A stretch of 62,325 nucleotides of DNA, the filler included. It is 6 parts of 6 records of this genome, joined end to end, with 100 filler letters (N's around TTAATTAATTAA, not from the genome) between each part and the next. Parts side by side here need not be neighbours in the genome. Positions count along the whole stretch, not along the records: positions 1 to 14,702 come from SRR31147125_5666; 5 more parts are not named here. One strand, 5' to 3'. The notes below the pieces were generated by a model. It was not told the DNA's origin. It saw nothing but the letters and a program-made list of their open reading frames with translations, and made no database searches. Of the stretch, positions 1 to 62,325 are shown one piece after another. The position numbers were made by a program, and so were the translations under genes. Each line of letters opens with the position of its first letter. Positions within the stretch are counted from its first letter, which is position 1.

Positions 1-30
1 GCCTGTAACATGAAGTTACAGGCTTTTCTT
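1..30. terminator. Intrinsic terminator hairpin (probably bidirectional) next to the tRNA 3' fragment
   Basis: GCCTGTAAC(1-9)/GTTACAGGC(15-23) perfect 9-bp stem followed by TTTTCTT. Confidence 0.7.
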
Positions 31-31
31 G

Positions 32-54
32 TGGCAGGGGCAGAAGGACTTGAA
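32..54 (-). mobile_element. Displaced tRNA 3'-end fragment (Trp-like), putative att site of an integrative element
   Basis: Minus strand reads TTCAAGTCCTTCTGCCCCTGCCA (T-loop, T-stem 3' side, acceptor 3' side, CCA). The tRNA-like sequence does not continue upstream of TTCAA. Confidence 0.6.
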
Positions 55-321
55 GTTGATGAGCGTCATTCTAGCGTATAAAATCAAGTGAAATACGGGG
101 CTATTGCTTAACGGCGTATAATTATGCTTAATCAAACAAAAACCTCTAGGGGGTAAATTATGGGGTGGCAAGTCGTATCGAAAGGCAGACATATAAAGGA
201 ATTTTCTATCTGACAGAACATCTTTTCTATAATAGATATCCGCATTCATGTGCTAAAATGTAGTAAAGGTTATAGACTGGCAAACCAAATTAATCTTATA
301 ACTATTTAGGAGGATAATATT

Positions 322-1425
322 TTGGCAATTCCTAAATTAGACACAAAAGAGCTTTCTGTTGTTGGCGAAGTCCCCAACCCATTTGGCGGACTAGGTTCTC
401 CAATCTTTGGTTTCCCAACTACAGGTAAAGAAGCGGGTAGGTTGCTCTACAAGAGAACTCCGTGGTGGCAGTTTGCCCCAGGCGTAGGTGTTGAATCAAC
501 TATGTTTAACCCGGGATGTGTTCCCGACAACATCGCCCGTGCGTTTGTTTTTGACGGTTCTTTCGTCCCCGGCGTGTCCAATCAGGCCGGTGGCAAGGAC
601 ATGTTCGGTATTGACTGGGAGTTTGTCCCGTCAGCCGGCGGCTCTATGGTGCGGCCAGGCAAGCCCTTTGTCGAGGACGCCAACGAGATCAAAGATAAGG
701 TCCAATGGCCCGATATCGACCGTTGGGATTGGGCCGGCTGTAGGAACATCAGCGAGCAGTATTTAAGCTTGCCGAACTTTTACTACACCATGTTTTTTAC
801 CGGCTGGTATGAAAGGCTCATCTCCTTCATGGATTTTGAAGGTGCCATTATGGCATTGATCGACGAGGACCAAAAGGATGCTGTAAAGGATTTCTTTGAT
901 AAGCTTTCCGACTTATATATTCGTATCTTAGAAAAATACATCACCTATTTCCCAGAGGTTGAATGCTACAGTATCCATGATGACTGGGGTTCTCAAAAGG
1001 ATACATTCTTCTCCCCTGCATGTGTGGAAGAGATGATCGTCCCCTATATGAAGCGGGTCACCGACTTCCTCCATTCTAAGGGTAAATACTGCGACCTTCA
1101 CAGCTGTGGTCAGTTGATGAAACAGGTTCCTAATATGATTGCTGCAGGCTGGGACTCCTGGATGCCGCAGCCCCTGAACGATACACACAAGATTTACGAG
1201 CTATACGGCGATAAGCTGCTCATTGGTGTAATGCCTGAGATTTATGACGTGGCATCTTCTTCTGAAAAAGACCAAAGAGCGTTTGCCAAAGCTTATGCCG
1301 ACAAATTCTGCAATCCTCAAAAACCCTCCATGCTTAACATGTATGCCGGTTATGGCGTTGATATTATCACACCCGCGTATAGGGAAGAGCTATATAAGCA
1401 ATCACGAATTAATTACAGCAAATAA
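322..1425 (+). CDS. Uroporphyrinogen decarboxylase-family protein (MtaA/CmuA-like, O-demethylase methyltransferase I type)
   Basis: AGGAGG RBS then TTG; motifs GKDMFGIDW, ERLISFMDFE, HDDWGSQ, LHSCG. Confidence 0.85.
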   Translation: MAIPKLDTKELSVVGEVPNPFGGLGSPIFGFPTTGKEAGRLLYKRTPWWQFAPGVGVESTMFNPGCVPDNIARAFVFDGSFVPGVSNQAGGKDMFGIDWEFVPSAGGSMVRPGKPFVEDANEIKDKVQWPDIDRWDWAGCRNISEQYLSLPNFYYTMFFTGWYERLISFMDFEGAIMALIDEDQKDAVKDFFDKLSDLYIRILEKYITYFPEVECYSIHDDWGSQKDTFFSPACVEEMIVPYMKRVTDFLHSKGKYCDLHSCGQLMKQVPNMIAAGWDSWMPQPLNDTHKIYELYGDKLLIGVMPEIYDVASSSEKDQRAFAKAYADKFCNPQKPSMLNMYAGYGVDIITPAYREELYKQSRINYSK

Positions 1426-1542
1426 AAAGGAACATATATTCAATCCGATTAAAAATGCTGGTGTACATTATGATTTAGTACCGCAATTCACTTTGCATTA
1501 AAACCGACTCAATCAATAAGCTGCATCAGCGGATTATCAGAA

Positions 1543-1574
1543 GCCTCCCAGCGTATGAACTTACGATGGGAGGC
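1543..1574. terminator. Hairpin between convergent genes
   Basis: GCCTCCCA...TGGGAGGC inverted repeat. Confidence 0.6.
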
Positions 1575-1683
1575 GTTTATGTATGCAATTTGAGATGGCT
1601 GACAGTGCGGTAATACCGCCAATAAAGTTAGGTGCATTGGGTCTGATTAAACGTATTTTACAGTACCCAAGTGAAACAAGGAT

Positions 1684-2690
1684 TCATTGAAAGTTTTCTT
1701 TGTTAAATCTGGCAATCTCGTCGTTAATGAACTTGTCAGCTTGTGGGAATATTGACCCCGGGCTTCCATACGTCATGCTTGGGATGAAGTGCCCGTTTGG
1801 CGTATATTCATTTAATGCGCGGCGTGTTTCAGCGCGAATCTCTTCCTCTGTTGAATCCTCACGATCAACTATCGCAGCTTCAAGCCCTCCCATAAGTGTC
1901 ATTCTCCCATCAAGCTGCTTCTGAATAGCAACTATATCGTTTTGTGGGAGTGCTCCCTGCCATACGTCGATATGCAAGTCCACCATATCTTCAACGATTT
2001 GTTCGAGGAACGAGTCGGAATGATGGATAATAGTGATCTCCTGATCGTGGAGATATCCATATATTTTATTGTATTGCGGCTTAATGAATTCACGCCATAA
2101 TTCCGGCGAGATAAACATGTTGGTTTTACTGCCCCAATCGTCATGCGATAGCATAACGTCGGGTTTCATATGCTCAACGATCATTTGCATGTATTTTAAG
2201 CGAAAGTCGCCTATCGCATTGCAAAGATCCATCATCGCCTCAGGCTCAGTCATTAGATTGATAAAAGTATCTTCAAATCCCATCAGAAAATGCAGTCTTT
2301 CAAAAACTCCAGTTGGTGCAAAGGCCATAACGAGATTTTCATTGCGGTTAACAGTTTCTACCCGTTCCATAAACGGTTTCCAAAGCTCAGACTCCGCGCA
2401 ATGGGTGTCGATATCCGGAATTGTAACGGCGTTTTGCCATTGGGTAACGTCCTTAACAACCTTAATCTCATCTGTGACATGCGGCATACTACTAACAACA
2501 CCTTTGGGCCACAATATTAAAGTGCCCCATCGATCTTCTAATGGCGCCATCCCTGGATATCTTGTTCCGCGAACGTATGTATTTACGGGGTCGTCCGAAA
2601 ACCAAGCCAATCCTCCGAACTGACTTACAATTCTGTCCGGTTTTCCATTTTTCTTAAGTGTCTCTAAAAATTCTGCTTTTTCGTAAGCAT
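1684..2690 (-). CDS. URO-D/MtaA-family methyltransferase; true start at 2690 with a 1-nt deletion in a T run near 2666-2671
   Basis: DRWG, FERLHFLMGFED, HDDWGSK and HHSD motifs; GAGGAG RBS + ATG 2690 gives MLTKKQNF/LETLKKNGKPDRIVSQ, the family-typical N-terminus, if one T is restored. Confidence 0.85.
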
Positions 2691-2713
2691 TCTGCTCTCC
2701 TCAACTGATCATT

Positions 2714-5131
2714 CTATATTGAAAGTTCTGTGCGCTTAATCAAATCTTCCTGGCTGCCTTGCGAAAGCTCAACAAAGTAAGCTGAGAATCCAGCAACACG
2801 CACAACAAGATTCTCATTCTCTTTTGGTGCTTTTTGAGCTTCACGGAGCATTTCACTGCTTACAACATTAATTTGCATCTCTATTCCGCCCATCTCAAAA
2901 TACGCTTGTATCAACGCTTTGAGCTTGAGTCTGCTCTCATCGGTACTCAGAGCAGTCGGGTGAAACTTCATATTCAGGAGCGTTCCATTCGGATATTTGC
3001 TCTGGTCCAGCCGTGAGATTGACGCCAATATGGCCGTCGGGCCGTTTGTATCCATTTGCTGCACAGGCGAAATGCCGTCAGCCAAAGGCTCTCCAAGCAT
3101 GCGCCCATCCGGCGTAGCCGCCGTCGACAAACCATATAGCACATTAAACGCAACCGGAAAAAGCCCTGCGCTAAACAGCCCCCGGGGGCCAGACGCAGCG
3201 TTTACAAACTCGGCAAACGTATCGCCTACCCAAGTCAGATATTTGTCGTTATAGTCATTCCCATTGCCGTACCGGGGTACCTCGTTGAGTATATACCGCC
3301 GGAGCTCTTCCTTCCCTTCCCAGTTGGACATGAGCGCATCATACAGTTCTTTAGCGGTACAGATTTTCTTGTCGTACACAAGATACTTGGTCACAGCCAG
3401 GCAATCGACTAAATTGCCGATGGCAATCCCAGGAAATCCTGTTGAATTATACTTCGCGCCGCCGTCCATAACATCTTTTCCGGATTCCATGCAGCCATCC
3501 ATAACCGCGGATACCAGCGGCAGCGGGAGCTCTCTCGCTGTTATGTATTCCTGAATATTCGTCATACTGACCTGCCAGTCAACGAAATATTTCATCTGCT
3601 TGCGAACGGCCTCGAGCACCTGGTCAAAGGACTCCATCTCATAAAGATATCCCGTAGCCAAACCAGTTTGCCTCGGAGCGGACCCGTCCGGATTCGGCAA
3701 CGGGTTGTACCCGTTATTGATTGCCTGAAGGAAACAGTTTGCCATGTTCCAGTATCCTTCCCAACCGGAGGCTCCGCACATGGACCAGTGATCGCCGCAA
3801 CCGGCAGGCTCCACACAACCGATCAGGCAGTAATTGCGGGCACTCTCAAGCGACAAGCCCCTTCCCTGAAGACCCGGTATAATCATTTCATCATATTCAA
3901 ATGTCGGTACACCACCGGCAATCATCGTCGTCGCAATTGCTGCCTCCCATAATTCATCGGGTGTGTCCTGATGAATCCTCAATGCCTGCGGGGGATCATG
4001 CAGCACAAGTCTTGCCGCTGACTGGAGCATCATATACGTTACGGCATTCGTTGCGTCGTTCCCGTTTCTATCGGTACCGCCAAGCGTCATCAGCATACCG
4101 CTTGTATATCCTGATACACCGCGTGCGGAGGTCGATGGCCCCATTTTATTCATCTCGGCTACCTTCAGGTAAAACAAATCGAGGATTTCCTGCCCCTCCT
4201 CCGGCGTCAATTCATCCATGGCTATATCCGCCTGATAAAATTCACCCAGATATTGATCAACGCGCCCAAAGCTTATCCCATGTTGTTGACCATCCAGACA
4301 CATACCGATATGATAAAGATACAGGCATTGAACAGCATCGCGAAAATTTCGGCAGGGATTCTCCATAATCCAGTTTAGACTGTCAGCCATTCTCTCTAAC
4401 TCTTTTTTCCGTACTGCATCCTTTTCCTGTTGTGCCAAAGCAAGGCAACCGGCAGCATAACGCTTTGACAGGGTAATCATGGCCTGACTTACAAGAGCTA
4501 CAGCTCGGTAAAATGTATACTTTTCCGCCCTGTCACCGTAGAGACGTCCTTCCAGGTTTGCCATTTTTGTGAGTGCTTCATCCCGGATGGAACCAAATCC
4601 CCGGCACATCACCTTTTGATAATTCGAGCAAAAATGGCCAATCGGCATGATGCAGATTTTATCCGTAAAAGCCGTCACGCCGTTCCCGACGCATTTCAAA
4701 TATCCTTCGGGAACATATTCGCTGAGCTTTGCACTGTTATTTTCTTTTTCCCAAAAATCAACAATGCTTAGAACATAATTGATATCCTCTTGATCAATGA
4801 GGTAATTGTCCGTGGACCGGTTAAGCAGCGTTCCGTTATCCCAGTCTCGCCGGAACCATGCGATTCCTCCGAATTCCGGATTCAGTGATGAGCCCCGGTA
4901 TGATGTGGCCTGACTGCCGACAATTATTTCATCATCATTAATATGAATCGGAAGCTTGTTACACAGGTTTTCAAAGTTTTTTGCCCTTTTCAAAATACCT
5001 GTCAGCTGTGTGTTTTCCTGATAAAATTCAGTTACTATCTTTAAGCGTGCAGTACAGAGCTTCGGTATCGTAGAACGGTACCGTTCACGAACTCTAACAA
5101 CGCGTTCGGACATCGGTTTTAGTGCAAACAT
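2714..5131 (-). CDS. Glycyl radical enzyme (PFL superfamily, eliminase-type), substrate unknown
   Basis: Cys loop CLIGCVEP, Gly loop LVVRVAGFSAYF, ATPDGR..GEPLADGISP; GGGAGG RBS before ATG 5131 (805 aa). Confidence 0.92.
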   Translation of the reverse strand: MFALKPMSERVVRVRERYRSTIPKLCTARLKIVTEFYQENTQLTGILKRAKNFENLCNKLPIHINDDEIIVGSQATSYRGSSLNPEFGGIAWFRRDWDNGTLLNRSTDNYLIDQEDINYVLSIVDFWEKENNSAKLSEYVPEGYLKCVGNGVTAFTDKICIMPIGHFCSNYQKVMCRGFGSIRDEALTKMANLEGRLYGDRAEKYTFYRAVALVSQAMITLSKRYAAGCLALAQQEKDAVRKKELERMADSLNWIMENPCRNFRDAVQCLYLYHIGMCLDGQQHGISFGRVDQYLGEFYQADIAMDELTPEEGQEILDLFYLKVAEMNKMGPSTSARGVSGYTSGMLMTLGGTDRNGNDATNAVTYMMLQSAARLVLHDPPQALRIHQDTPDELWEAAIATTMIAGGVPTFEYDEMIIPGLQGRGLSLESARNYCLIGCVEPAGCGDHWSMCGASGWEGYWNMANCFLQAINNGYNPLPNPDGSAPRQTGLATGYLYEMESFDQVLEAVRKQMKYFVDWQVSMTNIQEYITARELPLPLVSAVMDGCMESGKDVMDGGAKYNSTGFPGIAIGNLVDCLAVTKYLVYDKKICTAKELYDALMSNWEGKEELRRYILNEVPRYGNGNDYNDKYLTWVGDTFAEFVNAASGPRGLFSAGLFPVAFNVLYGLSTAATPDGRMLGEPLADGISPVQQMDTNGPTAILASISRLDQSKYPNGTLLNMKFHPTALSTDESRLKLKALIQAYFEMGGIEMQINVVSSEMLREAQKAPKENENLVVRVAGFSAYFVELSQGSQEDLIKRTELSI

Positions 5132-5341
5132 AAAAAACCTCCCATTAGCCTTCTTTGTTATCATTGTAGCGAATGGTAATTTAAATGAGAAATAACAAAT
5201 ACTTTGCACCATATAAACAACTTCAATAAGCTATTTTTATATACTATGCCACTCATACGTATCTTTAAATTTTGACTTGCTTTCCCTGGTGATATTATGT
5301 TAAATAAAATATAACTTTGTTATCAAGAGAGGTGTCGGAAG

Positions 5342-6265
5342 GTGGATAATAACAAACTGGAATACTTTATCTCAGCAGCTCAGTCCCTTAATTTCTCTGA
5401 AGTTGCACGTACACACTATATTTCCCAGCCGGCTGTAAGCCATCAAATTAGTCTGCTTGAGGATGAGTTGGGTGTTCAGCTGTTTACACGTGTCGGACGC
5501 CAACTCCTGCTAACGAGCGAAGGAGAGCTGTTTTTGCCGCATGCTATTCAAATTTTAGAGGACATGCATGAGGCAACGCAGCTTGTACAGCGACAAAAGC
5601 AGGGTAAATCGGGCAAAGTGTCAATCGTCGTTGCAAACACCACCAGTGCGACGTATAAAAAATGTCTGACCGAATTTACAACGCGATACCCGAATATACT
5701 TGTCGACACGACTATCGCGCTGGGCTATGAGCAGACCAACGAAATATCAAAAGGTAACTTTGATATTTGCTTTATTGCAGAATATATGGTCGCTGACAAT
5801 GCCAATCTCGATTATACGATTACTCAGCAGGACAAGATGTGTCTGGCCATGCCAACGTCATTTCCACCCGCAACTGACCTCAACGATATGTCTTATCTTG
5901 AGGAGCATCCTTTTATTGGCATTAATTACGAGAGCTCTCCCCTTCTCAAGGAAGAAATACAAAACATCTGCATTCGAAGAAACTTCTCTCCAAAAACGAT
6001 TCACCAATACAACCGAATGGAAGCAGTTTTGTGGTCTGTCGACGCGGGTGTTGGTATTTCAATCGTACCACTTTCTCTGATTTCCCTTTACCCTACTGAA
6101 AACATCACCTGTATTCCGTTTGAAGGTGAGGACTGTACTGTCAATTGTATTGCAGGTTGGCAGCGCATAACAAAAAACACTGCTGCCCAAAAATTCAAAG
6201 AAGTCGTGCTGGAACTGTATCCAAAAGAATCTTTTATAACAGAAACTGAATCCGAGGATCAATAA
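5342..6265 (+). CDS. LysR-family transcriptional regulator, divergent from the GRE
   Basis: N-terminal HTH LNFSEVARTHYISQPAVSHQISLLEDELGVQLF; about 300 aa. Confidence 0.92.
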   Translation: MDNNKLEYFISAAQSLNFSEVARTHYISQPAVSHQISLLEDELGVQLFTRVGRQLLLTSEGELFLPHAIQILEDMHEATQLVQRQKQGKSGKVSIVVANTTSATYKKCLTEFTTRYPNILVDTTIALGYEQTNEISKGNFDICFIAEYMVADNANLDYTITQQDKMCLAMPTSFPPATDLNDMSYLEEHPFIGINYESSPLLKEEIQNICIRRNFSPKTIHQYNRMEAVLWSVDAGVGISIVPLSLISLYPTENITCIPFEGEDCTVNCIAGWQRITKNTAAQKFKEVVLELYPKESFITETESEDQ

Positions 6266-6397
6266 AAGAACCGCAGCCGGCTCAAAGAAAGTACCAACTG
6301 CGATTTATTTTTATAAGTTTATAGGCATAAAGTCTTTTTGGCGTCTCTTTGCCTATGTTTTCATTGTCTTACAAAATAGATGAAAAGGTACGGAAGC

Positions 6398-7327
6398 ATG
6401 ATTAACGAACTGAAAATCAGATGTTTCCTATGTTTGACTGAAACACTTAATTTCACTGAAACCGGGAAAAAACTATTCATATCGCAGCAGGCTGTCAGCC
6501 GTCATATATCCAACCTCGAAGAGGACATTGGTGTTTTGCTGTTTGAAAGAACGCGTAATTCGGTTGAATTGACAGAAGCCGGCATCCGTTTCTATCAATT
6601 CTTCAAAGAAACCGGTTCTCGTTTTCAGTCTCTTGTAACAGAAATGCAAAATGGGTATTCCCTGCATACTAAAAACATAAGGATCGGTTACCAAAACTGG
6701 CTTGATTTTGGCCCGGCCCTTGGAAGTGCCATGGCTGTCCTGCGTGAAAACACTCCGGATCTACACCTCCTGGGTGAGCGCCATTCGCCATTAGCTTTGA
6801 TCTCACTTCTGGAAAGCATATCTTTGGACATGATCCTCATCCATGAGCGTTTCTTACTTGAACGGGACAGCCTGCGCAAACTTCTTTTAATCAAAACACC
6901 GATGCAGGTGGTCGTTGCGCGTAATGATCCAATCTGCAACAAATTCACAGATGATTATCATGTGTTTGAAGTACGCCCCTTACTGATCGACGCATTAGAA
7001 GGTGAAAATAAATCCGCTACTATAAAACGGGCTCAAGCCGAACTGGAGCCTTATCACTTCAGCCCTGAAGAAATTATCGTTTTACCAAATAGGGACTCAA
7101 TATATACCGAGGCTGAACTCGGCCGTGGTGTTTTCCTCAGCAGTTCAATGGCACAAGCTGCTCAAAGCAGCACATTGGCACGCTTTGACACAGATATATT
7201 TGAAGGCCTTTTCTGTGTGTGGCGTGCCAGCGGCTACAATTATTATATTAAGCAATACGCTAAACAGCTCAAAGTGGAATACGGAAAATTATCTGAGCAG
7301 TTTCTTAAAACCCGAAGTTGGAGCTAA
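6398..7327 (+). CDS. LysR-family transcriptional regulator
   Basis: LNFTETGKKLFISQQAVSRHISNLEEDIGVLLFER. Confidence 0.9.
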   Translation: MINELKIRCFLCLTETLNFTETGKKLFISQQAVSRHISNLEEDIGVLLFERTRNSVELTEAGIRFYQFFKETGSRFQSLVTEMQNGYSLHTKNIRIGYQNWLDFGPALGSAMAVLRENTPDLHLLGERHSPLALISLLESISLDMILIHERFLLERDSLRKLLLIKTPMQVVVARNDPICNKFTDDYHVFEVRPLLIDALEGENKSATIKRAQAELEPYHFSPEEIIVLPNRDSIYTEAELGRGVFLSSSMAQAAQSSTLARFDTDIFEGLFCVWRASGYNYYIKQYAKQLKVEYGKLSEQFLKTRSWS

Positions 7328-7328
7328 T

Positions 7329-7529
7329 CTACCAGAGCTTCAATTGATCCTGAGCATATTTACTCAGATCTCCTACGGCTTTTTCCACTGAATTGCAGAC
7401 GGCTTCGATCAGCCGTTTTGTCTCTTCATCCGCCTTGGATTCACCCAGAAGATTCGTCAGTTCCTTTTTCAGCTGAATTGGGATACGGTCATATTCGCTG
7501 CGCAGGAACGAGTATGTATATTGTGCCAT
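7329..7529 (-). CDS. Small helical protein, third gene of the molybdoenzyme operon
   Basis: AGGAG RBS, 15 nt downstream of the Fe-S subunit, 66 aa, hydrophilic. Confidence 0.65.
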   Translation of the reverse strand: MAQYTYSFLRSEYDRIPIQLKKELTNLLGESKADEETKRLIEAVCNSVEKAVGDLSKYAQDQLKLW

Positions 7530-7544
7530 ATGGTCGTCTCCTTT

Positions 7545-7886
7545 CTATTTGGGGGAATAAAGGATGCCGCGCGGCATATCCGGCAGCTTTTTCGCCAGCT
7601 CCTCTAAATCGCCATAGTGAATACTCGCCGTGCCGCAATGCCGGACGCAGGCCGGCACCGTATCCTCGCCGGATGCCATGCGGGACGCGCACAACGTACA
7701 GTTTTTTGAAAAATATGGAACATAGTCAAACTGGACCTTGTTTGACTCGGCGTCTTCCATGATGATCTCGGTTATCTTGATCCCGCTGATACCAACGGGG
7801 TATTGATTTTCCTGTTTACAGGCGACCTCACAGGCGTGGCAGCCGGTACAGTAATGCATGTCCACAAGAATTCCTTTTTTAGACAT
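7545..7886 (-). CDS. 4Fe-4S subunit of the molybdoenzyme (DmsB-like, short)
   Basis: CTGCHACEVAC, CTLC and PACVRHC motifs; AAGGAG RBS before ATG 7886. Confidence 0.88.
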   Translation of the reverse strand: MSKKGILVDMHYCTGCHACEVACKQENQYPVGISGIKITEIIMEDAESNKVQFDYVPYFSKNCTLCASRMASGEDTVPACVRHCGTASIHYGDLEELAKKLPDMPRGILYSPK

Positions 7887-7903
7887 AACGGTTCGCTCCT
7901 TTC

Positions 7904-10228
7904 CTACTTGCCCCATACGTCGACGGGCGGATTGCAGGGGGTGCCCGTTTCGCTGCCGCCCATTTTGACGAGGCGGACCAATGTCGTCTTATAGCCGTTC
8001 CCGCCGTAGCCGGTCCGGGCCTGAAGGCCGACCGGAATCAGCGTGTTGACACCCACGTCCCACGTACCGAACAGATTCGGGGATCGACCGTCCGTCTCAG
8101 GTAACCACCAGCCATGCAGGCAGGAAATGGTCTTGGGATGGATGCCGGCATTGATCTTAACCTTGCGCCGGATGCGTCCGCGGTCGTTTTCGACCCAGAC
8201 CCACTCGCCCTCCTCGACCTTCAGGTCCCGGGCAACGGACGGATGGACCTCGACATCCGGCCACGGATCATGCTCTCTGAGCCATGGGATATTCCGGTGC
8301 TCGGAATGGAAGAACACAGGGCTGCGCCGTCCCGTTATCATGACGAGCGGATATTTCTTGAAGGTCTCGGGCGTTGCCAGCTCGCTCTCGGCCGGCTCCT
8401 GATAATGCGGCAGCGGATCGACAATTGTGGCGCCTGTGCTGCCCCAGTCAGCATTCTGCGTGGAATACAGCTCAATTTTGCCCGACGGTGTGCGGAAACC
8501 GGGTTTGCCGTCTGCGCGCAGCGCGCCAGTTTTATAGCGGTAATACGGTACCCACGGAATTTTAGATTCGAGCTCACCGGGGTCTTCTGCCCATTTCCAG
8601 CCGCCCTTTTCAACGAGGCTTTCATACGTCTCCCCCGCCGGCTCAAGCCGCCAGTTCATATAATCGGCAAAACCGTTCGGGAAGCGTTTTTTAAAGTCGG
8701 GATTAAACCGCGCCGCCATCTCGCAGGCGATGTCCCAGTCGTTTTTACACTCGCCTACCTGGACGGCTGGCTGGATCACCTGCACCGGCTCAAACCACGA
8801 GCGGAAACCGGTGCGCTCGGCAAAAGTGGAAGCCGGCAGTATGATGTCGGCAACGGCCATCGTCGTCGGATTGTGAAACAAGTCGACCACGACATTAAAG
8901 TCCATGGCCTTGAGGGCTTCGTAGTGAAGCTTCTGGTCGGCCGCGTTGGCGACCGGGTTGGACGTCTGGATCCATGTCGCGCGGATCGGATACGGCTTTT
9001 GCGTCAACATCTGCTGCACGGCAATGTCCGGCTGTATGTAGCAGCGCCATTTGCGCAGCCAGCCGTATTCCTCGCTGCCGATGCGCTTTTGGACGACCTG
9101 CTCAACGAAATCGTCGCCGAACATGTCGGCCAGCTGATAGTTATCAAACGGATACGCCGATACGTGATATCCGTTTCGTGCAATAACCTGTCCGCCCGGC
9201 ACGTCGATATTTCCGGTGATGGCCCAGATATCATTGATCGCCTGCGCTACGTGAACACCATCCGGCGCCTGGTCGATCGGAAGGCCCCACTGGATGGCGC
9301 AGCCGGGTGAATTTGCAGCGTACGCTTTCGTTGCCTCATAGAGAACGTCCTTTGGTACCCACGTGACAGCTTCGACTTTTTCCGGCGTCCATTCCTTAAC
9401 ACGTTCGGACAGCTCTTCAAAGCCAGAACACCAGTTTTCAACAAATTCTTTATCGTACCAGCCGTTTGAGATAATCAGGTTCAGCATGCCCATCGCAACG
9501 GCGCCGTCCGTCCCCGGCCTCAGCTGTATATGATGGTCCGCGCGAGCTGTCAGAAAATTTTGGCGCGGATCGACAACGATCAGCCTGCTGCCGCGCTTCA
9601 TGCAGTCGATGACCCAGTTGCCGTAAAAACCATCCGGGCAGCCCTTTGTCGGGTCCTGCGCCCAGACGATGATGTATTTGGGCACAACATACCGTGGGTC
9701 GTCAAACCGTTTTTCCAGGAACTGAGAACAGTCGGCAATGGCGTTGTCGCCCTGTACGGCAGACATCGCGCCGAGCCGGGGTCCGTAACAGGCCTGACCG
9801 CCCAAACCAAGCTGGGACCAGTTGGCACTGCCGTAGTTATACGCGACAATCGACATGGGGCCGCCGATATCGCGCCCCGTACCCTGAATGAAGATAACAG
9901 CGTTGGCGCCATAATCTCTTTTTATGTCGCTAAATTTTGTTTCGATAGTATCATAGGCTTCCTCCCAGGTAATACGCTCAAAGCGTCCATCGCCTCTCGG
10001 GCCGACGCGCTTGAGCGGGTATAGAATCCGGTCCTTATGATACATAAACTGTGTCATCGCCAGGAGCCTGGAGCAGCCACGCCCCTGATTCCACGGGTGG
10101 CACTCGTCGCCCTCGACTTTTACAACTTTATCGCCCTTGACAAACAACTTTGCGCCGCAGCCGCCGTGACACCCGGGCCCCGGTGACCAGGTCGTCGTTT
10201 TGACGATGCGGTCATAATCTATGCTCAT
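7904..10228 (-). CDS. Bis-MGD molybdo/tungsto-enzyme catalytic subunit (acetylene hydratase / catechol dehydroxylase-like group), no Tat signal
   Basis: N-terminal WSPGPGCHGGCG...GRGC, GQACYGPR, DIILPASTFAER, C-terminal GRRSPVFFHSEHR; AGGAGG RBS before ATG 10228. Confidence 0.88.
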   Translation of the reverse strand: MSIDYDRIVKTTTWSPGPGCHGGCGAKLFVKGDKVVKVEGDECHPWNQGRGCSRLLAMTQFMYHKDRILYPLKRVGPRGDGRFERITWEEAYDTIETKFSDIKRDYGANAVIFIQGTGRDIGGPMSIVAYNYGSANWSQLGLGGQACYGPRLGAMSAVQGDNAIADCSQFLEKRFDDPRYVVPKYIIVWAQDPTKGCPDGFYGNWVIDCMKRGSRLIVVDPRQNFLTARADHHIQLRPGTDGAVAMGMLNLIISNGWYDKEFVENWCSGFEELSERVKEWTPEKVEAVTWVPKDVLYEATKAYAANSPGCAIQWGLPIDQAPDGVHVAQAINDIWAITGNIDVPGGQVIARNGYHVSAYPFDNYQLADMFGDDFVEQVVQKRIGSEEYGWLRKWRCYIQPDIAVQQMLTQKPYPIRATWIQTSNPVANAADQKLHYEALKAMDFNVVVDLFHNPTTMAVADIILPASTFAERTGFRSWFEPVQVIQPAVQVGECKNDWDIACEMAARFNPDFKKRFPNGFADYMNWRLEPAGETYESLVEKGGWKWAEDPGELESKIPWVPYYRYKTGALRADGKPGFRTPSGKIELYSTQNADWGSTGATIVDPLPHYQEPAESELATPETFKKYPLVMITGRRSPVFFHSEHRNIPWLREHDPWPDVEVHPSVARDLKVEEGEWVWVENDRGRIRRKVKINAGIHPKTISCLHGWWLPETDGRSPNLFGTWDVGVNTLIPVGLQARTGYGGNGYKTTLVRLVKMGGSETGTPCNPPVDVWGK

Positions 10229-10350
10229 CGGAAAAACCTCCTTTTTATTGACAGCCATCATCCTAACATTTCCGAGAATCCTTGTGAAACAACAAGAATT
10301 ATCTCTGACAACCAAAAAGTTGTAAGCGATTGTTTGAAATTTAACAGGTC

Positions 10351-10375
10351 TAACTTTTGAGCGGCTCAAAGGTTA
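10351..10375. promoter_or_regulatory. Putative MerR-family operator upstream of the molybdoenzyme operon
   Basis: Near-perfect dyad TAACTTTTGAGCGGCTCAAAGGTTA. Confidence 0.65.
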
Positions 10376-10591
10376 AGTTCTTTGTTATTGTCTAGGGATC
10401 TGAGACACTTTTGTGCGGTTAAGCAGTATCTATATTCATTTTTGTATATATTGCTTAAAGACACCGCTTGATTAACCCCAAAAAACTTTAGGGTAGGTCA
10501 AGAGTTATATTTACTGAATTTCGTACATCTTTCAACGCAAACGTTGGCCATTTCATCACAACTATGATATACTCCAACGGAGGTGACGGAG

Positions 10592-11404
10592 TTGGAAAAG
10601 TATAAAATCGGCATGGTTGCAAGGCTTCTTGACCTGCCCAACGACACCCTGCGTTATTATGAAAGCAGAGGGATCGTAACGCCCCAAAAGGACGAGGATA
10701 CCGGTTATCGTTACTACGATGCATGGGACCTTAATTATCTGCTGGACAGCAAGTGGTATCGCGGCTACGACTTTTCTCTTGTCGACGTCATTAAAATGAT
10801 CAACGAGGATGACCATTCGTCGTTTGTTAACCGCTGTTTCAAGCGGGAGGCTGAGCTGCTCCAGACCATCTATGAACTTAAAAAGAAGCTGGACGCGCTC
10901 GTCTACTTCCAGCAGCGCGTTTCGCAGGTTCACAATAAACTCAACGTGTTTGAAGTTGTTGAACGCCCAGCCATGGTCTATCAAAGGCACAGGATCGAAT
11001 ACGAGTTTATTTCCGATGAGGACACGCTGTCGATCGCAAAAAAGTGGATTAATCTCATGCCCTTCGTCAATCACACCTTCGTGATCCCCGTATACGACGA
11101 AAAAGATCCAAACGCGTTTAGTGAATATTGGTGGGGGTTCTCACTCAGTCCCGATAACGCGATCCAAAATGGTATAGACATCCTGCCGCCGGCTGAATAT
11201 TTCCCGCCCGTTAAAAGCGTTTATACCGTCTTCATGGCCGGCGAGCGCAACACTTTTACCACGTCGTTAAAATTCCATGTCATCAGCAAGATCAAGGACA
11301 TGGGACACAAGGTTGTGGGCCCGCCGGTCGGCAATCTGATCGTTCGTCTTCATGAGGACGGGGTTTTCACGAGATACTTTGAGGTCTGGGTACCCATTGA
11401 ATAA
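10592..11404 (+). CDS. MerR-family regulator with C-terminal effector (GyrI-like) domain
   Basis: YKIGMVARLLDLPNDTLRYYESRGIVTP...GYRYY; GGAGG precedes TTG 10592. Confidence 0.88.
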   Translation: MEKYKIGMVARLLDLPNDTLRYYESRGIVTPQKDEDTGYRYYDAWDLNYLLDSKWYRGYDFSLVDVIKMINEDDHSSFVNRCFKREAELLQTIYELKKKLDALVYFQQRVSQVHNKLNVFEVVERPAMVYQRHRIEYEFISDEDTLSIAKKWINLMPFVNHTFVIPVYDEKDPNAFSEYWWGFSLSPDNAIQNGIDILPPAEYFPPVKSVYTVFMAGERNTFTTSLKFHVISKIKDMGHKVVGPPVGNLIVRLHEDGVFTRYFEVWVPIE

Positions 11405-11418
11405 GCTCAATATTTTAG

Positions 11419-11450
11419 GCAGCTTCGACAAAACGAAGCTGCTTTTTTTT
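11419..11450 (+). terminator. Intrinsic terminator after merR
   Basis: GCAGCTTCG/CGAAGCTGC stem followed by T8. Confidence 0.8.
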
Positions 11451-11454
11451 ATTC

Positions 11455-11485
11455 TTGACATTCGAGTTGCTTAAAGGTTTAGCCT
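11455..11485 (+). promoter_or_regulatory. MerR-type promoter (19-bp spacer) for the cyclase/reductase/permease operon
   Basis: TTGACA-N19-TAGCCT; the spacer dyad resembles the 10351-10375 site. Confidence 0.7.
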
Positions 11486-11513
11486 GAATTTATCTATGAT
11501 GGGGGGTATCTTG

Positions 11514-12146
11514 ATGATCCATGATCTGACGATAACGCTTGATGAAAATACGCTGCCCTTTCCGGACAGTGGTGATCCACCTATGACCTGGAAGCACCTG
11601 GTTGACCACACGGTTTATAAGGCACAGGTCTGCCTGTTCTCCATGGTGACACATCTTGGCACGCACGTGGACGCGCCGCTACATTTTGTGAAAAACGGTA
11701 AAACCACGGCTGAAATTGATCTGGGGCATTACTGCGGACCGGCCGTCTGTCTGGACGTCCCCAATATTCCAGCAGACAGCCTGATTGACATCAGCAGCGT
11801 ATTGAAAGCAAACCGCGAGCTAATCAAGCCCGGGGATATTATTATTCTCCACACCGGCTGGGAGGATAAGGTGGGCACACAGGCGTACTTCGATTTCCCT
11901 GATTTCGATCCGGGCATCGGTGATTTGCTGGAAAGCTACGGCGCACATGGGATCGGATTTGACCTGCCGTCCATTGACAGAAACGGTGCCGCGCATTGCG
12001 CCGTGCTCAGCCGTGATATGAGCATTATTGAGTCGCTTATCAACTTAAAACCCCTGATTGGCAAAAGATTTTATTTCAGCGCCGTTCCGCTGAAATTCAG
12101 CGACGGCGACGGTAGTCCCGTGCGGGCCTACGCTGCTCTTTCGTAA
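11514..12146 (+). CDS. Cyclase-family metal hydrolase (kynurenine formamidase-like)
   Basis: HLGTHVDAPLH motif, IIESL and GDGSPVRA. Confidence 0.9.
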   Translation: MIHDLTITLDENTLPFPDSGDPPMTWKHLVDHTVYKAQVCLFSMVTHLGTHVDAPLHFVKNGKTTAEIDLGHYCGPAVCLDVPNIPADSLIDISSVLKANRELIKPGDIIILHTGWEDKVGTQAYFDFPDFDPGIGDLLESYGAHGIGFDLPSIDRNGAAHCAVLSRDMSIIESLINLKPLIGKRFYFSAVPLKFSDGDGSPVRAYAALS

Positions 12147-12216
12147 GCCGGATTGACCGTATTGTGTAGACGTTCGTTACCTGTAACCAGGAAGACATTA
12201 TAAAGAGGAGAAAACA

Positions 12217-14145
12217 ATGAAATATCAAAAAATGTTCACCCCGATGAAAATAGGAACCTGTGAGATCCCCAATCGCCTGGTGGTCCCGGCCATGGTCGTT
12301 AACATGAATCCGGATAAGCTTGCCACCGAGCGTTTTATCAAATACCATGAAGAAAAGGCTAAGGGCGGCTGGGGCCTCATCATCACGGAGGATTACGTTG
12401 TTAACGAGCATGCCGGCGGCTATCCATACATTGGCGGACTTTTTGACGCGGCACAAATCCCCAGCCATCGCAAGCTGACCGACACCATACATCAATATGA
12501 CACAAAAATATTCTGCCAGATCTATCACGCGGGCCGGCAAGCCAATCACGAGGTCAACGGCGGCGTACAGCCCGTGTCCTGTTCGCCGATACCCTGCCCA
12601 TGGAACAAAGAAATCCCCCGCGAACTGACGGTTGAAGAAATTCAGGAGATCGTCAAGCAATTCGGCATAACAGCAGCTAACGTTGTAAAGGCAGGCTTTG
12701 ATGGCGTCGAGGTCCATGCCGCGCACGGATACCTGATCCATCAGTTTTTATCTGAGGCCTCAAACAAACGTATTGACGAATATGGCGGGACCTATGACAA
12801 CCGGATGCGTTTCCTGCGTGAAATCATGGCCGAGGTACGTAAAGCTGTCGGCCCGGACTTCCCGATTCAGGTTCGTTTCTCAGTTGAAGAAATGTGCGAA
12901 GGCGGACGAACCATGTTCGAGGCCCGTCAAATCATCCGGGATATCGAAGCTTACGGCGCCGATTCAATCAATTTGACATTCAGCATGTACGGCACCCGGT
13001 CTTCCGTAGGCTCTGTCTCCTCCTTCTTCCAGAGCCACGGCAACTTTGTCCGCTATGCCGAAGAAGCTAAAACGTTAGTGAATATTCCCGTAGTCACAGT
13101 CGGCCGGATTCAGGATCCTCATATGGTTGAAGATATTATAACTTCAGGCAAAGCTGATTTCGTCGCTATGGGTCGCACCTCTCTTGTTGATCCGCATTGG
13201 CCGGAAAAAGTCAAAGCTGGAAATGTTGACGACGTTCGCCAGTGTATTGGTTGTCTACAGGGCTGCACAGCCTCTACATATATGCGCGTACCGGTTCATT
13301 GCCTTGTAAATCCTGAACTGGGCTTTGAGTACGAAACCGATTTCTCCAAAGCACCCACATCCAAGAAGGTATTTATTGCCGGCGGCGGTGTTGCCGGAAT
13401 GGAAGCAGCCAGGGCCGCAGCCATCAAAGGACACGAGGTACATCTTTACGAGGCCTCCGGCCAGCTGGGCGGCCAGTTCCTAGCGGCGTCGTATCCGCCG
13501 TTTAAGGGTGAATTCGCCACGCTGCCGGCCTGGCAGCTGCGTCAAATAAAAAAGCTGGGCGTCAACATCCACCTGAACACGCCCCTGACGAAAGACATCG
13601 TCTCGTCTGAGAAACCGGATAAGGTCATTCTGGCAACGGGAGCTAAGCCAATCATCCCCAATGTCCCCGGCGTTGACCTGCCCAACGTCGTTTTAGCTGA
13701 GGATGTTCTATGCGGCCGCTCCGACACAGGGATGAATGTTCTGGTAGCTGGTGGCGGCATGATCGGCTCGGAGACCGCCGCTCATTTGTGCGTGCAGTGC
13801 AAAGCAAAGGTCACGATTGTAGAAATGCTGCCGGATATCGGCCTCGAGATGGAAGCGGGCATCCGCGACGATCTCAAGGATGTTCTGAATAAATTCTTCG
13901 TCGACATCAAAACAGGCACTAAGCTGGCCGGCGTCACTGCCGAAGGCGCGCTTATCCAAAAAGGCGATACCATAACGCTGTTCCCGTGCGATACGATTGT
14001 GCTTGCTATCGGGACAAAAGCTTACAACCCGCTTGAAGCCGAGTTGAAAGGTCTGTGCGATCTTGTCGTCATCGGAGACGCAGTAAAACCGAGAAAAGCA
14101 GTAACGGCTGTCCGTGAAGGATTCGTGGCGGGCATGAACGCCTGA
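12217..14145 (+). CDS. NADH:flavin oxidoreductase (OYE-like FMN/4Fe-4S/FAD; enoate reductase/BaiCD/FadH class)
   Basis: GFDGVEVHAAHGYL, NKRIDEYGG, CIGCLQGC...C, GGGVAGMEAA. Confidence 0.92.
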   Translation: MKYQKMFTPMKIGTCEIPNRLVVPAMVVNMNPDKLATERFIKYHEEKAKGGWGLIITEDYVVNEHAGGYPYIGGLFDAAQIPSHRKLTDTIHQYDTKIFCQIYHAGRQANHEVNGGVQPVSCSPIPCPWNKEIPRELTVEEIQEIVKQFGITAANVVKAGFDGVEVHAAHGYLIHQFLSEASNKRIDEYGGTYDNRMRFLREIMAEVRKAVGPDFPIQVRFSVEEMCEGGRTMFEARQIIRDIEAYGADSINLTFSMYGTRSSVGSVSSFFQSHGNFVRYAEEAKTLVNIPVVTVGRIQDPHMVEDIITSGKADFVAMGRTSLVDPHWPEKVKAGNVDDVRQCIGCLQGCTASTYMRVPVHCLVNPELGFEYETDFSKAPTSKKVFIAGGGVAGMEAARAAAIKGHEVHLYEASGQLGGQFLAASYPPFKGEFATLPAWQLRQIKKLGVNIHLNTPLTKDIVSSEKPDKVILATGAKPIIPNVPGVDLPNVVLAEDVLCGRSDTGMNVLVAGGGMIGSETAAHLCVQCKAKVTIVEMLPDIGLEMEAGIRDDLKDVLNKFFVDIKTGTKLAGVTAEGALIQKGDTITLFPCDTIVLAIGTKAYNPLEAELKGLCDLVVIGDAVKPRKAVTAVREGFVAGMNA

Positions 14146-14286
14146 TCCCGATTAAGTCAGGCTGAATGGGAGGGGATGTTTCGGACAAACAAGATTGCTT
14201 CTGCAACAAAAGCAATTCAGGCTGCAGGGAGGGATTTGCAGCTAAAATCGAAGTGTATTCTGAAAAAAGAAAATGGAGGGATAGTA

Positions 14287-14702
14287 ATGTCTGATACCAC
14301 TTTGGCAACTAAGAAGACCCGGAATACAGCCTATTACATCAAGACCATCATTGGTTTGGCTATCATGCTTTTCTTTGGCCAGCTCCCCGCACCGGAGCCC
14401 ATGACCCAATTGGGTATGATCGTACTCGGACAGTTTCTCGGTCTTATCTTCCTTTGGACCTTCGTTGATATGGTCTGGCCGACCTTTTTGGCGATTGTGC
14501 TATTTGGCTTTATCGCCCAACAAGTGTACCCGGGTTCTTTCGCAATGGCCGGTGTTTATGAAGCCGGTGCCCAAGCAATGGGCAGCTGGGTCGTCGTTAT
14601 TGTTATCGGACTTCTCCTGCTCAATGAAGTTTTAGAGGAAACAGGAATTATCCGGCGCGTCGCTTTCTGGTTCTTAACTAGGAAAGCGGCGAAAAAAAGC
14701 CC
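14287..14702 (+). CDS. SLC13/DASS-family permease, truncated at contig end
   Basis: Multiple hydrophobic helices, LEETGIIRRVAFWFL; GGAGG RBS before ATG 14287. Confidence 0.7.
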
Positions 14703-14802
14703 NNNNNNNNNNNNNNNNNNNNNNNNNNNNNNNNNNNNNNNNNNNNTTAATTAATTAANNNNNNNNNNNNNNNNNNNNNNNNNNNNNNNNNNNNNNNNNN
14801 NN
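14703..14802. other. Artificial contig linker
   Basis: N44-TTAATTAATTAA-N44, stops in all six frames. Confidence 0.98.
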
Positions 14803-15737
14803 GCTTTGACCTTGTCAAATCCGATGGTATGGGTTTCGACATACTCTTTATTATAGGTGTCTTCCTTGATCCACATATAGATGATGGCCAGTTGAAGTGC
14901 CGCATCTGTGTTGGGAAGAACAGGAATCCATTTGTCCGCATGGACGGCAGCCCCATAGTTGAGATCAGGACAGATGTAAACCTGTTTGATGTTGGCCTCG
15001 GTCCAGAAGTAACATAATCGACTGGCAAACTGACCGGTGAATCCCCATGGAGTGGTCTCGGGATCGCATCCCCAGAAAAGAACCATGTCGGCATTTTCTG
15101 TCGTATCTTTTACGATGTTGGCTGCCGGAAACATAATTCCTTGGGCACCCTGGCCCCAGACATGTTTGGCGCCCCAATACCATCCTTCCCAGCTGTCCGG
15201 GTTTCGAACTTGGAGGGTGAATCCGCCCAGATGATCCAGAAGTACCCCTGCGTGGCCGTGGGGCGTATTGATGGTTTTACACTCACCATGTCCGTCTCCC
15301 TGGAGAAGGACGGCATTGTATCCATACTCTTTGTGAACCCGTTTGATCTCGTCGGCAACGATTTTTGATGCTTCATCCCATGAGATCCTGACAAATTTGC
15401 TTTTTCCGCGATTCTGGGTGTTTCTTTCACCATTGGGATCCCAATCCACCCGTTTCAGAGGATATTTAATTCGGTTGGGAGAGTAAACCCTCTTTTTATA
15501 TCCCAGTGAGAAGGGGCCGGGCAGCGATTTCCAAGTGGGTTCGATGGTTTTACCGTTTCTTTCCATCTTCCACTGTCGAATCTCTTCCTTGTCATACTTC
15601 CATCCATACCGCATGGGGCGGACACGAACAATCTTTCCGTCTTTGACATCGACCATCCCTTCGGCACCACCGCCAAAATATCCGCCGAGTCCGAGAGATC
15701 GTAACACTGTCTTGTCTTTTGTCTTGATAGGTTTCAT
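14803..15737 (-). CDS. Pyrogallol-phloroglucinol transhydroxylase large subunit-like molybdoenzyme (N-terminal part only)
   Basis: RIKYPLKRVDWDPNGERNTQNRG, NPDSWEGWYWGAKHVWG (Ser ligand loop), no N-terminal Fe-S cysteines; AGGAGG RBS. Confidence 0.8.
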
Positions 15738-15924
15738 GAATAGGTTGCCTCCTTGATTGACATTTGGCTGCTGTCCGTTGCGTGACATGGTTGTTGCCGC
15801 GTGTTTCTTTCATGAACACGCCTCGGGGGCCTTAATTCGATCATGCTTGTTGCCGGATAGGGCCGGACTGACATGAACATCAATGATAAAATCGTTTTTG
15901 TTTATTCAACATCAAATTTTATAA

Positions 15925-16174
15925 ATGCAATATTGCATGCAATTTAAAACCTGTCAACCCATTTTTCACCATCAATTAATATCAATGCTAAGTTTAATAA
16001 CAGGTCATAAATTTTTGCTTGACATTTAATCATTCACTGAATAAGTAAGAGCTTATATGTAATAATTTTGAGCAATTCCTAATTTGCCTTTGCCCATGCA
16101 AACGATTACATGTAATGTTACGCAAATGATTACATGTAATGCCAAAGTCAACTTTATTGTATGCAATATTACAT
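15925..16174. promoter_or_regulatory. Cluster of palindromic operator-like sites in the divergent promoter region
   Basis: ATGCAATATTGCAT (15925-15938), ATTACATGTAAT twice (16105-16116, 16129-16140), ATGCAATATTACAT (16161-16174). Confidence 0.6.
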
Positions 16175-16394
16175 CCAAAGTATATTCTGTAACATGATTG
16201 TAGATTCGTTGAAAACGGGTGACGCATCAATTACCGACCAGTGAAAATGAATGGTGGCAATGGCAAAAATTTTTTCCATAAAATCCGATCATCAAAATTT
16301 ATACCCAAGGGCTAACGCTTTGCGTTTGGGATTTGAATCGAATCGATCATCCACTGATGTCGATTTATGAATCTTTTTAAGGGAGGCTTGCAGT

Positions 16395-17417
16395 ATGTTG
16401 TCAAAACGTTTTTTTCTACTTTTTGTTTCAATTATCGTATCCATCATTTTGCTAGGTGGGGGGGCAACCGTGGGTGCCAAAACCGTTAAACTCACCTATG
16501 CCAACTTTTTCCCCCCATTTCATATCCAATCCCAATTGGCGGAATCTTGGTGTAAAGAGGTTGAAAAGAGAACCCAGGGTGCTGTGAAGATCGACTATTA
16601 TCCCGGCGGCACCTTATCCAAAGCACCCCAGATTTATGATAATGTAGAAATGGGTGTGGCTGACATCGGTATGACGGTTCTAGCTTACTCCAGAGGACGA
16701 TTTCCTGTTTTGGGCGCAGTGGATCTTCCTTTGGGATATCCCAGCGCGATTGTTGGCACAAAAGTTGCTAATGCAGTTCTTGAAAAATTCAATCCCAAAG
16801 AGGTACAGGATACCCACGTCATGTATCTCCATACGCATGGCCCGGGGCGCATTCATACGGTAAAAAAACCGGTTCATACCTTGGCTGATTTAAAGGGCCT
16901 AAAAATCAGATCCACAGGGATGTGCACTTTGTTGATAAAAGCCCTGGGAGCAACACCTGTGGCTCAGAGCATGGGCGATGCCTATCAGAGTCTTCAAAAA
17001 GGGGTTGTGGATGGTACGGCTAACGCCGTGGAAGCCAATAAGGCTTGGAAATTGGGAGAAGTTCTGGAATATGTAATATATGAAAATTCAGTGAGTTATA
17101 CAACCAACTTCGTCGTTACCATGAACAAAGCCAAATGGAACTCACTCACTCCGGAAATACAAAAAACCATCACCGAAATCAATGCAGAATGGTCTGAAAA
17201 ACACGGAGAAGCGTGGGATAAGATCGATATTGACGGAGAACAATTTTTTAAAGATAAGGGTAAAAAAATTATCAAGATTGATCCAGAAGAGTCTAAAAAG
17301 TGGAAAGCAGCCGCGGCACAGGTACTGGATGACTACGCCAAAAAACTGGACAAAAAACGTCTGAAAGGTACTGAAATCATCACTTTTATGCAGGAGAGCA
17401 TCGAAAAATTAAAATAG
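16395..17417 (+). CDS. dctP: TRAP transporter substrate-binding protein
   Basis: Signal peptide, DLKGLKIRS, YQSLQKGVVDG. Confidence 0.9.
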   Translation: MLSKRFFLLFVSIIVSIILLGGGATVGAKTVKLTYANFFPPFHIQSQLAESWCKEVEKRTQGAVKIDYYPGGTLSKAPQIYDNVEMGVADIGMTVLAYSRGRFPVLGAVDLPLGYPSAIVGTKVANAVLEKFNPKEVQDTHVMYLHTHGPGRIHTVKKPVHTLADLKGLKIRSTGMCTLLIKALGATPVAQSMGDAYQSLQKGVVDGTANAVEANKAWKLGEVLEYVIYENSVSYTTNFVVTMNKAKWNSLTPEIQKTITEINAEWSEKHGEAWDKIDIDGEQFFKDKGKKIIKIDPEESKKWKAAAAQVLDDYAKKLDKKRLKGTEIITFMQESIEKLK

Positions 17418-17619
17418 GTAGGATGATTTGCAGAAAATAAATTGCCGATTATCCAGAATTGACGCTTGCTATTTTGAACAGACAAAAAGAATTAACGGAT
17501 TTATAGGACATCGGACCAAAGATGTTGATTCCAATCCTGTAAATCATTAATCTCCCATCAATCTTGTTCTGGAAATAGAAGAAATTAGTAACTATCGTTT
17601 TCTTGACTTAAGGCGATCT

Positions 17620-18113
17620 ATGAAATCATTGTGGAATTTTTTGATAAAGTGCAGGATAAAATGAAGGTGCTCGCAGCGACCTGCCTGATGGGCATGAGTA
17701 TGATGACCTGTGCAGACGTGTTTTTGAGGGCGACATTCAATCAGCCGATTTTCGGTACCGAAGAGATTGTTTCCATTTTCGCAATTCTCTCTGTTGCATT
17801 GTCACTTCCCTATTGCCATAAAAAAGATGTACATATCGGAGTGGAGATATTGGTAAGGCTTTTATCGAAAAGAACGCAGGAGATCATAAAATTGGTCACC
17901 CGCTGCTGTTCTTTGGTTCTGATGGTCCTCGTCTCCTGGCGAATGCTGCTGTATGCCGGTACCATGGCGAATTCCGGTGAACTCTCCATGAATCTTGAAC
18001 TGCCTATGTATTATTTTGTCTACATTCTGTTCATCTGTTTTCTGGTCTTTTCCATTTATATTTTAAAAGATGTCATTCAGTTTTTCACTGGAGGAGAGGA
18101 AGAAGAGATATGA
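17620..18113 (+). CDS. dctQ: TRAP small permease; probable start 17620 with a 1-nt deletion in a T run
   Basis: Four TM helices, HIGVEIL; ATG 17620 gives MKSLWNF/FDKVQ if one T is restored. Confidence 0.85.
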
Positions 18114-19423
18114 GTCCTATGATGGTAGGCGTGATCGGTATTTTGATCATGCTGGTGATTTTCATGACCCGGATGCCCGTCGCATTTGTGATGACGTTGG
18201 TCGGTTTCGTCGGTTTCGGTTGTTTGATCAATTTTAATGCCTCGTTGACGCTGCTTCCGAGAATTTTTTACGACTCATTTTCATCCTACGCATTAACGAC
18301 CATTCCCTTGTTCGTTCTAATGGGGCAGTTGGCATTCAACGGAGGAATCAGTCGTAAACTATACAATACCGCCTACACATTCCTGGGCAATGTAAATGGC
18401 GGCCTTGCCATGACCACCGTGAGTGCCTGTACGGCGTTTGGCGCGGTCTGCGGATCGAGCCCTGCCACAGCTGCCACCATGGCAACGGTCGGGATGCCGG
18501 AAATGAGACGATTCGGCTACTCCGACTCACTTTCCGCCGGCTCCGTGGCTTCGGGCGGAGGACTGGGGATGATCATGCCGCCGAGTGTGGTACTGATCAT
18601 TTACGGTGTTCTGACGGAGCAGTCCATTGGAGCACTTTTTATTGCAGGCATTCTGCCCGCCATTGTCATGACCATTCTTTTTATTATAGCCATCTTCTGG
18701 ACGTGTAAAAAGGATCCGGAACAGGGACCAAAGGGCGAAAAATTTACATTGAATCAAAAATTAAAATCCCTTGCAGGGCTTGCCGATACATTGATCGTTT
18801 TCCTACTGGTCATCAGCGGTCTTTTTTTCGGCTATTTTACACCGACGGAATCGGCAGCCGTAGGGGTTGCCGGCGTTTTGGCCGTATCCATTATCAGAAA
18901 GCAGCTGACATGGAAGGCGTTTGTGAAATCCCTTTATGAGACCCTTCAAACTTCTTGCATGATTTTATTTTTGGTGGCAGGGGCGGTTGTATTTGGAAAA
19001 TTCCTTGCAGTAACACGAATTCCGTTTGAAATTGCCACCTGGCTCAGTGGATTCGAGATCCCAGCATTCCTTCTTATCAGTCTCATTATGGTTATATATT
19101 TTTTAGGAGGCTGTTTTATGGATGCTTTGGGACTTGTGATGTTGACGATCCCCATTTTTTATCCTGTGGTGATCGAGCTGGGCTACGATCCCATCTGGTT
19201 TGGCATCATGATCGTCCTTGTTACCGGAATGGGTGTTATCACCCCTCCGGTAGGCATCAATGTCTATGTGGTGTATGGTGTCTCTCAGAGTGTGGTTGGG
19301 GGGATTTCCCTTGAGGAGATATTTAAGGGAATTTTTCCGTTTTTGATCGCAACGCTTGTAGGAGTTATTTTGATGATGGTTATTCCTCAGATAATCTTGA
19401 TTCTTCCCAATTTGATGTACTGA
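18110..19423 (+). CDS. dctM: TRAP large permease
   Basis: IPLFVLMG, GMIMPPS, GVITPPVG. Confidence 0.93.
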   Translation: MSPMMVGVIGILIMLVIFMTRMPVAFVMTLVGFVGFGCLINFNASLTLLPRIFYDSFSSYALTTIPLFVLMGQLAFNGGISRKLYNTAYTFLGNVNGGLAMTTVSACTAFGAVCGSSPATAATMATVGMPEMRRFGYSDSLSAGSVASGGGLGMIMPPSVVLIIYGVLTEQSIGALFIAGILPAIVMTILFIIAIFWTCKKDPEQGPKGEKFTLNQKLKSLAGLADTLIVFLLVISGLFFGYFTPTESAAVGVAGVLAVSIIRKQLTWKAFVKSLYETLQTSCMILFLVAGAVVFGKFLAVTRIPFEIATWLSGFEIPAFLLISLIMVIYFLGGCFMDALGLVMLTIPIFYPVVIELGYDPIWFGIMIVLVTGMGVITPPVGINVYVVYGVSQSVVGGISLEEIFKGIFPFLIATLVGVILMMVIPQIILILPNLMY

Positions 19424-19453
19424 CAGCCGATAAAAAGGATGCATGTTAAACGA

Positions 19454-19494
19454 AAAAGGCCCCCTCTCTCAGTAGAGTGGGCCTTTTCTTTTTT
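19454..19494. terminator. Intrinsic terminator after dctM
   Basis: AAAAGGCCC...GGGCCTTTT plus T tract. Confidence 0.7.
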
Positions 19495-19609
19495 ACAAAC
19501 ATATTAACTTTAAGCCGGTTAATTTTTTTAACAGGCTCTCCCCGTGAGAAGTCCCTGATAACGGTCATTTTGCGATCCAATATCAAGGGACTGAATTGTT
19601 AAACAGGCT

Positions 19610-20005
19610 CTAATGGACTGTTAAAATCTGGCAGGGCGCCTCAAGTATAATGAACTGGGTATTTGACCCAAAAAAGAATTTACCCAGTTTTGATCGTTTC
19701 TGGATGGACATGATCAATTCATCAATATTGTGATTTTCGATGTGTTGAACAACGGCTTCTCCAGGCGTCATAGTGGTCTGAATGACCTTTACCTCACATT
19801 CTACTCCTGCGGAATCAAAATATAACATTTTAAACTTTTTAATTTTTTCTCGTTCGTTTTCCAAAATCTTAGTAGGCAATTCACTGCTCTCTTCAATCAC
19901 GGAGATCAATTCCACCGATGCGTTGAACGCCTTGGCATGGGTCACGGCCGTTTCAACAGCTTTTTGATCGCCTTCACTGTGTTTACAATAAACAAGAATT
20001 TTCAT
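19610..20005 (-). CDS. Universal stress protein
   Basis: MKILV..., KRSKLGKFFFGSNTQFIILEAPCQIL. Confidence 0.88.
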   Translation of the reverse strand: MKILVYCKHSEGDQKAVETAVTHAKAFNASVELISVIEESSELPTKILENEREKIKKFKMLYFDSAGVECEVKVIQTTMTPGEAVVQHIENHNIDELIMSIQKRSKLGKFFFGSNTQFIILEAPCQILTVH

Positions 20006-20182
20006 GCTTAATTCATCCTTCCTAAGTTAGAATCAATATATTTCTGCTTTATATCAGGTGGAAAGGGCATGTTCCATACTCCATCAAAGTACTTTGCACT
20101 TTGCTGAGCCAGGCCGTCGAAAACCGGACACCTTCCTCTTGAAAGTGAAAAGCGGGAAAAGAAGCATACCCTCAACGCCTTC

Positions 20183-21043
20183 TTATTCATAAAATTTTAT
20201 TTTGTCCGGATGCGGCGGCATCTCCTGATCCGCGGACAATTTATTCAGAATTTTTTGACTGATCCCCATTTCCCGAGCCAAAAAATGGTGCCTTGCCATT
20301 TCATCCATGGGGGTACTGACGGCTTTTCCTGAAGCATCAATGAGAACCCGATGACCAAATGCGATGCCTTTTACAGTCGATGCGTCGTTTAATCTACCAT
20401 ATAGGGAATAGTTGAACGGTCCCCAGATGCGTGTTTTTTCGTTATATTCAATAAATGTTTCTCTAGAGGCACCCAAGTATTCGATTCGACAAATGCATCC
20501 GGATAACAGATGAAGAGGATACCATTGAAAATGTTGCTTTTCATCCTCAGTGAAGCTTTCAATACTCCATGCCGAGGGTTTAATGGCTGAAGCACGATCT
20601 CCATCGTCAAGGGGAAATGGACTGCCGTGAAGCATCGATGTGTCTACCAAATACCGAATTCCATTACAATACGCAATGACCGTACCGTGATTCGGAGCGA
20701 CATCCGGAGCCACAAGCATGGTGGCAACGCCCCGCTGAACCTCAAATCCAAGGGTGTGAAGTAAAGTAAATAGGGCATCGCTACCTGCCCAGCAGGTACC
20801 ACCGGTGCCGTTTTGGAGCCATCCTTCAAAAAAATCGATGGGATCGTATCCGGGAAGAGGGGAGGGGTTTTGTTCGCTCAAATGAATCAATTTTCGCACA
20901 TTGTCAAATGGAATATGGCGGCACCAGGCATCGTAAATTTCATGCAATCCATTAAGATTAAGAGGTGGCGATGCATCAATTCTCAATTTGGATAAAATCT
21001 GCCAGACAAGTTCCTCTTTGAGCTGTTTTTCTTCTTTGATCAT
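20183..21043 (-). CDS. Arylamine N-acetyltransferase family protein
   Basis: HIPFDN, GGTC (Cys), NHG (His), YLVD (Asp) triad. Confidence 0.8.
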   Translation of the reverse strand: MIKEEKQLKEELVWQILSKLRIDASPPLNLNGLHEIYDAWCRHIPFDNVRKLIHLSEQNPSPLPGYDPIDFFEGWLQNGTGGTCWAGSDALFTLLHTLGFEVQRGVATMLVAPDVAPNHGTVIAYCNGIRYLVDTSMLHGSPFPLDDGDRASAIKPSAWSIESFTEDEKQHFQWYPLHLLSGCICRIEYLGASRETFIEYNEKTRIWGPFNYSLYGRLNDASTVKGIAFGHRVLIDASGKAVSTPMDEMARHHFLAREMGISQKILNKLSADQEMPPHPDKIKFYE

Positions 21044-21130
21044 GGTATACTCATATGTATCCGATAAGATAAATACCCAACCACCAAAATCCCCGCCCAT
21101 GGCGAGGGGAGAAGGGAGATTCTTTTTACT

Positions 21131-22351
21131 GTGACAGAGCAATTGGTAGACCATCCGCTGGAAATTATAGGAATCATCAGCGCATGTGGGGGTGGAGATT
21201 GGCCGCCACTCATTTCAGCAGCCAAAGCGATGCAGCTTCACGGGCATCATATCACCATGATTTATGATGCCGATACGGAAGAGGCCGTTCAAGACGCCGG
21301 ACTCGGCGGCATTCGCCTTCCGACTCATTTGGATCTTGCCGGTTTTTTCAATCCGGTACTCAACGATATTCTCTCCTCCGGGAAAGATATTCTTAGCTCC
21401 ACCATCAATCCCCTTGAAACGTGGGGAGAACAATGTACCGATTTTCTCTCTCCGTATCTAGAAACGAAAAAAAACTCCCAGATACTCACCTCTTTATTGT
21501 GCATTACCCTTGGAAGAGAACTGGCAAATCGATTGGATATACCTTGGTGTTTTATCAACCCGGCATTCTATTTCGGTGACAAAGAGAGATCCCCCGAAAA
21601 AAAGGATTTTTCGTATCACGGTGTTCAAATGTACGAGCATTGGTTGCTGCCATCTCTCCAAAAGGCATCAATGGTTCTTCATGCTACGGATTATATTTTC
21701 GACAGATCGCCGTCCCCTCTGCCGTCCAACCATTTTTATACCGGCCCTCTTTTTTGGGAAACGCAGATGAAACTGCCCAATGCACTCGACCTTCAGGGGC
21801 CTCCATGGATCATCATTTCATTGAGCACAGCCCCCCAACAGAGCGATATCGACATCGTACATGCTGCCATTGGTGCACTCGCCGTTCTGAACAGCTCAGC
21901 CCTTCCAAACAATGATATGAGAGTACTGGTCACCCTTGCAGGTCACGAGCCAACAACTTTGAAAGCGCTGTCACGGCACTACTCAAATCATCACCCGTTT
22001 CAAGAGCTCTTATTTACCGGATACATTCCCCACAGTGCGGTGTTGCCCAACTGTCGCCTGAGCATCAGTCATGCCGGCCACGGTACGGTGATGAAATCCA
22101 TCTTACACGGCGTCCCCATGGTGCTGATTCCCTGGGGAAGGGATCAACCCGGCGTAGCATCCAGAGCAGATGGGCTGGGAGTGGCTTCGGTTGTTCAAAA
22201 ACGTGAATGTACCATTTCGTCTCTTGCCAAGGCGATCGATGATGTGTCGACTGCTTCCAAAATACGGCACAAATCAAAACTGGAATCCACTCGATTACAA
22301 AAGATAGACAGTACGGCTATTACATGTCATCACTTGATGTGCCTGCCTTAA
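21131..22351 (+). CDS. GT1-family (UDP-glycosyltransferase/MGT-like) glycosyltransferase
   Basis: YIPHSAVLP...SHAGHGTV...GVPMVLIPWGRDQ signature. Confidence 0.85.
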   Translation: MTEQLVDHPLEIIGIISACGGGDWPPLISAAKAMQLHGHHITMIYDADTEEAVQDAGLGGIRLPTHLDLAGFFNPVLNDILSSGKDILSSTINPLETWGEQCTDFLSPYLETKKNSQILTSLLCITLGRELANRLDIPWCFINPAFYFGDKERSPEKKDFSYHGVQMYEHWLLPSLQKASMVLHATDYIFDRSPSPLPSNHFYTGPLFWETQMKLPNALDLQGPPWIIISLSTAPQQSDIDIVHAAIGALAVLNSSALPNNDMRVLVTLAGHEPTTLKALSRHYSNHHPFQELLFTGYIPHSAVLPNCRLSISHAGHGTVMKSILHGVPMVLIPWGRDQPGVASRADGLGVASVVQKRECTISSLAKAIDDVSTASKIRHKSKLESTRLQKIDSTAITCHHLMCLP

Positions 22352-22378
22352 AGACCAAAGAAGATAGAAGCGGGATAC

Positions 22379-22576
22379 TTAAGCTGCTACGGCTGCTTTC
22401 TCAGCATGGGTCTCTATTTGACACTCTTTGATCTCCCAGCCAACGCCCCTTCTACTGCTCGATTGTTCAATATAGGCTTCGGCATCCATTTTTGTGCTGA
22501 AAATTTTATCCAAGGCACCGTTGCCGCATGCACCGCACTGCATGGGATCGAATCTCATTACAACAAATACAGTCAT
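22379..22576 (-). CDS. Small hypothetical protein with CxxC
   Basis: AAGGTG RBS, 65 aa, CGAC. Confidence 0.6.
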   Translation of the reverse strand: MTVFVVMRFDPMQCGACGNGALDKIFSTKMDAEAYIEQSSSRRGVGWEIKECQIETHAEKAAVAA

Positions 22577-22720
22577 TATGTCACCTTTTTATTTAATATA
22601 ATGAAAAATTGTATGAATTTTAGCATGCAATTATTTAAAGATCAACTTTCATTTCTACAATTCAGTAATATAATTTGACATCCCACAAACCAACAATTGC
22701 TTTTTAAAGGATAATTAAAT

Positions 22721-23050
22721 ATGAACCGTGTTGACATAATCGATCCGGCTGTGGCTGAAATGAAAAAAAGAAAAGGAGAGGGTATGAAGGAAAAGATAGT
22801 TGAAAAGGAATCTTTTGGCGAGAAATGGCCTTTTACCGTTGACAAAGGGGTTTTGATCAATCGAAAAGGGGCCGTCACTTTTAAACACGATACGAAAGAG
22901 TATGGACTCAACGGTGACGCGTTGACCCGGGGATACGCCCATATTGAACCGATATGGAAAGCAAGTGATGAGGTTCCGGATTGTATGCAGGGAAAATCAT
23001 CCATAAAAATGTCATTGAAAGAAATTATCATATTAGGGTTGAATTTATGA
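22721..23050 (+). CDS. Hypothetical protein (YebY/DUF2511-like)
   Basis: FGEKWPFTVDKG...YGLNG...IEPIW. Confidence 0.55.
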   Translation: MNRVDIIDPAVAEMKKRKGEGMKEKIVEKESFGEKWPFTVDKGVLINRKGAVTFKHDTKEYGLNGDALTRGYAHIEPIWKASDEVPDCMQGKSSIKMSLKEIIILGLNL

Positions 23051-23240
23051 CTTTGTCTATGTCGTTTTCATCGAAATTGAGATCAGGGACTCTGCAGTTC
23101 TCAAAACAGTTCATTGTTGACAGAAAGATGCTCCGGATAACCGCATTTTCCCCCGAGTATGACACCACCCAGCACATGCTTTTTGCTTCTACTCAGGCTT
23201 TTCCCGCCACTTCCTAACCCAGCCGAGCTGGATAAGTACC

Positions 23241-23340
23241 NNNNNNNNNNNNNNNNNNNNNNNNNNNNNNNNNNNNNNNNNNNNTTAATTAATTAANNNN
23301 NNNNNNNNNNNNNNNNNNNNNNNNNNNNNNNNNNNNNNNN
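23241..23340. other. Artificial contig linker
   Basis: N44-TTAATTAATTAA-N44. Confidence 0.98.
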
Positions 23341-23385
23341 TTTTCCTGTAGCATTGAATGAAGTCTTTTCATTTTTTATTGTCAT
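23341..23385 (-). CDS. rpsI: 30S ribosomal protein S9, N-terminal fragment
   Basis: GAGG RBS, MTIKNEKTSFNATGK, directly downstream of rplM. Confidence 0.75.
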
Positions 23386-23402
23386 TACGAAACCTCTATT
23401 AA

Positions 23403-23837
23403 TTAACTGTTAACATTAACTTCTGTTGGAGTCTGAGCTGAATGAGGATGATTATCATCAGCGTAGACTTTAAGTTTCTTAAGAACTTTTTTGTTCAGGT
23501 AGTTCTTAGGAAGCATACCCTTAACCGCTTTCTTGATTAGATCTTCCGGATGTTTCTGAAGCAACTTTTCTGCAGTGATTTCTTTGATTCCACCCATGTA
23601 ACCGCTGTGGCTATAGTAGGTTTTGTTTGCAGTTTTGTTACCGGACAATTTAATCTGAGCAGCATTTACAACTACAACAAAATCACCTGTATCAACGTGA
23701 GGTGTGTATGTTGGACGGTGCTTGCCTCTCAAAATATTTGCGATTTCTGTGGCAGCTCTGCCTAGAGGTTTGTCTTTTACATCAACTACTACCCAACCTC
23801 TGTTTACTTCTTCTTTTTTTGCCATGTACGTACTCAT
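23403..23837 (-). CDS. rplM: 50S ribosomal protein L13
   Basis: [26 protein letters not shown]. Confidence 0.97.
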
Positions 23838-24000
23838 TATTCTCTCCAAATATATAGATGTCCCTAAAATTGAAAAACGGCGTGAAACCTATACTCTAGG
23901 TTGTGCATTGTCAAGCTATTTATAGGGTTATTAAGCATTTATGTTGATATTTTTTGAAAATGAGTGTTAAAATCCGAATCCGTTAAACAGGGGAGGGTCT

Positions 24001-24561
24001 ATGGGTCAAGATGTTGAATTTATCAGTGCTGATAGGGTTCAGCCGGTACCTACCAAAAATGAGGTTTCTTTTGTTGTTCCGCAGTTCGAAATTGTGAACT
24101 ATTTTTCGGAAATTCGGTCAAAAAATGAGGCGATCGAGGGATTTTTTAAGTATGCAGGTCAATGTTTCTCAAATTTGGCTGTTTTTTCAGTATTTTCGCG
24201 TTCTATGCAGTTTTTAAAGGGGGAAGGCGAAAATATTAAGGAAAATCCACAGATTTCAGCTTGTAATGTCGATGTAAATACAATTATTCGCAGAGTTATC
24301 ATCAATAAATTTCCATATAGAGGCAAAATTCCAGTCGGAAAAGATGAAAAGAACCTCTTTAGTAAGTATTTTAAGACATATTCAGAGGAAATTTTTGTAT
24401 ATCCAGGAAATATCAGGGGAGAAGAGACCGATATTCTCTTTTACGCCGACGGAAATAAGTTTGATAGAGAGCCCTCTTTGGCCACTTTTGAGTATATTGT
24501 CGAGAAAACAGTCTTGTCTCTAAAGCTACTTTGGGTTCAAAAACAACTAGTTACTATTTAA
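24001..24561 (+). CDS. Hypothetical protein
   Basis: GGGAGG RBS, 186-aa ORF, no recognised motif. Confidence 0.65.
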   Translation: MGQDVEFISADRVQPVPTKNEVSFVVPQFEIVNYFSEIRSKNEAIEGFFKYAGQCFSNLAVFSVFSRSMQFLKGEGENIKENPQISACNVDVNTIIRRVIINKFPYRGKIPVGKDEKNLFSKYFKTYSEEIFVYPGNIRGEETDILFYADGNKFDREPSLATFEYIVEKTVLSLKLLWVQKQLVTI

Positions 24562-25708
24562 AAGGTGATATTTCTCTTAACCTTTTTATGATCGGCGGAA
24601 GCTTCTCTATTATATAGTCCACCTCATCTTCATTATTGTAGACAGAAAAGCTGAATCGAATTGAGCCATGAGCCATTGTAAATGGTATATCCATGGCTCT
24701 TAGGACATGTGATGGCTCTAGAGAGCCTGATGTGCAGGCTGACCCGGAAGAAGCACAGATTCCAAATTCATTCATCATTAACAAAATAGCTTCTCCTTCA
24801 ATAAATTCAAAGGCAATGCTTGTGGTGTTAGGTAGGCGATTAATTTTGTCACCATTCAATTTAGCATTAGGTATTGTTTCGAGAATTTTAGTTTCGAGCT
24901 TGTCTCTTAACTTTTTAACATAATCATTTTCTTTTTTTACATTTTTGAGGGCAAGTTCGCAGGCTTCACCAAATCCAATAATTCCCGGGACGTTCTCGGT
25001 TCCTCCTCTGCGGCCTCTCTCCTGGTGTCCGCCAACTATCAGAGGTTTATATTTTGTTCCTCTCTTGATGTATAGAAAACCGATACCTTTTGGGCCATGA
25101 AGTTTATGTCCCGAAACAGATAGAAAGTCGATAGGTGTTTTCTGTACATCGATTGGAATTTTCCCAGCTGCTTGAACTGCATCTGTATGAAATAGAATTC
25201 TTGAGTCAGAGCAAATTTTGGCGATCTCTTCAATTGGGAAGATAACCCCTGTTTCGTTGTTAGCCCACATGATTGAGACGAGGGCTGTGTCATCATCAAT
25301 TGCGTTCTTTAAATCCTCTATATTTATCTGTCCTTCTCGGTTGACTCTTAGTTCGACTATTTCGTAACCCTCTTCACCAAGTTGTTGGACTAGATTTCTA
25401 ACCGCTGGGTGTTCAACGGAGGTTGTTATGATCTTCTTTTTATCGGGATGAGTTTTTAAGGCTGAAATGATAGCTGCATTGTCACTCTCTGTTCCACCGC
25501 TAGTGATGACTATCTCAGAAGCACGTTTTGCATTGATAAGCTTTGCCATCTGTTCGCGAGCTTTTTCTATGTGCTTTCCGACTTCTCCGCCAAAGGTGTG
25601 CATGCTAGATGGATTTCCCCAAAAATCTTTATAGAAAGGTAACATTTTTTCGATGACTTCTGGAGCAACCTTTGTTGTTGCATTGTTATCTATATATATT
25701 GTTTTCAT
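24554..25708 (-). CDS. nifS: Cysteine desulfurase NifS
   Basis: YIDNNATT, SGHKLHGPKG, SSGSACTSGSLEPSHVL. Confidence 0.95.
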   Translation of the reverse strand: MKTIYIDNNATTKVAPEVIEKMLPFYKDFWGNPSSMHTFGGEVGKHIEKAREQMAKLINAKRASEIVITSGGTESDNAAIISALKTHPDKKKIITTSVEHPAVRNLVQQLGEEGYEIVELRVNREGQINIEDLKNAIDDDTALVSIMWANNETGVIFPIEEIAKICSDSRILFHTDAVQAAGKIPIDVQKTPIDFLSVSGHKLHGPKGIGFLYIKRGTKYKPLIVGGHQERGRRGGTENVPGIIGFGEACELALKNVKKENDYVKKLRDKLETKILETIPNAKLNGDKINRLPNTTSIAFEFIEGEAILLMMNEFGICASSGSACTSGSLEPSHVLRAMDIPFTMAHGSIRFSFSVYNNEDEVDYIIEKLPPIIKRLREISPFK

Positions 25709-26543
25709 TATTTGACCTCGATAACTTTTAGTCTGGGAGAGACCTTGTTTTTAAGCTTCTGTTCAACGAAGTTTTTCATCGTATTCTGAGCTGCTACGCA
25801 AGTTGCGCAGGCTCCGGCAAGTTTCATGTAGACATTGTCACCATCAACGTCGATTAATTCAATGTCGCCGCCGTCATGTTGTAGAGCTGGTCTGATCTCT
25901 TCGTTAACCACTTTTTGAATCAGTCCAATCTTCTCAAGGTTTGTAAGTTTCTTTTTCTTCTGTGTTCGCTCAACGCTCTCTTCCTCGATTGAGCTTATAA
26001 TTGCTTCAATTTTTGGGTGACATTCCTTGCACGCGCCGCCAGCTTTTGTATGGTCAGTGACTTGCTCTAGTGTGGTTAAATCATTCTCTTTTATAGCCTG
26101 AATAATTTCATTTTTTGTTATGCCAAAACAGTTACAGGTAACTTCACCTTCAAGCACCTTTTTGTCTTTTGGTTTCTCTCCTCTATAGTTCTTGATAGCC
26201 TCTTGAAGTGCTTCGCGTCCCATGACTGAACAGTGCATCTTGGCTTCTGGTAATCCGCCGAGGTAATCAGCGATGTCTTTGTTTGTTACCTTTTCGGCTT
26301 CCTCAACAGTTTTCCCTTTTACAATTTCAGTAAGGGCTGAGCTGGAAGCAATTGCGCTTGCGCAACCAAAGGTTTTAAATTTTACATCTTTGATATGTCT
26401 TTTTTTATCCAATTTAAATGTAAGACGAAGTGCGTCTCCACAGGCTAGTGATCCAACTTCACCAAAACCATCGGGGTTTTCTATTTCGCCTACATTCTTT
26501 GGGTGTAAGAAATGATCCATTACTTTTTTGAATAGTTCCACAT
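25708..26543 (-). CDS. nifU: Fe-S scaffold NifU (three-domain); start 26543 with a 1-nt deletion in an A run
   Basis: ACGD, FGCASA, KMHCS, CNC..GACKEC, GACATC; GGAG + ATG gives MWNYSK/KVMDHF if one A is restored. Confidence 0.92.
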
Positions 26544-26558
26544 ACTGTTCTCCGTAAA

Positions 26559-27041
26559 TTAAAGTACAACCTTCATTAATGAAGGCATGGTCTTGTTTTG
26601 TTTTTCTAAACATTTTTTACATTTTACGATTTCTGATCTCTCAACGAAAGAAGGGCATGTTTCTATAATATTTATGAGAGCTCTGAATTCGTTGACTGCA
26701 GATTGATATTCATTAATCTTCTTCTGAAATTGATCCATTCGCATTTTTAATAGTTCCATCAGGTCTTTCACTGATTTATCGCTTGTGGAATAGTTTTTTA
26801 TTTCGGAAAGATCTTTGATCTCTTCGAGTGTAAGACCCAGTTCTTTTAGTTTGATAATGGTTTTGAGTTTATCTAATTCGATTTCTGAATATTCTCTGTA
26901 CCCTCCATCAGATCTGCGCGTGGATATGAGTCCAAGCTCTTCATAATATCGTATTGTTCTAGCGGAGACATTGAGCTGTTTTGCTATAGTCCCAATCCGA
27001 TAGTATTTGATGGTATCCATATTGTTATTTTTTGTCTTCAC
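26559..27041 (-). CDS. MerR-family regulator with C-terminal Cys cluster
   Basis: RIGTIAKQLNVSARTIRYYEELGL; C-terminal TCP...KCKKC. Confidence 0.88.
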   Translation of the reverse strand: MKTKNNNMDTIKYYRIGTIAKQLNVSARTIRYYEELGLISTRRSDGGYREYSEIELDKLKTIIKLKELGLTLEEIKDLSEIKNYSTSDKSVKDLMELLKMRMDQFQKKINEYQSAVNEFRALINIIETCPSFVERSEIVKCKKCLEKQNKTMPSLMKVVL

Positions 27042-27057
27042 ACGGAGCTATATAGGG

Positions 27058-27081
27058 AACCTTAACGTTAATGTCAAGGTT
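27058..27081 (-). promoter_or_regulatory. MerR-type operator overlapping the -35 of the merR-nifU-nifS promoter
   Basis: AACCTTGACATTAACGTTAAGGTT (minus strand), dyad at 20 of 24 positions, contains TTGACA. Confidence 0.75.
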
Positions 27082-27100
27082 GTTTAGCCTCTTTTTTGAA

Positions 27101-27586
27101 TTATTTGTAATTATAGCTATTTTCTGCTTTGAGAAGCCTCTTTTTGATACTGAGATCACCCGAGAAACCTCCAACTCCTGTGGTTGATACGATTCGATGA
27201 CAGGGGATTACCAAAGGGATGGGGTTTGCCCCACATGCATTCCCAACTGCCCTAGAGGCTTTCGGTTTGCCGATGTTTTTGGCTATCTCTGAATACGTTT
27301 TAACTTGTCCAGAAGGGATCTTTTTCAGCTCATTCCAGACTTTTTCCTGAAAAGGAGTGCCTGAAATGTCCAAATTGATGGGAAAAGCACCTGTTTTGCC
27401 CTCAAAATATGAAGAAAACCACTCATTTAGGCTAGAATTAAACGGTTTTTTTGTGAAATATGAGTTTTTATAGTCGCTTTTGCAGACTTTTCCGAAATTT
27501 AACTTTTCTACTCCATTGGATCCCACAATTATATTAATATGTCCAGCAGGTTCAAAATAACCTTCGTAAACAATAAATTTGTTCAT
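27101..27586 (-). CDS. ogt: Methylated-DNA-protein-cysteine methyltransferase
   Basis: GTPFQEKVW, RAVGNAC, IPCHRI. Confidence 0.92.
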   Translation of the reverse strand: MNKFIVYEGYFEPAGHINIIVGSNGVEKLNFGKVCKSDYKNSYFTKKPFNSSLNEWFSSYFEGKTGAFPINLDISGTPFQEKVWNELKKIPSGQVKTYSEIAKNIGKPKASRAVGNACGANPIPLVIPCHRIVSTTGVGGFSGDLSIKKRLLKAENSYNYK

Positions 27587-27781
27587 AAATTCTATATGTA
27601 ATGAAGTCCTCCTCTTATCAATAGTTTTCTTTGCTTGAGGTCCTTTTTTTCCGTCAAAATATTGACCGATCATTTTGAGAAGCGACAATCTTATTTACCA
27701 ATTTGAAAGGGGTAACGATTTACTACAAAAAATAATAATCAATAAATACAAATAGTTATAAGGGGGTTTTGACGGACCCTG

Positions 27782-27797
27782 TGGCATGGATTGTGCA
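27782..27797 (+). promoter_or_regulatory. Putative sigma54 (-24/-12) promoter
   Basis: TGGCATGGATTGTGCA = GG-N10-GC. Confidence 0.55.
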
Positions 27798-27842
27798 AAT
27801 TCATAGGATTGATGCGAGTTAACTTAAATAGGGGGAGTGATT

Positions 27843-28238
27843 ATGAAACATAGGTCACTTAAAAATAGGACAGTTGAAGTCATGAAAACAGAAAACAAGA
27901 AACGTCTCTCACCCATAGAAATGATAAAAATTCATGGTGGTAAGGCTCATAAAGTTGCCGGCACAGCTGGGCGCGAGGCCGATTCGATGCTCGCTGTCTA
28001 TAGGGACCGGTTTACGTATACATTTATTATGAACAATGAGGTCGCTTCCATTCATTTTGACAGAAACAAGGGAAAGATCTTTTTTAGTGGCCACAATATT
28101 CAGAATATGAATCTGGGTGATGGCCACCTTAAGTCACTAAAATCACTTATTTCTATACTGGAAACCGATCCTGAAGGAATTGAATTAAAATCATCCTACG
28201 AAGCAACTTTAGGGGGTCTTCTAGCCGATAATAAATAA
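27843..28238 (+). CDS. Hypothetical protein
   Basis: GGGGGAG RBS; ORF of about 130 aa. Confidence 0.65.
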   Translation: MKHRSLKNRTVEVMKTENKKRLSPIEMIKIHGGKAHKVAGTAGREADSMLAVYRDRFTYTFIMNNEVASIHFDRNKGKIFFSGHNIQNMNLGDGHLKSLKSLISILETDPEGIELKSSYEATLGGLLADNK

Positions 28239-28287
28239 GGGATTTTTCCGCAAATAGGGTCTCTGGGGAGAGAAAAAGGACAAATTG

Positions 28288-28944
28288 ATGAATTATATCA
28301 GGAAGATAAAAAATCGTCTGAATATCAAGGGTGTAAAGAAAGGCTCGTCATCAAGCGTTTCTCATTCTGCAGAAGATTTACCTCTTGATCATCAATTAAC
28401 TTTTAGAAGAGATGCTGGGGAAGAATGGAAGTATAGAGAAGGTCATATCTATATTAATGAAGTCGATGTTGAAGATGTTATAGGTTACGAATCTCATGAT
28501 GTTCGTCTCTGGTGTGCCCTTTCTGAGGCACTTACCGATTACAAAGATGTCGTTCGAGTAAAAGGCCGCGGTGATAATTCAAAATTTTTTGCAAGGGTTG
28601 ATGCTGTTCAGGATAAAGTACTTTTCAATATGAAACGTCTCTATGATGAAAAGACTTGTGGAATATATCTTTCATTTGGTGACGGCGAGATGCTCTTTAA
28701 TAATTTTAATGTTCGTGCATTCTTGGCGATGTATCATATGAAGCCGACTGAAAAAGCCAGGAAGTTTTTATTTGGACTTAAATCAAAATTAGCATTGATT
28801 CTTGTGAATAGAAACGGTACTTCTCAACATGAAAGGGTTCACCGGGTTGTCCAGCAGCTTTATGAAGAGGTCATAAATGCTCTGGAAATACAGCCAATTG
28901 AAATACGTCGTGTGTCTGCTCCTTGTGAGCGTAAGTCTGCATAG
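28288..28944 (+). CDS. Hypothetical protein
   Basis: AAGGA RBS; 218-aa ORF. Confidence 0.7.
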   Translation: MNYIRKIKNRLNIKGVKKGSSSSVSHSAEDLPLDHQLTFRRDAGEEWKYREGHIYINEVDVEDVIGYESHDVRLWCALSEALTDYKDVVRVKGRGDNSKFFARVDAVQDKVLFNMKRLYDEKTCGIYLSFGDGEMLFNNFNVRAFLAMYHMKPTEKARKFLFGLKSKLALILVNRNGTSQHERVHRVVQQLYEEVINALEIQPIEIRRVSAPCERKSA

Positions 28945-30994
28945 TTTTTTTAATGCGAGGATTGAGACAATTGTTTTGCTGATCATTTTTTTGATCGGCA
29001 TTTTTTTTGCTCTTATTTGGGTAAAAATAGATGGTGTTCGTTTCATTCTTGTAGCAATTCTTACACTAATTACCGGCATAGTACTGACCTTAGTTACTCT
29101 TCATTCACTCTATTCTGAAAATAGTATAAAGAGCTTTGTTCCAAAGAGGGGAGGGTATGTCACTTGCGAAGGCGAAGTCTTATCCGTAAAAAATAGAGAT
29201 GATGCTCAAAAGCTAGTTGTTGATGATATTGCATGCAAAAAAAGAGATGCTAATATATCTCTAACTGGACGTCTGCTTCTTACGGTTTATCAAAAATCGT
29301 GGTTTAATAAAAAATATTTTATAGAAAGGGACAAGGTTCGTTTTAGAGCCGCAATAAAACCTCCAAGAGATCTAAAGAATTTTGGAAAAAAGAGTTTTGA
29401 GAATTATTGCTTGGCCAAGAATATTGCCATGGTTGGATCTGTCTATGATTCGGCTTGGATAATGAAAGTTGGCAACTCCGGCGGTTTTCTCTTTGGATTG
29501 CTTAGTAAGATTCAGAATTCAATAGAGACCAATATAGAAGAATCTTTTGATAGTATAGATTTGCAAGCTTTTTCAAAGGCTGTGATCTTAGGTCAAAAGG
29601 ACGAGTTCTCGGAGGAACTATTAGATTCATTTAAGACTCTTGGGTTAGTGCATCTTATTGTTGTCTCTGGATTGCATGTAGCAATATTGGCTGCGCTTTG
29701 CTGGTATATATTTCTTTTTTTGTTTTCCAGTCTGAGCAGGTTTTTTGGTCAAATTGATATCAGAATTCCTACATCTATTTTGTCACTCGTGATTGTTTGG
29801 CTCTATATATCTATTTCAAGGTTTGGGACTCCGTCTTTGAGAGCCGGAATCTTAGTCAGTCTCTATCTCTTGGCCGTAATTGTTCGGAAAAAATATGACT
29901 TAATAGGCGCTCTCTTTTTGTCGCTGTTCCTATTCCTGATCTATAATCCACTGTCTCTCTACGATGTCTCTTTCCAGATGACTTATGCTGCTATTTTTGG
30001 GATCGCTCTAATGCTAAGATTTGCAATTAAGGCAAAAAAAGGTGAATCTAAATTAACCTTTCTCATAAAATGCATTGCTAATTTTTGTCTGGTGTCGATG
30101 GGCGCAATTATTGGAGTCTATCCTATTATTCTCTATCACTTTGGGGAGGTTTCACTGATTGGTCCTCTCTTTAATCTACTCCTTTCACCATTAGCTACAT
30201 TTATTATTATTCCGCTTCTCCTTATTGGTTCGTTAGCTTCACTTGTTTCTCTATCTCTTGGGTCTTTTTTGTTTTTCTTAGCCAAATATCCGGCAAAACA
30301 TTTCATTGAGTTTTCAATCATAGTTGGAAAAAAGTTGAGCTGGGCTGTAGCTCAAATGGAGATTGGTTTGTATACTCTACTCTTAATCTATTCGGTTGTC
30401 ATTTTGGTTGTTTTTTGGAAAAATATTAAATTAAGAATCTGTTTGTTGTTTTTATCTCTATTTCTTTTGTTTGGAAATATTATGAGTAATAGTTTTGCAA
30501 ATATAGATGGTAAGCTGCTTGTAACATTCTTAGATGTTGGACAGGGGGCTTCTGTTGTTGTCCATACGCCAGAAAATAAAACAATTATAATTGATGGCGG
30601 TGGAAGCAAGGGGGCTTCAAAAGAGTTTGGAAAGTATGCAATAGAACCATATCTAAAGAGAATGAATGTTGAAGAGGTTGATAGAATAATTGTTACGCAT
30701 CCTCATCCAGATCATTATAAAGGCTTGATCTATATTGCACATGAGTATAAGCCCGAATATTGTGTTGTTGGGGGATTCCAGGATGATCTGGATGATATTC
30801 ATATGGGAGCTTGGGGCGAGTTTTTAGAAGAGATGAGAGCTGCAGGAGTCCAAGTTGTTGGTTTCGATGAGCTTGAATGGAACCATGATGAAGTGAAATT
30901 CAATTTTCTATCTCCTCCGCAAGAAATTCCTTCTGGTTGGAACGTTAATGATTCATCGATTGTTATAAGGCTTGAGCATGGTGATCGATCTTTT
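28877..30994 (+). CDS. comEC: ComEC/Rec2 competence protein (truncated at contig end)
   Basis: HLIVVSGLHV, SFQMTY, FLDVGQG, THPHPDH metallo-beta-lactamase motif. Confidence 0.92.
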
Positions 30995-31094
30995 NNNNNN
31001 NNNNNNNNNNNNNNNNNNNNNNNNNNNNNNNNNNNNNNTTAATTAATTAANNNNNNNNNNNNNNNNNNNNNNNNNNNNNNNNNNNNNNNNNNNN
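30995..31094. other. Artificial contig linker
   Basis: N44-TTAATTAATTAA-N44. Confidence 0.98.
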
Positions 31095-32824
31095 TGGGGA
31101 ATACCGCACCCTGAATCTTGACGCTCAGTTGGACATAGTGTCCAGGGGGGCATTTGTACTGAGCAGGAATGTCTATTTTCTGCAGTGTGACCAAACTTAA
31201 ATGGATCTTCAGGGTTCCTTTTTCATTCATGGAAAAAGAAGCGTTATTGCAAAGGTTCAGCAATGCTTCCTGGACCTGACTGGAGTCGGCAATGATGGCC
31301 GTTTTTTTATCCAGGTCACTCAGATATTCGATCTGAATGGTTGTCGGAAGGGCTGAACGCAGTAGGTTCATTGTTTCATCGACAATCATGGTCAGGTCTG
31401 TAGGTCCGCTTGTAAGAGTCGAGCCTGCTGTAAGTCAGAATTTGAGAGACAAGATCGCGAGAACGCATAACAGCCTTGATGGCGGTATCAAGAAAGTGGA
31501 CAAGTTTTTCCGGTTGATCTTTTTTGAGTTTTGATAACTCCAGGCTTCCGAGAATCACGGCGAGCGTATTGTTGAAGTTGTGTGCAATCCCCCCGGCCAT
31601 AACGCCAATTGCTTCCATTTTATATTTCTGGCGAAGTTGGTTCTGTAGGTGAAGCATTTCACTGATATCGTAAAAAATGCCCAGTAGCATCTGGCGCCCG
31701 GCATATTCGATCCGTTTCGCCCGAATTTCGACATCAATCCGTTTTCCAGATGAGGTTACACATTGTTGGGCAATGGTTTGAACATCGGGAAACTCCCTGC
31801 GCTTGGCAAAATGGTAGGTTACGCCATCGGGGCTTAGGTGTTCCTTTGGATGTAATATCGCTTGAGGTTGGCCAATAATGTCTTCTCGGGACCGTTCCAC
31901 CATGTCAGCGAGAGATTGATTGCATTCAATAATTTCACCCGTTTGCGCATCCGCAAGAGCAATGCCGGCATTGGCTTCGCTGACGACGGTTTTATATTTT
32001 TCTTCGGTAAGCTTACGGTCAGTGATGTCCCGAGTGATCGTCAGAATGATCTTTTCATCGCCGATGTCGAGAATTTTCCCGGACATCAAACCGTCAATCA
32101 CACGTCCGTCCTTAGCCAGGAATTCCGCGTCCAGGTTCTCCACGTAGCCTTTGTCCTGCAGCCCCCGGACGAGTCGGTCTCTGTCGGCGTGGTTTTTCCA
32201 GATGTTCAATTCCAGAGAGGACTTCCCGACGACCTCGTCTTTTGTGTAGCCGGTCAGACGCAGGAATCCTTCATTGACGTCGACGTAGGTACCGTCCATC
32301 CGCGTCAGGTTGATGGCATCTGGACTGGTTTCGAAGGCGGTCCGAAACTTTTCTTCGCTCGTTTTGAGCAACGCCTGTGCGTTAAGCTGCTCCGTGACAT
32401 CACGACAAACGCAGAAAATCAGTTTTTGACCTTTATAGACCAGACCATTATTTGAAAGCTCAACACCGATGATGGAGCCGTCTTTACGACGAAACTTCGT
32501 GGTCAATCGGTGATTGGTATTCGTGACCTCATGGGATAACGCCAGGATTTGATCTTTGTCGTGCAGATAATCCCAATCCCAGACATGCAGCTGAGCTGTC
32601 TCGGCTTCAGAGTATCCGAGCATTGCCGCAAAGCGCTGATTTGATTCGTACACCCGACAGTTCTGATCGAGGATCACAATCCCGTCTTGAGATTGTTGAA
32701 GCAACAGGCGGCGCCAGGCGATTTCGTCCTGAAGCTGGTTCTCAATCTGGGCAAACCGCGTATGACGTTGCTCCAAGTCCCGGACTTTTTGTTCCAGTTC
32801 TTCGTAAGTCGGTTTGTTGGGCAT
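31095..32824 (-). CDS. Multi-PAS sensor histidine kinase (frameshifts near 31405 and 31117; truncated)
   Basis: Three PAS repeats, H-box AGGIAHNFNN, N-box LLNLCNNA in the continuing frame. Confidence 0.88.
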
Positions 32825-32930
32825 GGCCTGCCTCCGGAGGGAAATTTTTAAGTTAATCCGTGATTTTAGCAATAAAAAAGACTTGCAGAAACAATTAATA
32901 GCGCCCGTTATTACAAAAAAGTCGTAAAAT

Positions 32931-33638
32931 TTAACGGATTTGAAGCAACCAGGGGTGCTTCGTCTGCACCCGGTCAATCAGGGCTTTGGCCCGATCAGGT
33001 TCATCCCTCAGCAGCGAAGACAGCTTTTCTTTCCGTTCCAGCCACACCAGGTAAAGCAGACTGCCGCTCAGGCCGACCCCCAACGATTCATACATCGACA
33101 GAGTCAGGTCCGATTCCAGCTCGGTTGCCACCTCTTGTGGTGCGGCGAGATAGTGGGTTGGGTAGTTGACCAGCTCCGGGTCGAGGCTGCTGAGGAAGGC
33201 CTGTTTTTCGAGCTCATGCAGCGTTGAAAAATCAACACCACACCAGCCAGGCGGCCGGGTAGAGAGCAGCGCCCGACAGCTTAAGGGGCGGCTTTCATAG
33301 ATTGTGCAGCTTTGTGTGGCCGGGTCGAGGAAGGCACAGCCGATCTCACTGCGGAACAGTTTGAGAAATTGTTTCAGATCCTCTGCCTGCTGACTGATGG
33401 CGAGCAGGCGAAGGACCGATTGATTCAGCAAACTCTGCTGCGCAGGGGTGAGCGTGTTGGCAATCTGGCAGGCCTCGGGAAAGCTGCAGTTGACGGCCAG
33501 AGAGCAGCAGTTGCCGCATCCTTCACGACAATAGATGGATGTTCCCTTTGCCTGCAGAGCAGAGAGGGTGGAGGAGATCCTCTGGTCGAGATGCTGGTGA
33601 TGACCATTCACCTTGTCAGTGAGGGCGTCCCACGCCAT
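32931..33638 (-). CDS. YkgJ-family (CxxCxxCC) Fe-S cluster protein
   Basis: CREGCGNCC, CAFL, CTIYESRPLSCR; start overlaps the upstream stop. Confidence 0.85.
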   Translation of the reverse strand: MAWDALTDKVNGHHQHLDQRISSTLSALQAKGTSIYCREGCGNCCSLAVNCSFPEACQIANTLTPAQQSLLNQSVLRLLAISQQAEDLKQFLKLFRSEIGCAFLDPATQSCTIYESRPLSCRALLSTRPPGWCGVDFSTLHELEKQAFLSSLDPELVNYPTHYLAAPQEVATELESDLTLSMYESLGVGLSGSLLYLVWLERKEKLSSLLRDEPDRAKALIDRVQTKHPWLLQIR

Positions 33639-34594
33639 CAGGCAACCCTGTTCTGCGGTTCGCCGTTCTGGTAAGCAATAATATTGGTGACGACGATGTC
33701 GAGCAGCCGCTGGCGTGCCTCTACCGTGGCCCAGGCAATATGCGGGGTGACGATGCAATTCGGGGCCGAGAACAGGGGGTTGTCCTCTTCCGGAGGTTCC
33801 TGTGAAAGGACATCGGTGGCGTAGCCACCCAGGTAGCCCTCCTCGAGGGCTTCGACGACCTCTTCTTCCTCGATCAGTTGTCCCCGTCCGGTGTTGATCA
33901 GCAGGGCTCCCTGTTTCACTCGTGCCAGACGTGCCGCGTTGACCAGGTGCTGGGTGTCTTCTGTCAGCGGACAGTTCAGGCTGATGATGTCCGATTCGGA
34001 GAAGAGGGTATCGACATCGATAAAATTGACAGCTTCCCAGGAACGATGGCTCTCCGGGTGTGCGGTGCTGACCAGGATCTTCATATTGAACGCTTGTGCG
34101 ATGCGCGCGATCTGGCGTCCGATCTGTCCGAAACCGACAATGCCGAGGGTCTTTCCCGCAAGCTCCATCAGGGGCTGATCGTAGAGGCTGAAATGAGGGC
34201 CGTTGCTCCATGATCCGTCGCGGGCCAGGCCGGCATGGTGACAGACCTTGTTGGTTAACTCCAGAATCAGGGCAAAGGTCATCTGGGCGACTGAGTCAGC
34301 ACCATAGCCGGGAACATTGGTCACAATAATATTGCGCTCGCGCGCAGCCTCCAGATCGACAATGTTGACCCCCGTTGCCAGAACACCGATATATTTTACC
34401 ATGGGCAGGGCTGCGAGGGTTTCAGCGCTCAATGGTGTTTTGTTGGTCAGGATGATTTCTGCATCTTTCGCCCGGTCGAGGATCTGCTCCGGGCTTGTAT
34501 GGGTGTGAATAACACTGGAGCCGAGAGCTTGTAGAGGTGACCAGTCGAGGTCTCCCGGGTTCAGTGTGTGTCCATCCAGAAGGACAAGTTTCAT
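33638..34594 (-). CDS. D-2-hydroxyacid dehydrogenase (glycerate dehydrogenase/HprA-like)
   Basis: LDGHTLNPGDL, GIVGFGQIG, INTGRG, TPHIAW. Confidence 0.92.
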   Translation of the reverse strand: MKLVLLDGHTLNPGDLDWSPLQALGSSVIHTHTSPEQILDRAKDAEIILTNKTPLSAETLAALPMVKYIGVLATGVNIVDLEAARERNIIVTNVPGYGADSVAQMTFALILELTNKVCHHAGLARDGSWSNGPHFSLYDQPLMELAGKTLGIVGFGQIGRQIARIAQAFNMKILVSTAHPESHRSWEAVNFIDVDTLFSESDIISLNCPLTEDTQHLVNAARLARVKQGALLINTGRGQLIEEEEVVEALEEGYLGGYATDVLSQEPPEEDNPLFSAPNCIVTPHIAWATVEARQRLLDIVVTNIIAYQNGEPQNRVA

Positions 34595-35291
34595 GGGGAC
34601 TCCTTTTCGCCGGAGGGCGCGCCGAACAGCTGTGACAGGACATCTTTCTCTTCGGAGCTGACCGCCGCAATTTTCGGTAGTTCGGCGTGGCAGACGCGGT
34701 TCCGACCGCCCTGCTTGGCCTGATAGAGATACTCGTCAGCCTGCTGGACCAACTCTTCGACACTGCTCTGCTGTTTGTTCAGGTAGGTCGACAAACCGAG
34801 GCTGACGGTCATGTGCAGTTCCTGGCCTGCAAGAGGCAGGGGGTGGATTCAATCAGCTCTCTGATCCGTTCGGCGACCGGCAAGCCGTCGCGCAGAGTCG
34901 TGTCCGGCAAAATAATGGCGAATTCTTCACCACCGTAACGGCAGGGGATGTCCAGCTTGCGGATCGAACGGACGATCAGGCCGGCAATATGAACCAGAGC
35001 CTGATTGCCGATCTCATGTCCCCAGGTGTCATTGACCTTTTTGAAGAAATCGATGTCGAGCATGATCAGAGAGGTTGGTTGTCCGCTGCGCTGGGTCCGC
35101 TCCAGCTCCTGGGCCAGAGACTCGGTAAAGCAGCGATAGTTGGCAAGGCCGGTCAGGGGGTCTGTTCTGACCTGGGTCGCAAGGTTGTCCAGGTTTTCAC
35201 GAAGGGTCGTGACTTCAGCGAGGATGCTGCAGTCATCTTGACCGACCGGGCAGGTTAACTCTGGGGTCTGGTTTGTCAGTTCGTCTTCCAC
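34591..35291 (-). CDS. Diguanylate cyclase (GGDEF), split by a 1-nt deletion near 34842
   Basis: DPLTGLAN, RKLD I-site + RYGGEEF; continues as TVSLG...ADEYLYQAKQGGRNR. Confidence 0.88.
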
Positions 35292-35386
35292 GCCAATAAT
35301 TCTCGTCTATGGATCAAGCAAACAATTGCTTCAACGGGAATTATACACGCTCGAAGGCGACAAGTCTTGCGTTTCTCGTCGGCAGG

Positions 35387-36223
35387 TTATTCCAGAGCGG
35401 CTGAAAGTTCAGCACTCTGCTCGAAAGCCAGCTCAATGAACGGACTGATCTCCTGGCGATCCAGGTTGAAAGCTTCTGAGGCCCGATCCGTGAGGGACTG
35501 ACTGCAACAGTGCTGCGGGGTGCCGGTAATCAGGGCGGCAATTTTAACCGACAGGGGGATTGCAGAGCTGTCGAAATCATGATGGTCACCGATGGCGGCA
35601 ATCAGTTCAGCTGGAAACTCCCAAGCCTCAGCCATGTGGGCGCCAAGCGTCATATGGTCAATGCCGAATTGGGCGTTTTCCTCCTCTGCGAGATTGATGT
35701 TAGCTTCGGATTGCCAGCGCTCAAAAAGGGTCTGGTAGGCTTCTTTGTGGCGCTGTGCCAACATCGGGATCGCCATGTCCTGAAGCAGTCCGATGGTAAA
35801 GACGTCGCTCTGCTGATTCGGGTGCAGTTCAAGAGCGAGAGCTTTGGCAACAGCAGCCCTGAGGGACGCTGTCTTCCAGAATTCGGTCATGTTGATACCG
35901 ATCTTGTCGCTGTGACTGCTCAGATTGTTTTTGACGGCGACGCTCAGGACCAGCGCTTCCAGGCGGCTGCGGCCCAGAAGGTTGACAGCGTGTTGAATAC
36001 TGCTGACCTTGCGGGACAGGCCAAAGGATGCTGAGTTGACCATTTTAAGAACGCGCAGGTAGAGTCCTGGGTCGCTCTCAAGATCGCTGGATAGATCGCC
36101 GACATTGATATCAGGATCACGCAGCTTACTGAGCAGGGTCATCACCGAGGTCGAAAAACTTGGAATCTCAAAGCTGTCGAGCTCTATTGTCGGCTGTTTT
36201 TTACGTTTGAAAAAAAAGGCCAT
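35387..36223 (-). CDS. HDOD-domain protein
   Basis: ESDPGL..VLKMVNSASFG, GLLQDM, DHMTLG..W.FP. Confidence 0.88.
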   Translation of the reverse strand: MAFFFKRKKQPTIELDSFEIPSFSTSVMTLLSKLRDPDINVGDLSSDLESDPGLYLRVLKMVNSASFGLSRKVSSIQHAVNLLGRSRLEALVLSVAVKNNLSSHSDKIGINMTEFWKTASLRAAVAKALALELHPNQQSDVFTIGLLQDMAIPMLAQRHKEAYQTLFERWQSEANINLAEEENAQFGIDHMTLGAHMAEAWEFPAELIAAIGDHHDFDSSAIPLSVKIAALITGTPQHCCSQSLTDRASEAFNLDRQEISPFIELAFEQSAELSAALE

Positions 36224-36228
36224 ACCGC

Positions 36229-37176
36229 CTACTCTCCTCGTCGCGCCAGTTTATTGGAAAAAATAGACAGTAGTCCCCCGAGCATCATGTAACCGATGCT
36301 CACTTCCACAATGGCGACGATCTGTCCCCAGAGGGTACTCGGAACCACGTCTCCGAAGCCGAGGGTCGTCATGGTGACTACGCTGAAGTAAAAAGGAGAC
36401 AGTTCCGTCGGGTAGCGGCCATAATCGATGCCGACGTAGCTGTAAATAGCAGAGAAGATCAGCAGCAGGATGCCGATGCAGCAGCACCAGCGGAACATGC
36501 TGCGCCCACAGTCGCAGGTCCACAGCCAGGGGTAGTAAAGAATCCGGGTCATCGTATTGTAGGAGCGGAATTCCTTAATGTAGTTCTGGTCGATGATCTC
36601 CCGGCGCATCAGGTAGGCGCCGGCAAAGTTGACATCGCGAATATCTGCGCCGATCCAGTCGGCATTTTTAAAGCCGCGCATCATGCGCAGGCGGCTGTGC
36701 CTGAGGTCAGCGTTGCTGAAATTGGCCTTATGGACGCTGGACAGGGACAGGTCTGCGTAGCACAGATCGGCCTCGGTCAGATCGGCATGGTCAAGGTTGG
36801 CCTCACGCAGGCGGCTGTGCTGCAGGTTGACGCAGTGGAGGTTGGCATGTTCCAGTGAAGCCTGGGTCAGGGTGGCCCCTTCCATGTTGGTTTTCGCCAT
36901 GCTGGTATGGTTCAGGTTGGCACCACCAAATCCAGCCCGTCGGCAGTACGCCGCATCGAGGATCGCCCCTTCCAGATTGGCGGCTGACAACTCGGCCCCC
37001 TCCAGGTTGGCGCCTTCCAGATTGGCCCCGCGCAGATCCGCTTTGAACAGCGTCGCTTTGCTCAGGTCGCGGTTGGACAGATCCCTGTGACTCAAGTCCG
37101 CACCACTCAGATTGGCTCCGCAGAACTCGTCCGTTTTTATGTCCTGATCTGTATGATTGTCCTGAACGGGTTCCAT
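36229..37176 (-). CDS. Pentapeptide-repeat protein fused to a 2-TM potassium-channel pore
   Basis: A(D/N)Lxx repeats; FYFSVVTMTTLGFGDV selectivity filter. Confidence 0.88.
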   Translation of the reverse strand: MEPVQDNHTDQDIKTDEFCGANLSGADLSHRDLSNRDLSKATLFKADLRGANLEGANLEGAELSAANLEGAILDAAYCRRAGFGGANLNHTSMAKTNMEGATLTQASLEHANLHCVNLQHSRLREANLDHADLTEADLCYADLSLSSVHKANFSNADLRHSRLRMMRGFKNADWIGADIRDVNFAGAYLMRREIIDQNYIKEFRSYNTMTRILYYPWLWTCDCGRSMFRWCCCIGILLLIFSAIYSYVGIDYGRYPTELSPFYFSVVTMTTLGFGDVVPSTLWGQIVAIVEVSIGYMMLGGLLSIFSNKLARRGE

Positions 37177-37410
37177 GTGTCGCCTATGACAAAGATTAAT
37201 AGGATTAAATTATAATACTTTTTAATTTGAGTCAACGTCGAAGTTTTTGGAGTGATTCTTTAACGCGGATCGGGCAGAAGCGCCAGATCGGTCGATGGCG
37301 GGAAGAATACATATGATTAAGTTGCAGACTATATAGGTGCGACAGGCCTGAAAAACAAAAAGCCGCCTCAAACAATGAGACGGCTCTGTCAATGGGATCT
37401 GCCGAGACAG

Positions 37411-37854
37411 TTACTCGATAAAGTAGCCGGCCACACGCCAGACATCATCCTGCTCCAGCATGACGGTGACGGTTTCAGTGACCTCCGGCTGGTTCTCAAA
37501 TTTTGAGGAAAAGATGTAAACCATGTATTCGCCTTCTGGAAGCCCCTCTTTCTGTTCTTTGGTGTAGATATAGTCCTTCTGGGCCCGGTCCAGGTTTTTT
37601 CCGGCTGCTGTCCGGACGGCTGAGAGCTTCTCCGTCCATTGCTGCAGAGGGACTTCATTCTGCAGGTAGGCTGCGGCGTCATTCCAGCTCTTCTGGTAAT
37701 CACCATTGTCGACGGTTGCGAGAAAGTCGAGTGCGACGACCGTCGTCACATCGATCCGTTGCTGGTCCGGTTTGCGACTGAGCTGGGGATAAAAAATGAT
37801 AATCAGGGAAATAAGGATGAGAAAAGCGTGAACGCGATACTTTCTCGGCAACAT
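37411..37854 (-). CDS. DUF4019-like exported protein
   Basis: N-terminal TM; GLPEGEY...ETVT...WRVAGYFI. Confidence 0.75.
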   Translation of the reverse strand: MLPRKYRVHAFLILISLIIIFYPQLSRKPDQQRIDVTTVVALDFLATVDNGDYQKSWNDAAAYLQNEVPLQQWTEKLSAVRTAAGKNLDRAQKDYIYTKEQKEGLPEGEYMVYIFSSKFENQPEVTETVTVMLEQDDVWRVAGYFIE

Positions 37855-37923
37855 GGGACTCTCCTTTGGATTTCATTGGAACAACAATAATAACAGTTTC
37901 CCGCGGCAACAGAACGAAAAAGA

Positions 37924-40290
37924 TTACTCCAGATCCGATTCAAAATTAAATTTACTGATATCGGGAGGGTCGACACCCCTCTGTAGCGCCTCGAGAACCA
38001 TTTTCCCCCGAGGGGTGAAGGGCCCGAGGTGAGACAGGTCGATGACAAAGTTGTGACACCCGAGTTGTTCCAACTCGGCCAGGTTGCCGATGAAGGAAAA
38101 ATCCTGTTCGCTGTTCAACCAGGTTAAGCCCTGCCTTTGCTGGACCCGATAAGCATTGCCCTGATCAGAGAGAACCGGGCTGTCAGCGCGGACCTGCTTG
38201 ATTTTAACCCGTGATGTCAGCAGCGGAACACTGGCGTAGACGGTCAAGCCGGTTGGTATCGGCAGCTGTCGACTGAGCAGGGCCGTCAAGTTGCTGCGAT
38301 CATCCTCGATATAGAGTTCAGCTTCCTTGATTCCCAGCTCGGCATGCGCGCAAATGGCCTGGCTGTTGAGTGAAAAGAGGCGGAAGCTGCTTTTCAGGGT
38401 CAGTTCCTCCGGCTTGTCAAACAGGAGGAAGTGACCCAGATTGTTGAGGCGGAAAGAGTGAAAGCCGACCCTGATCAGCTCGCGGACCGCATTGCGGGTC
38501 TCATCCCAGTCACGATCGAAGAGGACAAAGGGGATGTCCCAGGTGATCTGCTCCTGTTTTCTCCGCAGTTTTGAAGCGTGCTGCAGGTTGGCGCGTGTCA
38601 GGGGAACGAGGATTACGTCGACACCCTGGTTCTGAAGGATCTGCTGGTCCTTTGTGTCGCGCAGCAGAACGCTTACGGTCCGTCTTTGTCCGCGACCCTG
38701 CCTGTCTGAACAGAGGCTGGCAATCGCCTGAGCCTTATGCTGCTCCATGATCTGTCTTTTCAGCGGTTGGCGCAGAGTCCGGAGCGCGGCATACAGATCG
38801 CGCCTGATCTGTTTGAGCTGTTTCGGCGGGATGACGATCGCCGGCAAGGGTCCGCAGGTCAAGCGATTGAGGACAAATGGTTCCTTTGCGGTGATCGAGA
38901 ACGCCTGTTCAAGAATCTCTTTGGCCAGAGGCCGGTGCTCGGCGGGATGGCTTTCGATGGCAAATGAGAAGTCCTTTGTCGCCGATCCGATGGCGGCTGT
39001 GATGTCGATTCGGCTGCTACTGACGGTCAGGTCAAGGTCAACTTTTTCGGCGGCCGGTCGGGCCTGTTCAAGCTGCCGGCGGCAGGCGTTATCACTCATT
39101 GAAAAGGCACTTTTCGATGAGACCATAAAGACGCCGTCACCGACTTTGAACTGGTTGTAGAAAGGGGTCTTAAGAGTGACGAATTGCTGAGCCTTGGAGT
39201 GTCCGACCTTATTCTTGCCGAGCATCAGTTCGCGGATGGTAAAGGCGGTTCCGCTTTTATCGCTGACAGGTTGGATTCTCAGGCGGTCACCGATGTGCAA
39301 ACCCTCTTTCGACTTGAAACCGATTTCTGCACCGCGAACGCGTGAAAGTTCGCCCAGAAAGCGTCCGGTTGCCCCTTTCTGGGTCGGAATCGCCATGTCG
39401 CTCGGCTGTGCTCCGGCGAGAAACCCTTTGGTCGGTTGGCGGCCGAAGCTTTCTTTCAGCAGGAGCTTCGCTTCCTTCAGGACCTCTTTCCGCGCACCCT
39501 GACCGGCATCGAGAACGCGGCGGTAAGCGCCGACAACCTTGTTGACGTATTCAGCACTTTTCATCCGTCCCTCGATCTTGAGGCTGCAGATTCCGGCTTT
39601 TTCAAGCTCGGGGAGCAGATCAATGGCCGAGAGGTCGTTCGGTGAGAAATAGTATCCTTCGCTGTTACGATGTTTGTGGTTGCGGCGGCAGGGTTGGGCA
39701 CAGCGGCCCCGGTTGCCGCTCTTTCCGCTCAGGAATGAGGAGAAATAACATTGTCCGCTGAAGGAAAAGCAGAGGGCGCCATGGATGAAGTGCTCCAGTT
39801 CCAGGGTTGTCTGACGACGGATATGAGCGATCTCATCCAGGGTTAACTCACGCGCAAGGACACCACGGGTGAAACCCATCCGTTCGAGCATCTTGACCCC
39901 GGCGGTATTGTGAATCGTCATTTGCGTGGAAGCGTGGAGCTCCAGATCCGGAAAGTGCTCCTTTGCCAGTTTCCAGATCGCCAAGTCTTGAATAATGACG
40001 GCACTGACGCCGATCCGCTCCAGCGAAGCCAGAGTGTCGATCAGCTCAGGGAGTTCGGCTTCCTTCACCAGTGTGTTCAGCGTAACGTAGAGGTGTTTCC
40101 CCTGTCCTTTCAGCAACCACGACATCTTTTCGATATCGCTCAGGCTGAAGTTTCTCGCCTTGGCACGCGCTGAAAAAGCTTTCAGGCCGACATAAACCGC
40201 ATCGGCTCCTGCATCCAGAGCCGCAAAAAAAGCTTCCAGGCTTCCGGCCGGGGCCAGCAGCTCCGGGGTTTGTCTGCTTGTGATGCTCAC
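37924..40290 (-). CDS. Peptidase U32-family protein (RlhA-like RNA hydroxylase)
   Basis: PELLAPAG, HASTQ, HGALCFSFSGQC, NRGRCAQPCR, LKIEGR; long C-terminal extension. Confidence 0.88.
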   Translation of the reverse strand: MSITSRQTPELLAPAGSLEAFFAALDAGADAVYVGLKAFSARAKARNFSLSDIEKMSWLLKGQGKHLYVTLNTLVKEAELPELIDTLASLERIGVSAVIIQDLAIWKLAKEHFPDLELHASTQMTIHNTAGVKMLERMGFTRGVLARELTLDEIAHIRRQTTLELEHFIHGALCFSFSGQCYFSSFLSGKSGNRGRCAQPCRRNHKHRNSEGYYFSPNDLSAIDLLPELEKAGICSLKIEGRMKSAEYVNKVVGAYRRVLDAGQGARKEVLKEAKLLLKESFGRQPTKGFLAGAQPSDMAIPTQKGATGRFLGELSRVRGAEIGFKSKEGLHIGDRLRIQPVSDKSGTAFTIRELMLGKNKVGHSKAQQFVTLKTPFYNQFKVGDGVFMVSSKSAFSMSDNACRRQLEQARPAAEKVDLDLTVSSSRIDITAAIGSATKDFSFAIESHPAEHRPLAKEILEQAFSITAKEPFVLNRLTCGPLPAIVIPPKQLKQIRRDLYAALRTLRQPLKRQIMEQHKAQAIASLCSDRQGRGQRRTVSVLLRDTKDQQILQNQGVDVILVPLTRANLQHASKLRRKQEQITWDIPFVLFDRDWDETRNAVRELIRVGFHSFRLNNLGHFLLFDKPEELTLKSSFRLFSLNSQAICAHAELGIKEAELYIEDDRSNLTALLSRQLPIPTGLTVYASVPLLTSRVKIKQVRADSPVLSDQGNAYRVQQRQGLTWLNSEQDFSFIGNLAELEQLGCHNFVIDLSHLGPFTPRGKMVLEALQRGVDPPDISKFNFESDLE

Positions 40291-40995
40291 TTTGTCAGTA
40301 ATGCCTCAAACTGTTTCGGATTGTAACCAGAGACGTGCTGGCCGTTGATCCAGAATTGTGGCGTGCCGGTGACGCCGACTTTCGCGGCGACATCGCGGTG
40401 ATCCTGAAGCATGCCATTGTCTTTGACCAGGGAAGGGGCTGATCGTCGTACATCCCCGTGAAAACATCTTCATAAGCGCCGGCAGGATCTTCAGAAGAGA
40501 GGATATAACGCGCTTTGGCCGCCGCTTTGGGATGAAGCCGGTCAAGAGGGAGCAGAAAAATGTAGCGTGTGACATCATCTCGGGTCGCAAAAAAGTCAGA
40601 ACTCTGGCGGCAGAAGGGACAATCGGGGTCAGTCACCTCAATGACCAGGTTCGGGCCATCTCCGATCTTAACGGCTTTTTCAAGAGGAAACTGATCGAGC
40701 TTGGACGACAGGCGATTGCTCTTGCTTTCACGTGTCAGGTTGCGACCTTTGGCTGTCCACAGCTCTCCGAAGAACATGTGTCCAGTGCTGGGTGCAAAGT
40801 AGACAATTTCGTTATTTTCCAGAATGACTTCGTAAATTCCGCTCACCGGAGATTCATTGATCTGCTGTGTCCTGATCTTGGGGTAATGCATCATCAGGGC
40901 CGCTTCAACAGCTTTATCAGCGGACTTCTGTGGCGCTGCGCAGGCAGATAACGGTAGTAAGAATGCTAGAAGAATCAGAAAAAGAATCGAAACAT
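40287..40995 (-). CDS. dsbC: DsbC-family disulfide isomerase (two 1-nt frameshifts)
   Basis: TDPDCPFC; signal peptide from ATG 40995 and C-terminal GVTGTPQFWING both lie in shifted frames. Confidence 0.82.
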
Positions 40996-41111
40996 GGTGT
41001 CACTCCTTGGATACTTGATGAATCCGCTCAGCATACACCAGTCGGAGCCGGGGAAAAGAGCTGAAGGCTCCGAGCCGGTAAATGCCGGGAGTGATATTCC
41101 GAAGGTTGAGG

Positions 41112-41303
41112 TCAGCCGTCCTGCACACCCAGCTTTTTCAGGATGGTGATCATCGGGCACCAATTGGTGAAAGCACTCTGAAGCAGGTTCAGACCGACAA
41201 AAGCGGTGAAGAAGATCCAGTTGGGTGAGTGCACCTGGGACAGAATAATGGTTAGAAGAATAACGATTCCGGCGATCATGCGAAGATATCGATTCACTGT
41301 CAT
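41112..41303 (-). CDS. DUF2892 (YgaP-like) membrane protein
   Basis: FVGLNLLQSAFTNWCP. Confidence 0.85.
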   Translation of the reverse strand: MTVNRYLRMIAGIVILLTIILSQVHSPNWIFFTAFVGLNLLQSAFTNWCPMITILKKLGVQDG

Positions 41304-41496
41304 GTGTGTGCTCCTTTGAATGTTTCGAGTTAATATATATGAATTTTTGAATGTTTGCAACCTGCTTGAATTTAAGGCCGTCTTCCCTCATAAAACGATT
41401 TAGTTTGGTCATTCGGAACAACAGTTTATTGTTTCGAAAACCTGTTTATGTTTTACTGTCCATTCTTTTAATTCCATTGAATATGAGGAGGAAAAA

Positions 41497-42515
41497 ATGC
41501 GGCGATTGTTGATTGGTCTATTACTGCTTCTGTTGACTCCAGCCCTGGCTCTGTCTGCCGACCCACTGGCTTCGTGGCAGCCGAAGTTTGACCCGAGTGG
41601 TGCAGATTACACGTATCTTCTTTCCTGCGTTGGACATCCGGCGATCGAGGGTGTCAGTGTCGGCTACCGGATTCGTGACCGGGTCTGGGAAGAATCGAAC
41701 GGGCGTCTCTATGTTGACTACCGTCCTTTGTCGCAACTGGGCGGAGAGAAGGATGTTCAGGGCAAGCTGAAGATGGGGGCTGTCCACGGGATGCTCAGCT
41801 CGTCTGTGGCTGCCCCGAATATTTCTCCACGGCTCGGCTTGGTCAACCTGCCATTCCTGGTCGGTTCCTTTGAGCGACTGGAAACATTTCGCAACAACAA
41901 AGATCTGTTTGAGCGTTATGGAGAAGAGGCTCTCAAAGATGGTGTCCGTGTCGTTGATTTCACCGGTTACGGAAGTTATGGCTGGGCGACAAACAACCCG
42001 GTCTCCAATTTGGCGGAAGCGAAGAATACGATTTTCCGTATCGCCCAAGCACCGGTCAATGTTGATCTCTACAAGGCCTGGGGGCTACAGTTTACCGTAA
42101 TGCCCTGGCCGGATGTCCCCCAAGCGCTGCAGACGGGTGTTATCACTGGACTTGACCACACCCCGATCGTTTGCAGTATTTCTAAAAATTTACGGTGGCA
42201 AAAAATTTTACCCGTATCGATTACGCGCAAGGGCTCTACATTCATCTGATGAACGAGCGTTGGCTGAAGAAACTGCCCGAAGATCTTCAGAAAATTCTGT
42301 TGACGGTGATTGCTGATGAGAGTGCGAAGGCACGGGCTTTAACGGAAAAGCAACAGGGTGATCAAATTGCGGCGGCCAAGGCGGCCGGTGTTCAATTTTA
42401 CGAACTGTCCGATGCGGACAAGAGTCAACTCGTTAAGTTGGCAGAGCCGGTTGTTCAGAAATGGGGTGCCAAGATTGGCCTCGATTATCTCAAGGAGGTT
42501 CGCGCAGCACTGTAA
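41497..42515 (+). CDS. dctP: TRAP substrate-binding protein 1 (frameshift in A run near 42184)
   Basis: Collinear with the downstream paralogue once one A is restored (SKKF); MPWPDVPQALQTG. Confidence 0.85.
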
Positions 42516-42544
42516 TCTGTCTGGTCTGAAAGAAGATGGTTTTC

Positions 42545-42576
42545 CGGCCGGGGCCCGCAAGGGCGCCGGCCGTTTT
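42545..42576 (+). terminator. Hairpin after dctP1
   Basis: CGGCCGG.GCCC GCAA GGGC.CCGGCCG TTTT. Confidence 0.7.
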
Positions 42577-42711
42577 GTATTTATTACCGGAATAAATTTC
42601 TTGACCAAATCATCGAACAACAGCTATTGTGGCATGTAACTTATTGAATTTATTGATAGTTAACTTTTTTTTGTGATAACCAAACAGTGTTTCTTTGAGT
42701 GGAGGCTCCCG

Positions 42712-43749
42712 ATGAAAAAATTGTTGATGATGGTGTTGGTTTTGACCCTTGCCCTGCCGTTGGCAGTGGCAGCAGCCGGTAAGAAGGACCCTTTGGCCGC
42801 GTACAAACCGAGCTTTGATCCGAGCGGTGCCCAATATACCTACTTGCTCTCTAACCTTTCGCACCCGGTTATTGAAGGGGTTGCCGCCGGATTCCGCATT
42901 CGTGACAGGATGTGGGAGGCCACCAACGGCCAGATTTATGTAGACTACCGCCCTTTGCGCCAGCTTGGTGGTGAGAAGGATGTCTACAATAAGGTTAAGC
43001 TCGGTGCAATCAATGGTATGCTTAGTTCCTCCGTATTTGCTGCCAATGTTGCCGACAAGCTGGGGATTGTCAACCTTCCTTATGTTGTTGATACGTTTGA
43101 CAAGCTCGATACTTTCCGTGATACGCCGGAAACTTGGGAACCCTTTTCCAATGCCGCCGCGAGCAAAGGTATTATTGCCATCGACATTACCAATTACGGC
43201 CTCTACGGTTGGGCGACCAATGAACCGGTTAAAACGATTGCAGATGCCAAGAAGGTTCTGTTCCGTGTTGCCGAAGCTCCGGTTAACGCAGATTCCTACA
43301 AGGCCTGGGGTCTGCAGTTCACCGTTATGCCCTGGGGTGATGTTCCGCAAGCACTGCAGACCGGTGTTATCAGCGGCCTTGATCACACCGCGATCGTTTG
43401 CAATATTACCAAAAAGTTCAATATTTCCAAGAATTTCACTGAGCTGAATTACGCACAGGGTTTGTTTATTCACCTGATTAATAAACGCTGGCTCGACAAG
43501 TTGCCGGCCGATTTGAGGGAAACCTTCCTCAAGGTTGTGCGTGAGGAGAGTGCCAATACCCGAAACCTGACTCGCAAGCAGCATGAGCAACAGGTTGCGG
43601 CCGCCAAAGCTGCAGGTGTTAATTTCTTCCAGCTGTCGGATGAAGAGATCGGCCAACTTAAAAAAGCAGCTGAACCGGTCATCAATAAATGGGGTGAAAA
43701 AATCGGCCCTGATTATCTCGCAACGGTTCGTGCAAAGCTTGGCAGTTGA
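42712..43749 (+). CDS. dctP: TRAP substrate-binding protein 2
   Basis: Signal peptide, QLGGEKD, MPWGDVPQALQTG. Confidence 0.9.
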   Translation: MKKLLMMVLVLTLALPLAVAAAGKKDPLAAYKPSFDPSGAQYTYLLSNLSHPVIEGVAAGFRIRDRMWEATNGQIYVDYRPLRQLGGEKDVYNKVKLGAINGMLSSSVFAANVADKLGIVNLPYVVDTFDKLDTFRDTPETWEPFSNAAASKGIIAIDITNYGLYGWATNEPVKTIADAKKVLFRVAEAPVNADSYKAWGLQFTVMPWGDVPQALQTGVISGLDHTAIVCNITKKFNISKNFTELNYAQGLFIHLINKRWLDKLPADLRETFLKVVREESANTRNLTRKQHEQQVAAAKAAGVNFFQLSDEEIGQLKKAAEPVINKWGEKIGPDYLATVRAKLGS

Positions 43750-43784
43750 TCCGAGAATCTGTATAATCGGCACGTTTTTAACGG

Positions 43785-43815
43785 GGCCGGGGAGCTCGCC
43801 TCCTCGGCCTTTTTT
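43785..43815 (+). terminator. Hairpin between dctP2 and dctQ
   Basis: GGCCGGGGAG...CTCCTCGGCC followed by a T run. Confidence 0.65.
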
Positions 43816-43886
43816 CGTGAGCTGCATACATCGGTTATGTCTCCACATGCAAGGGCGGCTGTCAAACCGGTCTGAAAGAAGTCACC

Positions 43887-44405
43887 ATGCTGAAAAAAAC
43901 CTTCAAGGTAATCGATCGCGGATTTCTCTTTGTTGAAGAGTGGTCCTTGTTCGTCGCTGTTCTCATCGCCCTGTTTACAGCCATGGCGAACGTTGTCCTG
44001 CGCAAGATGACGAGTGACATCAGTCTTTACTGGTCGGACGAGGTGGTCCGCAAAGTTATCTATTTTGCCACCTATGTCGGCTGTATCGCTGCTGTGCGCA
44101 GCCGTTCATTGATCCGTATTGATGCTCTGCCACAGATGTTTCCGGTTTTGAAGCGTTTCTTGACCCTCTTTTCCCATCTGGCGGTTCTTGTCTTTTCAGG
44201 GATGATGATCTACCTCGGGTGGCAGATGACGGTGATGATTTTTCAGGATGAGTATGCCAGGACAACCACGCTGCAGATTCCTGAGTGGTACTTTTATGCA
44301 ATCCTTCCGCTTATGGGAGCAATGATGTTTATCCGCACTCTGATCGTTATGGTTGAAGATTGGCGCGGAAAAATGGACATAACGGGAGAGTCGCATGGAA
44401 ACTAG
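43887..44405 (+). CDS. dctQ: TRAP small permease
   Basis: Four TM helices, WSDEV, IRID. Confidence 0.88.
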   Translation: MLKKTFKVIDRGFLFVEEWSLFVAVLIALFTAMANVVLRKMTSDISLYWSDEVVRKVIYFATYVGCIAAVRSRSLIRIDALPQMFPVLKRFLTLFSHLAVLVFSGMMIYLGWQMTVMIFQDEYARTTTLQIPEWYFYAILPLMGAMMFIRTLIVMVEDWRGKMDITGESHGN

Positions 44406-45681
44406 TTATCTACTGATCCTTGCCCTGCTTCTCGGGTGCTTGGCCGGAACCGTTCCAGTGTTTATGGCCCTGTTTTTCACCGGCACTTTCGGTCTTGTTT
44501 ACCTGCTCGGTATTGATCCTCAGATTGTCATAGAAGTTCTTTACCGCAGTATGGATAAGTTTGCTCTGGTCGTTGTTATGTTTTTTGTTCTCTGCGGCAA
44601 TGTCATGACGACGGGAAGTATCGTTGAAAAACTGATCAAGACCGCCAATGTTCTGGTCGGTTTTCTCCCTGGAGGGCTGGCGATGGCTGGAATTCTCGCT
44701 TGCGGGTTTTTCGGGGCAATTTCCGGTTCGACGGTTGCGACTGTCGTTGCCATTGGCGGATTTATGATTCCGGCGCTGATCGAAAACGATTATGATGAAC
44801 AGTTTTCGGTCGGGATCATGACCACGGCCCCGATTCTCGGCGTTATTATCCCGCCGTCGATATCGATGATCCTCTATTCGATGGTCAGCAATGATCCCCT
44901 CGAAGCCCTGTTTCTGACCGGGTTTATCCCGGGGTTGCTGATCATGCTCGCCATGAGTCTCTACGCCTATTTTGTCTGCAAGCGTCAGGGTCTGAAGACG
45001 ATGAAGCGGCCGAGCCCGAAAGAGGCCTGGACCGTGGTCCGCGAGAGTATCTGGGCGCTGTTCCTTCCGGTTTTGATCTTCGGGGGGATCTATTCCGGAC
45101 TTTTCACGGCCAACGAAGCGGCGGTCGTGGCCTGCTTTTACGCCTTTTTTGTCGAGATCTGTATCCATCGCGACATGAAGCTGCATGATATCAAGCGTGT
45201 CGTTGTCTCCTCGGCGGTCACCTCGGCGACTCTGCTCGTCATTGTTGCCGGAGCGTCCGTTTTCGGGGAGTACCTGACCTTTGAACAAATCCCGAATAAG
45301 ATTGCTCAAGCGGTGGTCAGCTCGATCTCATCGCCCTGGGTTTTTCTGCTGGCGGTCAATATTCTGCTGCTGATTATCGGCATGTTCATGGATATTATTT
45401 CCGCGACCCTGATCCTGACTCCGATCTTTCTGCCGCTGCTCAGCAAGTTCGGGATCAACACCATGCATTTCGGCCTGCTGATGACGATCAACCTGGGGAT
45501 CGGTTACTGTACGCCGCCGCTGGGTGTCAGCCTGTATATATCTGGTGCGGCGGTGAACCGCGATCTGGTCTATGTCTCGAAGGCGGTCATGCCGTTTTTG
45601 CTGATCCAGATTGCGATCCTGATGGTTCTGACCTTCTGTCCCGATCTGGTCCTGCTGCTACCGAACTGGGTGTACGGTTAG
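44395..45681 (+). CDS. dctM: TRAP large permease
   Basis: AISGSTVATV, GVIIPPSI, CTPPLG. Confidence 0.93.
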   Translation: METSYLLILALLLGCLAGTVPVFMALFFTGTFGLVYLLGIDPQIVIEVLYRSMDKFALVVVMFFVLCGNVMTTGSIVEKLIKTANVLVGFLPGGLAMAGILACGFFGAISGSTVATVVAIGGFMIPALIENDYDEQFSVGIMTTAPILGVIIPPSISMILYSMVSNDPLEALFLTGFIPGLLIMLAMSLYAYFVCKRQGLKTMKRPSPKEAWTVVRESIWALFLPVLIFGGIYSGLFTANEAAVVACFYAFFVEICIHRDMKLHDIKRVVVSSAVTSATLLVIVAGASVFGEYLTFEQIPNKIAQAVVSSISSPWVFLLAVNILLLIIGMFMDIISATLILTPIFLPLLSKFGINTMHFGLLMTINLGIGYCTPPLGVSLYISGAAVNRDLVYVSKAVMPFLLIQIAILMVLTFCPDLVLLLPNWVYG

Positions 45682-45691
45682 GTTCTCAATC

Positions 45692-46169
45692 ATGACTGAA
45701 AAACAGTTCTGGGTTGATCCTTATCAGACAAAACTTGATACGACGGTTACCTCAGTTAAGGGTGATCTGGTCTCTTTGCAAGAGACGATTATTTACCCCT
45801 TTTCCGGTGGGCAGGAACCTGATCATGGGAGGATTAATGGCATTCAGGTACAGGAGGTCCATAAGCACGGGAGGGAACTCGCATATCGTCTGGAACCCAA
45901 TCATGCCTTGGCCGTAGGTGATTCCGTTCGGATTGAGATTGACTGGGAGCGGCGCTATCGTCTGATGCGTCTCCACTTCGCGGCAGAGTTGATTCTGGAA
46001 CTGGCGTATCAAAATCTGGAGGGAATTGAAAAGATTGGTGCTCATATTGCTGAGGACAAGGCGCGCCTTGATTTCATCTGGCCTGTGAACATTTCGGAGT
46101 CCTTTGCGGGTTTGCTTGAGAGCGCGCACCAGTTGATCGCTGAAGATCAGAGTATCATCAGTGATTTTT
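45692..46169 (+). CDS. AlaX-like alanyl-tRNA editing protein (partial)
   Basis: YPFSGGQEPDHG, IDWERRYRLMRLH. Confidence 0.85.
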
Positions 46170-46269
46170 NNNNNNNNNNNNNNNNNNNNNNNNNNNNNNN
46201 NNNNNNNNNNNNNTTAATTAATTAANNNNNNNNNNNNNNNNNNNNNNNNNNNNNNNNNNNNNNNNNNNN
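46170..46269. other. Artificial contig linker
   Basis: N44-TTAATTAATTAA-N44. Confidence 0.98.
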
Positions 46270-46327
46270 ATTGTAAACATTTCATAACACTATTTTAATT
46301 TTTTGAAATTTATGATATAATGAGGGC

Positions 46328-48186
46328 ATGAGTAAGATGGAAAGAAAAAACACAAAAGATAAAGATTTTATTCAAACTATAATAAAACCCCTTTTAATGA
46401 TAGGGTATGCATTTATGGTTTTCTTTGGCTTGATGTATTATTTTGTATATGCATTAATAGTTAAAATTCTAAAGAAAGAAAATAAATATACTAATACAAG
46501 CGGTTTTATACAAAATATCAAATCAATAGTATTTTCAGATACTATCAAGGAACACACTGATTTACACAGGCAAAGGTCAAGAGTAAAAAAATCAAGAAAG
46601 CAAAGCGCAGAATATTTTTCAAGACCAAAAGGAAGATTGTACACTGACTATAGAGAAGGTACACGTGATAAATATTCAAAAGCAGAAAAAGAAAAAGATA
46701 AAAAGAATTATTTCTTTAAAAGACTTCTCGCTTATGCAGGTATATTCTTTTTAAAGGAGGATATTAGAAAAGCTAAAGCTATAGAGATTGACCAGAAATA
46801 TCCGCCAAGAGTTAAAAAAGAAGAAAGAGTTAAAATTAGGCACAAAAGTCAAGCAGTTCATGCCGAAAAAGATTATTCTGGCAGCAGGAAAATGGTACGT
46901 ACTGATATTATCAAGGCAGAAGATGCGGAAGCAATTGCTAAGAGATCATTACTACATAAAAGAATAATGATAGGATCTGCATCGGTTATTATGGCTTGTG
47001 TTGTAGTTTTTGTAGGGGCGCAGCCTATGCACAGGAGTTACCTGCAAGCTTAAATATTATCTCATCTAATCCAACGGCTGATCTTTTCCAAACAATGGAG
47101 CCTGTTACAGAGGAGTCAGTATGTGAAGTGATTCCAGAAAGTGATCAAGGATTATATCTAGAATATCCAGATGATACAGAGGAAGAAAGTCAAGTCAGTA
47201 TGGAAATAGCTAGTAATGAAGCCAAAACTATAGCTAGTACTGAACAAGACGTTTTAGTCTCTGGCAATATAACTACGGAGGCTAAAATATATAAACAAGG
47301 TGATGAAGACCCAGAAGTAGCAAATATACAAGCGAGGCTAATGGAGCTTCATTACATGAAACAGGACGATACAACTAACTATTATGGCAAGAACACCACA
47401 TATGCTATGGAATATTTCCAAAGACAGCATGGATTACAAGTAGATGGTACAACAGGTGCTGAGACATTAGCAAAACTATATTCTGATGAAGCAGAGGAAT
47501 ATACAATAAAAGAAGGCGTTGAAGGTTCTGACGTAAAGGAAATCCAAGAGAGACTATATGAACTAAAATATTTATCATCAAGTTCGTATATAACAGGATA
47601 TTTTGGTTCTAAGACGGAAGCTGCTGTAGAGGACTTTCAACATACAAATAGTTTATCTGCTGATGGAGTGGTAGGATATTACACTAATAAAAAATTGTTT
47701 AGTTCTTCGGCTATAAAAAATAGTACCAGCAGCGGCGGCTCCTCAGGCGGAAGCTCCTCAGGCGGTTCATCAAGCGGAGGCGCAACTGGAAGTGGATCGG
47801 CTTCTGATATTGTTAACGTAGCAAAATCGTTAAGAAACCAAGGTTACGTGTATGTTTGGGGCGGTAAAAACCCTTCTGACGGAGGATTTGATTGTTCTGG
47901 ATTTGTATACTATGTTTTAAATCAAGCAGGTATAAAAACTGGATACAGAGATACATCTAGATGGGCGACTACTTCTGACTTTACAACAATTGAAGACATA
48001 GATGATGTAAAAGCTGGTGATGTTTTAGTATTCAGCAGCGGACACGTAGGAATATATATCGGCGGCGGCAAGATGATACACAGCACAAGCAGAAACAGCA
48101 GTGATCCAGGTGGTATATATGTAGATAATTTATTTACGGACTACAGAAAAAGTGTCTGGGTATGGGCTAAACGAATAGTTGATTAA
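46328..48186 (+). CDS. Membrane-anchored peptidoglycan-binding NlpC/P60 endopeptidase (one gene split by a deletion in a G run near 47015)
   Basis: Two PG-binding repeats, Gly/Ser linker, YVWGG..FDCSG..HVGIY; frames join as VVFVG/GAAYAQE. Confidence 0.8.
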
Positions 48187-48188
48187 AT

Positions 48189-48221
48189 AAAATGGCTGGT
48201 AATTATTATCAGCCATTTTTT
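48189..48221. terminator. Bidirectional terminator
   Basis: AAAATGGCTG...CAGCCATTTT between convergent genes. Confidence 0.8.
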
Positions 48222-48226
48222 GAATT

Positions 48227-49501
48227 TTATTTTGCAGGTACTTCTTTAATAAATTCAACATAGGTGTCAGTTACTGACTCTATTACATCATCATACTTAG
48301 CATCTAATTTTTGCTGAAGGTCTGTAGGAGGCTCAAAATCATCAATTTGCATACTTTCTACTGAAGTACCAGATGGAAACACATGATAATCATATAAATA
48401 TGAGCGGGTGTAGGAAATATATGTAGGCAAGACCTGAGTTTTCTTGATAGTGACCTCTTCAGTTACAGGGTCAAAGCTTAGGTATACATAGCATATTGCA
48501 CCTTCCTGCTCTAATCTCATTTTAGAATTAGCCAAAAAGTTGCCTAATGACCAGCACACTACTGCACCGTTTTTTGTACCGTCTTCTAGAGTTACTTCCA
48601 TATATTCAATTGGCTGAAGGATGTGAGGATGGTGACCAAATATTATATCTACTCCTGCTTCAACTAAAACAGGTGCTAGTTCTTCTTGGTCTTCGTATAT
48701 CTCATATGTTTTTTCATATCCCCAATGCATAGACGCAACTATTATTTGTGCACCAGCATTTTTTAAATCTTCAACTTCCGCTTTTAAATACTCCTTACTG
48801 CTTACAGATATCATATACGTTTGTTCTTCGTCAGTAAGTTCTCCTAAGTTTTGATAAGCATAAGAGCTGGCTAAAATACCTACCTTTACACCTTTTACAT
48901 CAATAACTAAAGGAGTGTTATAGCTTTCTATACTATCAAATGTACCTGTGTGATATAGATCGTTTTCTTCCAAAATAGAAATTGTGCGTAAAAGACCTTC
49001 TTTACCTCTGTCCAGTGAATGATTGTTTGCATTTGTTAAAACATCAAATCCAGCATTTTTCAAGCTTGTTGCTAAACTATCAGGTGTATTAAAGTATGGA
49101 TAGCCTGTGTATCCGTCTTCTGCTTTAGCTGATGCAAAAACTGTTTCCAAATTTCCTATCATTAAATCTGGGTACTCAAGTGCAGTTTTTATATAGTTGA
49201 AGTTATGTTCAAAATAGTATTCATAACCATCTTCGTATCTAGCTGTATAATTTGCATCCATTAGCTGCCTTAAATGAACCATAATGTCCCCTGTTCCCCC
49301 AATTACAATTTCTATTGGTTGTGGAGCAGCGGTAGGTGTAGGTTCAAGTGTAGGTGATGGTGTAGGTTCATCAGTAGTAATTGAAGAAGAGGTGTTAGTA
49401 GGTATATTCTGATTATTTGTGCATCCCGTCATAGACATTATCATAATTATAAGAACTAGTAATTTAACTTTTTTAAAAATTTTGCTTGTGAATATTAACA
49501 T
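48227..49501 (-). CDS. CapA/PGA_cap-family metallophosphoesterase lipoprotein
   Basis: GDIM, GNLE, ANNHSLD, HWG, GHHPH, SLGNF; lipobox MTGC. Confidence 0.9.
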   Translation of the reverse strand: MLIFTSKIFKKVKLLVLIIMIMSMTGCTNNQNIPTNTSSSITTDEPTPSPTLEPTPTAAPQPIEIVIGGTGDIMVHLRQLMDANYTARYEDGYEYYFEHNFNYIKTALEYPDLMIGNLETVFASAKAEDGYTGYPYFNTPDSLATSLKNAGFDVLTNANNHSLDRGKEGLLRTISILEENDLYHTGTFDSIESYNTPLVIDVKGVKVGILASSYAYQNLGELTDEEQTYMISVSSKEYLKAEVEDLKNAGAQIIVASMHWGYEKTYEIYEDQEELAPVLVEAGVDIIFGHHPHILQPIEYMEVTLEDGTKNGAVVCWSLGNFLANSKMRLEQEGAICYVYLSFDPVTEEVTIKKTQVLPTYISYTRSYLYDYHVFPSGTSVESMQIDDFEPPTDLQQKLDAKYDDVIESVTDTYVEFIKEVPAK

Positions 49502-49637
49502 ATAGAGATTATAAAGCATATAAATTGTCTATTCAAGGAGAAATGTGTATTATTTTCAACAATAATCATTACCTCTAGATGTTTTTACTTAAATAATGTA
49601 TAATACTTTAATAAGCAAAGCATTTAAGGAGAGATAT

Positions 49638-51002
49638 ATGACTTATCTAAAGAAAATATTTGCTATTATAGTAATTTTAGTTTTAGCCTTATCAGGCTGT
49701 ACAAGCGAAAATCAAGAAAGCGTAGAACTGGGAGCAGAATACCCTAAAGAGATGTTCCCTATTTATAAAGATGCTGTTGTATATAAATATGAGTTTGATA
49801 AAGGCATAATAGATGTTACATTTGGTACAGACGATAGTTATGAAAAGGTAAGCAAATATTATGAATTGCTCTTTGAACATAGCAAGTACGATGTTACAGT
49901 TGACAAGATGACAAATATCAGATATGTTTCTGCAGGTAAAACAAATCTTTATAAATACTTGCTGGAGGTCAATAAATCTGTACTTAGGAAAGACAAGAAA
50001 CTATACAATGCAATAGTTAACTTAAGGATAACCATAAATGATTTTGTTGTGGATAATTCTTTTAATTATACACCTACACCAGAGCTTGTAGAGAAAACAA
50101 CTCCGGCACCAACAAGTACTTTAGCGCCTACAGATACACTGGCACCAACAAGTACTCCAAGAATATCTAATGAAGAGGTAATATCCACAATAGATATTTT
50201 GGAAGATGAAATATCTATAGAGTGCTTGGAAGTAAAAGAAGAGGCAAAAGACGATAATAACAAGATTATATCAGTAAAGTTAAAAATAATAAACTACGGA
50301 GAAAATGAAACAGGGTATATATCTATTTCTGACTTTGTATTGATAGGCGAGGATGGTGTTTCATATCACAGCGATATGGCAGACGGTATTTTTGCAAGCG
50401 GTGTGAATATATTGTCTGGTGGTTATTGTATAGATACTATTAATTTCGTCGTAGGAAAAGATACTATTTACTCTGTGCTTGCAATGCCTGAAGGATTAGG
50501 CAATAGAGTAACAAACAATTACGATTTGGAACTTGCACCCCTATCACCTCCTATGGATGCAGGCAAATATAATGAAGCTATTAAGGATGTTTATGATATC
50601 TCCCATATACCTACCTTTATAATCGGGCAAGAATATACAATAGATAATGCATTAACAGTAAAATTAAGTGATGCACAGTATTTCACTAATCATACTACAA
50701 ATAATATAGAAAACCTGATGTATACTTTCAACATGGAATTTACCAATATATCAGAAAATGTCATTATTCCTGTGGAACTTAGAGAATTTGTACTGTTTGA
50801 TATAATGCATAATATTATGATAAAGCCTACAGTAGATTTAACATCTTTTGAGGAATTGGCGTTTAATCCTGTGCAGGATGGGTTATCAGAAAACTATAAC
50901 ATTAGCTTTGAAGTCTTTGAACAGATTAGTGAAAATTATATGTGCTTAATGCTAGTTAATCCTAATCAGCAGGATAACCTAGTAATCTACAAAATAAGAT
51001 AA
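49638..51002 (+). CDS. Lipoprotein with DUF4352-like Ig domains
   Basis: Lipobox LSGC, Pro/Thr linker, two beta-rich domains. Confidence 0.7.
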   Translation: MTYLKKIFAIIVILVLALSGCTSENQESVELGAEYPKEMFPIYKDAVVYKYEFDKGIIDVTFGTDDSYEKVSKYYELLFEHSKYDVTVDKMTNIRYVSAGKTNLYKYLLEVNKSVLRKDKKLYNAIVNLRITINDFVVDNSFNYTPTPELVEKTTPAPTSTLAPTDTLAPTSTPRISNEEVISTIDILEDEISIECLEVKEEAKDDNNKIISVKLKIINYGENETGYISISDFVLIGEDGVSYHSDMADGIFASGVNILSGGYCIDTINFVVGKDTIYSVLAMPEGLGNRVTNNYDLELAPLSPPMDAGKYNEAIKDVYDISHIPTFIIGQEYTIDNALTVKLSDAQYFTNHTTNNIENLMYTFNMEFTNISENVIIPVELREFVLFDIMHNIMIKPTVDLTSFEELAFNPVQDGLSENYNISFEVFEQISENYMCLMLVNPNQQDNLVIYKIR

Positions 51003-51052
51003 AGTAATATATGTAAAAAAGCTGATAAATATTATACAATTAGGAGGCAACT

Positions 51053-51319
51053 ATGGATACAAATCATACAGTTAAATTTAACATAAGTAAAGAAGAAACA
51101 TCAGTTGAAGATATCTTAGGGCAGGTTTATTCCTCTTTATCAGAAAAGGGATATGATCCAATTAATCAACTAGTAGGATACATTATATCTGGAGATCCCA
51201 CCTATATAACCAGCTATAATAATGCTAGATATTTAATCAGACGTTTTGAACGTGATGAAATATTAGAAGAACTAGTTAAAGCATATATCAGTAAATTAGA
51301 ACAAGACAATCAAGAGTAG
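51053..51319 (+). CDS. ireB: IreB/ReoM (UPF0297) protein
   Basis: [23 protein letters not shown]. Confidence 0.93.
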
Positions 51320-51324
51320 AATAT

Positions 51325-51759
51325 ATGGTTAACTATACACGCCTTATGGGGCTGGATGTTGGGAAAAAGAGAATAGGAATAGCTTTGTCTGATCCTTTAG
51401 GGATAACAGCACAAGGACACGAAACATATTTACGGCAAAGTGCAGAAAAGGATATTGAGTATTATAAAAAGATTATAAAGGATTATAATGTTGAAAGAAT
51501 AATTGTAGGGCTGCCCAAGACTTTATCTGGGGAAATAGGCATTGCTGCAGAAGATATTATTAGATACTGCGATTATATAAAAGATAAACTGCCAGTGCCC
51601 ATAGTTATGTATGATGAAAGGATGTCATCAGCACATGCTCACAGATTGTTTGACGAGGGTAATATTAGGCACAAAAAAAGAAGAGGCTCTGTCGATATGG
51701 TGGCAGCCGCAATAATCTTGAGTGACTATATGAAAGGTGAAATATGCAAAGGCAGATAA
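51325..51759 (+). CDS. ruvX: RuvX/YqgF pre-16S rRNA nuclease
   Basis: GLDVGKKRIGIALSD, DERMSS, VDMVAA. Confidence 0.93.
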   Translation: MVNYTRLMGLDVGKKRIGIALSDPLGITAQGHETYLRQSAEKDIEYYKKIIKDYNVERIIVGLPKTLSGEIGIAAEDIIRYCDYIKDKLPVPIVMYDERMSSAHAHRLFDEGNIRHKKRRGSVDMVAAAIILSDYMKGEICKGR

Positions 51760-51989
51760 TCCAGCTAGAAAATGACGGAGAAAAGAAATCATTTGAGATT
51801 ATAATGATGTTTGATGATAACGATTCAAAATATGCAGCATTTTCTGATATAGAAGATGACAACAGCATAGTAATAATGAAAATGCTTGAATTTAATGGAG
51901 AATACGTTTTTGAGACTATTGAAAGCGAATTGAAGGCAAAGCAGTTGTTTGTGAAGTTTTCATCTCTTTTGGAAACAGAAGAAAGCTAA
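51744..51989 (+). CDS. DUF1292-like small acidic protein
   Basis: Conserved position after ruvX; acidic, 81 aa. Confidence 0.65.
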   Translation: MQRQIIQLENDGEKKSFEIIMMFDDNDSKYAAFSDIEDDNSIVIMKMLEFNGEYVFETIESELKAKQLFVKFSSLLETEES

Positions 51990-52008
51990 TCAACAACAAA
52001 GGAACAGT

Positions 52009-52821
52009 ATGAACAGTAATAAGATATCTGTATTAATTATAGATGATAACTTATCTTTTGCACAAACACTTAAGGAAAACCTAGAATCTACCAATATTTA
52101 TGAAGTAATAGATATAATTGATGACGGAGTTGCTGCACTTAAAACTGCATTTGAAAAAATGCCCAGAGTTATAATTGCGAACTTACTGATACCAAATCTT
52201 GACGCAAAAGAAATATGCTCAATGATAGAGCATATAGAAAAATATAATCCAGTTTATATAATATATTCATCAATTCATAATGACGATGAGATAAAAGAAA
52301 TTTTAAAAGGCGGAGTATCGCATTATTTTGTTAAGCCATTTGATATTGACATCTTTGTCAGCAGGATAAACTCATTATTAAATATAAAAACCAGTTCAAA
52401 ATTTTCCCTTGATTTTATTAATAATCCACAGAGTGATATATATATTGCTGAAACTACTAAACTATTAAGAAAAATGGGAATACCACCACATATTTCAGGA
52501 TATCACTATTTACGGGAAGCTATTATTCTAGCCGCGGAGGATTTTAATAGAATTAATACTATGATGGATAGCATCTATAAACCAATAGCATACAAAAACA
52601 AAAGTACTATTGCAAGAGTTGAGCGCTCTATGAGGCATGCAATAGAAGTAGCTTGTGACAGGTGCAGAGTACATGTATTAGAAGAGTTTTTCGGCAACAC
52701 AATAGACAGAAATAAGGACAAACCATCAAATAGAGAATTTATTGCTCTGTTTGCTGATAGAGTTTTGTTAAGTGTAGTATCAAGACGTAACGTAGAAAAC
52801 ATAGATAAAGAAATCAAATAG
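52009..52821 (+). CDS. Spo0A-like protein with degenerate receiver domain
   Basis: C-terminal GIPPHISGYHYLREAI...RVERSMRHAIEVA...KPSNREFIA; receiver has VIIANLLIP. Confidence 0.85.
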   Translation: MNSNKISVLIIDDNLSFAQTLKENLESTNIYEVIDIIDDGVAALKTAFEKMPRVIIANLLIPNLDAKEICSMIEHIEKYNPVYIIYSSIHNDDEIKEILKGGVSHYFVKPFDIDIFVSRINSLLNIKTSSKFSLDFINNPQSDIYIAETTKLLRKMGIPPHISGYHYLREAIILAAEDFNRINTMMDSIYKPIAYKNKSTIARVERSMRHAIEVACDRCRVHVLEEFFGNTIDRNKDKPSNREFIALFADRVLLSVVSRRNVENIDKEIK

Positions 52822-53568
52822 CTATACTTTTCTAGCTAAAAAGTGTATACGTTGTGATTTTCCATCAGGTTTTTCAAGAGTGATATCTTTATATGTAGCT
52901 ATTAGCTTAAAGCCCTGATTTTCAAGTAAAGAATTAAGTTCATCGACACTATGCCCTCTTTGAATGTGAATTTCAGTTGATCTTTTATAAATATCTTGTT
53001 TAACTTGGGTAAATAGAGTAATATCCATAGTCAAAAGATTAGTACTTTTGTCATAATCATTTGACCAAATGTAGGCAAAATCATCGCCCTCTTCAGCGAA
53101 AAAATCGTTATCCATATTTTTAAGCTTATATCTTGTGCTTATATCAAAAAGTAATAAGCCGTCTTTTTCTAAGTAATTACTGCAATTTTTAAAAAATTGC
53201 TCTGCATCCTCTAATGTTGTTAAATAATTAATTCCATCATTTATACAAGTAATTAATGAATAGTTTCTATGAGACTTAAAATAACGCATATCCTGAATAG
53301 TGTAATTAATATGCAGCCCTAGATTATGGGATTTTTCTTTAGCCAGTATAACCATATCAGAGGAGGTATCGATAGCATCCACAACATATCCGCTTTGTGC
53401 CATGAAAATTGATATATCTCCTGTTCCGCACCCACAGTCCAATACATCAGAGCCTAATTTTAAATTATTATCCCTTAAAATTTGTTCTATAAATTCATAC
53501 CATTTTTCAATTTGTTCATGTTCTCTGGATATATCGTAAATCAAGGATAAAGTTGAATATGTATTTAT
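52822..53568 (-). CDS. Class I SAM-dependent methyltransferase
   Basis: VLDCGCGTG, DGINYL; frame extends to an ATA at 53568 behind GGAGGG. Confidence 0.88.
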   Translation of the reverse strand: MNTYSTLSLIYDISREHEQIEKWYEFIEQILRDNNLKLGSDVLDCGCGTGDISIFMAQSGYVVDAIDTSSDMVILAKEKSHNLGLHINYTIQDMRYFKSHRNYSLITCINDGINYLTTLEDAEQFFKNCSNYLEKDGLLLFDISTRYKLKNMDNDFFAEEGDDFAYIWSNDYDKSTNLLTMDITLFTQVKQDIYKRSTEIHIQRGHSVDELNSLLENQGFKLIATYKDITLEKPDGKSQRIHFLARKV

Positions 53569-53615
53569 GGCACGTCCCTCCTAATTTTAGCCTTAAGGGC
53601 AGCTATACAAACGAA

Positions 53616-53854
53616 TTATCCAACATCCTCTTTATTCAAGTACGCTTTTTTAGATTCTTCCAATTCCTTTGCAGATTGCTTTTTCATCTGGCGTTTTTTT
53701 GCACTTAATAGGCCGCCTATTCGACCGGTTTCTGCCGCTGTAAGACCGCCCCACCCTAATGAATCTACTTTGCTGGATAGACCCAAGTTACTAGCTATTT
53801 CGTATTTTAAAATATCGTCTGCAGTTGGTTGTTTTTTTGTTTTTTTCTTTTCAT
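53616..53854 (-). CDS. Alpha/beta-type small acid-soluble spore protein (frameshift in N-terminal A run; absent from ORF track)
   Basis: LKYEIASNLGL...GWGGLTAAETGRIGG. Confidence 0.8.
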
Positions 53855-53918
53855 AAATATCACCTTGATATAGTATTGGTGAAAAACATTATAATATACA
53901 GCCAACTAAGAATTGTAA

Positions 53919-54776
53919 TTAATTGTCTTTATTACCTTGTTCTAACTCCTCGTCGTCTTCTTTAGTAGTATTCATAACTTTTGCAAACACATTTGTAGTA
54001 AAGGTAATCGTTAAATACATTCCAAATGCAATTCCAAAGAATACAAAATACAGTGCTAAAAAAATTAATCCAAACTTCCATACCGTTGAAAGAAGTAAAA
54101 GTAATACAAACGGTAGAAGTGTTAATAGAGGAGCAAGTATAGTAGTCTTTAGGGAACCAATAGTTAACAGCAGCGAATTTTTTATTACATGTTTTAGCTT
54201 CAATTCATAAGTCACCATCAGTGGGAAGGCGTACAGTGCAGACAAAAGTGTAAGGATATATACTACTAAAAATATCCCGCTCAATATCGCCATAGAGGAA
54301 TTTGTCTGTGTCATAACAGTGTAAAGGTATAGAATTAACTGACCAAAACACAGTACAATGCTGTAGATTAACATATATAATATTGCTTGCTTTGCATTAG
54401 ATTTGGTATGCTCTATAAAATCTTTCCAAAGCCAGACATGCTTATCCTGAGTAAAATTCTTTATGATATATGTAACACCAGCCAAAGGTGCTGCCAAAAT
54501 AAGCAGGCAGGGAATCAAGCCGACGGCATAAATTACCATATAAGATGCGCGCTCTAAATAGGCAAGTTCCAATGTGGTGGCAAAGTTAAGCCAAGTCCAG
54601 AATATTGTAGGCAGCATACATACAATCAATATTAGATTTATCTTTACCAGCTGACCGTATTGCACACCCAGAATATCGAAAAATAGCTTTACTTTACTTT
54701 CACTCTGTATGGCTTCTTTTGTATAATCAGGTTTATTTGACTTGCCATACATTAATCTGTTAAAAAAATTCTTCAT
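53919..54776 (-). CDS. YesL/DUF624-like membrane protein
   Basis: Multiple TM helices, YAFPLMVTYELKLKHVIKNSLLL. Confidence 0.75.
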   Translation of the reverse strand: MKNFFNRLMYGKSNKPDYTKEAIQSESKVKLFFDILGVQYGQLVKINLILIVCMLPTIFWTWLNFATTLELAYLERASYMVIYAVGLIPCLLILAAPLAGVTYIIKNFTQDKHVWLWKDFIEHTKSNAKQAILYMLIYSIVLCFGQLILYLYTVMTQTNSSMAILSGIFLVVYILTLLSALYAFPLMVTYELKLKHVIKNSLLLTIGSLKTTILAPLLTLLPFVLLLLLSTVWKFGLIFLALYFVFFGIAFGMYLTITFTTNVFAKVMNTTKEDDEELEQGNKDN

Positions 54777-54903
54777 ATTATAAGTCTTTCTATTTAATTT
54801 TATATTTAGCTCTGCTTTTTAGCATGGCTGTTATAATCTAGCTAGTTTCATATATACGCAAATATATGTGTAACGGTAAAACTTTTCATTCGATAATCGC
54901 TTA

Positions 54904-55716
54904 TTAAAACAATCCTACAATATTCCCATCACTGTCTATGTCTATACTGTTTGCACTAGGTACTTTTGGCAGACCAGGCATCCTTAAAATTCTTCCAGTA
55001 AGTACTACTATAAATCCTGCTCCATTGTTAAGTTTAACATTTCTTACCGTAATTTTAAAGTTTTTTGGGCTTCCCAGCAATTTAGGATTATCTGATAATG
55101 AGTATTGTGTTTTAGCAATACAAATCGGAAGATTAGATTTTCCTATTTTTTCAATAGTTTCAATAGCATTTTCCGCGTTTTCTAAATAATTGACACCATT
55201 AGCACCATAGTATTTGGCTATCGCACCTATTTTATCCTTAATCGAGGAATAAGAATCATACAAGAACCTTGGAGATTTGTTTTTATTTTTATGGATTGCA
55301 CTCATCACTTTTTTTGCTAAATCAACAGTTCCATCTCCTCCTTTTGCCCATGCATCGGATAAGGAAACTTCAACATCAAGTTTTTGACACAGGTCAAAAA
55401 TATGCTGCATTTCATTATCTGTGTCTGCAGCAAACTTATTGATTGCAACTACAACATTAGTATTAAAATTATTTTTTAGGTTTTTAATATGTGTTTCTAA
55501 ATTACTTAGTCCTAATTTAACAGCCTTATCATTTTCCTCTGACAGCTTGTCTTTTTCTACTCCGCCATGATATTTCAAAGCCCTTACAGTAGCAACTAAT
55601 ACGATAGCATCAGGATAGATATCAGCAGTTCTGCATTTAATATCAATAAACTTTTCTGCACCTAAATCCGCGCCAAAGCCAGCTTCTGTCACAACAACAT
55701 CAAACAATTTTAATCC
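54904..55716 (-). CDS. fhs: Formate-tetrahydrofolate ligase, C-terminal part
   Basis: VTEAGFGADLGAEKF, CIAKTQYSLSD, MPGLPKVP. Confidence 0.95.
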   Translation of the reverse strand, partial: GLKLFDVVVTEAGFGADLGAEKFIDIKCRTADIYPDAIVLVATVRALKYHGGVEKDKLSEENDKAVKLGLSNLETHIKNLKNNFNTNVVVAINKFAADTDNEMQHIFDLCQKLDVEVSLSDAWAKGGDGTVDLAKKVMSAIHKNKNKSPRFLYDSYSSIKDKIGAIAKYYGANGVNYLENAENAIETIEKIGKSNLPICIAKTQYSLSDNPKLLGSPKNFKITVRNVKLNNGAGFIVVLTGRILRMPGLPKVPSANSIDIDSDGNIVGLF

Positions 55717-55816
55717 NNNNNNNNNNNNNNNNNNNNNNNNNNNNNNNNNNNNNNNNNNNNTTAATTAATTAANNNNNNNNNNNNNNNNNNNNNNNNNNNN
55801 NNNNNNNNNNNNNNNN
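55717..55816. other. Artificial contig linker
   Basis: N44-TTAATTAATTAA-N44. Confidence 0.98.
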
Positions 55817-58800
55817 ATTTGTACAGTTAATTGTCGCATCCGGTCCTGCGTCAGCAGTAGGAACATTTTGGTCATTGTGTATAATTACATCTTCGGTGTC
55901 GGTGCAACTGTTAGCATCAGTTACCGTAACGGTATAAATTCCAGCTGTCAGATTTGTAGCCGTTTGCCCTGTTTGGCCATCGCTCCACTCAAAAGAGTAA
56001 GGTTCTTGACCTCCTGATGCAGAAGCAGTGGCTGAACCCAACGTTTCACCGTTGCAAAGTACATCCGTTTTAGAGTCTATTGCAGCAATAACAGAACAAC
56101 AATTCTCAACAATAATTTGAACAGAAGCAGAACCTTCACAATTGTTTGCATCAGTATAATTATATGTGATGGTATTCCTGCCAAGTAAAGTTTGCGAAGG
56201 TGTAAATACTGTATTATCTCCAATTTCAGAAAGACCGCCACCGGTAAATGTCCCGCCTTCAGGATATCCTATTAATGTTACTGCGTCATCTGTGGAACAA
56301 AGTGTACTATTCCCATTAATTGTTAATGTAACCTCTTCCACTGGTATTGCTTCAATAGTTTCAGTAAGAAGATTTATTATCTCACAATCGTTATTTTTTA
56401 CATCAATGGTATAGATGCCAGAAGCAAGATTATTAATTGTAGTTGTTGTTTCATTTGCTCCAAAAGATGTCCAGCTTCCTGAATTTAAAGAATAAGATAA
56501 GTTTGCAGAACTAGCTGAGTAAACAGTAGCATTTATTGTAATACTTCCATTGTCTTCTTCACATGTTGCATTTTCAGAACTTGAAGTTGCCTCAACTCCT
56601 TCAATACTAACATTAAAACTGCAGGTGTCTTTATATTCAGAAGAAGTTGATGAGTAAGTAGCAATATAACTAAGTAAAGAATCAGTTCCCATTGTAAAGA
56701 ATCCATATTGTGGTCCGCTTACAACGAAATCAATACCACTTGCACAATCGGTATCATTAATAATTCCATTAAATCTTATATTGTCTACAAAGTTCCCGTT
56801 TTTAGGTTTATTGCCATTGTTAACATGGAATACAATTTTTAATTTGTAGGTACCTTTTGTGGTATTGTTTGTTTGAAGTGAATAGGTAACATATTCTGTA
56901 GACGTAGATAATACTTTAGAATCTGCTATAGGTAAAGTATTGTCGTTTTCATCAATTAAATAGAGTTGTAAATCGAAATCTCCGTTATCTTTTAGAACAT
57001 CAATATCAACATCTGTATTCTGTTCAATAAAAACATAAGGAGTTGTAATTTCTGCGTCAAGACCAGTTCCATTACTTCCAAATAATTTAATATAACCACC
57101 ACTATTGTCTCCTGCTCTAATAGTATTGTTAAACGTCCAGCAATTATCTCCAAGTTGATTCTCGTTTAGTTCGAAAAGCATTTGAAAAGTATAACCATCT
57201 TGTCCGTCTCCTAAACAATTTAGTCCGAGATTTGGAGTATCCCAGTCTACATATGTTCCAGCTTCACCATTTACAATTTCGTCGGCACATACTGTAATGT
57301 CATCAGGGCAGTTGGTAATACCAATACTGCCCGAACTTACGTGAACTTCTATACTACTTGTACTTGAGCAGCTTCCATTGCTGACAGTAACTGTATATGT
57401 TTTAGTGAATTCATCTCCATCATAAGTAGGTATTTCTACATTTTGAGTAGTTCCCACGATTGTGCCTGTTTCATCCTCCCAACTCCAGGATGTGATTGTT
57501 GCATCACCACTTGTTTCATATAGAGAAATATTATTTCCTGCACAAACAAGATCTGTTCCATCAGCTTGTACTTCTGGAGTATCATACACCACAACATCTG
57601 TTGTTGCCGATGTTTGGCAATCGTAGTCATAGTCTACAGTTACCGTATATGTTCCCGCTGCCAGGTTTGTGGCGTTATCTATGAGAGGATTTTGTTCGTT
57701 CGATATAAAACCATCCGGCCCTGTCCATGAATAAGTGGCATTGTCGATGCTGGTAGCCGTTAGTTGAATATCATCTACTTCGCAAACGGGGGAATTGTTG
57801 CTTGCAGAAACGGTTTCAGTACAACATTCATCTTTTTCAATTTCACAAGATTCTGTAACGGCTCCATTACAATTTAATTCACCTTCCTCCTTCACATAGA
57901 CGGTATACGTGCCTTCAGAAAGGCCTGTGAAAGTGTTTGACGACTGATAATTTGAACCATCCAGACTGTAACTAAAATTTCCTGAGCCTCCGGTTGTGAT
58001 TATTTCTATTGAGCCAGAATTGTCAGGGGCACAATCATTATTTGTTGTGTTAACCGATGTGATTTGAATAGCATCGTAAATTGTAATAGTTACTGTTTCG
58101 TACTCTGAAGTTGCATCGCAATTACACGACGCGTTAACGTTTACAATCAAAGTCTCTTCATTATCCGATGTTCCATCAGATACAGCATAGTAAGGAATTA
58201 AAACCGAGTTTTCTCCTGCTGGAATTGTTACAGATGCTGGTAATTCTGTCCCGTCAAGAGTTAGAACATCAGAGCCATTAACAGCAGTACCATCATATAT
58301 TAGTTCATAAGTAACATCCGCAGTATTATCACCGGAGTTTCTTTCAATTACCAGTGTATTCTCGCAGTACCCCGGAGTGGTTTCAAAAATATCATTATTG
58401 TATGGTATACCTCCTCCAATATTATAAATGTTGACTTCGTTTGAAGTAAAACTGTTGGCCTCCAAAAAAACTCCGGCATCCCACTGTGCGTCACTAATGT
58501 CAGCAATTGCCAATTTTATATGATATGTATCGCATGGTGTTACTGGGTGTGTTGCAGATAAAACAGTTGTCATACCATCAAATTGCGTTGTTGCTGAGTT
58601 TTCTGCAGATGTATAGTCTTTGCCGCTTCCATTATCAATGTAATATGAAACATTTGAGGCATCGCAAGGGAAATCCCCCTTTTTCTTATCTTCGTAATTA
58701 AAGGCATCTGCTTCTGTAAACGCTCCATGAATATTGCTAATCGTAACTTCTGTTCCATCGGGTAATTTTGCCAGATTCGTTGGAGTGCTCCCAATATGAC

Positions 58801-59518
58801 CTCCACTTAAAAAGAAAACAAATGCATCATTAAATTTTGAACACGACCACTCTCTATATTCTTCCGAAGCAAAGATGTATTTGAATTCAATCGAATTGCC
58901 GGCAGGAACAAAATCGAATTCTAATATTGCAGCATCGTATGAATCATAGCCGGTTAAACTCTCTAAATCCGGATCTGTTTGATAAACAGAACTACTTTCC
59001 ATAAGGTCAGAACTTCCTGCATCGTTATTTGGTCCTTCGGCGCTTCCAATCTTCCCTGTAGAGAGTAATAATCCTTCCTCTAAAGGAAAATCCGAATTAC
59101 CTTTGTTAAAGTAACCTAATTGCCTTGTTTCTGGAGAAACTTCCAGATTATGATCTTGCCAATTACCATTTTGGTCGTAGAACCCAAATTTTATATTCAT
59201 TGCTTTCAAACAACCGGAAGTAAAAATCTTTTCGACCAATTCCTGGGCAGTATAATTATTATACGTTGAATTATTGGCAACTTCAATAGAACCAGAATTG
59301 TCAGTTGTTGATTTTAAAATAACAGCAGATTTTGTCGCTGTGTTTTCGTTTGCAATTCGAACAAAAGAATCTTCGTATTGGGCTTCTACTTGTCCCAAAG
59401 TCACAAAAAATAAGAAGAAAGTGAATAACAAGTTGTAAACTCTCTTCTTCCTACTGTTGTTATTTTCTTGATAACCACTGAATCGTGAAATCGTCTGGTT
59501 TAAGTAGAAATTTTTCAT
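55817..59518 (-). CDS. Large Cys-rich surface adhesin (choice-of-anchor L, Calx-like, SprB/PKD-like repeats; probable T9SS cargo), truncated
   Basis: DAAILEFDF..YIFASEEY..FND.F; GGxxPYSFEWSDG...LTAGIYTVTVTDANSC repeats. Confidence 0.82.
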
Positions 59519-60213
59519 ATCCTTTAATTTAATTTGGCTATAAAACATATGTTCAAATTAGCTTTGAGCGTCGCTGCTTTCTGTGTAAGCACTAATATTG
59601 CTTCTCAATATTAGTGGGTTTGTTAATTTGTCGTTCGATTTGAAATTTGCGGAAAGATGTAAATAACCCCTTATTTTTTATCCTCTTTAAATTTCTAATC
59701 TGTTTATCGCTTACGCAAATTATGACTTAATAACATAAAATCCAAATTTTTAATATGTCTTGCGTCTCGCCCATAGCGTAAAAATAAAAATGTTTAGTAC
59801 GTTCGTGTATTGTAAAACAATTGTTGTGCCGATATTTGTAATGTCCAGAAAATCAGAAGGAAAGGTGTTTTTGTTTTCTTGTTCGGGTGTTTCAATTTGG
59901 GACAAAACTCCCTGTGCGATAAAATAGACATGAAAAGATATCATTTATTCAGACATGGATTTAATCGTATTTTTTTTGAACTTTAGATGTTTATGAACAT
60001 GTATTGAATTTATTTATGTTAAACAATAAAAATGGTATACATAATACTATTCCGTACTCTTTTTGCAGCTATGAATAACACTAAACTTAATCGAATTGTT
60101 AGAATACTTTAATTAATAAAAATCGGTGTATTTTTCTATGAAGATGAGAATAGTTTGTTCGGTAATTATTTTACTTTTGAAAAGTTCTTAAAAAAATTTA
60201 AAATCTAAGTTTT

Positions 60214-62298
60214 ATGACTAATAAACTAATCTATTTTTTGATGTTTTTTGTTTTGTTTTCATGCAAACAAGTAGCACCACCTGAACCTGTTCTGCCAATT
60301 CCTTCCGAAAGACAACTGGCTTGGCACGAAATGGAATTTTATGCTTTTGTTCATTTTAATATGAATACCTTTTCTGATATGGAATGGGGAATGGGCGATG
60401 AAAAGCCTGAATTGTTCAATCCTACAGAACTTGACTGCCGGCAATGGGCACGTGTGTGTAAAGAGGCTGGTATGAAAGGAATTATCTTAACTGCAAAACA
60501 TCATGATGGCTTTTGTTTATGGCCATCGAAATATACCGAGCATTCTGTGAAAAATTCGCCTTGGAAAAACGGGAATGGCGATGTGGTTAAAGAATTAGCC
60601 GACGCTTGTAAAGAATATGGACTGAAACTCGGTATTTATCTCTCTCCATGGGATCGTAATCATGCCGATTATGGTAATGAAAAATACATCGAATATTTTC
60701 GTAATCAACTGCGCGAATTACTAACCAACTACGGTGAGGTTTTCGAAGTTTGGTTCGATGGAGCAAATGGCGGAACCGGTTATTATGGTGGTGCTAACGA
60801 AGAACGGCGTGTAGATAAACTTACCTATTACGATTGGGAGAATACCTATAAAATAATTCGCGAATTGCAGCCACAGGCAGTTATTTTTTCTGATGCTGGT
60901 CCTGACGTAAGGTGGGTGGGGAACGAGCATGGGTTTGCATATCCAACAACTTGGTCGAATCTACTTCGGGATGAGATTTATGGAGGAATGCCGGAATATT
61001 CAAAAAAATACAGCAAAGGGCAGGAGGATGGAACTCACTGGGTGCCTGCCGAAGCCGATGTTTCAATTCGCCCGGGGTGGTATTATCATAAATACGAAGA
61101 TCACAAAGTGAAAACGCTACCACATTTATTGGATATATATTATAATAGTATTGGACGGAATGCTTCGCTATTGATTAATTTTCCGGTTGATACACGCGGC
61201 TTGATTCACGAAAAAGATGTGGAGCAGATCATGAAATTGGCTGATGCAGTTAAAGCCGACTTTGCAAATAATCTCGCTGAGGATAAAAAGGCAGTGGCTA
61301 CCAATGTTCGTGGTAATTCGAAAAAATACAAAGCCTCAAATGTTACCGATTCAAATCCTGAAACTTCATGGGCTACTGATGATAATGTTATAAATTCTTC
61401 AATTACAATAGATTTAGGCGAAGCTACCGAGTTTAATCGTTTTCTTATTCGGGAAGATATTCGTTTAGGTCAGCGCGTTAAAGAATTTACAGTGGAAGCT
61501 TTCGTTAATGAAAGATGGGAACAGATCGCTTCTGAAACAACAATTGGCAGGAAACGAATTTTACGCCTTCCTGAAACTGTTGCAACGAAAATTCGACTGA
61601 ACATTCTCGATGCTAAAGCTTGTCCCGTTATTTCGGATGTTGAAATTTATCTTGCACCTAAACTTATTATTGAGCCCGAGATTCGCAGAAACAAAGAAGG
61701 TCTGGTATCGATAAATGTGTTCGATAATGGCTTAGATATTTATTACACACTTGATGGAACAGCTCCTTCCGCAAACTCAAGCAAATATTCGGAACCATTT
61801 ATGTTGAATAAGAAAGCAACTGTAAACGCTGTAGTGGTTGATGCGAAAGAAAATAAAACAAGCCCTGTTTCTTCTGCTGTTTTCGATATTGCAAAAACAA
61901 AATGGGCAATGGGTGGAGAGTTTAAGAAAGAAGCAGATGCCGAACAAATATTCGACGGGGCTCCTGAAACAGCGTGGTCCTTTAAAACGAAAAGTCCTGT
62001 TGATTATATTATAGACTTGGGTGAATCATTAAATATTGCCGGTTTTAAATATCTGCCCGACCAGGGAAGATGGAGTCCCGGGATTATTTATAATTACGAA
62101 TTCTTTGTAAGCAAGGATGGTAAAAATTGGGGGAGCTCGGTTTCTAAAGGCGAATTTTCGAATATAAAAAACAGTCCAGTTTGGCAAACGAAAGAGTTTG
62201 ATGCAAAAGAAGGAAGTTATGTTAAATTAAGAGCTCTTTCTGCAGTAGATGAGAATGGTAGGGTTGGAATTGCTGAATTTGATGTAATCACGAAATAA
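60214..62298 (+). CDS. Alpha-L-fucosidase (GH29) lipoprotein with F5/8-type C and Fn3-associated domains
   Basis: TAKHHDGFCLW, YLSPWD, EVWFDGA, SIRPGW; lipobox LFSC. Confidence 0.93.
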   Translation: MTNKLIYFLMFFVLFSCKQVAPPEPVLPIPSERQLAWHEMEFYAFVHFNMNTFSDMEWGMGDEKPELFNPTELDCRQWARVCKEAGMKGIILTAKHHDGFCLWPSKYTEHSVKNSPWKNGNGDVVKELADACKEYGLKLGIYLSPWDRNHADYGNEKYIEYFRNQLRELLTNYGEVFEVWFDGANGGTGYYGGANEERRVDKLTYYDWENTYKIIRELQPQAVIFSDAGPDVRWVGNEHGFAYPTTWSNLLRDEIYGGMPEYSKKYSKGQEDGTHWVPAEADVSIRPGWYYHKYEDHKVKTLPHLLDIYYNSIGRNASLLINFPVDTRGLIHEKDVEQIMKLADAVKADFANNLAEDKKAVATNVRGNSKKYKASNVTDSNPETSWATDDNVINSSITIDLGEATEFNRFLIREDIRLGQRVKEFTVEAFVNERWEQIASETTIGRKRILRLPETVATKIRLNILDAKACPVISDVEIYLAPKLIIEPEIRRNKEGLVSINVFDNGLDIYYTLDGTAPSANSSKYSEPFMLNKKATVNAVVVDAKENKTSPVSSAVFDIAKTKWAMGGEFKKEADAEQIFDGAPETAWSFKTKSPVDYIIDLGESLNIAGFKYLPDQGRWSPGIIYNYEFFVSKDGKNWGSSVSKGEFSNIKNSPVWQTKEFDAKEGSYVKLRALSAVDENGRVGIAEFDVITK

Positions 62299-62325
62299 TT
62301 ATTTTTATCTTTCTGCTGAAAAAAA

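Follow-up and report, generated by a model that had tools for sequence, protein, structure and literature searches.

An unassigned eliminase-type glycyl radical enzyme encoded beside an OdmB-like methyltransferase gene in a Sporobacter/Papillibacter-like bacterium

Introduction

Which reaction would be catalyzed by a glycyl radical enzyme (GRE) whose gene runs directly into a gene of the URO-D superfamily and has no activase gene beside it? We addressed this question in a window of 62,325 nucleotides, made of several contigs of differing GC content joined by N's, in which the contig carrying the GRE ends at position 14702. The initial annotation had proposed a GRE of the eliminase type, unassigned and distinct in its active site, that is activated in trans and has a chemistry linked to methyl transfer. 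The closest genomes by GRE orthologue are a Papillibacter MAG (87%) and Sporobacter termitidis DSM 10068 (87%), and the host is Sporobacter/Papillibacter-like; S. termitidis is reported to grow on methoxylated aromatics only (PMC4585845). In a GRE review of June 2026, the six C-O eliminases listed all act on small diols or hydroxyprolines, and the words lignin, ether and methyltransferase do not occur in its text. We found no publication on this GRE clade or on a GRE/URO-D pairing in the sources covered, which leave most subscription journals outside, and the Atlas yielded generic names only.

The GRE is intact and falls in an uncharacterized clade

The GRE open reading frame (2714..5131, minus strand, start ATG at 5131) is intact and encodes 805 amino acids of an uncharacterized clade. 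Its translation contains GCVEP (position 438) and all four active-site segments listed in the initial annotation, CIMPIGHF (160), DGQQHGISFGR (280), GVSGYTSG (338) and GLFPVAFN (656), as well as RVAGF (778), and the alignment showed that H166, H284, C439, E441, G781 and R800 are retained. The protein has the hallmarks of the PFL-like glycyl radical enzyme superfamily, namely RVAGF with G781, C439 and a ten-stranded barrel fold (predicted structure with a pLDDT of 93.5; TM 0.94 to glycerol and 1,2-propanediol dehydratases, GD/PD). It is not a pyruvate formate-lyase, having GCVEP instead of the Cys-Cys loop and scoring 113 bits against a TIGR01255 cut-off of 994. C439-V-E441 is present in 132/132 aligned homologues and matches the CxE motif that defines GRE 1,2-eliminases/isomerases (PMC13450708), for which elimination from a vicinally substituted substrate is the expected reaction.

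None of the curated NCBIfam equivalog cut-offs was reached (CutC, HypD, HpfG, HpsG, IAD, HPAD), all scores being about half the cut-off or below (CutC 463/1050, HypD 486/1100, HpfG 529/1000, HpsG/IslA 451/1000). By both sequence and fold, the top solved relatives are 1,2-propanediol dehydratase (478 bits) and glycerol dehydratase (464 bits), at 33-34% identity, and identity to any solved GRE is at most 34%. In an unrooted tree, from which the clade supports were taken and in which AAD, PAD, HpfG, IslA, HplG, HpyG and HpzG are absent, the GRE falls in a well-supported clade without any characterized reference. The clade is large, undescribed, and expanded in relatives of a gut anaerobe living on lignin-type aromatics. 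The proposal of an unassigned eliminase-type enzyme with a distinct active site was thus borne out by the CxE motif, the sub-cut-off scores, the separate clade and the residue map; the high-identity clustering with a characterized GRE that would have spoken against it was not seen. With dN at 0.08-0.10 and dS close to saturation, the gene is under strong purifying selection.

The downstream gene resembles OdmB

The URO-D-superfamily gene (1684..2690, minus strand) carries a 1-nt frameshift in the assembly at codon 8-9, near position 2665. The missing base is present in contigs of two public runs and intact 335-amino-acid relatives are known, so we attribute the frameshift to an assembly slip and reject a pseudogene. 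The intact product has 335 amino acids and an H-x-D motif (HHSDS), which is found in 118/120 homologues. Seven motifs (HDDWGS, IIHHSDS, FISP, KIYGY, WQGV, EPEAM and FIPS) are common to this product and OdmB, the methyltransferase I of the Acetobacterium dehalogenans O-demethylase, and by hand count about 67/155 core residues (about 43%) agree; the product thus has both the sequence likeness and the carboxylate-substituted zinc site of OdmB, and a full-length homologue (44.5%) is fused to B12-binding domains. MtaA/CmuA was rejected on the TIGR01463 score (36.9 bits, cut-off 235) and on H-x-D in place of the His-Cys-Cys zinc site that marks those enzymes (PMC10418091). Of the initial label "URO-D/MtaA", the URO-D family therefore stands and MtaA does not. 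Judged by its motifs, the partner is likely an OdmB-like aryl O-demethylase that would move the methyl group of an aryl methyl ether onto a corrinoid protein. The contig's annotated genes include none that we recognized as encoding a corrinoid protein, a methyltransferase II or a reductive activase; relatives have 4-5 corrinoid-protein domains. A sequence search found no solved structural relative of the partner, and its single-sequence fold (pLDDT 39) was unusable.

Probable operon organization and regulation

The coordinates confirm that the GRE ends 23 nt before the URO-D gene under a divergent LysR regulator (5342..6265, plus strand). The gap between the GRE stop codon and the URO-D ATG (2691..2713, minus strand) contains a GAGGAG ribosome-binding site, and the two genes are probably co-transcribed. 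A promoter-like TTCTCA-17-TACAAT element (5163..5191, minus strand) keeps both hexamers in 4/4 aligned orthologous intergenic regions; the promoter/terminator scan by itself was at chance level, and the promoter reading rests on this conserved site. Directly upstream of the -35 element, a conserved T-N11-A box (5211..5230) is likely a LysR site, taking T-N11-A to be the LysR consensus. A 13-bp inverted repeat (1543..1574) is likely a terminator; it lies between the operon and a convergent second URO-D-family gene (322..1425, plus strand) that is divergent in sequence (25% to the first) and has an HSC motif. The LysR/GRE module recurs at locus L001 and at L006, the S. termitidis orthologue, and at L002 a flavin reductase gene is inserted between LysR and GRE.

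Activation in trans appears to be common in the lineage

Scanning the whole window with HMMs in six frames, which for the GRE's contig means 14.7 kb, we found no activase and no second GRE, in line with the earlier observation that no radical-SAM activase or microcompartment gene adjoins the GRE, here confirmed for the activase. Since Sporobacter/Papillibacter-like genomes hold 12-24 GREs and only 4-9 activases, activase sharing is likely. S. termitidis has 13 GREs and 6 activase matches, with 7/13 GREs lacking an activase within 2 kb; across relatives an activase lies within 5 kb of 23/61 GREs, so that orphans are the majority. Cross-activation is predicted by Gly-loop identity (PMC13450708, section 2.5), and the paralogue L069, with its activase 1.7 kb away, has an identical RVAGFSAY loop. 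The GRE therefore likely depends on the activase of a sister gene, and, as initially suggested, activation in trans is likely the rule in this lineage.

An activase does lie directly downstream in 31/42 informative homologous loci, and its absence from the GRE's own lineage could be read as a decaying orphan that has lost it. We find this scarcely credible given the strong purifying selection, the invariant catalytic residues, the conserved promoter and LysR box, and the prevalence of orphan GREs among relatives.

Neighborhoods of homologues give little sign of a dedicated pair

Could the GRE and the methyltransferase form a dedicated pair, in which one enzyme uses what the other makes or the GRE takes a methylated substrate? 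Besides the 23-nt spacing with its ribosome-binding site, the tandem is kept on one contig in a relative with about 93% identity, and two further assemblies with near-identical GRE and URO-D proteins on equally long contigs are candidate tandems. In six-frame HMM scans of homologous loci, a URO-D gene occurred somewhere in 9/46, in 6 of them directly upstream of a two-GRE operon, and at the paralogue L084 one lies 152 nt downstream. Pooling four relatives and taking URO-D positions from Pfam matches only, with control families, we found a URO-D gene no more than 10 kb away from 17/61 GREs (6.45 expected, 2.6-fold, p = 0.0008).

Against this, a URO-D gene lay directly downstream of the GRE homologue in 0/42 informative loci, and downstream of the 84-87% orthologues we found DUF169, or an aldo-keto reductase plus a flavin reductase. 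The URO-D proteins near GRE homologues belong to other subfamilies (21-34% to the partner), and no GRE lies within about 7 kb of any of the partner's four nearest URO-D relatives (66-68%). Flavin reductases, taken as a control, cluster about as much (2.0-fold near GREs, 1.9-fold near URO-D genes), while amidohydrolases show no excess near GREs (3/61, 1.9 expected). One genome tested by itself gave no significant GRE/URO-D excess. A dedicated pair is accordingly improbable, and the proposed link to methyl transfer is weak. That homologues would lack a link to URO-D genes, named at the outset as a reason to abandon the idea, largely holds for direct neighbors, the pooled excess and the tandem in the 93% relative being the contrary observations.

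Proposed reaction and alternatives

Since the aligned active-site segments of the GRE hold no conserved Arg or Lys suited to an anion, we read the substrate pocket as neutral, and the changes F333/Y339/S282 to Val/Gly/Gly relative to GD suggest that it is also larger. With a probability of roughly 0.5, we propose that the GRE is a C-O 1,2-eliminase for a bulky neutral substrate, probably a lignin-derived aryl diol or aryl-ether alcohol, and that the O-demethylase is a separate enzyme of a common catabolic island. The steps we predict are modeled on glycerol dehydratase. G781 would receive its radical from an activase encoded at another locus, likely next to a paralogue that shares the Gly loop; hydrogen abstraction from the CH2OH carbon would fall to C439 and deprotonation of the hydroxyl to E441, and H166 would help the neighboring water or aryloxide leave to give an aldehyde, with the bulky group housed where F333, Y339 and S282 have given way to V, G and G. 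Oxidoreductases encoded nearby (aldo-keto, alcohol, aldehyde and flavin) would take up the aldehyde; in 19/46 loci, and in 4/4 loci without activase at ≥65% identity, an aldehyde or ene oxidoreductase is encoded no more than 4 kb away. This neighborhood argument is weakened by the general expansion of flavin reductases (16-37 matches per genome). In a separate reaction, the OdmB-like partner would likely pass the methyl groups of aryl methyl ethers to a corrinoid protein, both genes sitting in one LysR-controlled island in the host lineage only.

Alternatively, the GRE might act on a neutral sugar, an anhydro-sugar or an O-methylated cyclitol as a ring-opening isomerase/dehydratase, in the manner of the E. 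coli isomerases YbiW and PflD, which cut ring C-O bonds using CxE. Because PflD, a sugar-phosphate ring-opening isomerase, has Gly at position 345 and YbiW has both histidines, these residues are not diagnostic of aromatic substrates, and some 51-65% homologues have sugar-related neighbors (arabinofuranosidase, FGGY kinase, TRAP transporters). We nevertheless consider this unlikely: identity to YbiW and PflD is 29%, the position-331 Arg conserved in GD, PD, YbiW and PflD is Gly or Trp in the GRE clade, the scanned neighborhoods contain no PTS or aldolase, and the closest cultured host is reported to use methoxylated aromatics only (PMC4585845). The aromatic-specialist host and the O-demethylase neighbor would also suit a decarboxylase of aryl acids such as homovanillate, and the small subunit is unnecessary for AAD. 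Scores are far lower, however (AAD 318 bits, HPAD 190 bits, IAD 331 with the cut-off at 1100), the two histidines of the dehydratases never vary, and PAD requires Gln484, presumably the Cys-loop residue aligned to a Glu in the GRE; a decarboxylase is very unlikely.

Returning to the C-O eliminase, an opened-pocket clade expanded in a cultured aromatic specialist is a candidate for oxygen-free radical processing of lignin side chains. A bolder version, which we regard as quite improbable, is that the clade comprises aryl-ether lyases and arylglycerol dehydratases that work anaerobically by radical chemistry and would abstract the gamma-CH2OH hydrogen of a beta-O-4-type lignin fragment and expel an aryloxide that the neighboring O-demethylase would then take. 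If so, 12-24 paralogues per genome on few shared activases would equip these bacteria to cleave lignin side chains and ethers anaerobically.

Comparison with known systems

The GRE is closest to GD/PD (C. butyricum PDB 1R8W; PDB 9RCO, 5I2G), sharing the fold, the CxE loop, the Gly loop, the best sequence scores and the equivalents of His164 and His281 (H166, H284). The catalytic roles of GD His164 and Glu435 have been described (PMC13450708). H166, H284, C439, E441 and G781 are invariant in 132/132 aligned homologues, G345 is kept in 131/132 and G285 in 130/132. It differs from GD/PD in its low identity, its separate clade, the lack of an adjoining activase or microcompartment gene, and the substitutions F333 to V339, Y339 to G345, S282 to G285, Y640 to F658 and S642 to V, so that it has the histidines of this family and neither its pocket residues nor high identity. 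Among these, Ser282, Tyr339 and Tyr640, like Asp447, are what we take to be GD pocket residues. Owing to a 4-residue insertion, Asp447 has no direct counterpart, and E458 (117/132 homologues) may or may not substitute for it. GD Phe333 is an active-site Phe and HypD Phe340 is essential (PMC7077986), the latter aligning to G345.

With YbiW and PflD the GRE shares CxE and, if our reading is right, C-O cleavage of a bulky substrate; it lacks their Arg at 331, and no PTS/aldolase context was seen in the neighborhoods scanned. CutC, HypD, HpfG and HpsG/IslA have the same eliminase-type Cys loop and fold, but the GRE departs from CutC at the Asp/Thr/Phe positions and from HypD at the Asp/Ser/Asp-Phe positions. 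Segments 160-168 and 656-663 contain no Arg in an alignment that covers GREs other than the C-S lyases IslA, IseG and HpsG, in which two Arg and one Gln anchor the sulfonate.

Organization of the GRE locus

The glycyl radical enzyme (GRE) is encoded on the minus strand at positions 2714-5131 (805 aa, with a CxE Cys loop at C439 and E441 and a Gly loop at G781), and this ORF contains the Cys loop and every segment quoted in the initial annotation. Its stop lies 23 nt from the ATG at 2690 of a URO-D-family partner gene (1684..2690, minus strand), which is preceded by GAGGAG, and a LysR regulator gene (5342-6265) is divergent from the GRE, both as annotated. A predicted promoter-like site and LysR-type box were kept in 4/4 orthologous intergenic regions. 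The URO-D frame from 2690 ends after eight codons, the remainder lying in another frame. In a comparison of four public sequencing runs, the extra base behind 2665 was found in X1 (identical DNA, perhaps the source run) and X4 (another study, ~93% identical), each as one low-depth contig, and was absent from a short piece in X3; X2 covered other places. Intact 335-aa relatives exist at 95% identity, and going by these sequences we read the frame break as an assembly slip.

A six-frame scan of the window yielded neither a second GRE nor the radical-SAM activase that the annotation had found missing beside the gene, an absence that applies to the 14.7-kb contig (1-14702). Positions 7545-14145 hold a molybdopterin oxidoreductase with its Fe-S subunit, a MerR regulator, a cyclase/arylformamidase-like gene and a BaiCD-like flavin reductase, and the MerR-to-transporter block also adjoins the GRE in the orthologous locus L001. 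Since GC varies from 0.32 to 0.57 between the contigs (N-run joints at 14703-14802, 23241-23340, 30995-31094, 46170-46269 and 55717-55816), the window likely combines pieces from different organisms.

Relationships of the GRE

GREs without an assigned function are common, and one more is not surprising alone. A PDB search gave its top scores among solved relatives to 1,2-propanediol dehydratase (9RCO), at 478 bits, and to glycerol dehydratase (GD; 1R8W), at 464 bits. An AlphaFold model (pLDDT 93.5, 132 sequences) matched these enzymes with a TM of 0.94 at 33-34% identity; none of 12 NCBIfam GRE models reached its cut-off. We built a FastTree of 95 GREs chosen from the compared loci and proteins, excluding near-duplicates and fragments. 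The GRE fell in a 78-member clade (support 1.0, stem 0.5) containing none of the references GD, PD/GrpM, CutC, two HypD equivalogs, YbiW and PflD, and linked to CutC with a support of 0.14. AAD, IslA, HplG, HpyG and HpzG were compared via the PDB search, HpfG via its NCBIfam model and PAD by motif only, the tree being built without them. The enzyme, at most 34% identical to solved GREs, thus stays unassigned, as first proposed.

About ten 50%-identity clusters exceeded the 35-37% background. By GRE identity the closest genomes were Sporobacter termitidis and a Papillibacter MAG, both at 87%, and another chromosome at 84%; 51-66% homologues occurred in Acidobacteriota, Desulfobacterota, Oscillospiraceae and Lachnospiraceae. 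Because a 26-sequence subclade (>=65%) carries HWSMC/FPVAFN-type segments and the 52-63% homologues mostly EWACPGG/YPVT-type ones, the clade probably holds several substrate specificities. A sister subclade (36-40%; L074:5474-10562, L087, L084:5188-7629, L021:5531-7978) has a GCQE Cys loop, lacks the second histidine and likely performs a different chemistry; its members frequently occur as tandem copies and in many cases precede an eliminase-type GRE. Outside the clade, GREs with a Glu-less Cys loop (GCLGY, GCVY; L073:5107-7710, L077:5232-7679, L085, L086, L092) are conserved between S. termitidis and genome G002. DUF169 genes recur beside clade GREs (L001:8581-9399, L018, L021, L039).

Active site

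Residues kept between GD and the GRE were H164/H166, H281/H284, C433/C439, E435/E441, G763/G781 and R782/R800, whereas F333, Y339, S282, Y640 and S642 became V339, G345, G285, F658 and V660, and GD D447 maps into a region with a four-residue insertion. An alignment of 132 homologues showed no variation in the His pair or in the Cys, the Glu and the Gly; G345 was present in 131, G285 in 130 and E458 in 117. Ser282, Tyr339, Asp447 and Tyr640 of GD we take to be pocket positions. In the accessible text of the respective sources, Glu435 of GD is the base and His164 the acid (PMC13450708), Phe333 is an active-site residue of GD, and Phe340 of HypD, which aligns with G345, is essential (PMC7077986). 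These substitutions suggest a larger, neutral pocket in the GRE.

Activase supply

We compared 46 genome loci, 42 of them with enough downstream DNA. Immediately downstream of the GRE homologue, 31 of these carry an activase, two an aldo-keto reductase, two more a flavin reductase and one an alcohol dehydrogenase; the remaining 6 have a different gene or none. An adjacent activase is missing from each of the three close orthologues, so its loss is lineage-wide. Across four near-complete relatives an activase lay within 5 kb of 23/61 GREs, and in S. termitidis within 2 kb of 6/13. A 55% paralogue (L069) shares the RVAGFSAY loop and has an activase 1.7 kb away, behind its own LysR; in the small number of examples on record, cross-activation tracks the identity of the Gly loops (PMC13450708, accessible text). 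L167:3553-13055, with three GREs around one activase and a LysR on one contig, is a direct activase-sharing candidate.

Eight genomes (G001-G005, G072, G077, G085; Sporobacter-like Oscillospiraceae and one Lachnospiraceae MAG) gave GRE/activase/URO-D matches of 13/6/32, 19/5/33, 22/6/17, 24/8/7, 17/5/4, 17/6/41, 14/4/19 and 12/9/7, totals that differ from copy numbers and are partly inflated by fragments. With 12-24 GRE and 4-9 activase matches each, and up to 41 URO-D and 37 flavin-reductase matches, this radical-enzyme expansion is unusually large. S. termitidis grows on methoxylated aromatics only (PMC4585845, accessible text).

Proposed reaction and alternatives

We favour, with a probability of roughly 0.5, a C-O eliminase acting on a bulky, neutral, probably aryl-bearing alcohol. 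Elimination would give an aldehyde to be taken up by neighbouring oxidoreductases (an aldehyde/ene oxidoreductase lay within 4 kb in 19/46 loci), the GRE would be activated in trans, and O-demethylation would be a separate step. PflD likewise has Gly at position 345, so the substrate might be bulky and non-aromatic; ring opening of a sugar or cyclitol is rather unlikely.

The annotation had linked the GRE to methyl transfer through its neighbour. The tandem is present in close relatives (the X4 contig, 1656-3994, spans both genes), a URO-D gene occurs in 9/46 loci, six times upstream of a two-GRE operon, and 17/61 GREs lie within 10 kb of one against 6.45 expected by rotation (p 0.0008; 8/61 within 5 kb, p 0.025), in four related genomes whose samples are not independent. 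However, URO-D was directly downstream in 0/42 loci, close orthologues carry other downstream genes, the nearby URO-D proteins belong to other subfamilies (21-34% to the partner), and its four closest relatives have no GRE nearby. Flavin reductases also cluster with GREs (13/61, 2.0-fold, p 0.02) and URO-D genes (19/99, 1.9-fold, p 0.01). Shared catabolic islands explain the pattern, and a dedicated methyl-coupled pair seems distinctly unlikely. Radical cleavage of beta-O-4 aryl ethers, our boldest reading, is a long shot, decarboxylation is very improbable, and a decaying orphan is hardly credible (GRE dN 0.08-0.10, dS at or near saturation).

Six loci (L017, L021, L022, L025, L026, L040) share an operon of a URO-D gene, a GCQE-type GRE, an eliminase-type GRE and an activase, after which comes either an aldehyde:ferredoxin oxidoreductase or an alcohol dehydrogenase. 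As a candidate for a real pathway joining a GRE to a methyltransferase, this operon ranks above the window.

The available text of a GRE review (PMC13450708) lacks the words lignin, ether, methyltransferase and demethyl, and listings of open-access literature showed nothing on this clade. What makes the GRE a good testable target is its predicted open pocket, together with the shortage of activases and the multiplication of such enzymes in an aromatic specialist available in culture.

The partner, a probable methyltransferase

The URO-D/MtaA label of the partner holds for the superfamily; as MtaA it fails, scoring far below the MtaA/CmuA cut-off and carrying instead an H-x-D motif, found in 118/120 homologues. 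In O-methyltransferases the zinc Cys ligands are swapped for carboxylates (PMC10418091, accessible text). A full-length homologue at 44.5% is fused to B12-binding domains. In a Vescimonas protein (L185:6001-7740), a URO-D domain resembling OdmB is fused with a corrinoid-binding one. Judged from sequence, the partner probably serves as the methyltransferase I of an aryl O-demethylase: it shares seven motifs and, by hand count, ~67/155 core residues with OdmB, which has this role in the Acetobacterium dehalogenans O-demethylase (sequences from the supplement of PMC13222342).
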